Positions 1 to 64,000 are shown, counted from the stretch's first letter. The stretch is 64,000 nt of DNA from an uncultured Chitinophagaceae bacterium (GCA_963716885.1 CAVQUL010000008.1:36551-100550); one strand, 5' to 3'. The notes: a model not told the origin generated them from the letters alone. Numbers and translations are program-made.

Positions 1-231
1 AATCATTTGTTCTTGAACAGGACCATAAGCTTCTGCAAAAGGAATATTAATTGTCTTAACATCACCTACTTTCATATTCATAACTCCGTCATCAAATCCA
101 GGAATTACCATACCACTTCCAACTTCAAATTCTAAAGGTTCTCTTTGTTTTGATGAATCAAATATGCTTCCATCGTTTAAAGTTCCATGATAATGAACTT
201 TAATTGTATCTCCATTTTTTACTACTTCCAT
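1..231 (-). CDS. FKBP-type peptidyl-prolyl isomerase (SlyD-like); N-terminal part only, runs off the window edge
   Basis: Hand translation of the reverse strand from ATG (231..229) gives MEVVKNGDTIKVHYHGTLNDGSIFDSSKQREPLEFEVGSGMVIPGFDDGVMNMKVGDVKTINIPFAEAYGP..., the FKBP core pattern. It is absent from the ORF track because the window truncates it. Confidence 0.6.
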   Translation of the reverse strand, partial: MEVVKNGDTIKVHYHGTLNDGSIFDSSKQREPLEFEVGSGMVIPGFDDGVMNMKVGDVKTINIPFAEAYGPVQEQMI

Positions 232-358
232 ATTTTTGTTTTTATAGTTGTTGGCAAAGAAAGGAAAACTTGTATTATGTTCGCAGAAACTAGTATTATT
301 TAACTGTTACCTATAAGATTTATGACATTAATTCATCAATTCTTAGATATTTAAAATT

Positions 359-1159
359 ATGCAGGCAAAATTTTTAAAGGATTTATTTATCAACCAAGAT
401 TATCCCTCAAACAATTTTTTTTTAATTGCTGGTCCATGTGTTGTTGAAGGTGAGGAAATTGTTTTTGAAATTGCTGAAAAAGTTTCAAAAATTTGTAAAC
501 AACTAGAAATACCTTACATATTTAAAGCATCTTACAAAAAAGCTAATAGAACCAGTTTAAATTCTTTTACTGGAATAGGAGATGAGTTAGGTTTAGAATT
601 AATTAAAAAAACTGGGGAGAAATTTAATGTTCCAACAATTACTGATGTTCACACAGCAGAAGAATGTGCTATTGCTGCAAAATATGTAGATGTGTTGCAA
701 ATTCCTGCTTTCTTATGCAGACAAACAGATTTATTGATAGCTGCTGCAGCAACTGGCAAAATTGTTAATATTAAAAAAGGTCAATTTTTAAGTGGTCCAT
801 CAATGAAGTTTGCTGCCGATAAAGTAAATCATGCAGGCAATGAAAAAGTAATGTTAACTGAAAGAGGTACAACATTTGGATATCAAGATTTGGTGGTTGA
901 TTATAGAAATATTCCTTTGATGCAAGAAGCTGGATGTCCTGTTGTTATGGATGTTACACATAGTTTACAACAACCCAATCAAACTTCAGGAATTACAGGA
1001 GGAAACCCAGAACTTATTGCAACTATTGCAAAAGCTGCAATTGCAACAGGTGCTGAGGGGTTGTTTATAGAAACTCATCCAAATCCTGCAACTGCAAAAA
1101 GTGATGGTGCCAATATGTTGCAACTTAGATTTGTTAGAGGATTTATTACAAGCAATTAG
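359..1159 (+). CDS. kdsA: 3-deoxy-8-phosphooctulonate (KDO-8-P) synthase
   Basis: The 266-aa ORF looks KdsA-like along its whole length (LIAGPCVVE, FKASYKKANRTS, VTHSLQQP). The last ~12 aa look out of frame; a shift near 1125 gives an LDLLEDLLQAISK-type C-terminus. Confidence 0.85.
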   Translation: MQAKFLKDLFINQDYPSNNFFLIAGPCVVEGEEIVFEIAEKVSKICKQLEIPYIFKASYKKANRTSLNSFTGIGDELGLELIKKTGEKFNVPTITDVHTAEECAIAAKYVDVLQIPAFLCRQTDLLIAAAATGKIVNIKKGQFLSGPSMKFAADKVNHAGNEKVMLTERGTTFGYQDLVVDYRNIPLMQEAGCPVVMDVTHSLQQPNQTSGITGGNPELIATIAKAAIATGAEGLFIETHPNPATAKSDGANMLQLRFVRGFITSN

Positions 1160-1209
1160 TAAAAATTAGACAAGCAGTAATATAATATTATATACAATAA
1201 ATTAAAATA

Positions 1210-1977
1210 ATGAATTTACAATTAGAAAGACCCATTGCATTTATTGATTTAGAAACAACAGGCGTAAATATTGGTAATGATAGAATTGTTGAAATAGCAA
1301 TTGTAAAAATTTCACCTGATGGTTCTAAACAAGTGAAAAGAAAATTGATTAATCCAACTATGCCAATCCCGCCATCATCTACAGAAATTCATGGTATTAC
1401 TGATGATATGGTTAAAGATGCTCCAACATTTAAGCAAGTTGCTAATGAAGTAAAACAATTTATTGAACATTGTGATTTGGCTGGCTATAATAGCAATCGT
1501 TTCGATATTCCAATGTTGGTAGAAGAATTTTTAAGATGCGATTTAAATATTGATATTGAAAATAGAAAACTTCTTGATGTACAAAAAGTATATCATATGA
1601 TGGAGCAAAGAACTTTAAGTGCAGCCTACAAATTCTATTGTAATAAAGAATTAACAGATGCCCATAGTGCAGAAGTTGATGCAACTGCTACTTATGAAGT
1701 TTTAGAATCTCAAATAGAAAAATATAAACAATTAGGCAACACGGTTGAGAGTATTGTAAAATTTACAGGAGAAGAAGAAATTGTAGATTTCTCAAGAAGA
1801 TTTATTAAAGAAAATGGTATTGAAATATTCAATTTTGGAAAGCACAAAGGAAAACCTGTAACAAAAGTTTTGAAAGAAGAACCACAATATTATGATTGGA
1901 TGATGAGAGGAGATTTTGCTCTACACACAAAACAAAAATTGACTGAAATTTTGAATAGAACTTTATTGAAGAAATAA
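1210..1977 (+). CDS. DnaQ/Pol III epsilon-family 3'-5' exonuclease with C-terminal extension
   Basis: Exo motifs are present: FIDLETTG (DxE), GYNSNRFDIPML, HSAEVDATAT (HxxxD). Confidence 0.8.
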   Translation: MNLQLERPIAFIDLETTGVNIGNDRIVEIAIVKISPDGSKQVKRKLINPTMPIPPSSTEIHGITDDMVKDAPTFKQVANEVKQFIEHCDLAGYNSNRFDIPMLVEEFLRCDLNIDIENRKLLDVQKVYHMMEQRTLSAAYKFYCNKELTDAHSAEVDATATYEVLESQIEKYKQLGNTVESIVKFTGEEEIVDFSRRFIKENGIEIFNFGKHKGKPVTKVLKEEPQYYDWMMRGDFALHTKQKLTEILNRTLLKK

Positions 1978-1983
1978 GTGTTT

Positions 1984-2863
1984 ATGCAAAAGCCACTCAT
2001 TTTAGTTACAGGTAAAGATGGTCAGTTAGGATTTGAATTAAATCAGATTCGAAATGACTTCAACAATTCATTTGATTTTTTATTTGTTGGTAGACAAGAA
2101 TTGGATTTATCAAAACCTGAAACAGTTTCTTCATTTATAAAAAATCATCAACCGAAATTTTTAATTAATTGTGCAGCATATACAGCTGTTGATAAAGCTG
2201 AAACTGAAGTAGAGCTTGCTTTTGAAATAAATTCAAGTTCACCTAGTGAAATGGCAAAAGCTTGTAAAGAAATCAATTGCCAACTAATACATATCAGTAC
2301 AGATTATGTTTTTGATGGAGAAAAAAAGGCTCCTTATCAAACAGCAGATAAAACAAATCCTATAAATGTTTATGGAACTTCTAAAGCAAAAGGAGAGGAG
2401 TTAATTCTTGAGAATAATCCAAAAGCAATTATCATTCGTACATCTTGGGTGTATTCTTCTCATGGAAAAAACTTTGTAAAAACCATGATGAAATTAATGA
2501 GGGAAAAAGAAGAAATAAGTGTTGTAGAAGATCAAATTGGTAATCCAACAAATGCAGCAGATTTAGCTAAAGCAATTTTGCAAATAGTTACAAAGTTGAA
2601 TGATAATAGTACTTTCAATCATTCATCAATTTATCACTATTCTAATACTGGAAATATTTCTTGGTTTCAATTCGCAAAAGAAATTCAAGGAATAATAAAA
2701 GTCTACTTGTATTGTTCATCCAATTCCTAGTTCAAATTTTCCAACACCAGCAAAGCGTTCATCATATTCTGTATTAGATTGTACTGATATTCAAAAAGAC
2801 TTTGGTGTTGAAATAAAAAACTGGGAAGCTAGCCTAAAAAAGTTAATTGGTTTAATGATTTAA
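1984..2863 (+). pseudogene. rfbD: dTDP-4-dehydrorhamnose reductase; frame broken once in this sequence
   Basis: ILVTGKDGQLG Rossmann start and YGTSKAKGE (YxxxK). The C-terminal part (...CIVHPIPSSNFPTPAKRSSYSVLDC...) continues in another frame to the stop at 2861-2863. One A fewer in the A4 run 2697-2700 restores the frame. Confidence 0.85.
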
Positions 2864-2928
2864 AAGTTTAAAAGTAAATTTGATAACAAATTAACAAATC
2901 AACCAATCAACAAATAAACTTAAATAGA

Positions 2929-4351
2929 ATGCCTCACGAAGCCATTTCAGTTTTCGATATGTTTAAAATTGGTGTAGGACCCAGTAGTTCTCATACTTTA
3001 GGGCCTTGGCGTGCTGCAATGGAAGTTGTGAAAATCATCAAAGCAAAAACTAAGTTTGAAGAAGTTTCTACTATCAATGTTTTACTTTATGGGTCACTTG
3101 CTAAAACTGGTAGAGGTCATGGAACTGATGTTGCAGTTTTATTAGGGTTGTGTAATGAAGATCCTGTAACAATAGATGTAAATAGTATTGATGATAAAAT
3201 TAATTACATATATACGAATCATCAATTGAATTTGGGAAATGAAGTTTATGTGCCTTTTAACCCACATATTAATATCCAGTTTTTAAGCACAGAAACTTTA
3301 GAGTTTCATCCAAATGGGATGAGCTTCTTAATAGAACTCAGTAATGGCAATAGTTTCAGTGAAACATTTTTTTCAATTGGAGGAGGATTTGTAGTGAAAG
3401 AAGGTGAAGAAACTGTTTTTAGTACACAAGTAGAATTACCATTTCCTATTAACACTTCAAAAGATTTAGTGCATTGGTGTATGAAAACAGGAATGTCTAT
3501 CAGTGAAGTTGTGATGGAAAATGAAAATGCATGGAGAACTGAAAAAGAAACTATTGATGGTGTATTAAATATTTGGAAAACCATGCAGGAGTGCATTTAC
3601 AGAGGTTGTCATTCAAGAGGAATTTTACCAGGAGGATTAAATGTAAAACGTAGAGCTGCAGATTTGAATAAAAAATTATTAAATGGTAAAACCTATAACA
3701 ATTTTGAAGAATGGTTAGCTTGTATTAAAACTGGTGGTCATCAATTTAATTATATACTAGATTGGGTGAGTTGTTTTGCTTTGGCTGTGAATGAAGAGAA
3801 TGCCAATTTTGGTAGAGTAGTTACTGCACCAACCAATGGAGCTGCAGGAGTTATTCCAGCTGTATTAATGTATTATAAATTGTTTTGTGATGTAGAGGAT
3901 GAAATAATGATTGTTAAGTTCTTATTAATAGCATCAGAAGTTGGTAGTATTTTTAAAAAAGGAGCAACTATTTCTGCAGCAATGGGTGGTTGTCAAGCTG
4001 AAATTGGAGTAAGTCAGTGCAATGGCTGCAGCAGCATTAACTGAATGTTTAGGAGGCACACAAAAGCAAGCTTTAATGGCTGCAGAAATTGCTATGGAAC
4101 ATCATTTAGGATTAACCTGTGATCCAATAGCTGGGTTAGTTCAGATACCTTGTATTGAAAGAAATACTATGGGAGCAATAAAAGCTATAACTGCTTGTCA
4201 GCTTGCTTTACAAGGTACTCCAGATTTTGCAAAAGTAAGTTTAGATAAAGTAATTGAAACCATGTGGCAAACTGCTTTAGATATGAATACTAAATACAAA
4301 GAAACTGCAGATGGTGGTCTAGCTTTATCTGTTAATTTATCTGAATGTTAA
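2929..4351 (+). pseudogene. sdaA: L-serine ammonia-lyase (Fe-S type, fused alpha/beta); frame broken once
   Basis: [15 protein letters not shown] start. ORFs 2929-4044 and 4022-4351 are consecutive parts of one protein (...CQAEIGVS / AMAAAALTE...). Confidence 0.9.
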
Positions 4352-5506
4352 TTTAATGATGCTTTATTGAATTCAATGTTTGAATAATCTGTAATTACAT
4401 TATACAATGTATCTCTTTCAATTGGTGTTCTTTTCACTTGTTTTATTAGAGTTAACTAACTCTTCTGTATTCATAGATGGATTTTGTTCTTCACTTCCAG
4501 CCATACTATAAATTTTTGTTGTATCATCAATGGTTCCATCAATGTCATTTACCCCAAAACTTAAAGAAAGTTGTGCATTATTTCTACCCAACATTGGCCA
4601 ATATGCTTTAATGTGAGGGAAATTATCTAGGTACAATCTACTAATAGCATACACTTTCATATCCTCAATTACACTAGATTCAACAATATTACTCATACCA
4701 TTATCTTTATTTCTAAACTTTAATGGAATAAAAGTATTAAAACCATTCAGTTTCATCTTGTAAGTTTCTTAATCGATCCATATGATCAATTTTGTGTTCG
4801 AATTTTTCAATATGACCAAATAACATTGTTGCATTACTATGCATACCTAGTTTGATGAGCAGTTTTATGAATGTTTAACCATCCATCAGCATCAACCTTA
4901 TCTTCACAAATTTGAGTTCTAATTTCTGGATGAAAAATTTCTGCACCACCACCAGGTAATGAATCTAAGCCAGCTTCTTGAGATAAGTTTTAAACCTTCT
5001 TCTGTACTCACTTTGGCTTTTCTAAACATATAATCTAATTCAACTGCAGTAAAACCTTTGATATGTAATGAAGGACGATGAGCTTTTATTTTTTGTAGTA
5101 ATTCTAAGAAGAATGGAAGATTTAATTTAGGATGAACACCACCAACAATATGCACTTCAGTAACAGGTTGATTATCGTATGACTTTACAATATCCATCAT
5201 TTGTTCAATACTTAATTCCCAACCTTCTTCTCTATTTGCATATAAACGTGAGTAAGAACAAAAATTGCAACTAAACACACAAACATTGGTAGGCTCAATA
5301 TGAAAATTTCTATTGAAATAAGTGATATCTCCATGTTTTTGTTCACGAACATAATTAGCTAAAGCTCCAACAAAAGCTAATGAGCCTTTTTCAAAGAGTA
5401 AAACACCATCTTCAAAACTGATTCTTTGATGATCTAAAATTTTATTGGCAATTAGTTTTAAATCATTATCACTTGTTATGGCTAAAACTCTATCTAGATT
5501 GTTCAT
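4348..5506 (-). pseudogene. Radical SAM enzyme of the MqnE/MqnC/CofH family (futalosine-pathway type); frame broken at least 3 times
   Basis: CVFSCNFC (Cx3Cx2C) in the N-terminal ORF 4919-5506. Fragments in other frames continue through 4418-4756. A further shift gives ...RTPIERDTLYNVITDY... ending at stop complement 4348-4350. Confidence 0.7.
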
Positions 5507-5641
5507 TTAACAATGTTTTGACAAAGGTAATTGGCTTTATGATTGTAGAAAACTGATTAAGGTTATTAATTGTGGAATCTTTATTTTTTTTATTGATAAT
5601 AAACATTTATTTCGCTACAAGTAAAGGATTAATTCAACATA

Positions 5642-6142
5642 ATGGAACCCGTAAATTTTCGATCGTTTTCACAAAAAGTTAGATTTCACAAAAAAGCATT
5701 TAAAAGATTTTTAGGAAAGTTAGACAAGAAGCCACCAAAAGATTTATTTAAAAATATTTCTTCAATTGAAAAACAAGTTTGGCAAGAAATTGATTGTTTA
5801 ACATGTGGTAATTGTTGTAAAAAAATGACACCCACATTCACAAATACTGACATCAAAAGAATTTCTAATCATCTTCAAATGACTGAAAAGGAATTTAAAG
5901 AAAAGTGGTTGTTTTATGATAAAGAAGATAAAGATTGGCAAAACACAACTCAGCCTTGTCAGTTCTTAGATATGAGCTCAAATATGTGTAGTATTTATGA
6001 AGTGAGGCCCTCAGATTGTTCAGGATTTCCACACTTTAATAAACGAAAGCCTGAGTTATATTTGCATGTTCATCAACAAAACATTGAGTATTGCCCTGCA
6101 ACGTATAGAATGGTTGAACAACTTAAGAAAATTTATAATTAG
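5642..6142 (+). CDS. YkgJ-family cysteine-cluster protein
   Basis: CLTCGNCCKK plus a downstream C...C...C cluster typical of the YkgJ/UPF0153 family. Confidence 0.6.
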   Translation: MEPVNFRSFSQKVRFHKKAFKRFLGKLDKKPPKDLFKNISSIEKQVWQEIDCLTCGNCCKKMTPTFTNTDIKRISNHLQMTEKEFKEKWLFYDKEDKDWQNTTQPCQFLDMSSNMCSIYEVRPSDCSGFPHFNKRKPELYLHVHQQNIEYCPATYRMVEQLKKIYN

Positions 6143-6241
6143 TTTCATTAGTTTTGCATCTTCTCAAATTAACTTCACTATCATTTAAGTTAGATTGAGA
6201 AGTTTTTCATTTTATTTCACTAGAAGGTTTAAAAAATTTAT

Positions 6242-7498
6242 ATGCATATTAAGAAAAGAACTTCGTGTAGAGTATGTGGCTCAAAATCTTTGACTCCTGT
6301 AATTGATTTAGGACCACAATATTTGCAAGGGTCTTTTGTAAAACCTGGTAAAGAAATGCCATCTACCAGAAAAATTAATTGTTCATTGGTAAGATGCAAT
6401 CCACAAGTTGATGAAAATGCATGTGGTTTATTGCAAATGGAACATAGTGTGCCTCCTGAAATTTTGTATGCAGCATATTGGTATAGAAGTGGTACAAATG
6501 CAACGATGAGAAATCATTTGAAAGAAATTGTTGATAGTACTCTTAAACTATTAAAAAAAGAAAATTGTAAGGTTTTAGATATTGGCTGTAATGATGGAAC
6601 TTTATTAAATTATTATCCAACAAGTTGGGAAAAATTTGGCTGCGATCCTAGTGATGTTGCACAAGAAGTAAAAGGTGCAACAGTTGTTCAAGATATATTT
6701 CCATCTGCAGAATTATTTAATGCAATGGGTAATAACAAAATGGATGTAGTTACTTCAATTGCTATGTTTTATGATCTTGAAAATCCTGTAGAATTCTGTA
6801 AAGGCATAAAAAAATATTTATCTCCAGAAGGTATTTGGGTTTTTGAAATGAGCTATATGCCAAAAATGTTGGCATTAGATAGCTACGATACAATTTGTCA
6901 CGAACATTTAGAATTTTACAGTTTAGCAGTTTTGGAGAAAATTGTTAGCATGGCAGAAATGAAAATTTTTAAAATTGTTTTCAATGATATTAATGGAGGA
7001 AGTATAAGATGTTATGCAACTCATAAAGAGAGTAGTCTTTATACGAATGCTGCAGACCATAAATTCATGAACGAGATAAGACAAGAAGAGTTTGATTTAG
7101 AATTGGATACAGATAAACCCTATGTTGCTTTTCAATATAGAATTGAAAAAGTTAAAAATGAATTGCACGATTTATTAGTAAAGTTTAAGCAAGAAGGGAA
7201 AAAAGTTCATATTTATGGAGCATCTACAAAAGGAAATACAATTTTACAATGGTGTGATATTAATAGTATGTTGGTAGAATATGCTGCAGAAAGAAATCCT
7301 GATAAATATGGAGCTTACACTCTTGGAACTAATATTCCTATTATTAGTGAAGCAGAAAGTAGAGCAATGAATCCTGACTATTACTTAGTCTTGCCTTGGC
7401 ATTTTAAAGCAGAATTTATTGAAAGAGAAAAAGAAGCATTAGAAAAAGGTACTGGATTTATTTTCCCAATTCCTACTATTGATATTTATAAAAAGTAA
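6242..7498 (+). CDS. SAM-dependent NDP-sugar C-methyltransferase-like protein (Zn-ribbon + class I MTase + C-methyltransferase C-domain)
   Basis: N-terminal CRVCGS Zn-ribbon, VLDIGCNDG SAM motif, ~420 aa. This is the architecture of TylCIII-type sugar C-methyltransferases. Confidence 0.7.
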   Translation: MHIKKRTSCRVCGSKSLTPVIDLGPQYLQGSFVKPGKEMPSTRKINCSLVRCNPQVDENACGLLQMEHSVPPEILYAAYWYRSGTNATMRNHLKEIVDSTLKLLKKENCKVLDIGCNDGTLLNYYPTSWEKFGCDPSDVAQEVKGATVVQDIFPSAELFNAMGNNKMDVVTSIAMFYDLENPVEFCKGIKKYLSPEGIWVFEMSYMPKMLALDSYDTICHEHLEFYSLAVLEKIVSMAEMKIFKIVFNDINGGSIRCYATHKESSLYTNAADHKFMNEIRQEEFDLELDTDKPYVAFQYRIEKVKNELHDLLVKFKQEGKKVHIYGASTKGNTILQWCDINSMLVEYAAERNPDKYGAYTLGTNIPIISEAESRAMNPDYYLVLPWHFKAEFIEREKEALEKGTGFIFPIPTIDIYKK

Positions 7499-8304
7499 TG
7501 ATGATAAAAAAGATATTAATCAATTTATTTGAAAAACTTGGGTTTGCAGTTAAGTTCTACAATTTAAGAAAATATAATAAATTTAAAGTAAGTTCCGATA
7601 AACAAAATCTAGATTTATTCAATACTCCAACTGGTAAATATTATTTGCCTTCTTATTTAAAAAAAGATACAGTTGCACAAACAATAAAATCTGGTGAAAT
7701 TTTCGAAAAAGAAATTATTGAAGTTGCCAAAAAATATATTAAAGAAAATCAGTCAATTCTAGATATTGGGGCTAATTATGGACAAATGACAGTAGTATTA
7801 TCTAAGCATGTGGCTAAACTTGGTAATGGAGTTGTTTATTCTTTCGAAGCAGAACCTTTTGTAGGAGAAATCCTTAGTCATAATATTCAATTAAATGAAT
7901 GTAATAATGTAAAGAAAGTTTTAAAAGCAGTTTATCATAAAAATGCAGAAAAACTTTTTTTCCCAAATCCAGATTTTAAAAAATTCTCTGCATTCGGTTC
8001 ATATGGAATTGATCCTGCAGCAAAAAATGGTAGAACTGTTGAAACAATAACAATAGATAGTTTAAATATTCAAGAACCTATTTGTTTTATTAAAGTTGAT
8101 ATTCAGGGTTGTGATTTATTTGCTTTACAAGGAGCTGTAGAAACAATTAAACGATATAAGCCTGTAATAATTTTTGAATTTGAAGAACAGTTTCAAGAAG
8201 AATTCAACACTACATTTAATGATTATGTAGAATTTGTGAGAAGTATTGATTACAAGTTTGTAAGTACACACATGAACATTAATTTTCTGATCATGCCCAA
8301 TTAA
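7498..8304 (+). CDS. FkbM-family methyltransferase
   Basis: ILDIGANYGQ motif, typical FkbM length and layout, start overlaps the upstream stop. Confidence 0.7.
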   Translation: MMIKKILINLFEKLGFAVKFYNLRKYNKFKVSSDKQNLDLFNTPTGKYYLPSYLKKDTVAQTIKSGEIFEKEIIEVAKKYIKENQSILDIGANYGQMTVVLSKHVAKLGNGVVYSFEAEPFVGEILSHNIQLNECNNVKKVLKAVYHKNAEKLFFPNPDFKKFSAFGSYGIDPAAKNGRTVETITIDSLNIQEPICFIKVDIQGCDLFALQGAVETIKRYKPVIIFEFEEQFQEEFNTTFNDYVEFVRSIDYKFVSTHMNINFLIMPN

Positions 8305-8315
8305 TTAAGCCAAAG

Positions 8316-9020
8316 ATGAACCTGACTCGTTTTTTAATGAAATTGCAAAATGGCTTAAATGTTGTTTTAAACAAAGGTTTTGCTACTTATGCTCAATCTG
8401 GCGAGGATGTAATAATTAAATATTTATTTGATAGTATCAACATTAATAAACCTTCCTATCTTGATATTGGAACTAATCATCCAATAAAAGGAAATAATAC
8501 TTATTTCTTTTATCTTAGAAAGAGCTTTGGAGTTTGTATTGAACCAGATATTACTTTAATTGATAGGATTAAAAAATATAGAAAGAATGATATTATTTTA
8601 AATGTTGGTATAGGTATAACAGAAGAAAAAAATGCATCTTTTTATTATTTTGATGGAGAAATAAGTGCATGGAATACTTTTTCTTTAGATGAAGCAGAGA
8701 ACAGAAAGAAACAATCTGGAATCAGTTATAAAAAATCTTTTGTTGAACTAATGTCAATAAATACAATTGTTGATAATTATTTTAACGGAAAGGTAAATTT
8801 TGTTTCTATTGATGTTGAGGGCTTAGACTTAGAAATTTTAAAAAGTTTTGATTTTAATAAATATCAACCAGAAGTTATTTGTGTAGAAACAATATTGTTT
8901 AGCTTAAAAAATAATGTTTCTAAAAATCAAGAAATCATAGACTACATGAAATCTAATAATTATATAGTATATGCAGATACTAATATTAATACAATTTTTT
9001 GTAGAAAAGACTTGTTTTAA
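8316..9020 (+). CDS. FkbM-family methyltransferase (second copy)
   Basis: YLDIGTNHP motif and ...SIDVEGLDLEILK..., typical of FkbM proteins. Confidence 0.65.
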   Translation: MNLTRFLMKLQNGLNVVLNKGFATYAQSGEDVIIKYLFDSININKPSYLDIGTNHPIKGNNTYFFYLRKSFGVCIEPDITLIDRIKKYRKNDIILNVGIGITEEKNASFYYFDGEISAWNTFSLDEAENRKKQSGISYKKSFVELMSINTIVDNYFNGKVNFVSIDVEGLDLEILKSFDFNKYQPEVICVETILFSLKNNVSKNQEIIDYMKSNNYIVYADTNINTIFCRKDLF

Positions 9021-9895
9021 TGAATGGAAATGCAATCATATTTGGAGCTAATGGTCAAGATGGTTATTATTTAAACCAGCTTTTAGTTGACCTTAATTAT
9101 AATGTTATAGGCGTTTCTAAGAATGGCAACTTTTTGAAAACTGATATTACAAATTATAATGAAGTTGCTCAATTAATACAACAATATTCACCAAAATTTG
9201 TTTTTCATTTAGCTGCAAATTCAACAACAAATCATAATGCTTTATTCGAAAATCATCAAACAATTAGTACTGGTACTTTAAACATTTTAGAGGCGGTTAA
9301 AAATTTTTCTGAAAATACAAAAGTTTTCATCTCTGGTTCTGGGCTGCAGTTTGTAAATAATGGGAATCCTATTAAAGAAACAGATTTATTTGAAGCTCGA
9401 GATGCTTACACTGTTTCTAGAATTCAAAGTGTTTATGCTTCTAGATATTACAGAAGACAATTTGATTTAAAAGTTTATGTTGGTTACTTTTTTAATCATG
9501 ATAGTCCAAGAAGAAGTGAAAGACATATCAATAAAAAAATTATAGAAACTGCTAAAAGAATTAAAAATGGCAGTAAAGAAAAATTACTGATTGGAGATTT
9601 ATCAGTAAAAAAAGAGTTTGGTGATTCTGAAGATATAGTAAAGGGCATAATGACTTTAATTAATCAAGAAGAAATATTTGAAGCTACCATTGGAACTGGA
9701 AATGCATACTCTATAAAAGATTGGGTTGAAATTGTATTTAATTATTTTGGGTTGAATTGGGAAGAACATATTGAAAAATCTACAAATTTTAAAAGCGATT
9801 ATAAAATATTAGTTTCTAATCCATCTACAATCAATAATCTTGGCTGGCAACCAAAATTTTCAATAGAAGATTTAGCTAAAAAAATGTGTAGCTAA
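9020..9895 (+). CDS. NAD-dependent epimerase/dehydratase (GDP-mannose 4,6-dehydratase-like)
   Basis: IIFGANGQDGYYL glycine-rich start resembles the GITGQDGSYL of GDP-mannose dehydratases. SDR-like length. Confidence 0.65.
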   Translation: MNGNAIIFGANGQDGYYLNQLLVDLNYNVIGVSKNGNFLKTDITNYNEVAQLIQQYSPKFVFHLAANSTTNHNALFENHQTISTGTLNILEAVKNFSENTKVFISGSGLQFVNNGNPIKETDLFEARDAYTVSRIQSVYASRYYRRQFDLKVYVGYFFNHDSPRRSERHINKKIIETAKRIKNGSKEKLLIGDLSVKKEFGDSEDIVKGIMTLINQEEIFEATIGTGNAYSIKDWVEIVFNYFGLNWEEHIEKSTNFKSDYKILVSNPSTINNLGWQPKFSIEDLAKKMCS

Positions 9896-9896
9896 T

Positions 9897-11040
9897 ATGA
9901 AAAAAAAAATCCTGATTATAACAATTAATGATTTTATCATTTATCAGCCAACTGTTTTAAATCTTTATGATTTTTTAATTAAAAGATTTTGATGTTACTA
10001 TTCTTTCTTTCAAACCAAATTTTATTACTAAGCAAAAAGATGAAAGTAGAAATATTAAATATGTAGATACTAACCCACTACTTAAATTTTTATTTCAAAA
10101 AATTGATTTTGTTTTAGGTACACTTGTTACTCATCTTAAATAAAATATTTCCAAGTTTAAAATATCGTCATCTATATTATAATAATTATTTGCCCTTTGT
10201 TTTAGAAAAAGAATTGAAAGCTTTAAAAATCAAAGCAGATATTCATATTGCTGTAGATTTGATTGCATTACATGTTTCTCAAAATATTTATGGAAAAGTT
10301 CATTTTCTTTCATTGGAAATTGAAAATAATACACACCCGATTTATAAAAAAATTGATAGAAATAATATTTTGTCTGTATTTATTCAAAGTAAAAAAAGAT
10401 TTGAGTATTTATTTCCAAATTCAAATCTTCCAGTTTTTTATGTTCAAAATTCACCAGTATTTAAAAATGAATTTTCGAATCAAATAAGAGACAAGATTTT
10501 ATTTGGGCAGGAACAATACAAAAATCATTTTCAGTAATTGAGTGTATTGAATTTATTAATCAATGTAAAGATTTTCGATTAGTTTTAAAAGGTGGAAGTG
10601 AGAAAAAAACTTTGAAGTTAATTCATGAAAAATATGAACATTTAATTTCTCAAAAAAGATTAGTAATAAATCAAGAGTATCTTAAAGCAGAACAATTTCT
10701 AGATTTTATAGCAACTTTTAAAATCGGGTTTTGCTTTTATTCTTGGGAGTTGATAAATGAACATTTTAATTATGAATCAGCACCATCTGGAAAATTGTTT
10801 ATGTACATGGCAGCAGGTGTTCCAGTAATTGCAAGTAATATTTCAGCATTTAAAATTATTGAAGAATATGGAGCTGGTGTTTTAGTTGATGATTATAAAC
10901 CTGAAACTATTTTGCAAGCAGTAAAAAAAATTGAAAACAATTTTGATAAATATTCTCAAGCTTGTTATGTAATTGCTAGTAAATATAGTTTTGATAAAAC
11001 TGTGAAACCTTATATCGATTTTTTAAAAATCGAAAACTAA
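9897..11040 (+). pseudogene. Family 1 glycosyltransferase; broken into at least 3 frames
   Basis: MKKKILIITINDF... from ATG 9897, then ORFs 10124-10537 and 10612-11040. The last carries the GT1 C-domain pattern (ESAPSGKLFMYMAAGVPVIASN). Confidence 0.6.
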
Positions 11041-11048
11041 ATTTTGGT

Positions 11049-11993
11049 ATGAATACTCAACCTTTCATCTCCATCTGCATACCTGCTTATAAAAATTTAC
11101 TTTTCTTAGAAAGGCTTTTAAATTCTATAGAAGTACAAACATTCAGAGATTTTGAAGTTCTAATTACTGATGATTCACCAGATGATGAACTTAAAAATTT
11201 TACTTCAAATTTTCAAGCCAATTTTTCTATTCAATATTTTAAGAATAAAGTTTCATTAGGTACTCCTGAAAATTGGAATGAGGGCATTAGAAAAGCAACT
11301 GGGAAATGGATTAAAATTATGCATGATGATGATTGGTTTGTGAATGAAAAAAGTTTGGAAATATTTGCAAATGCTGCATTGCAGAACTCAAGCAAGTTTA
11401 TTTTCTCAGCATTTTGTAATATTTATTTAGATGAAAACAGAAATGAACAAGTTTTAGTAAATTCTAATTCGTTTAGATTTTTACAACTTAAAAATAATGC
11501 TGCTTCATTGCTATCTAAAAATATTATTGGTCCACCAAGTGTTACAATGCATTTAAATGATGGAAATATTTTTTATGATAATAAATTTAAGTGGTTAGTA
11601 GATATTGATTTTTATGCAAGAATAATTACCTCTAGTAATGTTGTTTATATCAAAGAGATTTTAATTAATGTAGGGCTAAGTAATGAACAAGTTACACAAT
11701 CATGTTTTAGAATTGCCAATGTTGAGATTCCTGAATATTTTTATTTCATGAATAAAATAGGTTATCATAATTTGAAAAATATTTTTGTTTATGATGCAAG
11801 TTGGAGATTAATTAGAAATTTGGAAATCCGAAATTTGAATCATATCAGAAATGCAGAATATTTAGGAGAAGTTAATACTGATATATATGCAATAGTAAAA
11901 TTTCAATCAAGGTTTTCAGTAAACATACTTAAAATAGGATTCATCTCGAAGTTAATGATGCTCATACATTACTTTTATTACAGATTAAAATAA
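11049..11993 (+). CDS. Family 2 glycosyltransferase
   Basis: ISICIPAYKN... and VLITDDSPDD (GT-A DxD region). Confidence 0.8.
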   Translation: MNTQPFISICIPAYKNLLFLERLLNSIEVQTFRDFEVLITDDSPDDELKNFTSNFQANFSIQYFKNKVSLGTPENWNEGIRKATGKWIKIMHDDDWFVNEKSLEIFANAALQNSSKFIFSAFCNIYLDENRNEQVLVNSNSFRFLQLKNNAASLLSKNIIGPPSVTMHLNDGNIFYDNKFKWLVDIDFYARIITSSNVVYIKEILINVGLSNEQVTQSCFRIANVEIPEYFYFMNKIGYHNLKNIFVYDASWRLIRNLEIRNLNHIRNAEYLGEVNTDIYAIVKFQSRFSVNILKIGFISKLMMLIHYFYYRLK

Positions 11994-11997
11994 TTCA

Positions 11998-12867
11998 TTG
12001 ATACAACTATCCATTATAATTATTAATTATAACACATTTCAATTAACTTGTAATTGTATTCAAAGTATTATTGACTTTACGAAAGAAATCGATTATGAAA
12101 TTATTTTAGTTGATAATGCTTCAACAGAATGTGATGCAGAGCTTTTTAAAGAAAAATTTCCATCAATAAAACTAATTATAAACCCAGAAAATAATGGTTT
12201 TGCTAAAGGAAATAATTTAGGTATTGAACAAGCAAAAGGAGAATTTATTTTATTATTAAATAGCGATACATATTTAGTTGAAGATGCAATTTCGAAAACA
12301 TATAATTATCATAAATCACAAAAATTAAAGGGTGCAATTGGCTGTAAAATGATATTTCCTAATGGTAAAATTCAGCACACTGCAAGAAAATTTAGAAGTA
12401 TTAGTTGGGAGTTGTTAGACTTGTTTAGAATTGTTTTATATATTCTCCCTTATAGAATGAGGGCAGAATTAATGTTAGGTAAGTATTTTAAATCTGACTT
12501 TAATACAAATTGCGATTGGTTAAATGGGGCATTTTTTATGTTCCCCAAATCTATTTTATTACAACTTCCTTATCAAAAACTTGATGATCGTTTTTTTATG
12601 TATGGCGAAGATCATTTATGGTGTTGGCAATTTGAACAACTAGGTTATTCATCTCATTTTTTTGATGAAGCAATAATTGTACACATCAATAATGGTAGTA
12701 CTTCTAAAGAAAATCAACTTGGGTTGAGAAAGCTTATGTTACAACATGAGTTGGAAATAATGAAAGAAAGAAAAGGAGAGGGGCTGTATTATTTTATATT
12801 TAAGTTGATATACACTACAAAAGAAAAATGTAGAATTTTCATTTTAAAAATTTTGAATAATACTTAA
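11998..12867 (+). CDS. Family 2 glycosyltransferase (rhamnosyltransferase-like)
   Basis: LSIIIINYNT..., ILVDNASTE, LLLNSDT. Confidence 0.8.
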   Translation: MIQLSIIIINYNTFQLTCNCIQSIIDFTKEIDYEIILVDNASTECDAELFKEKFPSIKLIINPENNGFAKGNNLGIEQAKGEFILLLNSDTYLVEDAISKTYNYHKSQKLKGAIGCKMIFPNGKIQHTARKFRSISWELLDLFRIVLYILPYRMRAELMLGKYFKSDFNTNCDWLNGAFFMFPKSILLQLPYQKLDDRFFMYGEDHLWCWQFEQLGYSSHFFDEAIIVHINNGSTSKENQLGLRKLMLQHELEIMKERKGEGLYYFIFKLIYTTKEKCRIFILKILNNT

Positions 12868-14213
12868 TTAAGTTGAGCCAGTTTTTCTGAAATCATTTGC
12901 TCTACCAATTCTGAATTCCACATTTCTTCAATATTATCGAGTTGCATTATTTCTTGCATTATCGCTTCTTGTTTTTGACCTCTACTTAAAGCTTCACTAT
13001 ATCTTACATTGGGTGAAAAAGTAACTAAGCTATAAGCTGGAGTCCATTTTTCAGGATGTTTTAATTGAAAATTTGTTTCAATCTTTTTTTGTAAAAGAAA
13101 TTTAGCATTGCCTGTTTTATCTCTCATTTCAACAAAATTTGAAATTGCCATATCAGCTATTGCATCAGCATCTGGTTTTCGAAGTGTTTGAAATTCTTCT
13201 AAAATAGTTGACCAATCATCATTATGTAAATCAATTAACTCATCTAAAATTCGGCAATCTTCAAACCCACAATTCATGCCTTGTCCAAAGAATGGAACTA
13301 AAGCATGAGCAGCATCACCAATTAAAGCAAATTTGTCTTCCCTAATCCAAGGAAAACATTTTACTGTAACTAATGTTGAAGTTGGATTATTAAAAAAATC
13401 ATCAATATAATTTGGCATTAAAGGAATAGCATCTGCAAAATTGGTTGCAAAGAAATTTTCTACTTTTTCTCTTGTATCAAGCTGAGAAAAAGATAAAGCT
13501 CCTTCCATTGGGAAAAATAATGTACAGGTAAATGATTTGTCTAAATTTGGTAAGGCAATGAGCATATAATCCTTTCTTGGCCATATATGTAGGGCATTTA
13601 CTTCCATTGCAAAATCTCCATTTTTAGTAGGAGGTATAGTTAATTCTTTATATCCACAGTCGATATAATATTGATGATAATCGAACTTTGAATGTTGTAG
13701 TTGATGCGTTAAACGAGAAGCAGCAAATGCACCATCTGAACCAAAAAGTAAATCGAAATAAACTGTTTCAATTTGATTATTATTTGTTTCGAATGTGATT
13801 TTATTCTTTTCCCAATCAATCGTTTCACATTTATGATTAAAATAAATGTCAACTCCATTTTCTTCTGCCAAGTCCATCAACTTCATGTTTAAAGTTGCTC
13901 TTGAAACAGAATTGATATGTTGTTGGTTTATGCCATAAGGTTGTGTAACTGTTGAATTATCTTTATTATGAATAAATCTTCCATACATTGGAATACAAAT
14001 AGATTTAATATCTTCAGCTAATCCAATTTTTTCTAAAGCTAATAATCCTCTATCACTTAAGGCAAGATTAATTGATCTTCCTGCACTCATATCTAATTTT
14101 CGCATATCATCTCTTCTTTCATATATCTTAACTTGATACCCTCTTCTTTTAAGATAGATGCTTAATAAAGAACCTACAAGCCCTGCACCAATTATTGTTA
14201 TGTTTTTTTTCAT
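12864..14213 (-). CDS. kmo: Kynurenine 3-monooxygenase (FAD-dependent)
   Basis: ITIIGAGLVGS FAD fold, GDAAHALVPFFGQGMNCGFED, ~450 aa. Confidence 0.85.
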   Translation of the reverse strand: MKKNITIIGAGLVGSLLSIYLKRRGYQVKIYERRDDMRKLDMSAGRSINLALSDRGLLALEKIGLAEDIKSICIPMYGRFIHNKDNSTVTQPYGINQQHINSVSRATLNMKLMDLAEENGVDIYFNHKCETIDWEKNKITFETNNNQIETVYFDLLFGSDGAFAASRLTHQLQHSKFDYHQYYIDCGYKELTIPPTKNGDFAMEVNALHIWPRKDYMLIALPNLDKSFTCTLFFPMEGALSFSQLDTREKVENFFATNFADAIPLMPNYIDDFFNNPTSTLVTVKCFPWIREDKFALIGDAAHALVPFFGQGMNCGFEDCRILDELIDLHNDDWSTILEEFQTLRKPDADAIADMAISNFVEMRDKTGNAKFLLQKKIETNFQLKHPEKWTPAYSLVTFSPNVRYSEALSRGQKQEAIMQEIMQLDNIEEMWNSELVEQMISEKLAQLN

Positions 14214-14278
14214 ATATAAATTCTAATCTTAAATCCTTGAATGCAATAATACAAGTTATGTGTTGAAAGAAAATCTAC

Positions 14279-14307
14279 TCAAAAAAAATCCTGCTGTTAA
14301 GCAGGAT
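14279..14307 (-). terminator. Rho-independent terminator after pckA
   Basis: ATCCTGCT (14288-14295) / AGCAGGAT (14300-14307), 4-nt loop, followed on the minus strand by a U-run (A-run 14281-14288 on +). Confidence 0.7.
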
Positions 14308-14314
14308 AATTCTT

Positions 14315-15925
14315 TTAAGCTGTTTTAGGAGCAGCAAGTAAAATTTCTTCATCAACTTGATCTGCATATTTCTTGAAATTTTCAACAAACATATTTGCAA
14401 GTTTTTTTGCTGCGATGTCATATTCATTTCTATCAGCCCAGGTATATCTTGGATGTAAAATTTCTTTTGGAACATTAGGACAACTTACTGGCATTAACAT
14501 TCCAAAAACTTGATGAGCTACAAATTCAATATTATTAAGCTCTCCATTTAATGCTGCAGTAATCATGGCTCTTGTATATGGCAATTTCATTCTTTTTCCA
14601 ATGCCATAAGAGCCACCACTCCAACCAGTATTAATCATCCAAACATTTACTTGATGTTCTTTCATTTTTTCTCCCAACATTTTTGCATAAAATCCAGGAT
14701 GTAAGGGTAAGAAAGGAGCTCCAAAGCAAGCACTAAAAGTTGCTTTTGGTTCTGAAATTCCAGCTTCTGTACCTGCTACTTTTGCAGTATATCCACTAAT
14801 AAATTGATACATGGCTTGTCCTGGAGTTAATTTGCTTATTGGAGGTAAAACTCCATAGGCATCGCAAGTTAAAAAGAAAATATTTTTTGGCAAGCCACCA
14901 ATACTTGGTTCTAATGCATTTGAAATAAAGTCTAATGGATAACTAACTCTTGTATTTTCTGTAATTGATTTATCTGAAAAATCTATTGTATTTGTTCCTT
15001 TAATAAATCCAACATTTTCTACTAATGCCCCAGGCTTAATTGCTCTAAAGATTTCTGGTTCTTTATCTTCACTTAAATCAATCACTTTTGCATAGCAACC
15101 ACCTTCGAAATTAAAAATTGAATTAGCAGTCCAACCATGTTCATCATCACCAATTAATTTTCTATTTGGATCAGCACTAAGTGTTGTTTTTCCTGTTCCA
15201 CTTAATCCAAAAAATACTGCAACATCATCATCGTCTCCCATATTAGCACTGCAATGCATACTTAAAACATTATTATCATGGGGTAAGATGTAATTTAAAA
15301 TAGTAAAAATTCCTTTTTTCATTTCACCAGTATATCCAGTACCACCAATAATTATAGTTTTATGTTTAAAGGATGCTATTGCAAAATTATGTTGACGCGT
15401 TTTATCAAGTAATGGGTTTGCCAAAAAACTTGGAGCTTGAATAATATGCCAATCTGGAGTAAAGTTTTCTAATTCATCAGTTAATGGTCTCAAAAACATG
15501 TTATATGCAAATAAATTGCACCAAGGCATTTCATTGATGACTCTAATATTTAATTTATAATTTGAATCTGCACAAGCAAAAGAATCTCGAATCCAAATTT
15601 CTTCTTTATTACTTAAATGATTTAATAATTTAGCTTTTAAGTTTAAAAAATCTTCTTCAGCAAATGGAATATTGAAATTATTCCAATGAATGGTATTTTC
15701 AGTTATTTCATCTTTTACTATAAACTTATCTAATGGGCTTCTACCAGTAAATTCACCTGTATTAATACACAATGCACCTGTATCATTTAAAATACCTTGA
15801 TTTCTTTGTATTGATTGATGTACAAGTTCTTCAGGAGAAAGCTGGTAATGAATATTTACCTGTTCTGAAATTCCTAATTCACTCAATTTTTCTTTTGGAA
15901 ATTGGATTGCTGTAGTAGTTGACAT
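14315..15925 (-). CDS. pckA: Phosphoenolpyruvate carboxykinase (ATP)
   Basis: GLSGTGKTTLS kinase motif, 536 aa, PckA-like throughout. Confidence 0.95.
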   Translation of the reverse strand: MSTTTAIQFPKEKLSELGISEQVNIHYQLSPEELVHQSIQRNQGILNDTGALCINTGEFTGRSPLDKFIVKDEITENTIHWNNFNIPFAEEDFLNLKAKLLNHLSNKEEIWIRDSFACADSNYKLNIRVINEMPWCNLFAYNMFLRPLTDELENFTPDWHIIQAPSFLANPLLDKTRQHNFAIASFKHKTIIIGGTGYTGEMKKGIFTILNYILPHDNNVLSMHCSANMGDDDDVAVFFGLSGTGKTTLSADPNRKLIGDDEHGWTANSIFNFEGGCYAKVIDLSEDKEPEIFRAIKPGALVENVGFIKGTNTIDFSDKSITENTRVSYPLDFISNALEPSIGGLPKNIFFLTCDAYGVLPPISKLTPGQAMYQFISGYTAKVAGTEAGISEPKATFSACFGAPFLPLHPGFYAKMLGEKMKEHQVNVWMINTGWSGGSYGIGKRMKLPYTRAMITAALNGELNNIEFVAHQVFGMLMPVSCPNVPKEILHPRYTWADRNEYDIAAKKLANMFVENFKKYADQVDEEILLAAPKTA

Positions 15926-16128
15926 ATAAAAACTATCGTTTGTTAGTTTTGCAAAAATAGGACAGCTTTTTTTAGAAAAAAATTTAAGTGTAATTGGTAC
16001 ACAATAATTTACATTGATCTCATCATTAATTTAAGTTAAATTTAATTTGAGATTTTAAAAATTTTGGTAATTCATAAACAATATTATATTTGTTGCCATA
16101 ACTAATTGTTTAATTAAAATAGAAAACT

Positions 16129-16569
16129 GTGCCTTACGATTTAAATGAAAAAAAACAAGAAAGTGTTTTTAGTAAAAGAATTAAAGCAGGTAAAAGAAGA
16201 ACTTATTTTTTTGATGTAAGAGAAACAAGAGGTAATGATTACTTTTTAACAATTACTGAAAGTAAAAAAAGATTTGATGATAATGGTTATGAAAGACATA
16301 AAGTGTTTATCTATAAAGAAGACTTTAATAAATTTACGAAAGCTTTAATTGAAAGTGTAGATTATGTAAAAACAGAGTTAATGCCTGATTTTGATTTTGA
16401 TGCTTTTAATCATGAATATCCTGAAAATGGAGAAACTATTTTTTCGGAAGATGTAGAAGTCGTTGCTGAAAATAAACAAGAAGAAGTTATTATTACCTCT
16501 GCAGAAGAACCTAAAGAAAATAATAATTCCTCAATGGATAATAATATTGAACATGTTGATAAATGGTAG
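16129..16569 (+). CDS. PUR-alpha-like nucleic-acid-binding protein (DUF3276 family)
   Basis: KRRTYFFDVRETRGNDYFLTITESKKR... matches the Bacteroidota PUR-repeat family pattern. GTG start. Confidence 0.65.
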   Translation: MPYDLNEKKQESVFSKRIKAGKRRTYFFDVRETRGNDYFLTITESKKRFDDNGYERHKVFIYKEDFNKFTKALIESVDYVKTELMPDFDFDAFNHEYPENGETIFSEDVEVVAENKQEEVIITSAEEPKENNNSSMDNNIEHVDKW

Positions 16570-16582
16570 AATAATATCATTG

Positions 16583-18071
16583 TTACATAAAAAAAATAGC
16601 TTTCAATTTGAAAGCTATTTTTTTATATGATACTATTTTTACATGGTTGCCAACTGAACTTTTTGAGTAAGTTCTTGTAACATTTTCTTTAAAAATGCTA
16701 TCGGTATCCATTAAATCTTTTACAGTTTGACAAGAGTGAATTACAGTTGTATGATCTCTTCCTCCAAAATGTTCACCAATTGTTTTTAAAGAATTTTTAG
16801 TAAATCCTTTTGCCAAAAACATAGTGATTTGTCTTGCTTGAACAATTTCTCTTTTACGTGTTTTGTGCAAAAGTTTTTCGTAAGGAACACTAAAAAATTC
16901 ACAAACAATTTTTTGAATTGAATCAATTGTAATTTCTTTACTACTAGTTCTTACAAAATTTCTTAATACTTTTTTAGTCAACTCAACATCAATTTCTTTT
17001 TTGTTGAGAGATGATTGTGCTAATAATGATATTAATGCTCCTTTTAATTCTCTAATGCTTGTGTTTATATTATAAGCAACATATTTTACCACTTCAGCAC
17101 TTAACTCTAAACCATCATCTTTCATCATTTTTTCTAAAATCTCAACGCGAGTTTCATAGTCTGGTAATTGCAAGTCTGTGCTTAATCCCCAACGAAATCT
17201 GCTTAATAATCTTTCTTGCATACCATCTAAATCTTTAGGTGGTTTATCAGATGTTAAAATTAATTGTTTACCACTTTGATGAAGGTGGTTGAAGATTGCA
17301 AAAAATGCATCTTGACTTTTTTCTGCTTTTGCAAAATATTGTACATCATCAATAATTAAAACATCTATCAATTGATAAAAATGTATGAAATCGTTGATAG
17401 CGTTGTTTCTACTATGATCTTGAAACTGATTGATGAATTTTTCACTACTTACATATAGAACTACTTTGTTAGAGTGAAGTCTTTTTACTTCATTACCTAT
17501 TGCTTGAACCAAGTGAGTTTTACCCATACCAGTACCACCATATAGAACTAATGGATTAAAAGAACTTGAACCTGGTTTTTCAGCAACAGTTTTTCCAGCT
17601 CTTCTTGCCACTCTATTACATTCACCTTCTACATAATTATCAAAAATATAATTTGATTTAAGTTGGGGATCAATTTGCATTTTTTTGATTCCCGGAATAA
17701 CAAAAGGATTTTTAACAGGACTGTCTATTACTAAAGGAAAAGACATTTCATTATTATGAAACAGTTTTTACTGAAGTTGCAGGAACATCAACACTTCCAC
17801 TTCTTCCATTTCCACTATCTACCATTATTCTATATTCCAATCTTGCATCTTTACCTAATTCTCTTTTTAAAGTTTTTGCAAGAAGAGTTACATAATGCTC
17901 TTCTAGGTATTCATAAAAAAATTGGCTAGGCACTTGAATCATTAAAACATTACCCTTTAACTCAACAGGAGTAATAGGTTCGAACCAAGTTTTAAAATGT
18001 TGCCATTCTACTATATCCTTAATTATGTTCAGACAATTGAGCCATATTAATTCTGCAGTTTTATTAGTCAT
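16583..18071 (-). pseudogene. dnaA: Chromosomal replication initiator DnaA; frame broken in the domain II linker and near the C-terminus
   Basis: The domain I ORF (17754-18071) and the AAA+/DNA-binding ORF (16583-17746) are in different frames. GGTGMGKTHL, IDDVQYF, DHTTVIHSCQ. A shift near 16665 gives ...ELTQKVQLATM with stop complement at 16639-16641. Confidence 0.9.
16588..16625. terminator. Bidirectional rho-independent terminator shared by the convergent DUF3276 gene and dnaA
   Basis: ATAGCTTTCAA (16596-16606) / TTGAAAGCTAT (16608-16618), flanked by an A-run on the left and a T-run on the right. Confidence 0.75.
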
Positions 18072-18208
18072 TTCAAGAGTCTATTTTAAGAAGTTAGCAA
18101 TTTATCATTTTGGTATAATCGACTAAAAAAAATTTTCTTTTCAACATTGTGGAAAAACTTTAGTCGGACTGCGAATATGGAAGTTTTATGTTGAAAAAAA
18201 AAAGTTTT

Positions 18209-19138
18209 TTAATTTGTTTTTTTCGTTAGAACTACAGTATGGGCTTTTGTCATTTGTTTTCTCTTTTTTTGGTTAAAAATATAGTCTAATCTACCTAAAT
18301 GCATACCAGCCCAACCAGCCTGATTTACTACAACTTCACTTCTGGTTTTATTGGTATATTTTCTTGGTTGATTAAACAATCTATGTGTGTGTCCTCCAAT
18401 AATCAAATCAATGTCAAAGCTTTGTTTGGCAAGGGTTTCATCACTAACTGTTGCATCAAGATATCTATCTCCTAAGTGAGATAAACAAACCACTAAATCA
18501 CATCCTTCTTTTCTTAAATAAGATGCAGTTTCATTTGCTTTGGTTATGGGTTCTTGGTAAATTGTTGCTCCACTTAAATTCTCTGGAACAAGTCCTTGTA
18601 GTTCTATTCCTACACCCAAAACTCCAACTCTTATATTTCCCTTTTCAAATATTTTGAAAGGTAATGTTTTTTTATTCATTGTAGTATTAGAAAAATCATA
18701 GTTACAATTAAGTATTGGAAAATTTGCATGTGTTAGTTGAGTTGCTAAATTTTCAATTCCACCATCAAAATCATGGTTGCCAATTGTACCAGCATCATAG
18801 CCTAGCATTGACATAGCTTTTATTTCTGGTTCACCTTTAAATACATTAAAGTATGGAGTTCCTTGAAACATATCTCCAGCATCTAATAATAAGACTTGTT
18901 CTTCTTGATTTCTAATTTGTTTAATTACAGATGCTCTTGCTGCAATTCCTCCCAAACCTTCATTAGGACTACCATCCATAGGAAAAGGTTCTAATCTACT
19001 ATGTACATCGTTTGTATGTAGTATAGTTATTTTATTAGTAGTTTCTGTATATCCTTTAGCACTAATTATTGTAGGCAATGCTAGAGATGCAGTAGCTAAT
19101 AAACTATTATGTAAAAATTTTCTTCTACTATTTTGCAT
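18209..19138 (-). CDS. Metallophosphoesterase (5'-nucleotidase/UshA N-terminal domain) with Tat-type signal
   Basis: MQNSRRKFLHNSLLATASLAL (twin-Arg), HTNDVHS, GDMFQGT, GNHDFD. The internal ATG at 19138 is preferred over the longest-ORF start at 19180. Confidence 0.8.
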   Translation of the reverse strand: MQNSRRKFLHNSLLATASLALPTIISAKGYTETTNKITILHTNDVHSRLEPFPMDGSPNEGLGGIAARASVIKQIRNQEEQVLLLDAGDMFQGTPYFNVFKGEPEIKAMSMLGYDAGTIGNHDFDGGIENLATQLTHANFPILNCNYDFSNTTMNKKTLPFKIFEKGNIRVGVLGVGIELQGLVPENLSGATIYQEPITKANETASYLRKEGCDLVVCLSHLGDRYLDATVSDETLAKQSFDIDLIIGGHTHRLFNQPRKYTNKTRSEVVVNQAGWAGMHLGRLDYIFNQKKRKQMTKAHTVVLTKKTN

Positions 19139-19877
19139 CGGTAATTCTATTTTCAATTTTTGCATCAATCGTTTTGCCATTTTGAGTTAACAATTTAATA
19201 TACTCAATCAATGCGTCTCTCAATAAATAATTAATATTTTGTTTAGGTATTTTCTTAAGCATCGTAGTATTATCACCACCATTAACAACATAATCACTAT
19301 TTGCAATAAGATAGATGGAGTCATTAATAATTGATTGACCTTCTATTTTAGCATCCACCAAAGTTTTTTCTTTCATTGAATAAGTCAAACCTTTAGAAAC
19401 TGGCCATCCACCTTTTTCACATGCATGATTCAAGAAATCTTTTAATACGTTTCCTTTTACTTCTTGTAGAATAATGATGTTATCAAAAGGCATAATATTA
19501 AAAATATCTTCAACAGTTATTTCTCCTTTTGGTAAATTAGATCTTATACCTCCAGCGTTAATAATTGCAGCAGTAATTTTTTTATTAAACTTTTGCTCTG
19601 TCATTGTTTTCATAGCATCAGCCATAAAATTACCTAATGTACTTTCTGTTTTTTTTGAATACAAACCATAAGTCGAAAATCCAATCACTTCTTTTAAACT
19701 ATTACTTAATTGAAGTTTGTAAGATTTTAATAATTGAATTGAACTACTATCTTGAACAATATTTTTAGTAATTGAATAATTCGAATATTCAATCTGAGGT
19801 GGTTTTGTGTTGCAACTATTGAGAAGTATTATTATAAAAAAGAAACCAACAATAAACTTCTTAAAATTTAAATGCAT
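19128..19877 (-). CDS. 5'-nucleotidase C-terminal (substrate-binding) domain lipoprotein
   Basis: Signal peptide with LLNSC lipobox. GNFMADAM... and GGIRS... patterns of the UshA C-domain. Confidence 0.75.
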   Translation of the reverse strand: MHLNFKKFIVGFFFIIILLNSCNTKPPQIEYSNYSITKNIVQDSSSIQLLKSYKLQLSNSLKEVIGFSTYGLYSKKTESTLGNFMADAMKTMTEQKFNKKITAAIINAGGIRSNLPKGEITVEDIFNIMPFDNIIILQEVKGNVLKDFLNHACEKGGWPVSKGLTYSMKEKTLVDAKIEGQSIINDSIYLIANSDYVVNGGDNTTMLKKIPKQNINYLLRDALIEYIKLLTQNGKTIDAKIENRITDAK

Positions 19878-19975
19878 AGAACTCTAATGAATCTGAAAGT
19901 TAAGAGGATTTATGAATTAAAAATATTTTTAGTGATATTTTTTTTAGAAACTACATTTGAGCCAAAATATTAATC

Positions 19976-20350
19976 ATGAGTTTTGAAATTACAGGAAAAT
20001 TAGTAGCTAAGTATGATACCATCAATAGAACAGAAACCTTTAAAACTAGAGAGTTTGTAATCGAAAAATCTGATGATATAGGTGGAAGAATTATTACAAA
20101 TTATGTAAAGTTTCAATCTGTTCAAGATAAAACAGCTTTGCCAGATAAATTTAATATAGGGGATGAAATTAAAGTTTCATTTAATATCAAAGGTTCAAAA
20201 TGGACAAAAGATGGTAAAGAAAACTATATAACCAATTTAGATGCTTGGAGAATGGAAACTGTAAAGCTTGCACAAACCAATGAAAGCAATACAGTAACTG
20301 CTTTTGATGCACCTGCACCTGAAGATATTGTTGATGATTTGCCATTTTAA
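19976..20350 (+). CDS. DUF3127-family OB-fold-like protein with SSB-type acidic C-terminal tip
   Basis: MSFEITGKL... start typical of DUF3127. Ends ...EDIVDDLPF. Confidence 0.6.
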   Translation: MSFEITGKLVAKYDTINRTETFKTREFVIEKSDDIGGRIITNYVKFQSVQDKTALPDKFNIGDEIKVSFNIKGSKWTKDGKENYITNLDAWRMETVKLAQTNESNTVTAFDAPAPEDIVDDLPF

Positions 20351-20365
20351 TTTGTATCATTAATA

Positions 20366-21211
20366 ATGAATAGCAGTCTAGAATTATATAATAGTATTTG
20401 TAAAAAAACAAGTGAACTTACTTGCAAAAAGTATAGTACTAGTTTTTATAGTTCTATTTTGCTTTTGCACAAAAGTTTGCATCAACACATTTACAATATT
20501 TATGGTTTTGTAAGATTTGCTGATGAAATTGTAGATACATTTCATAACTACGATAAAAAATTTTTGTTTTACGATTTTAAGCAACAAACTAAACAAGCTC
20601 TAGAAAAAAAAATAAGTTTAAATCCTATACTTCACTCATTTCAACAAACTGTACATGATTGTGAAATTAGTGTTGACTTAATTGATACTTTTCTCTATAG
20701 TATGGAATTAGATTTAACTAAAGAAACTTATACCGACGAAGAATATGAACAATACATTTATGGTAGTGCTGAAGTTGTTGGTTTAATGTGCTTAAAAGTT
20801 TTTTGCGATAAAGACGAAACACTTTTTCAGCAGCTTGTAGAACCAGCCAGAAAATTGGGTGCTGCATTTCAAAAAATTAATTTCTTAAGAGATATTAAAG
20901 CAGATGCAGAATCTTTAGGTAGAATGTATTTTCCAGATTGCAACTTCAATGAATTTAAAGAATCTGATAAAGTTTCAATAGAAAACGATATTGAGAAAGA
21001 CTTTAGTGAAGCATTAATCGGCATTAAAAAATTAAACAAAAAGTCCCAATTTGGAGTGTATCTAGCTTATATGTACTATTATAATCTTTTTAAAAAGATT
21101 AAAAAAATGAGTACTCAGAATATCTTGCATAATAGAGTAAGAAATTCAAATTTTAGGAAAGGATTAATCATTATTCATTCATTTATCAATTTTAAATTAG
21201 GCAGAATATAA
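20366..21211 (+). CDS. crtB: Phytoene synthase
   Basis: YIYGSAEVVGLMCL and FLRDIKADAESLGRMYFP, squalene/phytoene synthase signatures. Directly upstream of crtI. Confidence 0.85.
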   Translation: MNSSLELYNSICKKTSELTCKKYSTSFYSSILLLHKSLHQHIYNIYGFVRFADEIVDTFHNYDKKFLFYDFKQQTKQALEKKISLNPILHSFQQTVHDCEISVDLIDTFLYSMELDLTKETYTDEEYEQYIYGSAEVVGLMCLKVFCDKDETLFQQLVEPARKLGAAFQKINFLRDIKADAESLGRMYFPDCNFNEFKESDKVSIENDIEKDFSEALIGIKKLNKKSQFGVYLAYMYYYNLFKKIKKMSTQNILHNRVRNSNFRKGLIIIHSFINFKLGRI

Positions 21212-21227
21212 TCTGAAATTAAATTCA

Positions 21228-22718
21228 GTGAAAAAAAAAGTAATCATTATTGGCTCTGGAGTGGGTGGTTTAGCTACTGCAATTAGATTGGCAACAGATG
21301 GATTTGATGTGGTTATTTATGAAAAAAATAATCATCCCGGAGGAAAACTTTCATCATTAAAATTAAAAGATTTTTTATTCGATACTGGACCGAGTTTATT
21401 TACTTGCCCAAGTTTACTTGAAGATTTATTTACGTATGCTAATGTTGCCATAGAAGATTATTTTTCTTATGAAAAACTTTCAACTACTTGCAATTATTTT
21501 TTTACTGATAAAACCAACTTGACTGCATTTTCTGATATTGAAAGTTTTGGGAAAGAGCTTTCAACAAAACATCAAGAAAATGAATTTTCAATTAAGAAAT
21601 ATTTAAAAGAATCCTCAAAACTCTACAATAAAACTGGTAGTTTTTTTCTGAATAATTCTTTGCATAAATTATCTTCTTTTTTAAATGTGAAATTGCTTTT
21701 GGCTATTACTGGGTTTAAATTCAAGTATTTTTTTAAGAGCCTGCATCAATACAATTCTAACAAGTTTAAGAACCCAAAAACAGTTCAAATATTTAATCGT
21801 TTTGCAACTTATAATGGGAGTAGTCCATATCTAGCACCAGCAATGCTTTCATTGATTAGCCATTTAGAATTTAATGATGGAATTTATTATCCAAAAGGAG
21901 GAATGATCTCTATTACTATTGCTTTATATCAATTAGCAATTAAAAAAGGAGTGAGGTTTGAATTTAATAAAGAAGTTTCTGAAATTGTTGTTAAGAATAA
22001 TTCAGTCGAAGGAATAATTGTTGAAGAAGAATTTATAAGTTCTGATATTGTAATTAGTAATGGTGATGTTTATTTTACTTACAAAAAACTATTGCATAAA
22101 GAAACTGAAGCAAACAGTATATTAAAACAAGAAAGAAGCAGTAGTGCTTTAGTTTTCTATTGGGGCATTAATAAAGAATTTCCAGAACTTGATTTGCATA
22201 ATATATTCTTTGCTGAAGATTATGAAGCTGAGTTTGAAAGTATTTTCAAAACAAAATCAGTTTATCCTGACCCAACAATTTATATCAATATCACCTCAAA
22301 AAAAGAACCTGGAATTCATGCACCAAATGGAAAAGAAAATTGGTTTGTTATGATTAATGTTCCTGCATCAGATAAAATAGATTGGGAAAAAGCTACAGTT
22401 GAATATCGCAAATTCATCATCCAAAAAATAAATAAAACTTTACAAACCAATATAGAATCTTTTATAGAAGAAGAAGAGGTTTTAGATCCAAAAAGTATTG
22501 AATCTAAAACCTCTAGTTATTTAGGTTCTATTTATGGAACTAGTTCAAATTCAATATTTGCAGCTTTTTTACGACATCCTAATTTTTCAACAAAATATAA
22601 AAATCTTTTTTTTGTTGGTGGAAGTGTACATCCAGGAGGTGGAATTCCACTTTGTTTGTTAAGTGGAAAAATTACCTCTGAAATAATAAAGAAAACGTTT
22701 AAGCCCAAGCACCCATAA
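21228..22718 (+). CDS. crtI: Phytoene desaturase
   Basis: VIIIGSGVGGLATAIRLA FAD fold, ~496 aa, C-terminal FVGGSVHPGGGIP. GTG start. Confidence 0.85.
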   Translation: MKKKVIIIGSGVGGLATAIRLATDGFDVVIYEKNNHPGGKLSSLKLKDFLFDTGPSLFTCPSLLEDLFTYANVAIEDYFSYEKLSTTCNYFFTDKTNLTAFSDIESFGKELSTKHQENEFSIKKYLKESSKLYNKTGSFFLNNSLHKLSSFLNVKLLLAITGFKFKYFFKSLHQYNSNKFKNPKTVQIFNRFATYNGSSPYLAPAMLSLISHLEFNDGIYYPKGGMISITIALYQLAIKKGVRFEFNKEVSEIVVKNNSVEGIIVEEEFISSDIVISNGDVYFTYKKLLHKETEANSILKQERSSSALVFYWGINKEFPELDLHNIFFAEDYEAEFESIFKTKSVYPDPTIYINITSKKEPGIHAPNGKENWFVMINVPASDKIDWEKATVEYRKFIIQKINKTLQTNIESFIEEEEVLDPKSIESKTSSYLGSIYGTSSNSIFAAFLRHPNFSTKYKNLFFVGGSVHPGGGIPLCLLSGKITSEIIKKTFKPKHP

Positions 22719-23121
22719 TTGCACCAGCAATTGCACAACCTACAATTTGATAGCCACAATCAATTGCATATAACATTTTTGGTTTCATATTATATAAATA
22801 ATTAATGGCAATTGCAGTAGAAGCAAAAAATACGACCAACAAAAACACCCATTTTTAAACCATGCATAACATCCATTAGTTCCAAAATGATGGTTTAAAA
22901 CTGCAATGCCAATAGTTTGCAATAGCGTTAATACAAAACTAGTAAACATAATTCCAGCAAATCCTTTTTTAGCATTAGGATCATCGACATTAACACCAGA
23001 TAATTTTATCCACTGTTCTTTGAAATAGAAAGCTATACCAAACTGCACCTAATGAAAAATAAGCTAGTGCTGCAACAAATACATGTAACCAATTAAGGTT
23101 TGAAAGCGTTTCTGTAAACAT
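22699..23121 (-). pseudogene. DUF1761-family membrane protein; frame broken twice
   Basis: MFTETLSNLNWLHVFVAALAYFSLGAVWYS... start. Fragments 22990-23178 and 22785-23048, plus a third frame ending ...IAGAIMGAWA with stop complement 22699-22701. Overlaps the crtI 3' end. Confidence 0.55.
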
Positions 23122-23279
23122 AAAATTAGTTTTGGTGATTAAGAAAAGCAATTTATGGGTTTCTTTTAATTTGTTCAATAAATTTTTTTAAAAATTAACA
23201 CTTCCGAAACATTTCGTATTAAAATAATTCCCTTACATTTGAACTACGAAATATTTAGTACATAAACAAAACATTCATT

Positions 23280-24389
23280 ATGACAAAAAAAATCATCTCT
23301 TGTGCAATAGTGTTATTAGCATTTAGTATTAGCAACTTTGCTCAGGAAACTCCAGATTCCTTAAAGAAGGAAGAAAAAAGAATCATCATTAAAAAATCTC
23401 CAAGAAGTAATTCATCTGATAAAAAAGTTATGATTATTGAACGAGATGAAAAGAATATTCACGATGATTCAGAAAGATTAGATGGCTTTAAAAAAGAAAA
23501 GAAAATTACAATTATGGTTGATGGTGATAAAGTAACTATCAATGGAAAGCCAGTAGAAAATTTATCAGAAAAAGAATTATCTGAATTAGATGTTGATGCC
23601 AATCATTTAGGAATGGTAGCACCATATTTGAAATATTCAAAAGGTATGAATCACTATAAATTTAAAGGCAATGGTCGAGCCCCAATAAATGGGCAAGACA
23701 TGGAATTTGAATTTTTTGGAGATATGAATGAACCTCAAAACAAAGCATTATTGGGAGTTGTTACTGATAAAGACGAGAAAGGTGCAAAAATTACCAGTGT
23801 ATCAAAAGAAAGTGCTGCTGAAAAAGCAGGGTTACAAAAAGATGATATCATTACTAAAGTGAATGAAGATGAAATTAAAACTAGTGATGATTTAGTTAAA
23901 GCTATTGGTAAATATAATCCAGAAGATAAAGTGAAGGTTGAATATATAAGAGATGGAAAATCCAAAACAACAACGTCCACTTTAACAAAAAATAACATGA
24001 AAACAGAAAAAGTTTTTCAATGGAATGATATGGATAAAATGGTACATGAAATGCCAAGAGCATTGGCTCCATTAAGTAGTACTAGAGGCTTTGGTGGAAT
24101 GATGATGGGTAAACCAAAATTAGGTTTAAAAGTTCAAGATGTAGAGGAAGGTGATGGAGTTAAAATTTTAGAGGTTGATGAAAACAGTGCTGCTGCAAAA
24201 GCAGGGTTACAAAAAGATGATATTCTAACTTCTATCAATGATGAAAATTGTAAAAATGTAGATGATTTAAGAGGCAAAACTAGAAGTTTAAAAGAAGGAG
24301 AAACTTATAAAGTATCTTTTACCAGAAAAGGTAAAAAACAAACTGCTGAAATTAAATTTCCAAAAAAATTAAAAACTGCAGATCTATAA
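23280..24389 (+). CDS. Secreted protein with two PDZ domains
   Basis: Signal peptide. The pattern AAEKAGLQKDDIIT / AAAKAGLQKDDILT occurs twice (PDZ carboxylate-loop regions). Confidence 0.7.
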   Translation: MTKKIISCAIVLLAFSISNFAQETPDSLKKEEKRIIIKKSPRSNSSDKKVMIIERDEKNIHDDSERLDGFKKEKKITIMVDGDKVTINGKPVENLSEKELSELDVDANHLGMVAPYLKYSKGMNHYKFKGNGRAPINGQDMEFEFFGDMNEPQNKALLGVVTDKDEKGAKITSVSKESAAEKAGLQKDDIITKVNEDEIKTSDDLVKAIGKYNPEDKVKVEYIRDGKSKTTTSTLTKNNMKTEKVFQWNDMDKMVHEMPRALAPLSSTRGFGGMMMGKPKLGLKVQDVEEGDGVKILEVDENSAAAKAGLQKDDILTSINDENCKNVDDLRGKTRSLKEGETYKVSFTRKGKKQTAEIKFPKKLKTADL

Positions 24390-24513
24390 ATCTTTTGTTA
24401 GGTTAAAGTGAATGGGTGTTGATGAATTAATAATTCATTCAGCACCTTTTCTTTTTATGGATGAGAATGAATAAATTTGCAGCTTGTAATAAAAATAAAA
24501 GGAGAGGAATATT

Positions 24514-25833
24514 ATGAAAGTAATGAAGTTTGGTGGTACTAGTGTTGGTAAACCTGAGAGAATGCAACAAGTAATTGATTTAGTTCTAGCTGAACCTGAA
24601 TCAAAAATTGTTGTTTTAAGTGCTTTAAGTGGTACTACTAACGCATTAATTGAGATTAGTCAATTGCTTTCTTCAGGTTATAAAGCTCCAGCTAAACAAA
24701 AAATAGATGATTTAGAAACAGTTTACAAAACATTTATTGATGAGTTATTAGAAACAAGAAGAGCAAAAGAAGATGCTAATAATATTATTGCAGAACATTT
24801 CGATTTTTTAAATATCATACTCCGAATTTCCTATAGTGAATCTTTAAATAAAGATATTCTAGCTCAAGGTGAATTATTAAGTACAAAATTATTTTGTGTT
24901 GCTTTAGGGGAACGACAAATTCATCATATCTTTTTATCAGCATTGGATTTCATGTGTATAGATGAAAATGAAGAACCTAGATTAGAACGAATTCAAAGAA
25001 GATTACAAGTAATCATGAAAGAATACCCAACTGAAACTCTTTTTGTAACACAAGGCTATATCTGCAGAAATGTAAGAGAAGAGGTTGATAATTTAAAACG
25101 TGGTGGAAGTGATTATACAGCTTCACTAATAGCAGCAGTAATAGAAGCAAGTGTTTGTGAAATTTGGACAGATATTGACGGCATGCATAACAACGACCCT
25201 CGAGTAGTTGAAAAAACAAAACCTATTGAAGTGTTGAGTTTTGATGAAGCTGCTGAGTTAGCATATTTTGGTGCAAAAATTTTACATCCAACCTGTATTT
25301 GGCCTACTCAACAAAAAAATGTTCCAGTAAAATTATTAAATACCATGCAACCCAAAGCTGCAGGAACTGTAATTCAACAGTCTGCTGGAAGTGTTGGTGT
25401 TAAAGCTATTGCAGCTAAAGATGATATTATTGCTATTAAAATTAAAAGTAGTAGAATGCTTTTAGCACATGGTTTTTTAAGAAAGATTTTTGAAGTATTT
25501 GAGAAATATAAAACTTCAATTGACATGGTTACAACCAGTGAAGTTGCTGTTGCTGTTACGATTGATAATGATGCTAGATTAAAAGAAATTATAATAGAAT
25601 TAGAACAATTTGGAAGTGTAGAAGTTTTAAATAATCAAACCATTGTTTCAATAGTTGGAAACGAAATTTCAAAAACAGAACATGTATTAACCACACTTTT
25701 TAATGCAATTAAAACTATACCAATTACAATGGTTAATTATGGAGGAAGTGCACATAATATTTCTTTACTCATTCCTTCTGGATATAAAAAAGAAACATTG
25801 CAATTATTGAATAAAGGATTGTTTAATCTTTAA
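24514..25833 (+). CDS. lysC: Aspartate kinase
   Basis: MKFGGTSVG start, 439 aa, C-terminal ACT-like region. Confidence 0.9.
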   Translation: MKVMKFGGTSVGKPERMQQVIDLVLAEPESKIVVLSALSGTTNALIEISQLLSSGYKAPAKQKIDDLETVYKTFIDELLETRRAKEDANNIIAEHFDFLNIILRISYSESLNKDILAQGELLSTKLFCVALGERQIHHIFLSALDFMCIDENEEPRLERIQRRLQVIMKEYPTETLFVTQGYICRNVREEVDNLKRGGSDYTASLIAAVIEASVCEIWTDIDGMHNNDPRVVEKTKPIEVLSFDEAAELAYFGAKILHPTCIWPTQQKNVPVKLLNTMQPKAAGTVIQQSAGSVGVKAIAAKDDIIAIKIKSSRMLLAHGFLRKIFEVFEKYKTSIDMVTTSEVAVAVTIDNDARLKEIIIELEQFGSVEVLNNQTIVSIVGNEISKTEHVLTTLFNAIKTIPITMVNYGGSAHNISLLIPSGYKKETLQLLNKGLFNL

Positions 25834-27525
25834 TAGCCTGCAACTGAATCATCACCTCTTTTATCAGCAACTGCTTCAATTTTTTTATTGTTGATTTTGA
25901 GTAATTCAACTCTGCCAATGGCATCTCTTTGTTTTATTATGGTAACCCATTTGTTTTAATTGTTCAATAGTTGAATTATTAAATCCTTTTTCAACATAAC
26001 ACTTCATCTGGTAACCATTGATGATGAAATTTTGGAAGATTAACAGCATCAACAGCAGATAAATTAAAATCAATAATATTTACGATAGATTGAAAAACTG
26101 AAGTTGGAATGGTTGTTCCACCAGGAGTACCCACCACTAAAAATGGTTTTTTATTTTTTAAAACTAATGTTGGTGTCATGCTACTCAACATTCTTTTATT
26201 AGGTTCAATGGAATTGGCTTTACCACCAATTGCTCCATACATATTAGGAACTCCTGGTTTAATACTAAAATCATCCATTTCATTATTTAATAAAAAACCT
26301 GCACCCTCAACAACAGTCATGGAGCCATAAGAATCATTTAATGTGGTAGTAATAGCAACCATATTTCCTTCTTTATCTACAATACTAATATGTGTAGTTT
26401 CTTCACTTTCTTTTATTGAACCAGGATTGATATTTTTACTTACCGATGCTTTAGTACTATCATAATCTTTCATTCTTTCTTTTAAATATTTTTCACTGAT
26501 TAAAGTTTTCAATGGTACTTTATAAAAATCAGGATCTCCCATGTGTTCAGCTCTATCTGCATAAGCCCTTCTTTCAGCTTCAATCATTAATTGAACACTC
26601 TTAGTTGTACCATATTTCTTTTCTGATAATTTTCTTTCTTCAACCATTTTCAAAAGTTGTGCAACAATAATTCCACCACTGCTTGGAGGAGGCATTCCAA
26701 CAATTTCATATCCTTTATATTTTGTAACTAAAGGTATTCTCCAAACAGCTTTGTAATTTTTTAAATCTTCTTTGGAGATGATACCATTTCCTTTCTTCAT
26801 TTCAGCAACAATAAAATCAGCAGTTTCACCTTCATAAAATCCTTTCTTTCCAAAATCTCTAATTCTTTTTAAAGTATTTGCAAGTTCTGTTTGTATTAAT
26901 GTGTCACCTTTTATCCAATTAGTTTTTTGTTGAAAGGCAGTTTTGTGATGATTATTTTTAATAAAATCATCAGAAAGCTTATTTAAACTATTAGCTTCTC
27001 TTTCTGTTAATGAAAAACCTTTTTCAGCCAAATCAATCGCCGGTTGAATTAATTTTTTAAAAGGCAGTTTTGCATAAGGCAATATTTCAAAAATTCCTGC
27101 TATTGTTCCTGGAACACCAGATGCTAATGCTCCATTTTGAGATTTTTCTAAAATTGGATTTTCTTTTTCATCCCAATACATTTGTTCAAAAGCATTGCTA
27201 GGTGCTTTTTCTCTATAATCTAAAGCTAAAAATTTTTTTGCTGTTTTTGCAACCATAAAACCACCACCTCCAATATTTCCTGCAGCAGGATAAACAACTG
27301 CCAATACTATTTGCGTGGTTATAGCTGCATCAAATGCATTACCACCTTCTTGCATCATTTTTACTCCATACATTGATGCTAATGCATGTGCAGAAGCAAC
27401 TGAACCATTGCTATAAAAATTTGATTTAGTTATAGAATAATTAAAAGGATCAATGGTTAGATTCTTCTGACCCCATAAATTAAAACAAATGAATAAGGCT
27501 AAAAAAAATGAAAATTTCTTCATGA
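25830..27525 (-). pseudogene. ggt: Gamma-glutamyltransferase; C-terminal ~55 codons in other frames
   Basis: Signal peptide MKKFSFFLALF, catalytic TTHISIVDKEGNMVA. After the ORF end at 25991, shifted frames give ...AIGRVELLKINNKKIEAVADKRGDDSVAGY with stop complement 25830-25832. Confidence 0.85.
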
Positions 27526-27606
27526 ATAATAAATTGAACAATAAAGTAAATGCAAATAATAATTGCAAACATTACATTTGCAACAATCATAATTAAAGTT
27601 AAAAAT

Positions 27607-28837
27607 ATGGCAGAAAAAATTAAAGTAGTCAATCCTGTTGTTGAATTAGATGGTGATGAAATGACACGAATCATTTGGAAGTTTATTAAAGACAAATTGA
27701 TTCTTCCTTATCTAGAATTAGATATTAAATATTACGATTTGGGTATGGAATATCGTGATGAAACCAACGATCAAGTTACAGTTGATGCTGCAAATGCAAT
27801 TAAAAAATATGGTGTTGGAATTAAATGTGCAACAATTACTCCTGATGAAGAAAGAGTTGAAGAATTTAAGTTAAAACAAATGTGGAAGAGCCCAAATGGA
27901 ACCATTCGTAATATTTTAGATGGAACTGTTTTTCGTGAACCAATTGTTTGTAAAAATGTTCCTCGTTTAGTTCCAAACTGGACTGCACCAATTTGTATTG
28001 GTCGTCATGCTTTTGGTGATCAATACCGTGCAACAGATTTTGTGACAAAAGGAAAAGGAAAATTAACTATTAAGTTTGAAGGTGAAGATGGAACTGCTCA
28101 AGAATTTGAAGTATATAATTTTAAAGGTGATGGTGTTGCATTGGCCATGTACAATACTGATGAAAGTATTTATGGTTTTGCTAGAAGTTGCTTTAATACT
28201 GCATTACAAAAGAAATGGCCTTTATATCTTTCAACAAAAAATACCATTCTTAAAAAATATGATGGACGATTTAAAGATATTTTTGAAGAAATTTATCAAA
28301 ACGAATTTAAAGCAAAATATGCTGAAGCTGGAATTACTTATGAACATCGTTTAATTGATGATATGGTTGCTACTGCTTTAAAATGGAATGGCAATTTTGT
28401 TTGGGCTTGTAAAAATTATGATGGTGATGTTCAAAGTGATACAGTTGCACAAGGTTTTGGTTCCTTAGGTTTAATGACTTCAACTTTAGTTACACCTGAT
28501 GGAAAAATAATGGAAGCTGAAGCTGCTCATGGAACAGTTACTCGTCATTATCGTGAACACCAAAAAGGAAAACCAACTTCAACAAATCCAATTGCATCAA
28601 TTTTTGCATGGACAAGAGGCTTGGAGTTTCGAGGTAAATTAGATGACAATCAAGAATTAATTAATTTCTGTCATGCTCTTAGAACAAGTTTGTATTGAAA
28701 CTGTTGAAAGTGGTAAAATGACAAAAGATTTAGCAGTTTGTATTCATGGTAATAAAGTAAATCATGGAGAACATTATTTATATACTGAAGAGTTTTTAGA
28801 AGCTTTAGATACTAATTTGAAATCTAAACTGGGTTAA
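27607..28837 (+). pseudogene. icd: NADP-dependent isocitrate dehydrogenase (dimeric eukaryote-like type); frame broken once near 28680
   Basis: [24 protein letters not shown] start. After the break the frame continues ...[23 protein letters not shown]...KSKLG, stop 28835-28837. Confidence 0.9.
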
Positions 28838-28860
28838 CAAATTCTTATAAAATAATTTTT

Positions 28861-28890
28861 AGCCACTGCATTTGCAGTGGCTTTCTTATT
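28861..28890 (+). terminator. Rho-independent terminator after icd
   Basis: AGCCACTGCA (28861-28870) / TGCAGTGGCT (28873-28882), followed by a T-rich tract. Confidence 0.7.
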
Positions 28891-28993
28891 CTTAGAATAT
28901 TATTTTCCACATTAAACAAAATCTATAACAGAACATTTACATTGCAGCAAGTTCAATTAAAGTATATTTCAAAAATTGAAGTGAAGAAAGATT

Positions 28994-30868
28994 ATGGCAC
29001 AATCAAATTATACAGAAGCAGATATTAAAAGCCTCGATTGGAAAGAACATATTCGTTTACGTCCAGGTATGTACATTGGTAAATTAGGTGATGGTTCTGC
29101 AGCTGATGATGGTATTTATGTTTTAATTAAAGAAGTAATTGATAACTGTATTGATGAACATACTATGGGTTATGGAAGACATGTAGATGTTACTTTAACT
29201 CAAAAAACTGTTACTATTCGAGATTATGGTCGAGGCATTCCTTTAGGAAAAGTTGTTGATGTAGTGAGTAAAATTAATACAGGTGCAAAGTACGATAGCA
29301 AAGCATTTCAGAAAAGTGTGGGATTAAATGGAGTTGGTACAAAAGCTGTAAATGCATTAAGTAGTTATTTTAAAGTAGAAAGTTTTAGAGAAGGTAAAGC
29401 AAAAGTTGCAGAGTTTGAACGAGGTGTTTTAACTCAAGAATTTAAAGAAACAAAAACTACATGAAGAAAATGGAACTTTAGTAACTTTTATTCCAGACGA
29501 AAAAATCTTTCACAATTATCAATTTTTCCATGAATATTTAGATAATCAGTTTTGGAATTATTGTTATTTAAATGCAGGATTAGTCATGAACTTTAATAAC
29601 AAACGTTATGTAAGTAAGAATGGATTATTAGATTTATTGAAAAGAAAAACTAATGAAGAAGAACTGAGATATCCTATCATTCATTTAAAAGGAGAGGATA
29701 TTGAAGTGGCTTTTAGTCATAATAACGATTATGGAGAAGATATTTTTTCTTTTGTAAATGGTCAATACACAACTCAAGGTGGTACGCATCATCAAGCATT
29801 TAGAGAAGGATTTGTAAAAGTGATTCGTGATTTTTATAAGAAGGATTATGATGTTGCTGATATTCGTCAAAGTATTGTTGCAGCAGTAAGTGTAAGGGTT
29901 CAAGAACCTGTTTTTGAAAGTCAGACTAAAACCAAATTAGGTTCAAGTGTGGTGTTTGAAGAATGGACCAAGTATGAAGAAGTTTATTGAAGATTTCTTA
30001 GCTAAAGAATTAGATAATTTTCTTCACAGAAATACAACCATTGCAGATGCTTTAAAAAAGAGAATTGAACAAAGTGAAAAAGAAAGAAAAGAACTTAGTG
30101 GTATTAGAAAATTAGCAAATGAACGTGCTAAAAAAGCTAATCTTCATAATAAAAAGTTGAGAGATTGCAGAATTCATTTAAACGATGATCCTCCTGCAAA
30201 AAACAAAGAAGATTTTAAAGCTTTACAACAAGAAAGTACCATTTTTATTACTGAAGGAGATAGTGCCAGTGGTTCTATTACTAAAGCAAGAAAAGTAGAT
30301 ACACAAGCTGTGTTTAGCTTACGTGGTAAAGCCTTTGAATTGTTTTGGTATGACTAAAAAAGTGGTGTACGAAAATGAAGAATTCAATCTATTGCAACAT
30401 GCTTTAAATATTGAAGATGGGTTAGAAGGTTTGCGTTACAAAAACATTGTAGTGGCTACAGATGCTGATGTTGATGGTATGCATATTCGTTTATTATTGA
30501 TGACTTTCTTTTTGCAATTCTTTCCAGATTTGGTAAAGCAGAATCATGTATTCATTTTAGAAACACCTTTATTTCGTGTAAGAAATAAGCAAGAAACTAT
30601 TTATTGTTACGATGAAAATGAGAAGCAAGATGCAGTTAAAAAACTAGGAAATAAACCTGAGATAACAAGGTTTAAAGGTTTGGGTGAAATTAGTCCTGAA
30701 GAATTTGAAAGATTTATTGCAGAAGACATGCGTTTACAACCAGTAATTTTAGAGCAAGGGGACAATATTCAAAAATTGTTAGAAGATTTTATGGGTAAGA
30801 ATACACCAAGCCGACAAGAATTTATCATCAAGAACTTAAAAGTAGAAAGAGATTTAGTTGAAAGTTAA
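28994..30868 (+). pseudogene. parE: DNA topoisomerase IV subunit B (type IIA topoisomerase B subunit); frame broken about 3 times
   Basis: Four consecutive ORFs together give [31 protein letters not shown] (Toprim) and DADVDGMHI. ~620 aa total and no GyrB-type C-terminal extension. Confidence 0.85.
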
Positions 30869-32129
30869 TGGAAAATTTATGAGAAGTACCAGCACATGGA
30901 TTATAGTAGCAGCAATTATGCTGTTGCTAGATTTTTATGTTTTTCAAGCATTAAAAACTGTAAGTCAGAACTCAAGTGATAGAACAAAAAATATTATTTT
31001 TTATTCTTATTGGACCATTTCAATTGCAACTATAATTTCCGTTCTTTTTTTCCCAAAACTACATTTACTTCAGACCTCTAAATTTTTTAGAAACTATGTA
31101 TTTGCCATTTTAGTTGGACTATTATTTGCAAAAATTATTGCTGCAATTTTCTTTTTATTTGATGATATAAGAAGAGCATTGATTTGGGCTATGCAAAAAC
31201 TCTTTTCTGTAACTGGAGCTCAATATATGCCAGAAGAAAATGGAATTTCTCGTTCAGTATTTTTAAGTTGGTTAGGATTAGGAATAGGCAGTTCTTTATT
31301 TGGAACTTTATTATTTGGTTTTAATAACAAGTACAATTATCAAATTAAAAAATTACAACTATCTTTTTCAAATCTTCCCAATGCATTTAAAGGCTTTAAA
31401 ATTATTCATATCAGTGATATTCATAGTGGTAGTTTTAATGACACAAAAGCTGTTCAACATGGTGTTGATTTAATCTTACAACAACAAGCAGACATTATTT
31501 TATTTACTGGAGATTTAGTGAATGATCGACACGATGAAATGAATGAATACATTTCAATTTTCAATCAATTAAAAGCTCCTTATGGTGTTTTCAGCACTTT
31601 AGGCAATCATGATTATGGAGATTATATTAAATGGGAAACAAAAGAAATGCTAAAATTGATAATCTTGAAAAACTAAAACAAATTGCAACAGGATATGGGT
31701 TGGAAATTGTTGATGAATGAACATGTAATTTTAGAAAAAGAAGAAGATAAAATTGCTTTAATTGGCATTGAAAATTGGAGCAACAAGGCTCGATTTCCTA
31801 AGTATGGAAAATTAAATGAAGCTTATAAGGGTACAGAAAAAATTCCTTTCAAAATATTAATGAGTCACGATCCTAGTCATTGGGATGCTGAAGTAAAACC
31901 AAATTATCCAGATATTAACCTCACACTTTCAGGTCATACACATGGAATGCAGTTTGGAGTTGAATTACCTTTCTTTAAATTTAGTCCAGTACAATGGGTG
32001 TATAAACAATGGGCAGGATTATATGAAGACGGCCAACAAAAAATAAATGTGAATCGTGGATTTGGGTTTATTGGTTATCCAGGTAGGGTAGGGATTTTGC
32101 CAGAAATTACAGTGATTGAATTAGTATAA
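30858..32129 (+). pseudogene. Membrane-anchored metallophosphoesterase (YkuE-like); frame broken once near 31676
   Basis: N-terminal TM helices, then IIHISDIHSG, FTGDLVND, GNHDYG in ORF 1 and SGHTHG in ORF 2. The true start may be M at 30879. Confidence 0.75.
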
Positions 32130-32130
32130 A

Positions 32131-33429
32131 CTATTCATAGAACTTACCATTAATCATCACTTTATCAATTAAGTTTTCTCCAAAGCTATAAGGTATATAA
32201 GCTAATGATGGTATAGGTTTCGTGAAAATAAGGTTGGCTAATTTTCCTTTTGTAATGCTGCCTAAATCATGTTCAACTTCCATGGCATAAGCACCATTTA
32301 GTGTTGATGCATTAATGACTTCTTCTGGTAACATTTTCATTTGAATACATGAGATAGCATTTACTAAATTCATGTTGCCACTTGGACTAGATCCAGGATT
32401 AAAATCACTTGCTAAAGCAATGGCACAACCAGCATCAATTAATTGTCTTGCTGGTTGAAATTGCATTCTTAAAAAGAAAGCAGCAGTTGGTAACAGTGTT
32501 CCAATGGTATTTGAGTTTGCTAAAGATTGAATAGAATTAATATCCATAGTTTCTAAATGATCTACAGAAATTGCATTGAGTTTTACTCCTAATTCTACTC
32601 CACCTGAAACGTGTAATTGATTGGCATGAATTTTAACTTTTAAGCCTTTTCCCATTCCAGCCAAACAAACTTCTTCTGTTTGTTCAACAGTAAAAAAACC
32701 TTCTTCACAAAATGCATCAATATAATCGGCTAATTGTTCTTGTTCAATTGCAGGTAGCATTTCATTGATGATTAAATCTATATAAGCTTGTTTATTTTCT
32801 TTGTATGCTACTGGAAAAGCATGAGCTCCTAAAAAGGTTGATTTAATAGGAATAGGAAAAGTTTCTTTCAATCTTTTAATTACTCTCAACATTTTTAGTT
32901 CAGCCTCTACAGATAAGCCATAACCACTTTTAATTTCTATAGCACCTGTTCCTAGTTTAATTAATTTTCTTAATCTTTCAGCAGCTAATTCATATAAATC
33001 ATTTTCATTTGTTTGTTGAAGTTTATTTGCAGAATTTAAAATACCTCCTCCTTTTGCTGCAATTTCAGCATAAGTTAATCCTTTTAATTTATCAACAAAT
33101 TCACTTTCTCTGCTTGCAGCAAAAACTAAGTGAGTATGACTATCACAATATGTTGGAAGAATTGTTGCACCAGCTGCATCTATAACTTTTAAGGTCTCTC
33201 GTTTCTCGTTTAATTCGTTTCTCGTTTTGCTTTCATCATTTAATATTCCTTGTTCAATATTCGTTATATCTAGTTCTTCCATCTTACCATAACTCTCAAT
33301 TCTATCATCTTTAATAAAAAGAAAAGCATTTTCTATAATGGGAAGATCTGCTAAAGCTTTACCTCTTAATAATGAATGTTGTTCTCTAACATTCACTAAT
33401 TGTTTGATATTTGTAATGAGTGTATTCAT
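32131..33429 (-). CDS. hutI: Imidazolonepropionase
   Basis: YCDSHTHLVFA metal-binding motif, amidohydrolase layout, ~430 aa. Confidence 0.8.
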   Translation of the reverse strand: MNTLITNIKQLVNVREQHSLLRGKALADLPIIENAFLFIKDDRIESYGKMEELDITNIEQGILNDESKTRNELNEKRETLKVIDAAGATILPTYCDSHTHLVFAASRESEFVDKLKGLTYAEIAAKGGGILNSANKLQQTNENDLYELAAERLRKLIKLGTGAIEIKSGYGLSVEAELKMLRVIKRLKETFPIPIKSTFLGAHAFPVAYKENKQAYIDLIINEMLPAIEQEQLADYIDAFCEEGFFTVEQTEEVCLAGMGKGLKVKIHANQLHVSGGVELGVKLNAISVDHLETMDINSIQSLANSNTIGTLLPTAAFFLRMQFQPARQLIDAGCAIALASDFNPGSSPSGNMNLVNAISCIQMKMLPEEVINASTLNGAYAMEVEHDLGSITKGKLANLIFTKPIPSLAYIPYSFGENLIDKVMINGKFYE

Positions 33430-33473
33430 GAAAATTTATAATGAACAAAATTAAAGTTTAAATATTCAAAGCA

Positions 33474-34160
33474 ATGGTTTGTGTTGTTAGTGTAATTAAA
33501 TATCCTAAATATCTTGGATTCTTTGGAGTGTTATCTATGGCATTATTTCACTTTCCTCTTTTTTTTAATAAAGAAATTAGCTTTTATAAATTGATGGGAA
33601 CTGGGAAAAATGGAAGTTTTGACATTCATCCAGATTGGAATCAATGGGCAGTTCTAATAATTTTAAATGATGAATTATGGATGATGAATGAAGAAATAAA
33701 AAAAGTTAGACTGCAAACCATTAATGGAACATTCATCAACTCATATTTAAAACTCTTTAACTGTAAAACTGAAACAATCATTCTTAAACCAATATCATCT
33801 CATGGCACTTGGGATAACAAAAACTGTTTTGGAGATTTGCACAAAATTGAAAGCAATATTGAAGGTAAAATTGCAGTATTAACCAGAGCAACTATACGAC
33901 TAAAAAAGGTGAAATCTTTTTGGAAAAATGTGCCTTTAGTTAATGATAAAATGAGTGAGAATAAAGGATTGATTTATTCTATTGGGATGGGTGAAATTCC
34001 ATTTATTAAACAAGCTACATTAAGTATTTGGCAAGATATTGAAAGCATGAAAAACTTTGCATACCAACAAAAAGAACATGTTGATGTGATTCAAAAAACA
34101 AGAAAAGAAAATTGGTATTCCGAAGAAATGTTTACCCGATTTGAAGTACTAGAAAATTAA
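33474..34160 (+). CDS. CrtA-family (spheroidene monooxygenase-like) protein; possible carotenoid oxygenase/hydroxylase
   Basis: From memory of CrtA: SFYKLMGTGKNGSFDIHPDWNQWAVL, IAVLTRATIRLKKVKSFWK and GEIPFIKQATLSIWQDIESMKNFAY...ENWYSEEMFTRFEVL parallel CrtA blocks. Needs a real alignment. Confidence 0.5.
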   Translation: MVCVVSVIKYPKYLGFFGVLSMALFHFPLFFNKEISFYKLMGTGKNGSFDIHPDWNQWAVLIILNDELWMMNEEIKKVRLQTINGTFINSYLKLFNCKTETIILKPISSHGTWDNKNCFGDLHKIESNIEGKIAVLTRATIRLKKVKSFWKNVPLVNDKMSENKGLIYSIGMGEIPFIKQATLSIWQDIESMKNFAYQQKEHVDVIQKTRKENWYSEEMFTRFEVLEN

Positions 34161-34161
34161 T

Positions 34162-35628
34162 TTATTTAGACTTTAACCATTGTTCAGGGTTAACAAATTT
34201 GCTACTGCCATTCATTACTCTAAATTCAATTTCACCTTCGCCACCATCACCAACGGCAGCTTTACCAATTAATTCTCCTGCATTTAATTTTTGTCCTTTG
34301 CTAACATGAACTTCAGAAAGTCTATTGTACACTGTTACATATTTACCATGACGAACGGTAACGAATTTATATTCATCTAAGTTTTGAACTGACGAAACAA
34401 CTCCATCAGCAACTGATTTAACACTTGTTCCTATAGGTAAGCAAATAAATAATCCATCTCTTTCAACAGTCATAGAAGCAGAAAGTTTTTCAATACCAAA
34501 TTTTCCACAAACTACACCAGTACTAACAGGCCAAGGTAAACGACCTTTATTTGATTCAAAATCTATCGATAGTTTTAAACCTTCAGTAGTACTTTCAAAT
34601 ACGTTATAATCTCTTACTTTCCCATCTACAGTTGTTGGAGATTTTGTTGTTGTTTCATTATAATTTGATGATTCTTGTTCAGCTTTTTTTGCAATATCAA
34701 CAGCTTTTCTTGCTTTTTCTTCTGCTGCAATTCTTTCACTTTCATCAGCCTTTGCTTTTGCAGCTAATTCAGCTTTTGCTTTATCTGCTGCAAGTTTTGT
34801 AGCTGCTGCTTCAGCTTCAAGTTGTTTACGTTTTGCATCTTCTACAGCTTTTATTTTTGCAAGCCTTTCTTTTTCTCTTTTTTCAGCTTCAAGAGTTTCT
34901 TTTCTTATAGCTGCAGCAATGGCATTATTAATTTCTCTACGTTGCTTTTCTCGTTTAGAAATTTGAGCATTTATTTCTTTTTCTTGACCTTTTAAATTTT
35001 TAACAACTTTGTCTTTCTCTTGTTTGTCTTGCTCTAAAACTTGTAATTGTTCGTTCTGACTAACTAATGCACCTTTTTTGTCGAGTTTAGTTACATTGAG
35101 TTGTTCAATATTTTTTTGTAATACGTTTTGAGTATTTACAATGGTATTGGCTTCATCTTCCCTCATTTTTCTGTAACCTTTCAAATAACTAATTCTTTTA
35201 ATGGCATCATTGAATGATTTAGCAGAAAAAAGAAAATTCAAGAATTGATAATTATTCTGATTTTTATAAGCATAAATGATGCTTTGAGCATATTTCTTTT
35301 TAAGTGTATCAAGCTGTCTTCGTAAACGATAAATTTCAATTTGTTTTAAATATAAGTCATCATCTAATCTTTTTAATTCTTTATTAATATTGTTCACTAG
35401 TCTTTCTCTTGCATCAATTTTATTATTGATGTATGACATGATTTTGAGAACCTTGGTTTTATCATTTTTAATTTTATTCAAATTGGCATTTAAATCATCA
35501 ATTTCTTTCTGAATTTGTTGCTTTTGTTTATTTAAATCTTCTCTACTAGTTTGTTGTGCACATAACATAAATGGCAAGCAAAAAACTAGAATAATGATAA
35601 TAATATTTTTTTTCAAATGATTCATCAA
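34162..35628 (-). CDS. Coiled-coil M23/LytM peptidase (EnvC-like murein hydrolase activator)
   Basis: Signal peptide, long K/E/A-rich coiled coil, C-terminal LytM-type region (...VTVRHGKYVTVYNRLSEVHVSKGQKLNAGELIGK...). Confidence 0.8.
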   Translation of the reverse strand: MMNHLKKNIIIIILVFCLPFMLCAQQTSREDLNKQKQQIQKEIDDLNANLNKIKNDKTKVLKIMSYINNKIDARERLVNNINKELKRLDDDLYLKQIEIYRLRRQLDTLKKKYAQSIIYAYKNQNNYQFLNFLFSAKSFNDAIKRISYLKGYRKMREDEANTIVNTQNVLQKNIEQLNVTKLDKKGALVSQNEQLQVLEQDKQEKDKVVKNLKGQEKEINAQISKREKQRREINNAIAAAIRKETLEAEKREKERLAKIKAVEDAKRKQLEAEAAATKLAADKAKAELAAKAKADESERIAAEEKARKAVDIAKKAEQESSNYNETTTKSPTTVDGKVRDYNVFESTTEGLKLSIDFESNKGRLPWPVSTGVVCGKFGIEKLSASMTVERDGLFICLPIGTSVKSVADGVVSSVQNLDEYKFVTVRHGKYVTVYNRLSEVHVSKGQKLNAGELIGKAAVGDGGEGEIEFRVMNGSSKFVNPEQWLKSK

Positions 35629-35678
35629 CTTGGCAAAATGATTTTAATTAATTAAGTAACGATTTTTTAATGTTTAAA

Positions 35679-36506
35679 TTACCTGACTTTATAGTTTTTA
35701 GGAATTGAAAATGTATATTTTAACGGCTCGTTAAAATTGAATTCTTTAAAATCTAAATTAACTTTAAGTTTTGCTTTTTCTGAAACAGAAATACTTCTTG
35801 TTTGTGAGAAATAAAAGTTATTTGAGGAGATATAATCTGATAAAGTAATATCGCAAGTTCTATTCCTATTGATATTAATATCATCTAATTTACTGTGGCT
35901 AATGAGAAAATTGTTGTTATCAATGGTTAATAAATTTTTGAATACAGAACCAATAATCAAAACAATCAATTTATCGTCACTACTATTTTTATAAGATACG
36001 ATATTACTATCCATAAAAATGGGGTTGCCCAGAATTAAATTTTGTAAGGTGTTATAAGTAAAAGGAATTTGTGTAACTTCTTGTAAATATGAAATAGCTC
36101 TTTTTTGTACATATTTATCTTGAACTTTATTTACAATTGTGATACTATCCATAGTAATTTTTGCTTGCATACCAATAATTCCCAAAAAGCCTTTAATCTG
36201 CAAATAAATCACACTATCTTTTAATACACTTATATAAGCAGTTACATTTTGTGACTCCTCTAAAGAAGAATAGTCAGCTTTTATTTTAGCATTGAAAGTA
36301 AAAAAATCAATATTATGATGTAACACTTTACTCATAATTTCTTTTACAATGTTAACAGAGTCAACTATGGGTTCTGCTTTTATATTTACAACCTGAACAG
36401 TATCCTTTTTTTCAATTGCAGTAGCAATGGGTGTAACCATTTTTCTTGGTCTGCAAGACACAATAACTAAACAAGGTATTACTAATAATATTAAAACTTT
36501 TTTCAT
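35679..36506 (-). CDS. DUF4292-family lipoprotein (LolB-like fold)
   Basis: Lipobox (VIVSC). Position between dut and the M23 peptidase is typical of Bacteroidota DUF4292 genes. Confidence 0.55.
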   Translation of the reverse strand: MKKVLILLVIPCLVIVSCRPRKMVTPIATAIEKKDTVQVVNIKAEPIVDSVNIVKEIMSKVLHHNIDFFTFNAKIKADYSSLEESQNVTAYISVLKDSVIYLQIKGFLGIIGMQAKITMDSITIVNKVQDKYVQKRAISYLQEVTQIPFTYNTLQNLILGNPIFMDSNIVSYKNSSDDKLIVLIIGSVFKNLLTIDNNNFLISHSKLDDININRNRTCDITLSDYISSNNFYFSQTRSISVSEKAKLKVNLDFKEFNFNEPLKYTFSIPKNYKVR

Positions 36507-36518
36507 GTTGATGCTTGT

Positions 36519-36959
36519 TTATATTCCTGTGTGTCCAAATCCTCCAAGACCTCTTGTAGTATTATCTAATACTTCTACTTGAATAAATTCTATTTGTTCA
36601 ATTTTCTGAAAAACAATTTGTGCAATTCTATCTCCATTATTTATTATTACTTTCTCATTCGAAAGATTAATTAAAATCACTTTAATCTCGCCTCTATAAT
36701 CTGCATCAATTGTTCCAGGAGAGTTTAAGCAAACTAAACCTTGTTTAATAGCTAAACCACTTCTCGATCTTACTTGGGCTTCATAACCTATTGGAATTTC
36801 TAAAAATAATCCAGTAGGTACTAGTGTTCTTTCTAAAGTTCCTAGTTCAATTGTATTTTCTATAAATGCTTTTAAATCAAGTCCTGAAGATCCTAAAGTT
36901 TCATACTTTGGTAAAGAATGAATGGATTGATTGATAACCTTTATGACTATTTTTTGCAT
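36519..36959 (-). CDS. dut: dUTP diphosphatase
   Basis: SSGLDL, RSRSGLA, GTIDADYRGE, GGFGHTG motifs. Confidence 0.95.
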   Translation of the reverse strand: MQKIVIKVINQSIHSLPKYETLGSSGLDLKAFIENTIELGTLERTLVPTGLFLEIPIGYEAQVRSRSGLAIKQGLVCLNSPGTIDADYRGEIKVILINLSNEKVIINNGDRIAQIVFQKIEQIEFIQVEVLDNTTRGLGGFGHTGI

Positions 36960-37019
36960 TGCAGCAAAGTTATGGGTATCAAATATTAAGCTTTTTGTAA
37001 AAAATGCTAATTTTATTGC

Positions 37020-37376
37020 ATGGCTTATAATTTAAAATTGGCTCAACGTTTACGAGAATCTTTAATTGATTTAAAAAATATTGAAGAAAGAAATATGTTT
37101 GGAGGCATTTGTTTTATGCTGAATGATAAAATGTGTATTGGTATAAGTAATGATGACTTGATGTGCAGATTTAACCCAGAAATTACTGAAGAAGTTATGC
37201 ATAAAAAAGGAGCTAGGCCAATGGATTTTACAAATAGAGTAATGAAAGGATTTGTGTTTGTGGACGAATCTGGCTATCAGAAAAAAAATGATTTAGAATA
37301 TTGGATAAAAATTTCAGTAGAATATAATGCTATAGCAAAAAAATCTCCAAAAAAGAAATCAAAACATGCAAAGTGA
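37020..37376 (+). CDS. TfoX/Sxy N-terminal-domain protein
   Basis: LAQRLRESL...NMFGGICFMLNDKMCIGI pattern of TfoX_N. Confidence 0.6.
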   Translation: MAYNLKLAQRLRESLIDLKNIEERNMFGGICFMLNDKMCIGISNDDLMCRFNPEITEEVMHKKGARPMDFTNRVMKGFVFVDESGYQKKNDLEYWIKISVEYNAIAKKSPKKKSKHAK

Positions 37377-37836
37377 ACATCAATATTCAGTAAAAATTAA
37401 TTGGACAGGCAATCTTGGTGATGGCACAAAAGACTATGCTGCTTATTCAAGAAACTATATTATATCAACCAAGAATAAAGTAAATATTCAAGCTTCTTCA
37501 GATACAATTTTTAGAGGCGATGCAGATAAATACAACCCAGAAGAACTTTTTCTGGCTTCCATTTCAAGTTGTCATATGCTCTGGTATTTGCATCTATGTT
37601 CAGATGCTGGAATTATTGTAACAGATTATACTGATGATCCAAAAGGAATTTTAGATTTAAAAAAGAATAATGGATGTTTTACTTCTGTCACTTTGCATCC
37701 TAAAGTTACAATTACTGATATCAATCAAATTTCACTAGCAGAAGCTTTGCATTCAGAAGCCAATAAAAAATGTTTTATTGCCAATTCTTGCAATTTTACA
37801 ATTCATCATATTCCAAAAATTGAAGTAAAAAAATAG
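37366..37836 (+). CDS. OsmC-family protein
   Basis: PEELFLASISSCHML and ...KCFIANS motifs (two conserved Cys). Overlaps tfoX-like by 11 nt. Confidence 0.7.
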   Translation: MQSEHQYSVKINWTGNLGDGTKDYAAYSRNYIISTKNKVNIQASSDTIFRGDADKYNPEELFLASISSCHMLWYLHLCSDAGIIVTDYTDDPKGILDLKKNNGCFTSVTLHPKVTITDINQISLAEALHSEANKKCFIANSCNFTIHHIPKIEVKK

Positions 37837-37900
37837 TCAAATTTTTTAGTTAATATTTTAAAATGTATATTGCTTTTTAATTAAGTTTAAATTTACAATT

Positions 37901-38317
37901 ATGATTAAGTTACAAGTTATAGGCAATCTTGGAAAAGATGCTGTAGTAAACACAGTTAACGGAAAAACTGTGATTAATTTTACTGTTGCTCATTCCGAAA
38001 AATACAAAGATGCACAAGGTAATCCAAAAGATAAAGTTACTTGGGTTGATTGTGCACATTGGACAGATAGAACAGCAGTTGCACCATATTTAAAAAAAGG
38101 AACACAGGTTTTTGTTGAAGGCACTCCAGATGTTAGAACTTATACAACACAAGATGGTAGAAATGGAGCAACACTTTCTTTACGAATTAATAGTGTTCAA
38201 TTATTAGGTTCTCGTAATGCTGATGGAAGTTCAAATGAAAATAATTCTGAAAGCAAATCAACAGAAACAATTAGTTCAAATACTGAGATGAATGATAATG
38301 ATGATTTGCCATTTTAA
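37901..38317 (+). CDS. ssb: Single-stranded DNA-binding protein
   Basis: OB-fold start MIKLQVIGNLGKDA, S/N-rich linker, C-terminal NDNDDLPF tip. Confidence 0.9.
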   Translation: MIKLQVIGNLGKDAVVNTVNGKTVINFTVAHSEKYKDAQGNPKDKVTWVDCAHWTDRTAVAPYLKKGTQVFVEGTPDVRTYTTQDGRNGATLSLRINSVQLLGSRNADGSSNENNSESKSTETISSNTEMNDNDDLPF

Positions 38318-38336
38318 TTGATGTTTTTTTTGTTTC

Positions 38337-38426
38337 TACAAAGTTTCTCTTTCCTTCACAACGTCCTCTCAAAAGCAAGGTAAGGTAGCAAAAGGAACTT
38401 TGTTATGAAAGATATTTGTGAAAAAA
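38337..38426. repeat. Left-end repeat copy E1 (degenerate hairpin arm plus tail)
   Basis: TTCCTTCACAACGTCC (38351-38366) matches the arm of the right-end hairpins. Tail AGCAAAAGGAACTTTGTTATGAAAGATATTTGTGAAAAAA (38387-38426) is ~70% identical to 42133-42168. ACAAAGTTTC (38338-38347) can pair with GAACTTTGT (38395-38403). Confidence 0.6.
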
Positions 38427-38452
38427 TATTTTTAAAAAAATAGTAACAATTG

Positions 38453-38495
38453 AAATGTACGTAGTTTTTAAACAATACAAAATGTACGTAGTTTT
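38453..38495 (+). promoter_or_regulatory. Perfect 16-bp direct repeat AAATGTACGTAGTTTT x2 (palindromic TACGTA core) upstream of the island's first gene
   Basis: Copies at 38453-38468 and 38480-38495, start-to-start spacing 27 bp, ~115-155 bp upstream of ATG 38610/38622. Confidence 0.4.
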
Positions 38496-38609
38496 AAAAT
38501 AAGTACAAATACATAAATTTGTTATGAAAATCAAATATTTATTTTAAAAAATTCAAAATATAGCAAACCAAAAACATGCGTATATTTAAGAGTTGGTGGC
38601 AATTAAGTT

Positions 38610-40718
38610 ATGCTAAAAATTATGAAACTAAAATTCACTTTCCTTACTATCCTGCTGATACCAGCATTACTTTTCGGGCAACCTAAAACCAAAATGTATG
38701 GCGATGGAAATACCAGTATAAAAATTAACGATTCGGCCAATTACCTGAGTAATGCGGACAGACGCATTTGGTTAGAGAATAGTGCACTGGCATTTAGTGC
38801 AAATGAAGAAGAGTTATATTTTCGTCATCCAACCGATAAGTATTTTCAGGTTTGGAGCGTTGCCCGCAAACAAAAGCTTTCGGAAATTACTTTTAACGAT
38901 GCAGGCAATACAGCTAAAGGCAGGATGATCATTGCCGCATTCCCAAATACAATTTATCAGGAAGATGAATATGCCAATTCTAAAATATGGCTTTCACCAG
39001 ATTTGTATGTAACCTTTAACAACCGAAATAATTTCACTATTTCAGAAGGGCAAAATCAATCAGAAAAATCTTTTACGCTTAAATTACGAAATAGCATTGA
39101 TGATAATTTTTCACCAGATTATAAGGACTATTACAAAAAGGGGAATCTCATAAATACAAGTTACCAATTGTATTACCACAAAATTTCTAATAAATTATTT
39201 ATCATTACCTATGCAGATCAGGTTGGTAAAATGAAACCAGTTTGGGGAAAAGATAAAGTCCCCTTTTTGATTCCTTATAATGGAATTTTTAGTTTTGATT
39301 TAGCAACCAATACACTTACGGTGCTAGCAGAAAATCCTCATTGTGCAAGCGGAAAGTATAATGGTCAAAAAGATAAATGGTATTTTTTTAACGACAAATT
39401 GATTAGAAGATATGTCAAAGAAGAAAATAACCTTTTTGCCAAATTCCATTTATCAACCTTAAATCAAAAAGATTTAATAGACGTCACTAAAGATAGAAAC
39501 CATTACAATAAAGAACCAGCTGGTTTTAAAAATCCAATAGCCGGCATCGACCTTCAGGAAAATTTATACTTTGTAAATCCTGCCAATAATCACATTGAAA
39601 TTTATTATTTTGATAAATCAAACATTGGGAAAGGAAATTTAGTAACCATTTTGCATTCCTCAAACAAACTAAATAATATAGTTTATAACATATACGAAAA
39701 TGATGATGTAGAACAAGTGTTTGCCAAGAATATCATAACAATTTCTCCATCTGGAAAAAATGTTGCTTACCTATGTTTAAATAACCGCACTGCGGTAGGA
39801 AATTACGCATCAATTATGATGTATAATGTGGACGAAAGTGACAAGGTTTATACACTAAATGACCAAACAAAATTTCAACCTTACATTTCCCATGGTTTTG
39901 TTACAAATAAAGAAAGTGAAGCACTTGCATTGGTTTGGCAAAAAAAAGTTGATGAAAAGGCAAGCAACAAGAAAACTCAAGATGAGGTTGCAAAACAAGA
40001 AAGGAAAAACCGATACACACCTCAGATAGTTGAATTAAAATCCCAGTATTTGGAATTGGTAAAAGAACGTGATGCAACTTTTAAAGAAGATATAGAACTT
40101 TATAAACTTGGAGATTTTAAAGCAGTTTTGGTTCGTAATATTTGGCTTGCAAAAGAAATATATAAGCCTTATTCTACTTCTCCATCATCACATTATTTTT
40201 ATGCTAAAGAAGAGGTTGCATTCAGGTATTCAAGCAATGGTGTTTATGCTATTATCAAAGAGATCTTAACATTTCCTGTATCCAAAAAAACAGACAAATA
40301 CCTTTTACTAACCGGCGACCCTGGATTTAATGATTGGTATGTTGAAGGGGTAACCAAAGGGGTTCAATATATAACTTCTAATTATGATGTTATACCAATT
40401 GAGGACTGGAAGGGAAATGAGTGTAGAACCAATACCGACCCTGTTGGTTTAAGTCAGGTGAAGGGGCAAGAGATTATCCAACAAGGGAAACTTTTTGAAA
40501 ATTTTAGTAAAATATATAGAGCTTGTTTATTGAAGGCTAAGTTTAAATTAACATTACTTGCAAACAATACTTTTATACTAACCGCAAATACAGCTACTGG
40601 TGCTAGATTTATACTCGAAATACCCGAAACCAGTCAGCAAATGAAACTTGATGGGAAAATGAGTGATTTAAGAAAGGAGATACAAAAATTAGAAGGTTTT
40701 ATTGAAAATGGAAATTGA
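38610..40718 (+). CDS. Secreted protein of unknown function (702 aa; possible beta-propeller-like repeats and coiled-coil segments)
   Basis: Long uninterrupted ORF. Signal peptide MKLKFTFLTILLIPALLFGQ (alternative start 38622). G+C-richer codon usage than neighbours. No motif I can assign. Confidence 0.7.
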   Translation: MLKIMKLKFTFLTILLIPALLFGQPKTKMYGDGNTSIKINDSANYLSNADRRIWLENSALAFSANEEELYFRHPTDKYFQVWSVARKQKLSEITFNDAGNTAKGRMIIAAFPNTIYQEDEYANSKIWLSPDLYVTFNNRNNFTISEGQNQSEKSFTLKLRNSIDDNFSPDYKDYYKKGNLINTSYQLYYHKISNKLFIITYADQVGKMKPVWGKDKVPFLIPYNGIFSFDLATNTLTVLAENPHCASGKYNGQKDKWYFFNDKLIRRYVKEENNLFAKFHLSTLNQKDLIDVTKDRNHYNKEPAGFKNPIAGIDLQENLYFVNPANNHIEIYYFDKSNIGKGNLVTILHSSNKLNNIVYNIYENDDVEQVFAKNIITISPSGKNVAYLCLNNRTAVGNYASIMMYNVDESDKVYTLNDQTKFQPYISHGFVTNKESEALALVWQKKVDEKASNKKTQDEVAKQERKNRYTPQIVELKSQYLELVKERDATFKEDIELYKLGDFKAVLVRNIWLAKEIYKPYSTSPSSHYFYAKEEVAFRYSSNGVYAIIKEILTFPVSKKTDKYLLLTGDPGFNDWYVEGVTKGVQYITSNYDVIPIEDWKGNECRTNTDPVGLSQVKGQEIIQQGKLFENFSKIYRACLLKAKFKLTLLANNTFILTANTATGARFILEIPETSQQMKLDGKMSDLRKEIQKLEGFIENGN

Positions 40719-40770
40719 TATATTAAGGTAAGGATAAGGATATGGTTGACGAGATAACTGCCACCAACAT

Positions 40771-40946
40771 GGGGTTTTATGCAAGTTGGGCTTGACAAAT
40801 TTAGCTTCAGCAAATTGCAAAGCCGAGCTTTAGTTCGGGCTGGACAAACATCGCTGGGCTTTAGTTCTTAACTTCATCAATATATTTTCAATCAGCAGCG
40901 GTTGTCGGGCGGACGGAATACTATTTCCCAACCTGCATAAAGCCCT
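40771..40946 (+). ncRNA. Candidate structured RNA (or MITE-like element) closed by a 20-bp helix
   Basis: 40771-40790 pairs with 40927-40946 (17 Watson-Crick, 2 G-U, 1 mismatch on the + strand). Inner helix 40843-40856 / 40896-40906. Tandem half-repeats at 40788-40836 and 40837-40867. ~45% G+C. No ORF of 60 aa or more. Confidence 0.3.
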
Positions 40947-40995
40947 GCCCGTTATGCCGCAATGCTATGACGACACTAAAACTAACTTCAAATAA

Positions 40996-41876
40996 ATGGC
41001 AAAGCCGTTAGAAAATATAACGAAAGAGTATCCAAAACGTCGACCATTAAGTCAGTTTCGTTTTGAGAAATCAATTTCCTTTAACTGCTTTCGGTGCGGA
41101 CAATCAAAAACTTCCAACTAATTACAACATGTAATAATGACTGGAACAAAAGATTATGTAACGGTTGTTATGGACGTTTGCTATCAATTTATGACATCAA
41201 AGCTGGACAGACTGGAATAGATGAAAAAGTTGAGCAACTTCTAGAAGTTCTAATTAAGTTGGTTGACGATAGCAAACTAAGAGAGCAATCCACAAAAATT
41301 AATCTGCAATCTAACCGAGCTAAATTTCTAACTCCGACAACTATGAGATTTTTTGCAACGTCCGAGTGTGTTGCAGAGACATTAACAAAAGAACCCAACC
41401 TTGACTGGTCGCCTGCAATAATAGGGTTATGCAAAGCATTTGAATTGGAACTAGTTGAAAGACTTATTAATCCACTAAAAGATTATTGTCAAGAAGTTAG
41501 TTTTTCTGAACAAGATTTAAAAGACAAGGACTTTGGCAAAATTGCCAACTATTGTTCTGGAAAGCCAATGAAATCGCCTGAACTTGGTGTTATAAATCAC
41601 TTTATATCGACAGCAGTTAATAGCAAAGAACGTCTTGAGACCAGCAATTTTTTAAAGTTAGGATTTAAAGGTTTTCTAAGTAAACTGCCAAATCATAATT
41701 GGATAATTGACAAAAGCGGATTGAGTAGTGGAATTCAAGCCCTAACGACTAATTATAGAAATAAAGCGGCACATACTGATGAACTTGAAGAACAGGATTA
41801 TCAAAAATGTAAAGACCTCGTTTTCGGTGACAGCGGAATTATTTGGGATTTGATTTTAAGTTCTGAAAGAAAATAA
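40996..41876 (+). pseudogene. Zinc-ribbon + HEPN-like (R-x4-H) protein; frame broken once at an A5 run
   Basis: ATG 40996 opens 41 codons (...SFNCFRCGQSKTSN*). ORF 41094-41876 continues in another frame. One extra A in 41106-41110 joins them (CFRCGQSKNFQLITTCNNDWNKRLCNGC). RNKAAH lies at 41757-41774. Confidence 0.6.
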
Positions 41877-41914
41877 ACTGATGAGAACAGAAGCACATAC
41901 CGATAACTTCTTCC

Positions 41915-41963
41915 CCACAACGTCTCCTTAAAAGGCTTGAGTGTTAGCTAAGGGACGTTGTGG
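41915..41963. repeat. Bulged palindromic element H2
   Basis: CCACAACGTC-T-CCTT (41915-41929) pairs with AAGGGACGTTGTGG (41950-41963): 14 bp, one bulged T, 20-nt loop. Confidence 0.7.
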
Positions 41964-42054
41964 TAATGGTTAGTATAGTAGCTTAAAAATTTATATTTGC
42001 TTAATGCGAGTAAGCCGAAATGTAAAAAAATGATGTTTGCAAAACAATAAAAAA

Positions 42055-42168
42055 CACAACGTCCCTTGGCTTACACACAAAATGCTTGGAAAGGAGACGT
42101 TGTGGCGAAGGAATCTAAAAGGTATATGAAATAGCAAAGGGACTTTCATGAGAAAAATATGTGAAAAC
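42055..42168. repeat. Bulged palindromic element H3 (inverted relative to H2) plus tail homologous to E1
   Basis: CACAACGTCCCTT (42055-42067) pairs with AAGG-A-GACGTTGTG (42091-42104): 13 bp with a bulged A, the mirror of H2. Tail AGCAAAGGGACTTTCATGAGAAAAATATGTGAAAAC is at 42133-42168. Confidence 0.7.
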
Positions 42169-42263
42169 TTATATTGAAAATCAAAGTTTTCAACAAACCA
42201 CCTGCTAATCCTCTAACAGAATTAATAAAATTATCTTTATTTGCCGAGTTTAATTTATTAGTG

Positions 42264-43049
42264 ATGTTCGAGTTTCATGCAGATAGAAAAAAATATTTTG
42301 ATATACAAGTTCAAAATGCACAGGAACATGTTTTGCCTTTTATTCAAAATGTAAAGTCAATTGTTTCTGGAATGAGAGTTTTAGAAATTGGTTGTGGAGA
42401 AGCTGGTGTTTTAAAACCTTTTTTAGATTTAGGTTGTACAGCAGTTGGTGTAGAATTTGATACTATTCGTTTTAATTTACCCAATGAAATATTAAAAGAT
42501 TATATTTCAAAAGGACAATTAAAATTAATAGGTAAGGATATTTTTAAAGTTGATGTAGAAACTGAGTTGGGAGGAAAGTTTGATATTATTATTCTGAAAG
42601 ATGTAATTGAACATATACACGATCAACCAAAACTGATTGCAGATTTAAAATCTTTTCTTACACCAAATGGTTGTATTTTCTTTGGATTTCCTCCTTGGCA
42701 AATGCCATTTGGTGGTCATCAGCAACTGAATAAAAATAAAATTTTAGGAGCATTGCCTTATTATCATTTATTGCCAAGAAAAGTTTATGAATGGATAATT
42801 AAGACAGGTAAAGGTCCAGTTGATGAACTCATGGAAATTAGAGATACAAAAATTTCAATTGAAGATTTTGAAAGCATTGCAAACAATTGTGGATACAATA
42901 TCATCAACAAAAAACATTATTTAGTTAATCCTATTTATCAATACAAGTTTGGTTTAAAAGCTAGAACACAGTTTTCAATCATTACAAAAATTCCTTGGTT
43001 CAGAAATTTTGTAACTACTTGTGTGTATTATTTAATACAACCAAATTGA
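42264..43049 (+). CDS. Class I SAM-dependent methyltransferase
   Basis: VLEIGCGEAGVL motif I and IIILKDVIEH. ATG 42264 is preferred over the TTG at 42174 used by the ORF track. Confidence 0.75.
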   Translation: MFEFHADRKKYFDIQVQNAQEHVLPFIQNVKSIVSGMRVLEIGCGEAGVLKPFLDLGCTAVGVEFDTIRFNLPNEILKDYISKGQLKLIGKDIFKVDVETELGGKFDIIILKDVIEHIHDQPKLIADLKSFLTPNGCIFFGFPPWQMPFGGHQQLNKNKILGALPYYHLLPRKVYEWIIKTGKGPVDELMEIRDTKISIEDFESIANNCGYNIINKKHYLVNPIYQYKFGLKARTQFSIITKIPWFRNFVTTCVYYLIQPN

Positions 43050-43140
43050 TTTACGATTTTAGATTTACGAAGTGCGATTTAACATATGATTATTAAGTAT
43101 GATTATTTTTATTTTTTATTTTTAACTTTTTACTTTATTT

Positions 43141-43953
43141 ATGATTCATATTGTATTTGAAAAAGCGAGTGTAGGTGTATTGCAAAAAACTATTGAACTT
43201 GATGAAAGTTTGGCAGGAGAAATTATTGAAATAAAAGACGATTATGCAGTTGGTCCAATTGAAAATATTTTTGAAGTTGAAGGCTATCAACAAAGACGAG
43301 ATTGGTGGAAAGAAATTATTAAAAATTCTACTTATGAAAACCAATTAGATATTGTTGATGACAAACTTACCATTCATCAACTCATTAAAAATCTTACAGA
43401 AAATGAAGAAGAAACTGCATGGATTTGGGTTGCACAAAATACACATGATGTTTGTGGATATTATTGGTTAATGAGTCAGCTTAAAGATTTTCAAGGTAGA
43501 GTAGAAGTATTGTTTTTAAACAATCTTCCTTTTATCAACGAAAAAGGTCTAATATTCTATCCTGAATACTTACATGAAATTCAACCAAAAGAATTTATAA
43601 AAGCAAAAAAATTAGCTAGAACCATAACCCCAAGTGAATTTGAAATAGACCCTGACGAATGGAAAAAGTTATGTGCAGAAAATAATATATTAAGGATTTT
43701 AGAAGGAGGTAAAAAAGTGGTTGGTAAACCTAGTAATTATTTTGACAAACAAATTCTAGAAATGATTTCTTCAGAATTTCAAAAGCTCTCTAAAATTATT
43801 CAACAGATTTTAAGTAAGTCGAAACTCAATATTAGTGATACTTTCATTGTTTTTAGAATTAAAGAAATGATTAATGCTGAACAATTGGTAATGCTTGGAG
43901 ATTGGGAAAAAGGTTGGAAAGAAATTGAAATTAAATTATCAGTAACTATTTAA
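43141..43953 (+). CDS. DUF1835/DUF3658-like protein
   Basis: MIHIVFEKASVGVLQ... start and length are typical of DUF1835-family proteins. Function unknown. Confidence 0.5.
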   Translation: MIHIVFEKASVGVLQKTIELDESLAGEIIEIKDDYAVGPIENIFEVEGYQQRRDWWKEIIKNSTYENQLDIVDDKLTIHQLIKNLTENEEETAWIWVAQNTHDVCGYYWLMSQLKDFQGRVEVLFLNNLPFINEKGLIFYPEYLHEIQPKEFIKAKKLARTITPSEFEIDPDEWKKLCAENNILRILEGGKKVVGKPSNYFDKQILEMISSEFQKLSKIIQQILSKSKLNISDTFIVFRIKEMINAEQLVMLGDWEKGWKEIEIKLSVTI

Positions 43954-43979
43954 AGTTTCAATTAAAGTAGAAAAAAATT

Positions 43980-46495
43980 ATGGAAGATTATACAGACGAT
44001 AATACCTCAAATCATATTGGAGTTAAAGACCAATACAAAACTTGGTTTTTAGATTATGCATCATATGTAATTCTTGAACGTGCTGTACCAGCTTTGGAAG
44101 ATGGTTTAAAACCTGTGCAAAGAAGAATTTTGCATGCCATGAAAGAAATGGATGATGGAAGATATAATAAAGTGGCAAATATTATTGGTCAAATCAATGC
44201 AATACCATCCTCATGGTGATGCTTCTATTGGAGATGCTTTGGTGAATATGGGACAAAAAGATTTACTAATAGATACACAAGGAAATTGGGGAGATGTTAG
44301 AACTGGTGATGATGCAGCTGCTCCAAGATATATTGAAGCAAGACTAAGCAAATTTGCTATACGATGTTGCTTTTAACAACAAAACTACTCATTGGCAATT
44401 GAGTTATGATGGTAGAAAAAAAGAACCGATTACATTGCCAATGAAATTCCCAATGCTTTTAGCTCAAGGTGCTGAAGGCATTGCTGTTGGTCTTTCTACT
44501 AAAATTTTGCCACACAACTTTTGTGAACTTATTGATGCTTCAATAAAATATTTAAAAGGCAAAAAGTTTGAATTATTTCCAGATTTTCAAACTGGAGGTA
44601 TGATTGATGTTACCAACTACAATGATGGACATAGAGGTGGCAAAGTAAAAGTTCGTTGTTTAATAGAAGAGTTTGATAAAAAGAGTTTGGTAATTCGTGA
44701 TGTGCCATTTGGAGTTACTGTAACTCAACTTTGTGAAAGCATTACAAAAGCTAATGATTCAGGAAAAATCAAGATTAAAAAAGTAACGGAATTTACAGGT
44801 AAAAATGTTGAAGTTTTAATTGAATTAGCAGCAGGAATTTCTCCTGATATTACAATTGATGCATTATATGCATTTACTGATTGTGAGGTCAGTATTTCTC
44901 CAAATGCTTGTGTCATTGAATCACAAAAACCAAATTTTGCAAACGTTTCACATTTATTAAAATCATCTGTAGATAATTCAAAAGAATTATTAAAACGTGA
45001 GTTAGAAATTAAGTTAAGTGAACTTGAAGAAAAATGGCATTATACATCTTTAGAAAAAATATTCTTCGAAGAAAAAATATATAAAGAACTCGAAAAGAAG
45101 CATGAAACTTGGGAAAAAGTAATTCAAGCAATCGACAAAGGATTTGAGCCATTCAAAAAACAATTAAAAAGAGCAGTTACAAGAGAAGATATTTTAAAAC
45201 TTACAGAAAAACCTGTTCGAAGAATTTATAAACTAGATATTGATGAACTCAATGAACAAATTAAAAATATTGAGACTGACATCAAACAAGTAAAATACGA
45301 TTTAGATCATTTAGTTGAATATACTATTAGCTATTATGAAACTTTATTGAAGAAGTATGGCAAAGGAAAAGAAAGAAAAACTGAAATAAAACTATTCGAT
45401 ACTATTAAAATTCAACAAGTTGCCATTGCTAATACAAAGTTGTATGTGAATAGAGAAGAGGGTTTTGTTGGAACATCATTAAAGAAAGATGAATTTTTAT
45501 TTGATTGTAGTGATATAGATGATATTGTCGTTTTTACAAAACGAGGGATTATGAAAGTTGTAAGGGTGGGCGATAAATCCTTTATTGGTAAAGACATTAT
45601 TCATGCTGCAATCTTTGATAAGAATGATGATAGAACAACATATAACATGATTTATGTTGATGGAAAATCAGCAGTGAGTTATGCAAAAAGATTTAATGTA
45701 ACCAGCATTACGAGAGAAAAGGAATATGATTTGACCAAGGGCTCAGATAAAAGTAAAGTTCATTATTTCACAGAGAATCCTAATGGTGAAACAGAAGTGT
45801 TGAAAATTATTTTAAGTCCGAATTGTTCTGCACGAAATAAAGAATTAGAATATTATTTCGAAGAATTAGAAATTAAAGGAAGAAGTTCCCAAGGAAATAT
45901 TGTAACGAAATATCCTATTAAAACTGTTAAGTATAAAGAAGCAGGAAGAAGTACTTTAGCCAGTAGAAAAATTTGGCTTGACGAACAATTTGGACGTTTA
46001 AATGTTGATGAGAAAGGTAGATTACTTGGTTCTTTTGAAGGAGATGATAAATTACTAGTTGTTTATAAAGATGGTAATTATGAAATTACAGATTTAGAAT
46101 TAACTCAAAGATTTGATGCAGATGAAATCAAATTAATTGAAAGATATGATGCAGAAAAAATTGTAACTGTAGTTTATCATGATGTTGATAAATCTCAGTT
46201 CACAGTTAAACGATTTAAAATTGAAACATCAACTCTTAAAACAAAATATTCTTGTATTAAGGAAGGAAATGGGAATTATATTGTTGCTGTTTCAACACTT
46301 GCAGAACCAATTTTGGCTGTACAACAAGGTAAAGGTGAACAAGTACGAAATGGCAAATTAAAGATTGCAAAAATTGTTGATGTAATGGGCTGGAAAGCTA
46401 TTGGAGCAAAGCTTTTAGACTATAACAAAACTGTGTTAATGCATTGGGAAGAAAAACCAAAAGATGAAAATGCACCACCTGAACTTTTTGAATAG
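43980..46495 (+). pseudogene. parC: DNA topoisomerase IV subunit A (type IIA topoisomerase A subunit); frame broken twice
   Basis: LKPVQRRILHAM and [10 protein letters not shown]. Three consecutive ORFs. One A fewer in the A3 run 44191-44193 restores [11 protein letters not shown]. Second break near 44360. Confidence 0.85.
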
Positions 46496-46597
46496 CTTAA
46501 CGTTTAACATATATTTTGTAATAAAATTTACCGTTTATAGGTTATGTACTGAAACACATTATTGTAGAACCCTACTTTTGTAACACAAACTTTATTT

Positions 46598-48219
46598 ATG
46601 GGAACTTTTTTATTGATCATTGGAATTATTGGTTGGCATATTGGTATGTATGGTATGTTTAAAAAAGCTGGGATTGAAAGTTGGAAAGCTTTTGTGCCAT
46701 TTTATAATACATGGTTAATTGTAGAAAAGTGTAACATAAAAAAATATTGGTTTTGGTTACAACTCATTCCCATTGCTGGACAGTTTATCACTATTTGGAT
46801 AACGATTATTTTCACGATGCACTTTAATCGTGCAAATCTTATTCACCACACATTTGCAACACTTTTACCATTTATTTATTTTCCATATTTAGGATTTTCA
46901 AAGAACGAAAAATTTGTTGGACAATCTGCTTTCGATAAATATAAAAAACCTGCTTCTCGTGAATGGATAGATGCAGCAGTTTTTGCCATTGTTGCAGCAA
47001 CGATTATTCGAACTTTTGTTTTTGAGCCTTATGTTATCCCAACTGGTTCTATGGAAAAAACGATGCAAGTAAATGACTTTTTATTCGTGAATAAAATGAG
47101 CTATGGACAAAGAATTCCTAAAACGCCATTGAGTTTTCCATTTGTTCATAATCTCTTGCCAATGTCGCAAAAAGCTTCATATTTAAAATGGATACAATTA
47201 GATTATAAAAGATTACCAGGCTTTAATACTATAGAAAGAAATGACGTTGTTGTTTTTAATTTTCCTGAAGGAGATACAGTAATTAATTTGGCTGATTATG
47301 GTTCTGCACGTCCTTATTATTCTGCTCTAAGAACCTTATCGTTCTTAAATCCTGATGATATTGCTATTGCAAAAAATGGTAGTGTTAGAGGAATAAATGA
47401 AGTAAGGTATCCAGATGAAACTACTCTAAAAAATGTTTTAAATGATAATGATTTAATATTAGTTCATCCTTACGATAAAGCAGACAATTATATTAAACGT
47501 TGTGTAGCTATTCCTGGAGATAAATTGCAAATCATTAATGGTGTTTTATACATCAATAATGAAAAAGCAGTTGTTCCAGAAAATTCGCAGGTAACGTATC
47601 AAGTAACTTCTGAAAAGAAGAGATTTGATTTGAATGAATGGGATAAGGAATTAGGCATTAATATTCGAAATGATCAGGGTTATAAAGAATTAAGAAGTGA
47701 AATTGAAGATCAGTTTTTGAATTCTGGTACAGCATCCATTGCATTAACAAAATCGGATAGTGTAAAGATTTCTAAAATACCTGGAATACTTTCTATCAAA
47801 CAAGTATTTGATTCTTTCATGCCTTTTTTAGGGCAGCATATTTTCTTTCCATTTGATTCTACAAATTATCATAATAGTCTTGATAATTTTGGACCAATTA
47901 CCATTCCTAAAAAAGGAGTTACAGTTAATATCAATACATCAAATATTAATGTTGTACAAAAGAATAATTGAAAATTATGAATCTCATGCATTAGAAATTA
48001 AAGCAAGATGGTTCAATTGTTATTGATGGTAAACCAAGTTCTACTTATACTTTTAAATACGATTATTATTGGATGATGGGAGATAATAGACATAATAGTC
48101 AAGATAGCAGATTCTGGGGTTTTGTACCAGAAACTCATATTGTTGGAAAAGCAACACTGATATGGTTTAGCTGGGATGGTGGACCAAGATGGAGTAGAAT
48201 ATTTAAGAAAATTAAATAA
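46598..48219 (+). pseudogene. lepB: Signal peptidase I (long Bacteroidota form with N-terminal membrane module); frame broken twice near 47945 and 48005
   Basis: IPTGSMEKTM (catalytic Ser) in the main [26 protein letters not shown]...[11 protein letters not shown] lies in the downstream frame, stop 48217-48219. Confidence 0.85.
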
Positions 48220-48994
48220 GCTTTTCTCTCAATAAATAGTTTTCAATACTGCTAAATTCAGCTTCTTGTTTTAAATCATTTACAAGTTTATAAAGCCTGT
48301 TCAACAATTCTTCACCACAAGGTTTTCTGGTATATTTTGGTAAGCAATTGTAATGGTCAATATTTGTAAACTCCCAAGGGTGAAAATACAAGCTTAAATA
48401 ACCATATTTATTTAGCGTTTGCAAAGCCAATTTTTTATAGAACCAATAAGGAAAATTTTTGAAACTCAACCAAAATAGAGGCACTCTAAAATTTGGAGTT
48501 ACTGCAGTAGGAACTCGAATAATTCCTTCATCGGTATATATAGTTTTTGAAACTTTAAGATTGTTATATCTGCCAGGAATTAATGTTGGGTTTATCGAAG
48601 AATCGTATAAATAGCCAGCTTTTATAACTTTGCTCATTTCAACTTTTCTAAGTCTTGGCATTCTTAAACCAACAACTTTATTTTGAATAATACTTTCTAA
48701 TTTTTCTTTTGAATCTAATAAATCTTTATTTGAAAATGTTGAATGATAAAAACTATGAGAAGCAATTTCATGCTTTTCAGAAAGTTTCTTAGTTTCTTCA
48801 GGAAAATGCTGAGCAAAATTAGCTGTAGTAAAAAGTGTAGTTTGTATAAAAGATTCATTCAATAATGGAGTAATTGCATTTAGTCCATCAAACCCAATTT
48901 TCATTTGCTCTTGATTCGAAATTGGATTTCCATATTCTAAAGGCAAATCAAATTCCTCTACATCAAAAGTTAGAAATATGGTGCTTTCATTCAT
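48212..48994 (-). CDS. Polysaccharide deacetylase-family protein (ArnD-like)
   Basis: [11 protein letters not shown] start and HSFYH motif of NodB/ArnD-type deacetylases. Abuts the GT2 gene upstream. Confidence 0.65.
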
Positions 48995-48995
48995 T

Positions 48996-49922
48996 TTAAA
49001 TATTAGTTTCTTTAATAATAAAATGAGGTCTATTCTTCGATTGCATAAAAAGTTTGCCTAAATACAAGCCAATAATACCAAGTATCATCAACTGTAAACC
49101 TCCAAAAAAAGCAATGGTTACAATAACTGAAGTCCAACCAGAAATTGCCCAATTATTAATATAACTCACAATAGCATAAGGAATATATAAAAGTGATAAT
49201 AAAGAAAAGATAAAACCCAAATAAATTGCAATGTTCAAAGGTTTAGTACTAAAAGAAGTAATGCCTTTTAATGCCAAACGAGTCAATTCTTTTTTATTGT
49301 ATTTTGTTTCTCCAGAAAATCTTTCATTAGGTGTATATGGAATACTTTTTTGATTGAAGCCAACCCATTTAACTAAGCCTCTATAAAATGGATCATTTTC
49401 TGGCAATGCATTTAACACATCAACAACTTTTCTATCTAATAATCTATAATCTGCAGTGCCATCTTCTAATTCAATATCAGAAAGTTTATTGATGGTTTTA
49501 TAAAATAAGGTTGAACTAAAATTGTTTATTGATGAAGTGTGTAAATTTTTATCTTCTCTAAAAGCATAAACAACATCATTACCTTCAAGCCACAAACTTA
49601 TCATATCATTGATGAGTGCTGGAGGATGTTGTAAATCTGCATCTAAAGTTATGATAGCATTTCCTGAAGCTTTTTTTAAACCAGCACATAGTGCATTATC
49701 TTTTCCAAAATTTCTAGAAAATAAAATATATTTTATGGTTGAATTATTTTCAGATAATTCTTTTATTACTTGGGCCGTATCATCTTTACTACCATCATCT
49801 ATAAAAATAATTTCATACTGATGTTCATTAATAGAAAAAACTTCTTCAATAGCTTTTGTAATAGCTATCACATTTTTTTCTTCATTGAATGCAGGAATTA
49901 CAATGCTAATTTTTAAAGACAT
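48996..49922 (-). CDS. Family 2 glycosyltransferase, polyprenyl-phosphate sugar transferase type (ArnC/DPM1-like)
   Basis: ISIVIPAFNEE, IFIDDGSKDDT, TLDADLQHPP, two C-terminal TM helices. Confidence 0.8.
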   Translation of the reverse strand: MSLKISIVIPAFNEEKNVIAITKAIEEVFSINEHQYEIIFIDDGSKDDTAQVIKELSENNSTIKYILFSRNFGKDNALCAGLKKASGNAIITLDADLQHPPALINDMISLWLEGNDVVYAFREDKNLHTSSINNFSSTLFYKTINKLSDIELEDGTADYRLLDRKVVDVLNALPENDPFYRGLVKWVGFNQKSIPYTPNERFSGETKYNKKELTRLALKGITSFSTKPLNIAIYLGFIFSLLSLLYIPYAIVSYINNWAISGWTSVIVTIAFFGGLQLMILGIIGLYLGKLFMQSKNRPHFIIKETNI

Positions 49923-50020
49923 TGATGTGGTTATATTAGTTTTGGATTGCTAAATTATATCTTAGATAATTATTTTAATCTAAAATGATTATCTGAATCA
50001 CAAATTATTGAATAAAAACG

Positions 50021-50656
50021 ATGAAAACCATAGAAAAAGTATTTGACTCATTTAGTGCAGACTTGATAAATGAGATTAAAGAAAACGCCATATATAGAAC
50101 TTATGAGAAAGATGAAGTATTGATGAAAACTGGTCAATACATTAAATCTACAGTTCTTGTTTTGAGTGGGAAAATTAAGATTTATAGAGAAGATGAAAAT
50201 GGCAACGAGTTTTTTATGTATTATTTAAATCCAGGGCAAGCATGTGCAATTTCAATGATTTGTGCTGCTAAAATGGAAACCAGTCAAGTTATGGCAAAAG
50301 TTGTTGAAAGTTCTGATGTGGCTATGATACCCATTCAAAATATGAATCAGTTGATGGCAAATCACAAGAGTTGGTATGAGTTTGTAATTGAAACTTATAA
50401 AATTCGTTTTGAAGAAATATTAGAAGTGGTTGATCAAATTGCTTTTAGTAATATGGATGAAAGATTGGAATTTTATTTAAAACGTGTAATAAAAAATAAT
50501 CAATCCAATACAATAACAACATCTCATCAGGAAATTGCTAATGACATTAATACTTCAAGAGAAGTAGTATCACGATTACTAAAAAAAATGGAACAAAAGC
50601 AATGGCTAATTTTAAATAGAAATAGTATCGAAATTATTCAATTACCAACTTTGTGA
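50021..50656 (+). CDS. Crp/Fnr-family transcriptional regulator
   Basis: cNMP-binding-like N-domain and C-terminal HTH (SHQEIANDINTSREVVSRLLKKM). Confidence 0.85.
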   Translation: MKTIEKVFDSFSADLINEIKENAIYRTYEKDEVLMKTGQYIKSTVLVLSGKIKIYREDENGNEFFMYYLNPGQACAISMICAAKMETSQVMAKVVESSDVAMIPIQNMNQLMANHKSWYEFVIETYKIRFEEILEVVDQIAFSNMDERLEFYLKRVIKNNQSNTITTSHQEIANDINTSREVVSRLLKKMEQKQWLILNRNSIEIIQLPTL

Positions 50657-50716
50657 TAATAATTACAATCATTAAAATGCAAAAACATGAATATTGCAAA
50701 TACTAAATAACATATT

Positions 50717-51505
50717 TTGGAAATTCTTGGATACATTTTATCAATTTTAATTGGTGTTTCATTGGGTTTAATTGGTGGTGGTGGATCTATTTTGACCATT
50801 CCAATTGTAGTATATTTATTTCATGTTGAGCCATTATTAGCTACCAGTTATTCATTATTTATAGTTGGACTTTCATCTTTAGTTGGAACAAAAAGACATT
50901 ATTCATTAGGTAATATAAAAATTAGTATTGCTTTATATTTTGCTTTGCCTTCTGTTATTTCAATTTTAATAACACGTAAGATTTTAATTCCACTTATACC
51001 AGACCAAATATTTCAAGTTAATGACTTCATTCTAACCAAGAATATTTTAACAATGATTGTGTTTGCTGTATTAATGATTGCAGCATCAATTTCAATGATT
51101 AAACAAAAAAAATATAAGAAAGAAGATTCAAATGCACCCAATAATTCTCAGTTAATGATGTATGGATTTTTGATTGGAATAATAACTGGCTTTCTTGGTG
51201 CTGGAGGAGGATTTTTAATAATTCCAGTTTTAATATTTTTTGCAAAACTAGATATGAAGCAAGCTGTAGGAACTTCATTGCTAATTATCTCAGTAAATTC
51301 ATTAATTGGTTTTGTTGGAGATTTGTTTAATCAAGTTCCAATCGATTGGATTTTGTTATCATCAATAAGTCTATTTGCAATTTTAGGAATATTTATAGGC
51401 ACTCAACTTTCTAAAAAAATTGCAGGAGATAAATTAAAACCATTATTTGGTTGGTTTGTATTCATCATGGGATGTTATATAATAATTAAAGAAATATTTT
51501 TTTAA
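50717..51505 (+). CDS. TauE/SafE-family sulfite/anion exporter
   Basis: Polytopic membrane protein with the duplicated GGGGSIL / GAGGGFLIIP motifs. TTG start. Confidence 0.8.
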   Translation: MEILGYILSILIGVSLGLIGGGGSILTIPIVVYLFHVEPLLATSYSLFIVGLSSLVGTKRHYSLGNIKISIALYFALPSVISILITRKILIPLIPDQIFQVNDFILTKNILTMIVFAVLMIAASISMIKQKKYKKEDSNAPNNSQLMMYGFLIGIITGFLGAGGGFLIIPVLIFFAKLDMKQAVGTSLLIISVNSLIGFVGDLFNQVPIDWILLSSISLFAILGIFIGTQLSKKIAGDKLKPLFGWFVFIMGCYIIIKEIFF

Positions 51506-51508
51506 ATT

Positions 51509-52093
51509 ATGGGAACTCTTGATAAAGATTTTTGGAACAATAGATACATTACTAGAACAACTCAGTGGGATTTAGGAACTGTTTCTCCACCTCTAAAAAA
51601 TTACATTGATCAATTAGAAAACAAAGACTTAAAAATATTAATTCCTGGTTGTGGAAATGCTTATGAAGCAGAATACTTATTAAAAAAGGGTTTTAAAAAT
51701 ATTACATTAATTGATATTGCGAAAGATTTAGTTCAAAGCCTGCAAACTAATTTTCAAAATAATTCTCATATAAAAATTATTGAAGATGATTTTTTTAAAC
51801 ATGATGGTAAATATGATTTGATTATAGAACAGACTTTTTTTTGTGCCTTAAACAAAGATTTAAGATTGGCATATGCAAAAAAAATGTATGAATTATTGAA
51901 TAAAGATGGAAAACTTGTTGGTGTTTTATTCAATAAAGAATTTGAAACTGAAGGTCCACCTTTTGGAGGTTGCATGGAAGAATATAAAAATTATTTTAAT
52001 CCATATTTCAAGATTAATGTAGCAGAAAAATGTTATAACTCTTTTGTAAAAAGAGCAGATAGCGAATTGTTCATCATCTTGCAAAAAAAATAA
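51509..52093 (+). CDS. TPMT-like class I SAM-dependent methyltransferase
   Basis: FWNNRY...WDLG... start and ILIPGCGNAYE motif, as in thiopurine/thiol/halide methyltransferases. Confidence 0.65.
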   Translation: MGTLDKDFWNNRYITRTTQWDLGTVSPPLKNYIDQLENKDLKILIPGCGNAYEAEYLLKKGFKNITLIDIAKDLVQSLQTNFQNNSHIKIIEDDFFKHDGKYDLIIEQTFFCALNKDLRLAYAKKMYELLNKDGKLVGVLFNKEFETEGPPFGGCMEEYKNYFNPYFKINVAEKCYNSFVKRADSELFIILQKK

Positions 52094-52173
52094 ATCTTTA
52101 ACAATTTTAATAATGTAACAATTGTCACCAAAACTTCAACTTGGAAACAGGAAGTTTGCACAAAATAGAAAAT

Positions 52174-53584
52174 ATGAAAGTAGAACAAATTTATACTGGT
52201 TGTTTAGCTCAAGGAACTTACTATATTACATCTAATGGAGAAGCTGCCATTATTGATCCATTACGAGAAGTACAGCCCTACATTGACAGAGCTAGAAAGA
52301 GATAACGTAAAACTTAAATACATTTTTGAAACACATTTTCATGCAGATTTTGTTAGTGGTCACATTGATTTAGCAAAAAAAACAGGTGCTCAAATCGTTT
52401 ATGGTCCAACTGCAAATCCAGAATTTGAAGCAATTATTGCTACAGATAATCAAATTTTTAAAATTGGAAATGTGAAAATTAAAGTGTTGCATACTCCTGG
52501 TCATACCATGGAAAGCACAACTTTTTTATTGATAGATGAAAAAGGAAAAGATCATGCAATTTTTAGTGGTGATACTTTGTTTTTAGGAGATGTTGGAAGA
52601 CCAGATTTAGCACAAAAAGCTGCTGAATTGACTCAGGAAGATTTAGCAGGTTTTTTATATGATAGTTTGATGAATAAAATAATGCCTTTAGCAGATGATG
52701 TAATTGTTTATCCTGCTCATGGAGCTGGTAGTGCTTGTGGAAAAAATATGATGAAAGAAACTGTAGATACTTTGGGTCATCAAAAAGAAATAAACTACGC
52801 ATTAAATCAACCTAATAAAGAGAGTTTTATTAATGCTGTTTTGGATGGATTGCAACAGCCACCAGCTTATTTTGGGATGAATGTAGCTATGAATAAAAAA
52901 GGATATGAGAGTTTCGATAATGTATTAAAAAAAGGAATAAGTGCATTAAATCCAAAAGAATTTGAAGCCATTGCAAATACAATTGATGCAATAATTTTAG
53001 ACACCAGAAATGCAAGTGATTTCTATAAAGGATTTATTCCACAATCTATCAATATTGGAATTGATGGTGATTTTGCACCTTGGGTGGGTTCACTTTTAGT
53101 AGATGTTAAACAACCATTATTAGTTGTTTGTGATGAGAATAGAGAAGAGGAAGTGATTACAAGATTATCTCGTGTTGGGTTTGATCATGTATTAGGTTTT
53201 TTAGAAGGAGGAATTAATAAATGGAAAGAAGCAGGATTTGAAATTGATAAAGTTGAAAGAATAAGTGCTGAAGATTTTGCAAAAAAGGCGATTATAAATG
53301 AAGATAAAATAATTGATGTTAGAAAAGATAGTGAGTATGAAGCTGAGCATATTGAAAATGCTTACAGCAGACCATTAATTAAAATCAATTCTTGGATGAG
53401 TGAAGTTAATCCAATTGAGCATTTTTATTTACACTGTGCTGGTGGTTATAGAAGTATGATTGCAGCAAGTATTTTACAGGCTAGAGGCTTTAGAAATTTT
53501 ACTGAGGTTGATGGGGGCTTTAATTGTATTAAAAATACTGATGTTCCAAAAAGCAATTTTGTTTGTCAATCTAAAACCATATAA
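52174..53584 (+). pseudogene. MBL-fold hydrolase (persulfide dioxygenase-like) fused to two rhodanese domains; frame broken once near 52300
   Basis: ATG 52174 gives MKVEQIYTGCLAQGTYYITSNGEAAIIDPLREVQPYIDRA... and the frame then shifts into ORF 52235-53584 (ETHFHADFVSGH, HTPGHT, C-terminal HCAGGYRS rhodanese loop). Confidence 0.8.
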
Positions 53585-53586
53585 TC

Positions 53587-53901
53587 ATGATATCATTTAT
53601 AAAAAACTTATTTACAGATAATAGTGTAGCATTAAAAGAAGTGTTAAACTCTAAACCTTTTTTGGTAGATGTTAGGTCGCCTCAAGAATTTAATGCAGGT
53701 CATGTTAAAGGTTCAGTAAACATTCCAGTTGGCACTGTTATTGCTAATATTAGTAAGTTCAAAAACAAAAATCATATTGTTGTTTTTTGTAGAAGTGGAA
53801 GTAGAAGCAGTATGGCAAAAGACATTTTGATTAATAATGGCATTACCAATGTTACAAATGGAGGAACTTGGGTTAAAATTAATAACCTAATAAATAGTTA
53901 A
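53587..53901 (+). CDS. Single-domain rhodanese
   Basis: DVRSPQEFNAGHVKGSVNIP and the active-site loop FCRSGSRS. Confidence 0.85.
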   Translation: MISFIKNLFTDNSVALKEVLNSKPFLVDVRSPQEFNAGHVKGSVNIPVGTVIANISKFKNKNHIVVFCRSGSRSSMAKDILINNGITNVTNGGTWVKINNLINS

Positions 53902-54144
53902 ATGAAACATCAAATTTTTAGTAATTGGAACTTATTTAGAATTTTAAGATTTGTGCTTGGAATTGTAATAATGATTCAAGCTATTTATTCTCATAATTAT
54001 ACTTTTGGTATAATTGGATTACTTTTTTCTGTAATGTCTGTATTTAATATTGGTTGTTGTGGAGGCACTTGTACTACAAATAATTTTTCAAAATCAAATG
54101 AACCTGAGGATATAACTTATGAAGAAGTGGATTCAACAAAATAA
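53902..54144 (+). CDS. Small two-TM membrane protein with GCCGGTC motif (DUF2892/YgaP-TM-like)
   Basis: 80 aa, two hydrophobic helices, then NIGCCGGTCTT. Start abuts the rhodanese stop. Confidence 0.5.
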   Translation: MKHQIFSNWNLFRILRFVLGIVIMIQAIYSHNYTFGIIGLLFSVMSVFNIGCCGGTCTTNNFSKSNEPEDITYEEVDSTK

Positions 54145-54322
54145 ATTAATCATTTTTGGTGCAATAATTGGAGGTCTTTTAGGCTTTATATATTATTATT
54201 TTATTGGTTGTTCAAGTGGCAGTTGTGCTATAACCTCAAAACCCTTAAATAGTACAATTTATGGTGCTTTGTTGGGTGGCTTAGTTATTAGTTTATTTAA
54301 ACAAAAAAAGCATGAAGTTTAA
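54119..54322 (+). CDS. Small two-TM membrane protein with GCSSGSC motif
   Basis: 67 aa: helix, FIGCSSGSCAITSKP, helix. Overlaps the upstream gene by 26 nt and the downstream trxA by 11 nt. Confidence 0.5.
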   Translation: MKKWIQQNKLIIFGAIIGGLLGFIYYYFIGCSSGSCAITSKPLNSTIYGALLGGLVISLFKQKKHEV

Positions 54323-54605
54323 CGAAATTATATCACAAGATAAACCTGTATTGGTTGATTTTTTTGCCGAATGGTGTGGTCCCTGCAAAATGATGTCTCC
54401 TATTTTAAAAGAGGTTAAAGATGTTGTAGGAGAGAAAGTAAGTATCATTAAACTTGATGTTGATAAAAATCCACAAACTGCCAATCAATATCAAGTTCAA
54501 GGTGTACCAACTTTAATTTTGTTTAAAAATGGCAAAATTATTTGGCGAAAAAGTGGTGTTGTGCCTAAATCTGAACTTTTACAAATCATAAATAATTATA
54601 ATTAG
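54312..54605 (+). CDS. trxA: Thioredoxin
   Basis: VLVDFFAEWCGPCKM, 97 aa. Confidence 0.9.
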   Translation: MKFNEIISQDKPVLVDFFAEWCGPCKMMSPILKEVKDVVGEKVSIIKLDVDKNPQTANQYQVQGVPTLILFKNGKIIWRKSGVVPKSELLQIINNYN

Positions 54606-54643
54606 TTATTTTTATTCACTCAAAATATTAATCACATAAAAAC

Positions 54644-55378
54644 ATGATGAAATTATCTCTCTATTTTATAGCAATTTGCACAACAAGTTTTAGTATTATT
54701 TCTTGTTCACAAAGTTCTAAAGCAAATGTTCGTTTATTGCCTGCTACAGAATTTAAAGCTGAATTAGAAATATTTGATGATAAAATTTTAGTAGATGTTA
54801 GAACACCTGAAGAATATGCTGCTGGCCATATTTCGAGTGCAATAAATATTAATGTTTTAGATGGTAATTTCAAAAATGAAATTAATAACCTTGATAAAGC
54901 AAAAGCCATATTTGTTTATTGTAAGGTTGGTGGACGAAGTGCAGATGCTGCCAATATATTATCTAAAAATAATTTTAAAAACGTTATTGATTTAAAAGGT
55001 GGTTTAATGGCATGGCAAGCCAATAATTTTGAAGTAGATGATAAAGTTGTAATACCCATAAATAGTGAAGAATATGGATTAAAAGATGTTGAAAAAATGG
55101 TATCAACAAACGACTTTGTAATTATAGATTATTATGCAGAATGGTGTGGTCCTTGTAAAAGATTAGAACCCATGCTTAAGAAATTTCAAACTGAATTTGG
55201 GAATAAGCTAGTAGTTAAAAGAATTGATATTGACAAATCTCCAAGCTTAGCAGAGTTTTATAGAATTAACTCAATTCCCTTAATGCATTTCTATAAAAAA
55301 GGTAAACTGGTAAACCAAATGCTAGGCTTGCCTTATGAGGCTGATTTAAAAAACGAAATTCAGAAGTATACAAAATAG
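54644..55378 (+). CDS. Lipoprotein with rhodanese + thioredoxin domains
   Basis: Lipobox (IISC), DVRTPEEYAAGHISSAINI / YCKVGGRS rhodanese loop, then YAEWCGPCKR thioredoxin motif. Confidence 0.8.
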   Translation: MMKLSLYFIAICTTSFSIISCSQSSKANVRLLPATEFKAELEIFDDKILVDVRTPEEYAAGHISSAININVLDGNFKNEINNLDKAKAIFVYCKVGGRSADAANILSKNNFKNVIDLKGGLMAWQANNFEVDDKVVIPINSEEYGLKDVEKMVSTNDFVIIDYYAEWCGPCKRLEPMLKKFQTEFGNKLVVKRIDIDKSPSLAEFYRINSIPLMHFYKKGKLVNQMLGLPYEADLKNEIQKYTK

Positions 55379-55400
55379 AATATTAAATTATTTAAATAAA

Positions 55401-55435
55401 AGCACTAGTACACAAAATGGCTAGTGCTTTTTTTG
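55401..55435 (+). terminator. Rho-independent terminator ending the sulfur cluster
   Basis: AGCACTAG (55401-55408) / CTAGTGCT (55421-55428), followed by a T-run. Confidence 0.7.
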
Positions 55436-55634
55436 TGAAGTTTTTTATCTTTTACTTTTATTGGGTACAATATTTATTTTAAAATTCAAGTATTTGATAT
55501 ATTATTTAAAGAAAAAGTAAAACTAAAAATAGTTATCCACTTTATTAATAAACAAGAATTACATTCCTAAAGTATTCCACACAGTTTAAATAAACAACTA
55601 AGTTTTATAATTTACACAATTATTTTGTGTTGTT

Positions 55635-58130
55635 ATGACGAATAAGTTAAAATCAAAGCCACAGCTTAATCCTGATAAATTGAATGAGGATAAAGAACCT
55701 GTAGTTACAATCTCTGAGGTTGTCAAGGACGAACGAACTAGTAAAATCTTTGGAACATTTTCAATTGGCTTTGCTATCTTTTTATTTATATCAATTGTTT
55801 CTTATTTATTTAGTTGGCAAGAAGATCAAGACACAGTTTTTAATGCTGGGTTAAAAATATTTTCATCCGATGCTCCAATAGTTCATAATTTTTTTGGAGC
55901 ATTAGGGGCATTTACTGCACATAATTTGGTTTTTAATGGATTTGGTGTTGCCTCAATTGTAATTTCATCTTTCTTTTTTGTTTTTGGTGTAAACATGTTT
56001 TTTTCAAAACCTGTTTTTTCTATTACAAAGAATGTAAAATATGTTTTGATTTCATTGGTAATTCTAAGTACAAGTTTGGCTTTTATAACAACTCAAAGTC
56101 AATTAAGTTGGGGTGGTGCAGTAGGAAATTATTTAAATAAATGGTTGAATGCTACAATTGGTAGATTAGGTACAGGCTTAGCATTACTAATGGGTTATTT
56201 TATTTATTTCATTTGGAAATTTAATCCAAAATTTAGTTTGCCAGAAAGAAGCAAAATTGTGCAAGATGAAGTTGCTGATGCCTCAAATTCTGAAAGTAAA
56301 TTATTTATAGATGATGATTTAGTAGATGATAAAATTGAACTCAAGTTGAATGAAAGTGATGGATTATCTGGAAATAAATTAAAGTCTGATGCAGGAATTG
56401 TATCTGTGATTTTACCAGATGAAGATCAAATCAGTTTTAATATTGATGAAAAAGAAGAGGAAGAAATAGATCCAGAACATGCTTCAAGATTCGAAGAAAT
56501 TGATCAACTCCCAAAACAAAAATTTACTGCTAAACCAGCTAGTGATTTGCCTTTGGAAATAAAAGATGTTGAAGAAGAAGTTGCAGAAAATCCAAAGCCT
56601 AAATCTAAAACTGTTGAAATGGCTAACTATGAGCCAACCTTAGATTTAAGCAATTATAAATATCCTTCAATTGATTTATTAGAAACTCATGGAAGCGAAA
56701 AAATTGTTCATGATCCTACAGAATTAGAAACCAATAAAAATCAAATCATAGCTACTTTAAAAAACTATGATATCGATATTCAAAGAATTGCAGCTACAGT
56801 TGGACCAACAGTAACATTATATGAAATTGTTCCTGCACCTGGTGTAAGAATTAGTAGAATCAAAAACTTAGAAGATGATATTGCTTTAAGTCTAGCTGCA
56901 CTTGGCATTAGAATTATTGCACCAATTCCTGGTAAAGGAACAATTGGTATTGAAGTGCCTAATATTAAGAAGACTGTTGTCAGTATGAAATCACTCATCA
57001 GCAGTGAAAAATTTCAAAAAAATAATTTTTCTCTACCAATAGCTATTGGTAAAAAAATTGATAATGAAAACTTCATTGTGGATTTAACAACTATGCCTCA
57101 CTTATTAATGGCTGGTGCAACTGGACAAGGAAAATCTGTTGGTATTAATACATTATTGGTTTCATTACTCTATCAAAAAGCATCCCTCTCAACTTAAAGT
57201 TTGTTTTAGTAGATCCTAAAAAAGTGGAGTTAAGTTTATATAAGGTTATCGAAAAACATTTCTTGGCAAAACTTCCTGGAGAAGATGATCAGTATTATAA
57301 CCGATACAAAAAAAGTTGTTCATACTTTAAATGCTTTATGTATTGAAATGGATAATCGTTACGATCTTTTAAAAGAAGCTGGTTGTAGAAATATTAAAGA
57401 GTACAATGAAAAATTTGTTGCAACGAAAACTTAAATCCACAAAAAGGACATCAATTTTTACCATTTATTGTTTTAGTTGTTGATGAATTTGCAGATTTAA
57501 TTATGACTGCTGGCAAAGAAATTGAAATGCCAATTGCTCGTTTAGCTCAGTTAGCACGAGCTGTTGGTATTCATTTAATAATTGCTACACAAAGACCTTC
57601 TGTTAATATTATTACAGGTACAATTAAAGCAAATTTCCCTGCACGTATTGCTTTTAAAGTTTCGAGTCAAAATTGATAGTAGAACTATTTTAGATGTTGG
57701 TGGAGCAGAACAATTGATTGGTAAAGGTGATATGCTAATTAGTTATAATGGAGAAATTACTCGTTTGCAATGTGCTTTTGTTGATACGCCTGAGGTAGAT
57801 AGAATTTGTGAAGAAATAGGAAAACAACAAGGATATCCAGAACCATTTTATTTGCCAGAATATGTTGATGAAAAAGAAATGGAATCGAAAGATTTTGACG
57901 TAAATGATAGAGATCCATTGTTTGCAGATGCTGCTAGATTGATAGTGCAAAACCAAGTAGGAAGTACATCCTTAATTCAAAGAAGAATGAAGCTTGGATA
58001 CAATAGAGCAGGAAGATTAATGGATCAATTGGAACGAGAAGGAATTGTAGGTCCAAATTTAGGTAGCAAAGCCAGAGATGTACGTTTTAAAACAGAAGCA
58101 GAGCTAGATGAATATCTTTCTAATTCTTAA
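55635..58130 (+). pseudogene. ftsK: DNA translocase FtsK/SpoIIIE; frame broken at least 4 times between ~57185 and ~57670
   Basis: N-terminal TM region and acidic linker, Walker A GATGQGKSV. The inter-ORF stretch reads KFVLVDPKKVEL..., [18 protein letters not shown] in shifting frames. C-terminal gamma domain STSLIQRRMKLGYNRAGRLMDQLE. Confidence 0.85.
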
Positions 58131-58192
58131 TTAAGTCATCAACTTCAAAAACTAACTTTTCATTAACTCCTTTACTACTATTTTTGTTGCCT

Positions 58193-58923
58193 ATGTGGAT
58201 GATTTGTAAAAAGGAATGGCAACAGTTTTTTAATAGCATAACAGGCTTTGCAGTAATTGCATTGTTTTTAATTTTAAACGGACTTTTACTTTTTGTTTTT
58301 CCAGAAACTAGTATTTTAAATTTTGGATATGCTTCTCTCTCAAGTTATTTTAATTATGCACCTTGGGTATTGTTGTTTTTAATTCCTGCAATTACAATGA
58401 AAAGTTTTCCTGAAGAGTATAAATCAGGAACTTTTGAACTCATCAAAACCTTACCCATCAGTGATTTTCAGATTGTACTAGGAAAATATTTTGGATGTTT
58501 ATTAATTGGATTAACTGCAGTTCTTCCAACAATTGTTTATGCATTTTCTGTACAAGCATTAAGTTCTACCACAGGAATTGATATTGCTGCAACATTGGGA
58601 AGCTATTTTAGCATTGTTCTTTTTGATTGCAGTTTATACTGCTTCAGGTATTGCAGTTGCAAGTTTTACAAATAACACAGTTGTTGCTTTTATTGCTGCA
58701 GCTTTTATTTGCTTTTTATTATACAATGGTTTTGAAGCCATAAGCAAATTGCCAATACTTAAAGGGAGTATATGATTATGTAGTAGAATTATTAGGAATC
58801 AATTTTCATTATAAAAGTATGAGTAGGGGAGTGATTGATTCAAAAGATGTGATCTATTTTGTTGCTGTGATTGTTTTATTACTCACCATCACTCAACAAA
58901 AAATTATGAATAAAATTAGCTAG
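58193..58923 (+). pseudogene. gldF: Gliding-motility ABC transporter permease GldF; frame broken about twice
   Basis: ABC-2-type permease helices across ORFs 58184-58675 and 58578-58775, plus a third frame ending ...VIVLLLTITQQKIMNKIS, stop 58921-58923. Immediately upstream of a gldG-like gene. Confidence 0.65.
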
Positions 58924-58943
58924 GTTATTAATTAGTGAATTAA

Positions 58944-60645
58944 ATGCAACAATTTCTTAAACATAAATATTGGTGGATTTTTTTAATCATTGGATTTGGT
59001 GTGATTCTTTATCTATCAACAACCATTCATTCAAAAATTGATTTAACTGCTGAAAAAAGATTTTCAATCAGTAAAGCAACCAAAGATTTATTAATAAACT
59101 TAGATGATAAAGTTGAAGTACAAGTTTTCCTTACTGGTAATTTAAGTTCAGGATTTAGAAAATTAGAAATTTCTACAGAAGAATTATTATCAAGTTTAAG
59201 AGATGAAAGCAATGGTAAACTTTCATACACTTTTAGAAGACCAGGAGAAGGGTTGTCAGACACATTAAAATCAATGCTGTATGATAGTTTAATGAGTATT
59301 GGAGTTCGTCCTTTTAATAATGAATTAAATAGAGACGAAGGAGAAAAAACTGAGCAACTTATTTTTCCATCAGCAATTGTTCGATATCAAAACAAAATCA
59401 AAGTAGTTGATTTAATGAGTGGAAAAAGTGGTGCTGATGAAGAGAGCAGTTTAAACTATTCAGAAGCATTATTAGAATTTAAATTTGATGATGCGATTGA
59501 TAAAATCACAAAAAAAGAATTCCCAATAGTTGCTTATGCAGTTGGTAATGGAGAGCCTATAAATCCTACTGTTCAAGATTTAGTAACTACACTAAGTAAA
59601 AACTATAGAACAGGAATTTTTGATTTGAAAAAAGGCGTTCTTAATGCCGATACAATCAAAGCTTTAATAATCGTAAAACCATCTTTACCTTTCACTGAAA
59701 TTGATAAAATAAAAATTGATCAATATGTAATGCAAGGAGGAAAAGTGTTGTGGTTTGTAGATAGACTTTATGCTGAGTTTGATTCTTTGTTAAGAAGTCG
59801 TACTGAATTTATTGCTTTTGATAAAAATCTAGAATTAGACGATATTTTGTTTAAATATGGCGTTAGAATTAATGGAGATTTAGCTGCAGGATTTAAGTTG
59901 TGCAAAGCAACCTTTAGTGGTTGGAAATTCAGGTGGTCAACCACAAATTGAAAGAATTCCTTTTCCATATTATCCTTTGTTAATGAATCCTTCAGGGCAT
60001 TCTATTTCTAGAAATCTTGATCATGTTTTAACTATTTTCCCCTCAAGTATAGATACTGTTAAAGCAGATGGGATTAAAAAAACTATTCTATTATCAACTG
60101 ATACTTCTAGTAGAACTATTAGTTCTCCGAATATTGTTACACTTCAAAGTATAAAGTCAGAAAGTGATTTAGCATATTTCAACAAAAGCTATTTACCAGT
60201 TGCAGTTTTATTAGAAGGCAAATTCAAATCATTATATGCAAATCGTTTTACTCAAGTTATGAAAGACACAGTAAAATATTATACTGGTGTTGACTTTCTA
60301 TCAAGTGGAACAAAAGAAAGCAAACAAATTGTTGTAAGTGATGGTGATATTGTTACAAATGTAATTACACAATCAGATGGTGCTTTAACTATGGGAACTC
60401 AGCAATTTGAAAACTATCAATTTGCCAATAAAGAATTTTTATTAAACTGCTTAGATTACTTAGTAGGAAATTCAGATATTATTCAAACTCGAAATAAAGA
60501 TTTTACGCTTCGATTATTAGATAAAACAAAAGTTCGTGAACAAAAAACAATTTGGCAAATCATAAATGTTTTGGTTCCAGTTTTACTTGTTCTCATATTC
60601 ACCTTTGTATTGCAATATTCACGTAAGAAAAAATTTACATCTTAA
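58944..60645 (+). pseudogene. gldG: Gliding-motility ABC transporter auxiliary protein GldG; frame broken once near 59930
   Basis: N- and C-terminal TM anchors. Two consecutive ORFs give ~560 aa. Classic gldF-gldG pairing. Confidence 0.65.
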
Positions 60646-60655
60646 TTCAATTTTC

Positions 60656-61612
60656 TTGACACCTGACCAAATTACATACCTCGTTTTTTCAATTGTAGTA
60701 GCAATTGCTTTAGTTATTGATCTTGGATTCATGAGTAAAAAAGATAAAATAATCAGCACAAAAACTGCCTTATTACAAACTATATTTTGGGTTTGTTTAG
60801 CACTCGCTTTTTTTGTTTTTGTTTGGTTCGAAGAAGGTAAATTAACAGCTATAGAATATATCAGTGCTTATCTCATGGAATGGAGTTTAAGTATTGATAA
60901 CATTTTTGTTTTCATCATCATTTTTTCTGCATTTAAAGTCAGTTCAAATTATTATGCAAGAGTATTATTGATAGGTATTTTAATGGCTATTGTATTTAGG
61001 GTAATTTTTATTACAGTGGGTATTGCATTAGTACAAAAAGCTCAGTGGACGCTTTACCTTTTTGGATTATTTTTAATTTATACAGGCTATAAAATGTTTT
61101 CTACAACTCAGGAAACAGAATTTAATCCACAGAAAAGTAGAGTTTATACTTGGTTGTTAAAATATTTTCCAATAACTCTTGAAGATGGTGGAGGGAAATT
61201 TTTAATTAGAAAAAATGGAAAACCTGTTTACACTTCATTGTTTGTTGTAGTAGTCATGTTAGCTATAACTGATTTGGTTTTTGCTTTAGATTCAATCCCA
61301 GCAGTAATGGGCATTTCAAGAAATAATTTGGTCATTTACACTTCAAATATTTTTGCAGTTCTGGGTTTACGAAGTCTATTTTTCTTACTACGAGGTGCTG
61401 TATCAAAGTTTGACTTTTTACAACAAGGAATCGCCATTGTTTTAGTTTTTATTGGATTCAAAATGTTGCTAGAACATTATTTACACCAATGGTTCAGTAA
61501 AAATCAGCTAATCCTTATTTCTCTAGGTGTAATTGTTGTTTGTATTACTGGTTCAATCATTTATTCTATTAGACATAATAAAAAAGGAGGATTAAAAGAT
61601 AACACTGTTTAA
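60656..61612 (+). CDS. TerC-family integral membrane protein
   Basis: Multi-TM protein with EWSLSIDNIFVF and DLVFALDSIPAV motifs. Proposed TTG start at 60656; the ORF-track start 60566 overlaps gldG. Confidence 0.8.
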   Translation: MTPDQITYLVFSIVVAIALVIDLGFMSKKDKIISTKTALLQTIFWVCLALAFFVFVWFEEGKLTAIEYISAYLMEWSLSIDNIFVFIIIFSAFKVSSNYYARVLLIGILMAIVFRVIFITVGIALVQKAQWTLYLFGLFLIYTGYKMFSTTQETEFNPQKSRVYTWLLKYFPITLEDGGGKFLIRKNGKPVYTSLFVVVVMLAITDLVFALDSIPAVMGISRNNLVIYTSNIFAVLGLRSLFFLLRGAVSKFDFLQQGIAIVLVFIGFKMLLEHYLHQWFSKNQLILISLGVIVVCITGSIIYSIRHNKKGGLKDNTV

Positions 61613-61679
61613 TTTTCTATCTATTTCACAAAAAAACATTAGTTGAGTAACCTTATCTTCGCAACGCAAAAAAATAATT

Positions 61680-62892
61680 ATGAATTTACACGAATATCAA
61701 GCTAAAGAATTATTAAAGAATTATAAAGTTCCAGTTCAAGAAGGTATTGCAGTTGATCATGTTTCTGCAGCAGAAGATGCCTATAAGCAAATTTCTTCTC
61801 AAACGAATAATAAATTTGCTGTTGTTAAAGCACAAATTCATGCAGGTGGTAGAGGTAAAGGAAAAGTTAATGAAACAGGCATGAATGGTGTTAAAGTGGG
61901 TAAGTCTGTTGAAGATATTAAAAGCTTTTGCTGAAGGTATTTTAGGTGGAACATTGGTAACTATTCAAACTGGTCCAGCAGGGAAAAAAGTGTCTAAAAT
62001 TTTGGTTGCACAAGATGTTTATTATGATGGTCCTAATAAGCAAAAAGAATTTTATTTATCTATTCTTTTAGATAGAACTGCAGGACAAAATGTAATCATG
62101 TACAGCACTGAAGGAGGAATGGATATTGAAGAAGTTGCACATAATACACCTGATAAAATATTTAAAGAATTGGTTCATCCAAGTGGAGGTTTACAAGCTT
62201 TTCAGGCAAGAAAGATTGCATTCAATTTGGGTCTTTCTGGCGAAGCCATGAAAAACTGTATCAAGTTTGTTACAAATTTATATAAGGCTTATGTTGATTT
62301 AGATTGTGGAATGATTGAGATTAATCCACTTTTTAAAACTAGTGATGAAAAAATTATTGCTGTGGATTGTAAGATGAATATTGATGATAATGCATTAACT
62401 CGTCATCCAATAATTTCAGCATTAAGAGATACAAGCGAAGAAGATCCAACAGAAGTTGAAGCAGGCGAATACAATTTGAACTTTGTAAAGCTTGATGGTA
62501 ATGTTGGCTGTATGGTTAATGGTGCAGGTTTAGCTATGGCAACCATGGATATGATTAAATTAGCTGGTGGAGAGCCTGCAAACTTCTTAGATGTAGGTGG
62601 TTCTGCAAATGCTCAAACAGTTGAAGCTGGTTTTAGAATCATTATGAAAGATCCTAATGTAAAAGCAATTTTAATTAATATTTTTGGTGGAATTGTTCGT
62701 TGTGATAGAGTTGCTGCTGGTGTTATTGAAGCTTTCAATAAATTAGGTAATATTAATATTCCAATCATTGTTCGTTTACAAGGAACCAATGCTGTTGAAG
62801 CTAAAAAATTAATTGATGAAAGTGGATTAAAAGTACAAAGTGCAATTTTGCTTTCTGAAGCTGCAGCATTAGTAAAGCAGGCTGTTGCTTAA
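61680..62892 (+). pseudogene. sucC: Succinate--CoA ligase (ADP-forming) beta subunit; frame broken once
   Basis: MNLHEYQAKELL start. One A fewer in the A4 run 61920-61923 restores ...EDIKAFAEGILGG... Confidence 0.9.
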
Positions 62893-62910
62893 TTTATAAA
62901 AATAATTTTA

Positions 62911-62946
62911 AAAAGCCATTCAAATTTTGAATGGCTTTTTTTGTTT
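62911..62946 (+). terminator. Rho-independent terminator after sucC
   Basis: AAAAGCCATTCAAA (62911-62924) / TTTGAATGGCTTTT (62926-62939), followed by a T-run. Confidence 0.75.
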
Positions 62947-63003
62947 TAAGAAATTATGAAAATTCAATTTAATTCTTTATTAGCTTTTCCTTAGGTTTGT
63001 GAC

Positions 63004-63969
63004 ATGCATTCGTTTAAAGACTTATCAGTATTATTTGCAAAGCACTTCGATAAAAGTCATTTTCCGACAACACCAAATAATTTATACGAACCGTGTAATT
63101 ATTTTTTGCAAATAGGAGGTAAGCGTGTTAGACCAACTTTATGTTTATTAGGTAATGAATTGTTCGATGAAATACATGTTGATGCTTATCATATTTCAAC
63201 TGCTATAGAACTCTTTCACAATTTTACTTTAGTTCATGATGATATGATGGATGCTGCATCTTTAAGAAGAGGCATGCAAACAGTTCATACAAAATACAAC
63301 AGCAATATAGCTTTATTGAGTGGTGATGTGATGTTGATTAAAGCTTATGAATATATCAACAAAATTCAACCTCAATATCTTCAAAGTATTTTGCAATTAT
63401 TCAACACAACTGCAACTGAAGTTTGTGAAGGGCAACAATTTGACATGGATTTTGAAAATCAAGAAAATGTTGCTTTAGATGAGTACTTAAAAATGATTGA
63501 ACTAAAGACTTCTGTTTTGCTTGCTGCTGCTTTAAAAATGGGTGCTATTATTGGTGGAGCAAGTGAAGGTAATTGTAATCACTTGTATCAGTTTGGATTA
63601 AACTTAGGTATTGCATTTCAAATTCAAGACGATTATTTAGATGCTTTTGGCGACCCTGAAAAATTTGGAAAAGAAGTGGGTGGGGATATCAAACAAAATA
63701 AAAAAACATTTTTGTTATTGCATTCCCTTGAAGTTGCTAATAATGACCAAAGAAAAAGATTAACTACTTTAATAAAAGAAAATTCAAGTAATAAAGTAGA
63801 AGAAGTATTGAAAATTTATACTGAATGCAATGTTCAAGAGTGGACTAAAAACTTGAAACAAAAATATTTCGATACTGCTTTGCAACATTTAGAAGATATT
63901 GCAGTGGTTTCGTCTCGCAAAAAACCTTTAATAGAATTAGCACATTATTTAATTGATAGAGAACACTAG
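63004..63969 (+). CDS. Polyprenyl diphosphate synthase (GGPP/FPP synthase family)
   Basis: LVHDDMMD (first Asp-rich motif) and QIQDDYLD (second). Confidence 0.85.
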   Translation: MHSFKDLSVLFAKHFDKSHFPTTPNNLYEPCNYFLQIGGKRVRPTLCLLGNELFDEIHVDAYHISTAIELFHNFTLVHDDMMDAASLRRGMQTVHTKYNSNIALLSGDVMLIKAYEYINKIQPQYLQSILQLFNTTATEVCEGQQFDMDFENQENVALDEYLKMIELKTSVLLAAALKMGAIIGGASEGNCNHLYQFGLNLGIAFQIQDDYLDAFGDPEKFGKEVGGDIKQNKKTFLLLHSLEVANNDQRKRLTTLIKENSSNKVEEVLKIYTECNVQEWTKNLKQKYFDTALQHLEDIAVVSSRKKPLIELAHYLIDREH

Positions 63970-64000
63970 ATTATTGAAGATTTAATATTTAAGAATTTTT

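Follow-up and report, generated by a model that had tools for sequence, protein, structure and literature searches.

Between the stop codon of ssb and a methyltransferase gene (MT), the window, that is, the whole 64,000-nt stretch of DNA from an uncultured Chitinophagaceae bacterium analyzed here, carries a block of two plus-strand genes with accompanying repeats and palindromes. The features of the block (positions 38318 to 42173) and of its right-hand edge are as follows.

38318-38592, plus strand: AT-rich leader (24% G+C) running from the ssb stop to cassette 1, with no counterpart in the empty sites of loci L004 and L051
38593-40951, plus strand: putative cassette 1 (2.36 kb), with its 5' boundary at G|TTGGTGGCA (G = 38592) and its end at the G of the R' box (40951)
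38610-40718, plus strand: gene 1, encoding a 702-aa secreted protein whose function is not assigned by homology
40760-40958, plus strand: attC-type site of cassette 1 (199 nt), top match of covariance model R1, with homologous sites in L088-90 and L097
40952-41907, plus strand: conserved extent of putative cassette 2, from G|TTATGCC (G|TTATCGGTAATGC in relatives) to the R'' box
40996-41876, plus strand: gene 2, zinc-ribbon and HEPN-like, 293 aa after repair of a 1-nt deletion
41897-41907, plus strand: R'' box of cassette 2, ATACCGATAAC, complementary to the cassette 5' end in relatives, TTATCGGTAT
41908-42110, no strand assigned: palindromic units A (41915-41963) and B (42054-42105), about 50 nt each
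42132-42180, plus strand: right copy of the flank repeat (left copy 38386-38437, in the leader)

The original prediction held this block to be compositionally foreign and horizontally acquired. The computed values bear out the first point: at 33.4% G+C, the block exceeds the window average (29.4%) and attains a level reached by only 0.7% of windows of the same size, and the GC3 values of gene 1 (0.266) and gene 2 (0.253) are the top two among 50 ORFs (mean 0.176, sd 0.034). A segment at 40741-40980 stands at 45.4%, the highest of all 240-nt windows and exactly the 109/240 previously counted by hand; positions 43141-43200 have 28.3%. The compositional shift is genuine yet modest. The anticipated empty site, with ssb directly before the methyltransferase gene, exists in two syntenic Chitinophagaceae relatives, L004 and L051, where the order peptidase M23-DUF4292-dut-osmC-ssb-MT-DUF1835-parC is kept and the ssb-MT gap measures only about 155-170 nt. 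Together with the G+C and GC3 outliers, these empty sites support horizontal acquisition. In L002 and L003 the junction is occupied by another gene. DNA shared with relatives (the region upstream of the methyltransferase gene) resumes at 42156 in the comparison with L002/L003 and at 42182 in that with L004/L051. That the block is instead ancestral and was deleted in the relatives examined seems exceedingly unlikely: even though only L004 and L051 are informative as empty sites and the locus is variable, as seen in L002/L003, both genes are GC3 outliers, both cassettes are found in unrelated genomes and contexts at 80-93% nucleotide identity, and two independent precise deletions would be required because L004 and L051 are not equally close (ssb identity 86% and 72%).

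The gene 1 product, as described earlier, is a 702-aa protein with a signal peptide, which is followed by an N-terminal beta-propeller, a long helix (residues 436-489), a beta-rich C-terminal domain and a terminal helix. Its AF2 model (pLDDT 75.8) gave generic propellers as the only structural matches. Seventeen homologs were found; no family matched in Pfam or, at E <= 1, in PADLOC 2.0, whose protein models likewise yielded 0 families for the gene 2 product at that threshold.

The second plus-strand gene of the original prediction is present, but it starts at ATG 40996 rather than at GTG 41094 and is frameshifted by a 1-nt deletion at about 41116-41118, so that the assembled sequence reads as a 41-aa ORF and a 260-aa ORF from GTG 41094. 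The frameshift may be an assembly error, since parC is also broken in the same assembly; the frameshifts of this assembly, parC included, should not be taken as biology. Invariant CxxC...CxxC and RNxAAH motifs support the zinc-ribbon/HEPN-like designation, with R255, N256, A258 and H260 invariant in 44 sequences. In the AF2 model (pLDDT 89.8), the Rx4H motif sits at the end of helix 243-259 and is followed by a loop, in agreement with the definition of HEPN domains by an Rx4-6H motif closing helix 3 of an alpha-helical bundle (PMC3710099). The HEPN assignment rests on this motif and its position: Pfam returned isolated weak matches for the family (HEPN_MAE_28990, 0.031; Csm6_HEPN, 0.081; Swt1, 0.088), Foldseek matched Csm6 and a HEPN toxin weakly (E 0.6-3.5), and a PDB profile search gave no HEPN match. 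A single UniRef entry calls a homolog "RiboL-PSP-HEPN domain-containing". The zinc ribbon at the N terminus has a relative in mt-LAF7 of kinetoplastids, a mitoribosome assembly factor whose binding site is rRNA H41/42, at the foot of the L7/L12 stalk.

Gene 1 and gene 2 occur in 5 and 14 other loci, respectively, and are found together in the window only; therefore, they are not a two-gene system, contrary to the proposal that the block might be one accessory module and an undescribed system. A defence or toxin module in which both genes and a structured spacer acting as regulatory RNA function as one would agree with their adjacency on the same strand, with the lack of a promoter-like motif in the interval between them, with the want of a Pfam family for either protein and with the toxin- or defence-like appearance of gene 2. 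However, the spacer moves with gene 1 and not with gene 2, the gene 1 product is a secreted propeller while that of gene 2 is cytoplasmic, and gene 2 has different partners and neighbours elsewhere. Such a module, largely refuted by the absent co-occurrence outside the window, is very unlikely. Gene 1 and the spacer recur together (L088-90, L097), and members of the gene 2 family sit in defence islands; the two genes never recur jointly. What recurs is gene 1 with its own site, as a unit of 80-88% nucleotide identity in L088, L089, L090 and L097. The unit breaks off at G|TT, at 38592 or 38607 to the left and at 40951-57 to the right. Specifically, DNA homology starts at 38592 relative to L088/L089 and at 38607 relative to L097, and ends at 40957 relative to L090. 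The neighbours of gene 1 vary among the other loci, being IS transposases or an MNT-like cassette; IS elements adjoin it in L088 and L090. Since each gene recurs without the other, with breaks at G|TT, the suggestion that the block consists of two separate cassettes holds. A short repeat echo at 40725-40742, which had been taken as a hint of this arrangement, simply belongs to the tail at the 3' end of cassette 1.

The 240-nt G+C-rich stretch regarded as a spacer in the original prediction is the recombination site (attC type) of cassette 1, travelling with gene 1, and not an RNA gene or regulatory region. Rfam matched no family anywhere in the window; the attC-type label rests on a purpose-built covariance model, R1, and on site anatomy. 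Trained without any sequence from the window, L088-90 or L097, R1 ranked positions 40760-40958 first in the 64-kb window, both strands considered (18.3 bits, E = 0.008, full model). It also detected untrained sites in L087, L088, L089, L090 and L097, all on the gene strand, and had 0 matches in 80 control loci (1.32 Mb). Arrays are strand-consistent, with sites following co-oriented ORFs. The window site comprises R'' (GCCACCAAC, 40760-68), L'' (GGGGTTTTATGCAAGTTGGG), a variable centre of about 117-130 nt, L' (CCCAACCTGCATAAAGCCC) and R' (G|TTATGC, 40951-57). The 5' end of the cassette, TTGGTGGCA, reads on the opposite strand as TGCCACCAA, which occurs in the cassette's own R''. In L097 a second possible boundary, further inside, is used: G|TTATGC (G = 38607).

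An R box and stems of 9 and 6 bp are common to nine sites taken from other loci. In their alignment, 85% of cells are paired versus 64% in shuffles and 28-43% in slid controls, and the covariation score of 0.558 (versus 0.19) was reached by 0/500 shuffles. The structure is also seen when 19 distinct sites are compared, and among these the AAC/GTT pairs hardly vary (inner R-box pairs: C-G 18/18, A-U 15/18 and A-U 15/18). Compensatory changes affect 13 of the 15 pairs of the two L-box stems, and 14 of 21 over three helices including the R box. The stems contain 1x1 mismatches (A.C on the top strand, which corresponds to G.T on the bottom one) and no obvious extrahelical bases; the bottom strand is the more stable fold in only 10 of 15 sites with DNA parameters, and the spacer folds are no more stable than shuffles. 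Sites in L001, L082, L084 and L087 are 119-137 nt long, and those in the window, L088-90 and L097 measure 199-215 nt, with a long variable centre. The usual length of attC sites is 57-141 nt.

Cassette 2 shows the same organization at its ends. Positions 40961-41907 are 92.6% identical to L001:9967-10913, which lies in a low-G+C array within a 7.76-Mb genome of 42% G+C; the copy in L087 is 97% identical and stops at the same position, 41907. Gene 2 also recurs in L082, L084 and L087, the shared DNA beginning at the R' of the preceding site. The paired 5' end and R'' (TTATCGG/CCGATAA) co-change to TTAGCG/CGCTAA in L084, and the cassettes of L001 likewise have first bases complementary to their own downstream R''. 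In each cassette, an ORF precedes an imperfect-palindrome recombination site whose limits are ...AAC (R'') and G|TT... (R'). The window copy of cassette 2 keeps only R'', the attC body found in L001, L082 and L087 being replaced by unrelated palindromes: loci agree at 92-97% of positions in the gene 2 ORF and differ past GATAAC.

The replacing palindromes, units A and B, have arms CCACAACGTCYCC / GGRGACGTTGTGG, enclose an AT-rich centre of 92 nt, could jointly fold as a 200-nt hairpin and occupy the place expected for the attC body of cassette 2. A diverged copy of unit A lies in the leader at about 38345-38410, near a 27-nt tandem repeat (AAATGTACGTAGTTTT, two copies, 38453-38502). The motif CACAACGTCYC is present in 5 copies in the window (0.23 expected), all at the block edges (38357, 41916, 41952 (-), 42055 and 42094 (-)), and is absent from 96 related loci (about 1.4 Mb). 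Model R1 did not detect the CACAACGTC palindromes after gene 2, and these constitute an element distinct from the attC-type site. The statement that related palindromes bracket the block stands insofar as palindromic elements mark the cassette ends, but the CACAACGTC palindromes are separate from the recombination site. Finally, an imperfect direct repeat of about 50 nt (38386-38437 and 42132-42180) scores above 500 of 500 shuffles; insertion by IntI would not be expected to make one.

The direct repeat flanking the block is among the observations favouring an alternative in which the palindromes are REP/MITE-like repeats or terminators and the genes arrived by a non-integron route: homologous recombination, a transposon or ICE remnant, or Campbell-type insertion via the 50-nt repeat. 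Like REP/BIME or MITE elements, the palindromes are short, imperfect, G+C-richer and intergenic, at gene 3' ends, and the CACAACGTC units A and B are clustered with alternating arms as in REP/BIME; unlike REP/MITE elements, the five motif copies are confined to one locus, with 0 in about 1.4 Mb of related loci. This alternative would also account for palindromes that the attC-type model does not recognize, for the lack of an integrase nearby, for the IS elements beside gene 1 in L088 and L090 and for spacer folds no more stable than shuffles. We nevertheless find it unlikely, given that the elements are not genome-wide repeats, R1 having no match in the 1.32 Mb of controls and none of the elements lying elsewhere in the window, that homology breaks at G|TT in several independent contexts, that the 5' end is complementary to R'', with covariation, and that the arrays are strand-consistent behind co-oriented ORFs.

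Altogether, these data suggest that the block is probably foreign DNA made up of two independent integron-type cassettes of the CALIN/SALIN type, which follow each other head to tail in a Chitinophagaceae chromosome, with ssb before them and the methyltransferase gene after them. As stated in the original prediction, integrase and tRNA are missing: the window has no tRNA, none of 27 scanned window ORFs of about 250-520 aa is a tyrosine recombinase, and tblastn revealed none in the window, L001, L082-91 or L097. Neither the window nor any cassette-bearing locus examined yielded an IntI gene or pseudogene. With no integron integrase nearby, the arrangement is of the CALIN/SALIN type and not a complete integron, in which IntI, attI and Pc stand beside the array. 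Two integron-type cassettes lacking a nearby integrase are therefore a mobile module of known kind, with Chitinophagaceae as a rarely reported host.

The resemblance to CALIN/SALIN elements (Cury et al. 2016, PMC4889954; Loot et al., bioRxiv 10.1101/2022.09.11.507474) extends to the ORF with a downstream imperfect palindrome and AAC...GTT boxes, to the boundary at G|TT with a 5' end complementary to its own R'', to a site structure that is kept while the sequence drifts, to co-oriented arrays, to cargo of uncharacterized or toxin/defence function, and to the presence of one or two cassettes among core genes with intI not nearby. Unlike those elements, this one has a Chitinophagaceae host, a site of about 200 nt with a large variable centre and no clear extrahelical bases, a second cassette site replaced past R'' by other palindromes, and a 50-nt flank repeat. 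CALINs of two cassettes, as well as single cassettes inserted outside integrons, are frequent (bioRxiv 10.1101/2022.09.11.507474). The IntegronFinder 2.0 survey recorded few integrons among complete Bacteroidetes genomes (PMC9024848). The present case recasts an anonymous "island" as the product of a defined mechanism, cassette capture, and is further evidence that cassettes of the integron type circulate among Chitinophagaceae and other Bacteroidota. The cassettes would have been inserted by an IntI-type tyrosine recombinase acting on the folded single-stranded site, with crossover at G|TT, and the integrase may have been provided from elsewhere or since lost. Having no recognizable promoter of their own, they might be read from the AT-rich leader, which contains a Bacteroidetes -7-like TAAATTTG at 38514.

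A broader and rather improbable reading links two proposals: that Chitinophagaceae and related Bacteroidota have their own lineage of integron-like cassette arrays and that gene 2 represents a ribosome-directed defence or toxin family. The lineage may use unusually long attC-type sites (about 200 nt) and a recombinase of its own, and cassette ORFs might be re-paired with new site bodies via exchange at R''. Gene 2 may found a widespread single-gene defence or toxin family, in which the zinc ribbon homologous to mt-LAF7 may bring the HEPN RNase to the ribosome.

Under the favoured interpretation of two independent cassettes, gene 1 would be unrelated cargo and gene 2 most likely an RNase toxin or abortive-infection effector, with R255-N-x-A-A-H260 as its predicted catalytic motif and an N-terminal zinc ribbon that would target RNA, possibly ribosomal RNA. 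Like the HEPN RNase toxins and abortive-infection proteins (Anantharaman et al. 2013, PMC3710099), its product has an invariant R-N-x-A-A-H (Rx4H) at a helix end in an all-alpha domain, relatives with variable N-terminal modules (zinc fingers, HTH), and a distribution over integron cassettes, prophage-like elements and R-M or defence islands. Unlike them, it has no significant match to Pfam HEPN, PADLOC or solved HEPN structures, its zinc ribbon is mt-LAF7-related, and no MNT antitoxin gene is adjacent in the window. HEPN-type genes in integron cassettes have precedents (PMC3710099; bioRxiv 10.1101/2024.07.02.601686), including the HEPN-like defence cassettes Esos and Taranis (bioRxiv 10.1101/2024.07.02.601686). 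The zinc-ribbon/HEPN family is large (about 1,160 clusters at 50% identity), has no Pfam model and moves among cassettes, prophage-like elements and R-M/defence islands across phyla; this mobility makes it a sensible candidate for an anti-phage or toxin role. Elsewhere, an HpaII R-M system adjoins gene 2, or the gene forms part of a GmrSD/ResIII/methylase island or stands at the end of a prophage-like element.

The block between ssb and the methyltransferase (MT) gene, 38318-42173, contains 33.4% G+C against 29.4% for the whole window, a level reached by 0.7% of the windows of that length. Its two genes (gene 1, 38610-40718; gene 2, 40996-41876) have the two highest GC3 values among 50 ORFs (0.266 and 0.253; mean 0.176, standard deviation 0.034), and the segment between them, 40741-40980, is the most G+C-rich of all 240-nt windows (45.4%), compared to 28.3% in the control stretch at 43141-43200. 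These figures bear out the compositional shift claimed in the original prediction; the shift is real but modest. As judged from its DUF1835 protein, 80-81% identical to those of three MAGs, the host is a member of the Chitinophagaceae. In two relatives of differing relatedness (loci L004 and L051), the gene order is peptidase M23-DUF4292-dut-osmC-ssb-MT-DUF1835-parC; ssb and MT are only about 155-170 nt apart and both block genes are missing. This is the empty site anticipated for an acquired module. Similarity to the relatives' DNA picks up again at 42156-42182. The block is a real insertion, horizontally acquired. Two other relatives (L002 and L003) carry a different gene, not ssb, upstream of the MT gene, making the ssb/MT junction a hotspot of variation. 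In these loci, the closest by DUF1835 identity, the gene directly upstream of MT encodes a 181-aa membrane protein (L002:837-1382 and L003:1-362). Elsewhere in the window, a TfoX_N-domain gene between dut and osmC (37020-37376) is missing from the same junction in L004 and L051; judging from gene order, it appears to be a second small lineage-specific insertion.

The two genes had been proposed to form a single system. This was not borne out: homologs of gene 1 occur in five other loci and those of gene 2 in fourteen, and the two share no locus outside the window. Gene 1 and the G+C-rich "spacer" that follows it recur as a unit, never with gene 2, at 80-88% DNA identity in L088, L089, L090 and L097. 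The similarity begins at 38592 (L088/L089) or 38607 (L097) and stops at 40951-40957; the neighbours of the unit vary, being IS transposases or an MNT-like small gene. Conversely, the gene 2 region (40961-41907) is 92.6% identical to a segment of L001, from a 7.76-Mb genome of about 42% G+C, where it lies within a 34% G+C patch of small ORFs without Pfam family. In L087 the identity is 97% and ends at the same base, 41907. With the gene 1 unit and gene 2 recurring separately, the guess that the block comprises two cassettes was right. The L001 patch (L001:8900-13900, 34% G+C) holds at least five cassettes, in an array bordered by a beta-lactamase-family gene on one side and a DUF1223 gene on the other. 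In L097, the gene 1 homolog is followed by a cassette (L097:8119-8409) for a 96-aa NTP_transf_2/Polbeta protein, MNT-like, a kind of toxin-antitoxin cargo typical of cassette arrays.

An imperfect palindrome, about 125 nt long, follows every ORF in the low-G+C patch of L001; it starts with ...YTAAC and ends with ...AAACC G|TTAGC. The same architecture is present in L082, L084, L087, L088-90 and L097. Nine sites from L001, L082, L084 and L087 have in common an R box, a 9-bp stem and a 6-bp stem. Cells are paired in 85% of cases, compared to 64% in shuffles and 28-43% when the partners are slid; compensatory changes occur in 13 of the 15 stem pairs, and the covariation score is 0.558 versus 0.19, a value reached by none of 500 shuffles. 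The structural figures hold when 19 distinct sites are considered, the AAC/GTT pairs being almost invariant. The bottom strand is the more stable one in only 10 of 15 sites. A covariance model, R1, was trained on the nine sites only. Its top match in the 64-kb window, both strands included, is the segment 40760-40958 on the plus strand (18.3 bits, E ~0.008, full model), with borders that agree with those drawn by hand. R1 also detects untrained sites, each of them on the gene strand, in L087, L088, L089, L090 and L097, and has no match in 80 control Chitinophagaceae loci (1.32 Mb).

Each cassette begins with bases complementary to the R'' box of its own site further downstream, which is what opening a circular cassette at G|TT would produce. 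Thus, cassette 1 (38593-40951) starts at G|TTGGTGGCA (boundary between 38592 and 38593) and its site opens with TGCCACCAAC (40759-40768); L097 uses an alternative start, G|TTATGC (between 38607 and 38608), to which the adjacent GAGATAAC corresponds. Cassette 2 (40952-41907 as far as it is conserved) starts in relatives at G|TTATCGGTAAT and has ATACCGATAAC as its R'' (41897-41907); in L084 both sides covary, TTAGCG with CGCTAA. Altogether, the structure, the independent detection by R1 and this cassette hallmark identify the presumed spacer as the attC-type site of cassette 1, which at about 200 nt is unusually long. Reading the same segment as a structured RNA gene found no support, for on neither strand does its minimum free energy improve on that of shuffles (z = -0.8 and -0.7). 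We also considered a transposon bounded by terminal inverted repeats around gene 2. The 10-nt repeat in question, GTTATCGGTA/TACCGATAAC, is accounted for by the R' and R'' partners, which are separated when the cassette is linearised and leave its 5' end complementary to its own R''.

As originally noted, neither a tRNA nor an integrase was found. The window has no tRNA, a gathering search of its full length yielded no Rfam family, and Pfam scans of 27 window ORFs of approximately 250-520 aa were negative for tyrosine recombinases. By tblastn, no integrase was detected either in the window or in any of the cassette-bearing loci; none is annotated next to the arrays in the cassette-bearing contigs, or lies within 10 kb of the L001 array. 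The only hits of these searches were Xer-like genes in unrelated control loci. Because no integrase was found, the element is of the CALIN/SALIN type by the usual definitions (PMC4889954; bioRxiv 10.1101/2022.09.11.507474). Small elements of this kind are common and can arise by cassette insertion at genomic sites (same references). The block is probably a set of integron-type cassettes without integrase, a known mechanism, and not a novel system of two genes. Its new aspects are the host lineage, the long variant of the site, a group of unexplained palindromes with a flank repeat, and an uncharacterised zinc-ribbon/HEPN family as cargo.

Cassette 2 retains its R'', with the attC body present in L001, L082 and L087 (R1 scores of 110-128 bits) missing. 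The elements found in its place, and those at the left edge, are as follows.

Palindromic and repeated elements at the edges of the block
38345-38410 (approximate): diverged copy of palindromic unit A, left edge of the block
38453-38502: 27-nt tandem repeat, two copies of AAATGTACGTAGTTTT, containing a TACGTA palindrome
38514: Bacteroidetes -7-like motif TAAATTTG, 77 nt before the first cassette
41915-41963: palindromic unit A, about 50 nt, in place of the cassette 2 attC body
42054-42105: palindromic unit B, about 50 nt, in place of the cassette 2 attC body

Units A and B carry CCACAACGTCYCC...GGRGACGTTGTGG and could pair with each other in a 200-nt hairpin. Neither is matched by R1, no further copy exists in the 96 fetched loci searched (about 1.4 Mb), and a scan of viral contigs for the CACAACGTC palindrome pair gave no matches. 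The window contains five copies of the motif CACAACGTCYC, every one at the block edges, against 0.23 expected. An imperfect direct repeat of about 50 nt (38386-38437 and 42132-42180) flanks the block; its score, 36, compares to 21.8 ± 2.8 in shuffles and was equalled in none of 500. The palindromic units, the diverged copy and the flank repeat may represent an insertion scar, a second site class or a local duplication. That the long hairpin is a MITE inserted in the cassette 2 attC is unsupported, since no remnant of an L001-type attC body follows the hairpin. The sole match in an Rfam E-value search of the block, a miRNA-precursor family on this hairpin, was judged spurious. The tandem repeat and the -7-like motif are a predicted operator and promoter that may drive the promoterless cassettes.

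Cassette 1 measures 2.36 kb, close to the top of the size range known for cassettes (PMC4889954). Gene 1, whose ORF is as originally described, encodes a 702-aa protein with a signal peptide, for which 17 homologs were found. The AF2 model (pLDDT 75.8) opens with an N-terminal beta-propeller, continues with a long helix and a beta-rich C-terminal domain, and ends in a further helix; its fold matches are generic propellers only. Pfam, NCBIfam, PADLOC and PHROGs contain no meaningful match for either the gene 1 or the gene 2 protein.

The layout proposed for gene 2 required correction: the gene starts at ATG 40996 and loses its reading frame through a 1-nt deletion near 41116-41118. The repaired protein has 293 aa, with full-length homologs at 96% identity; the public annotation of this genome has only a 260-aa remnant (P0016, 100% identical). 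Look-ups by exact protein returned no record for P0016, ssb or DUF1835. Two +1 indels relative to L004 break the essential parC gene (43980-46495) into three ORFs, and in several other core genes the Pfam domains are matched only in part (55635-57197, ftsK; 16583-17746, dnaA; 2929-4044; 61885-62892). These defects point to assembly indel errors, or a decaying genome, across the window. With parC broken likewise, the gene 2 frameshift may have the same origin and is not interpretable as biology from the assembly alone.

The gene 2 family comprises 371 close relatives and 1,159 clusters at 50% identity with E <= 0.001, from Bacteroidota, Ignavibacteria, Spirochaetales, Rhodopseudomonas, and Bradyrhizobium and Streptomyces plasmids. 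For gene 2, no match was found in an annotated phage collection, and only two distant ones in a plasmid collection; a BFVD search among viral folds also gave nothing. CxxC...CxxC and R255-N-x-A-A-H260 are invariant. The AF2 model (pLDDT 89.8) combines an N-terminal beta zinc ribbon with an all-alpha remainder, in which helix 243-259 ends with the Rx4H motif, placed as described for HEPN RNases (PMC3710099). The zinc-ribbon half of the original label stands; the ribbon is homologous to Trypanosoma brucei mt-LAF7 (HMM E = 2e-7; Foldseek probability 1.0). HEPN models and structures are matched only weakly when compared directly; from the motif and its position, membership in HEPN is likely, not proven. 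The ribbon spans residues 7-61 (window 41014-41180; mt-LAF7 structures 6yxx_EG and 7aoi_XA). In pre-ribosomes mt-LAF7, a mitoribosomal assembly factor, binds rRNA H41/42 in its unfolded state, at the base of the L7/L12 stalk, so the likeness is no more than a hint that RNA or the ribosome may be targeted. Other members of the family have their C-terminal domain joined to zinc fingers of the DksA/TraR type, sigma-70 region 4 or an IF2_N-like segment, suggesting a swappable targeting module. Fusions of the HEPN-like domain to Sigma70_r4, zf-dskA_traR or an IF2_N-like N-terminus are found in P0207, P0210, P0211 and P0191.

Outside cassettes, gene 2 homologs lie in an island that bears an integrase, next to an HpaII R-M gene; in a GmrSD/ResIII/methylase/WapI island; and at the end of a prophage-like element together with a 237-aa partner. 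PADLOC has no model for gene 2. HEPN-type integron cassettes have been published (PMC3710099; bioRxiv 10.1101/2024.07.02.601686). Considering these precedents and the genomic contexts, gene 2 would most likely be a toxin or abortive-infection RNase. In the prophage-like loci the partner ORF, without Pfam family, is immediately upstream of the gene 2 homolog (L092:205-918). The gene 2 cassette of L082 includes an extra ORF of 195 aa (L082:5903-6490), also without Pfam family, between gene 2 and the conserved tail with R''.
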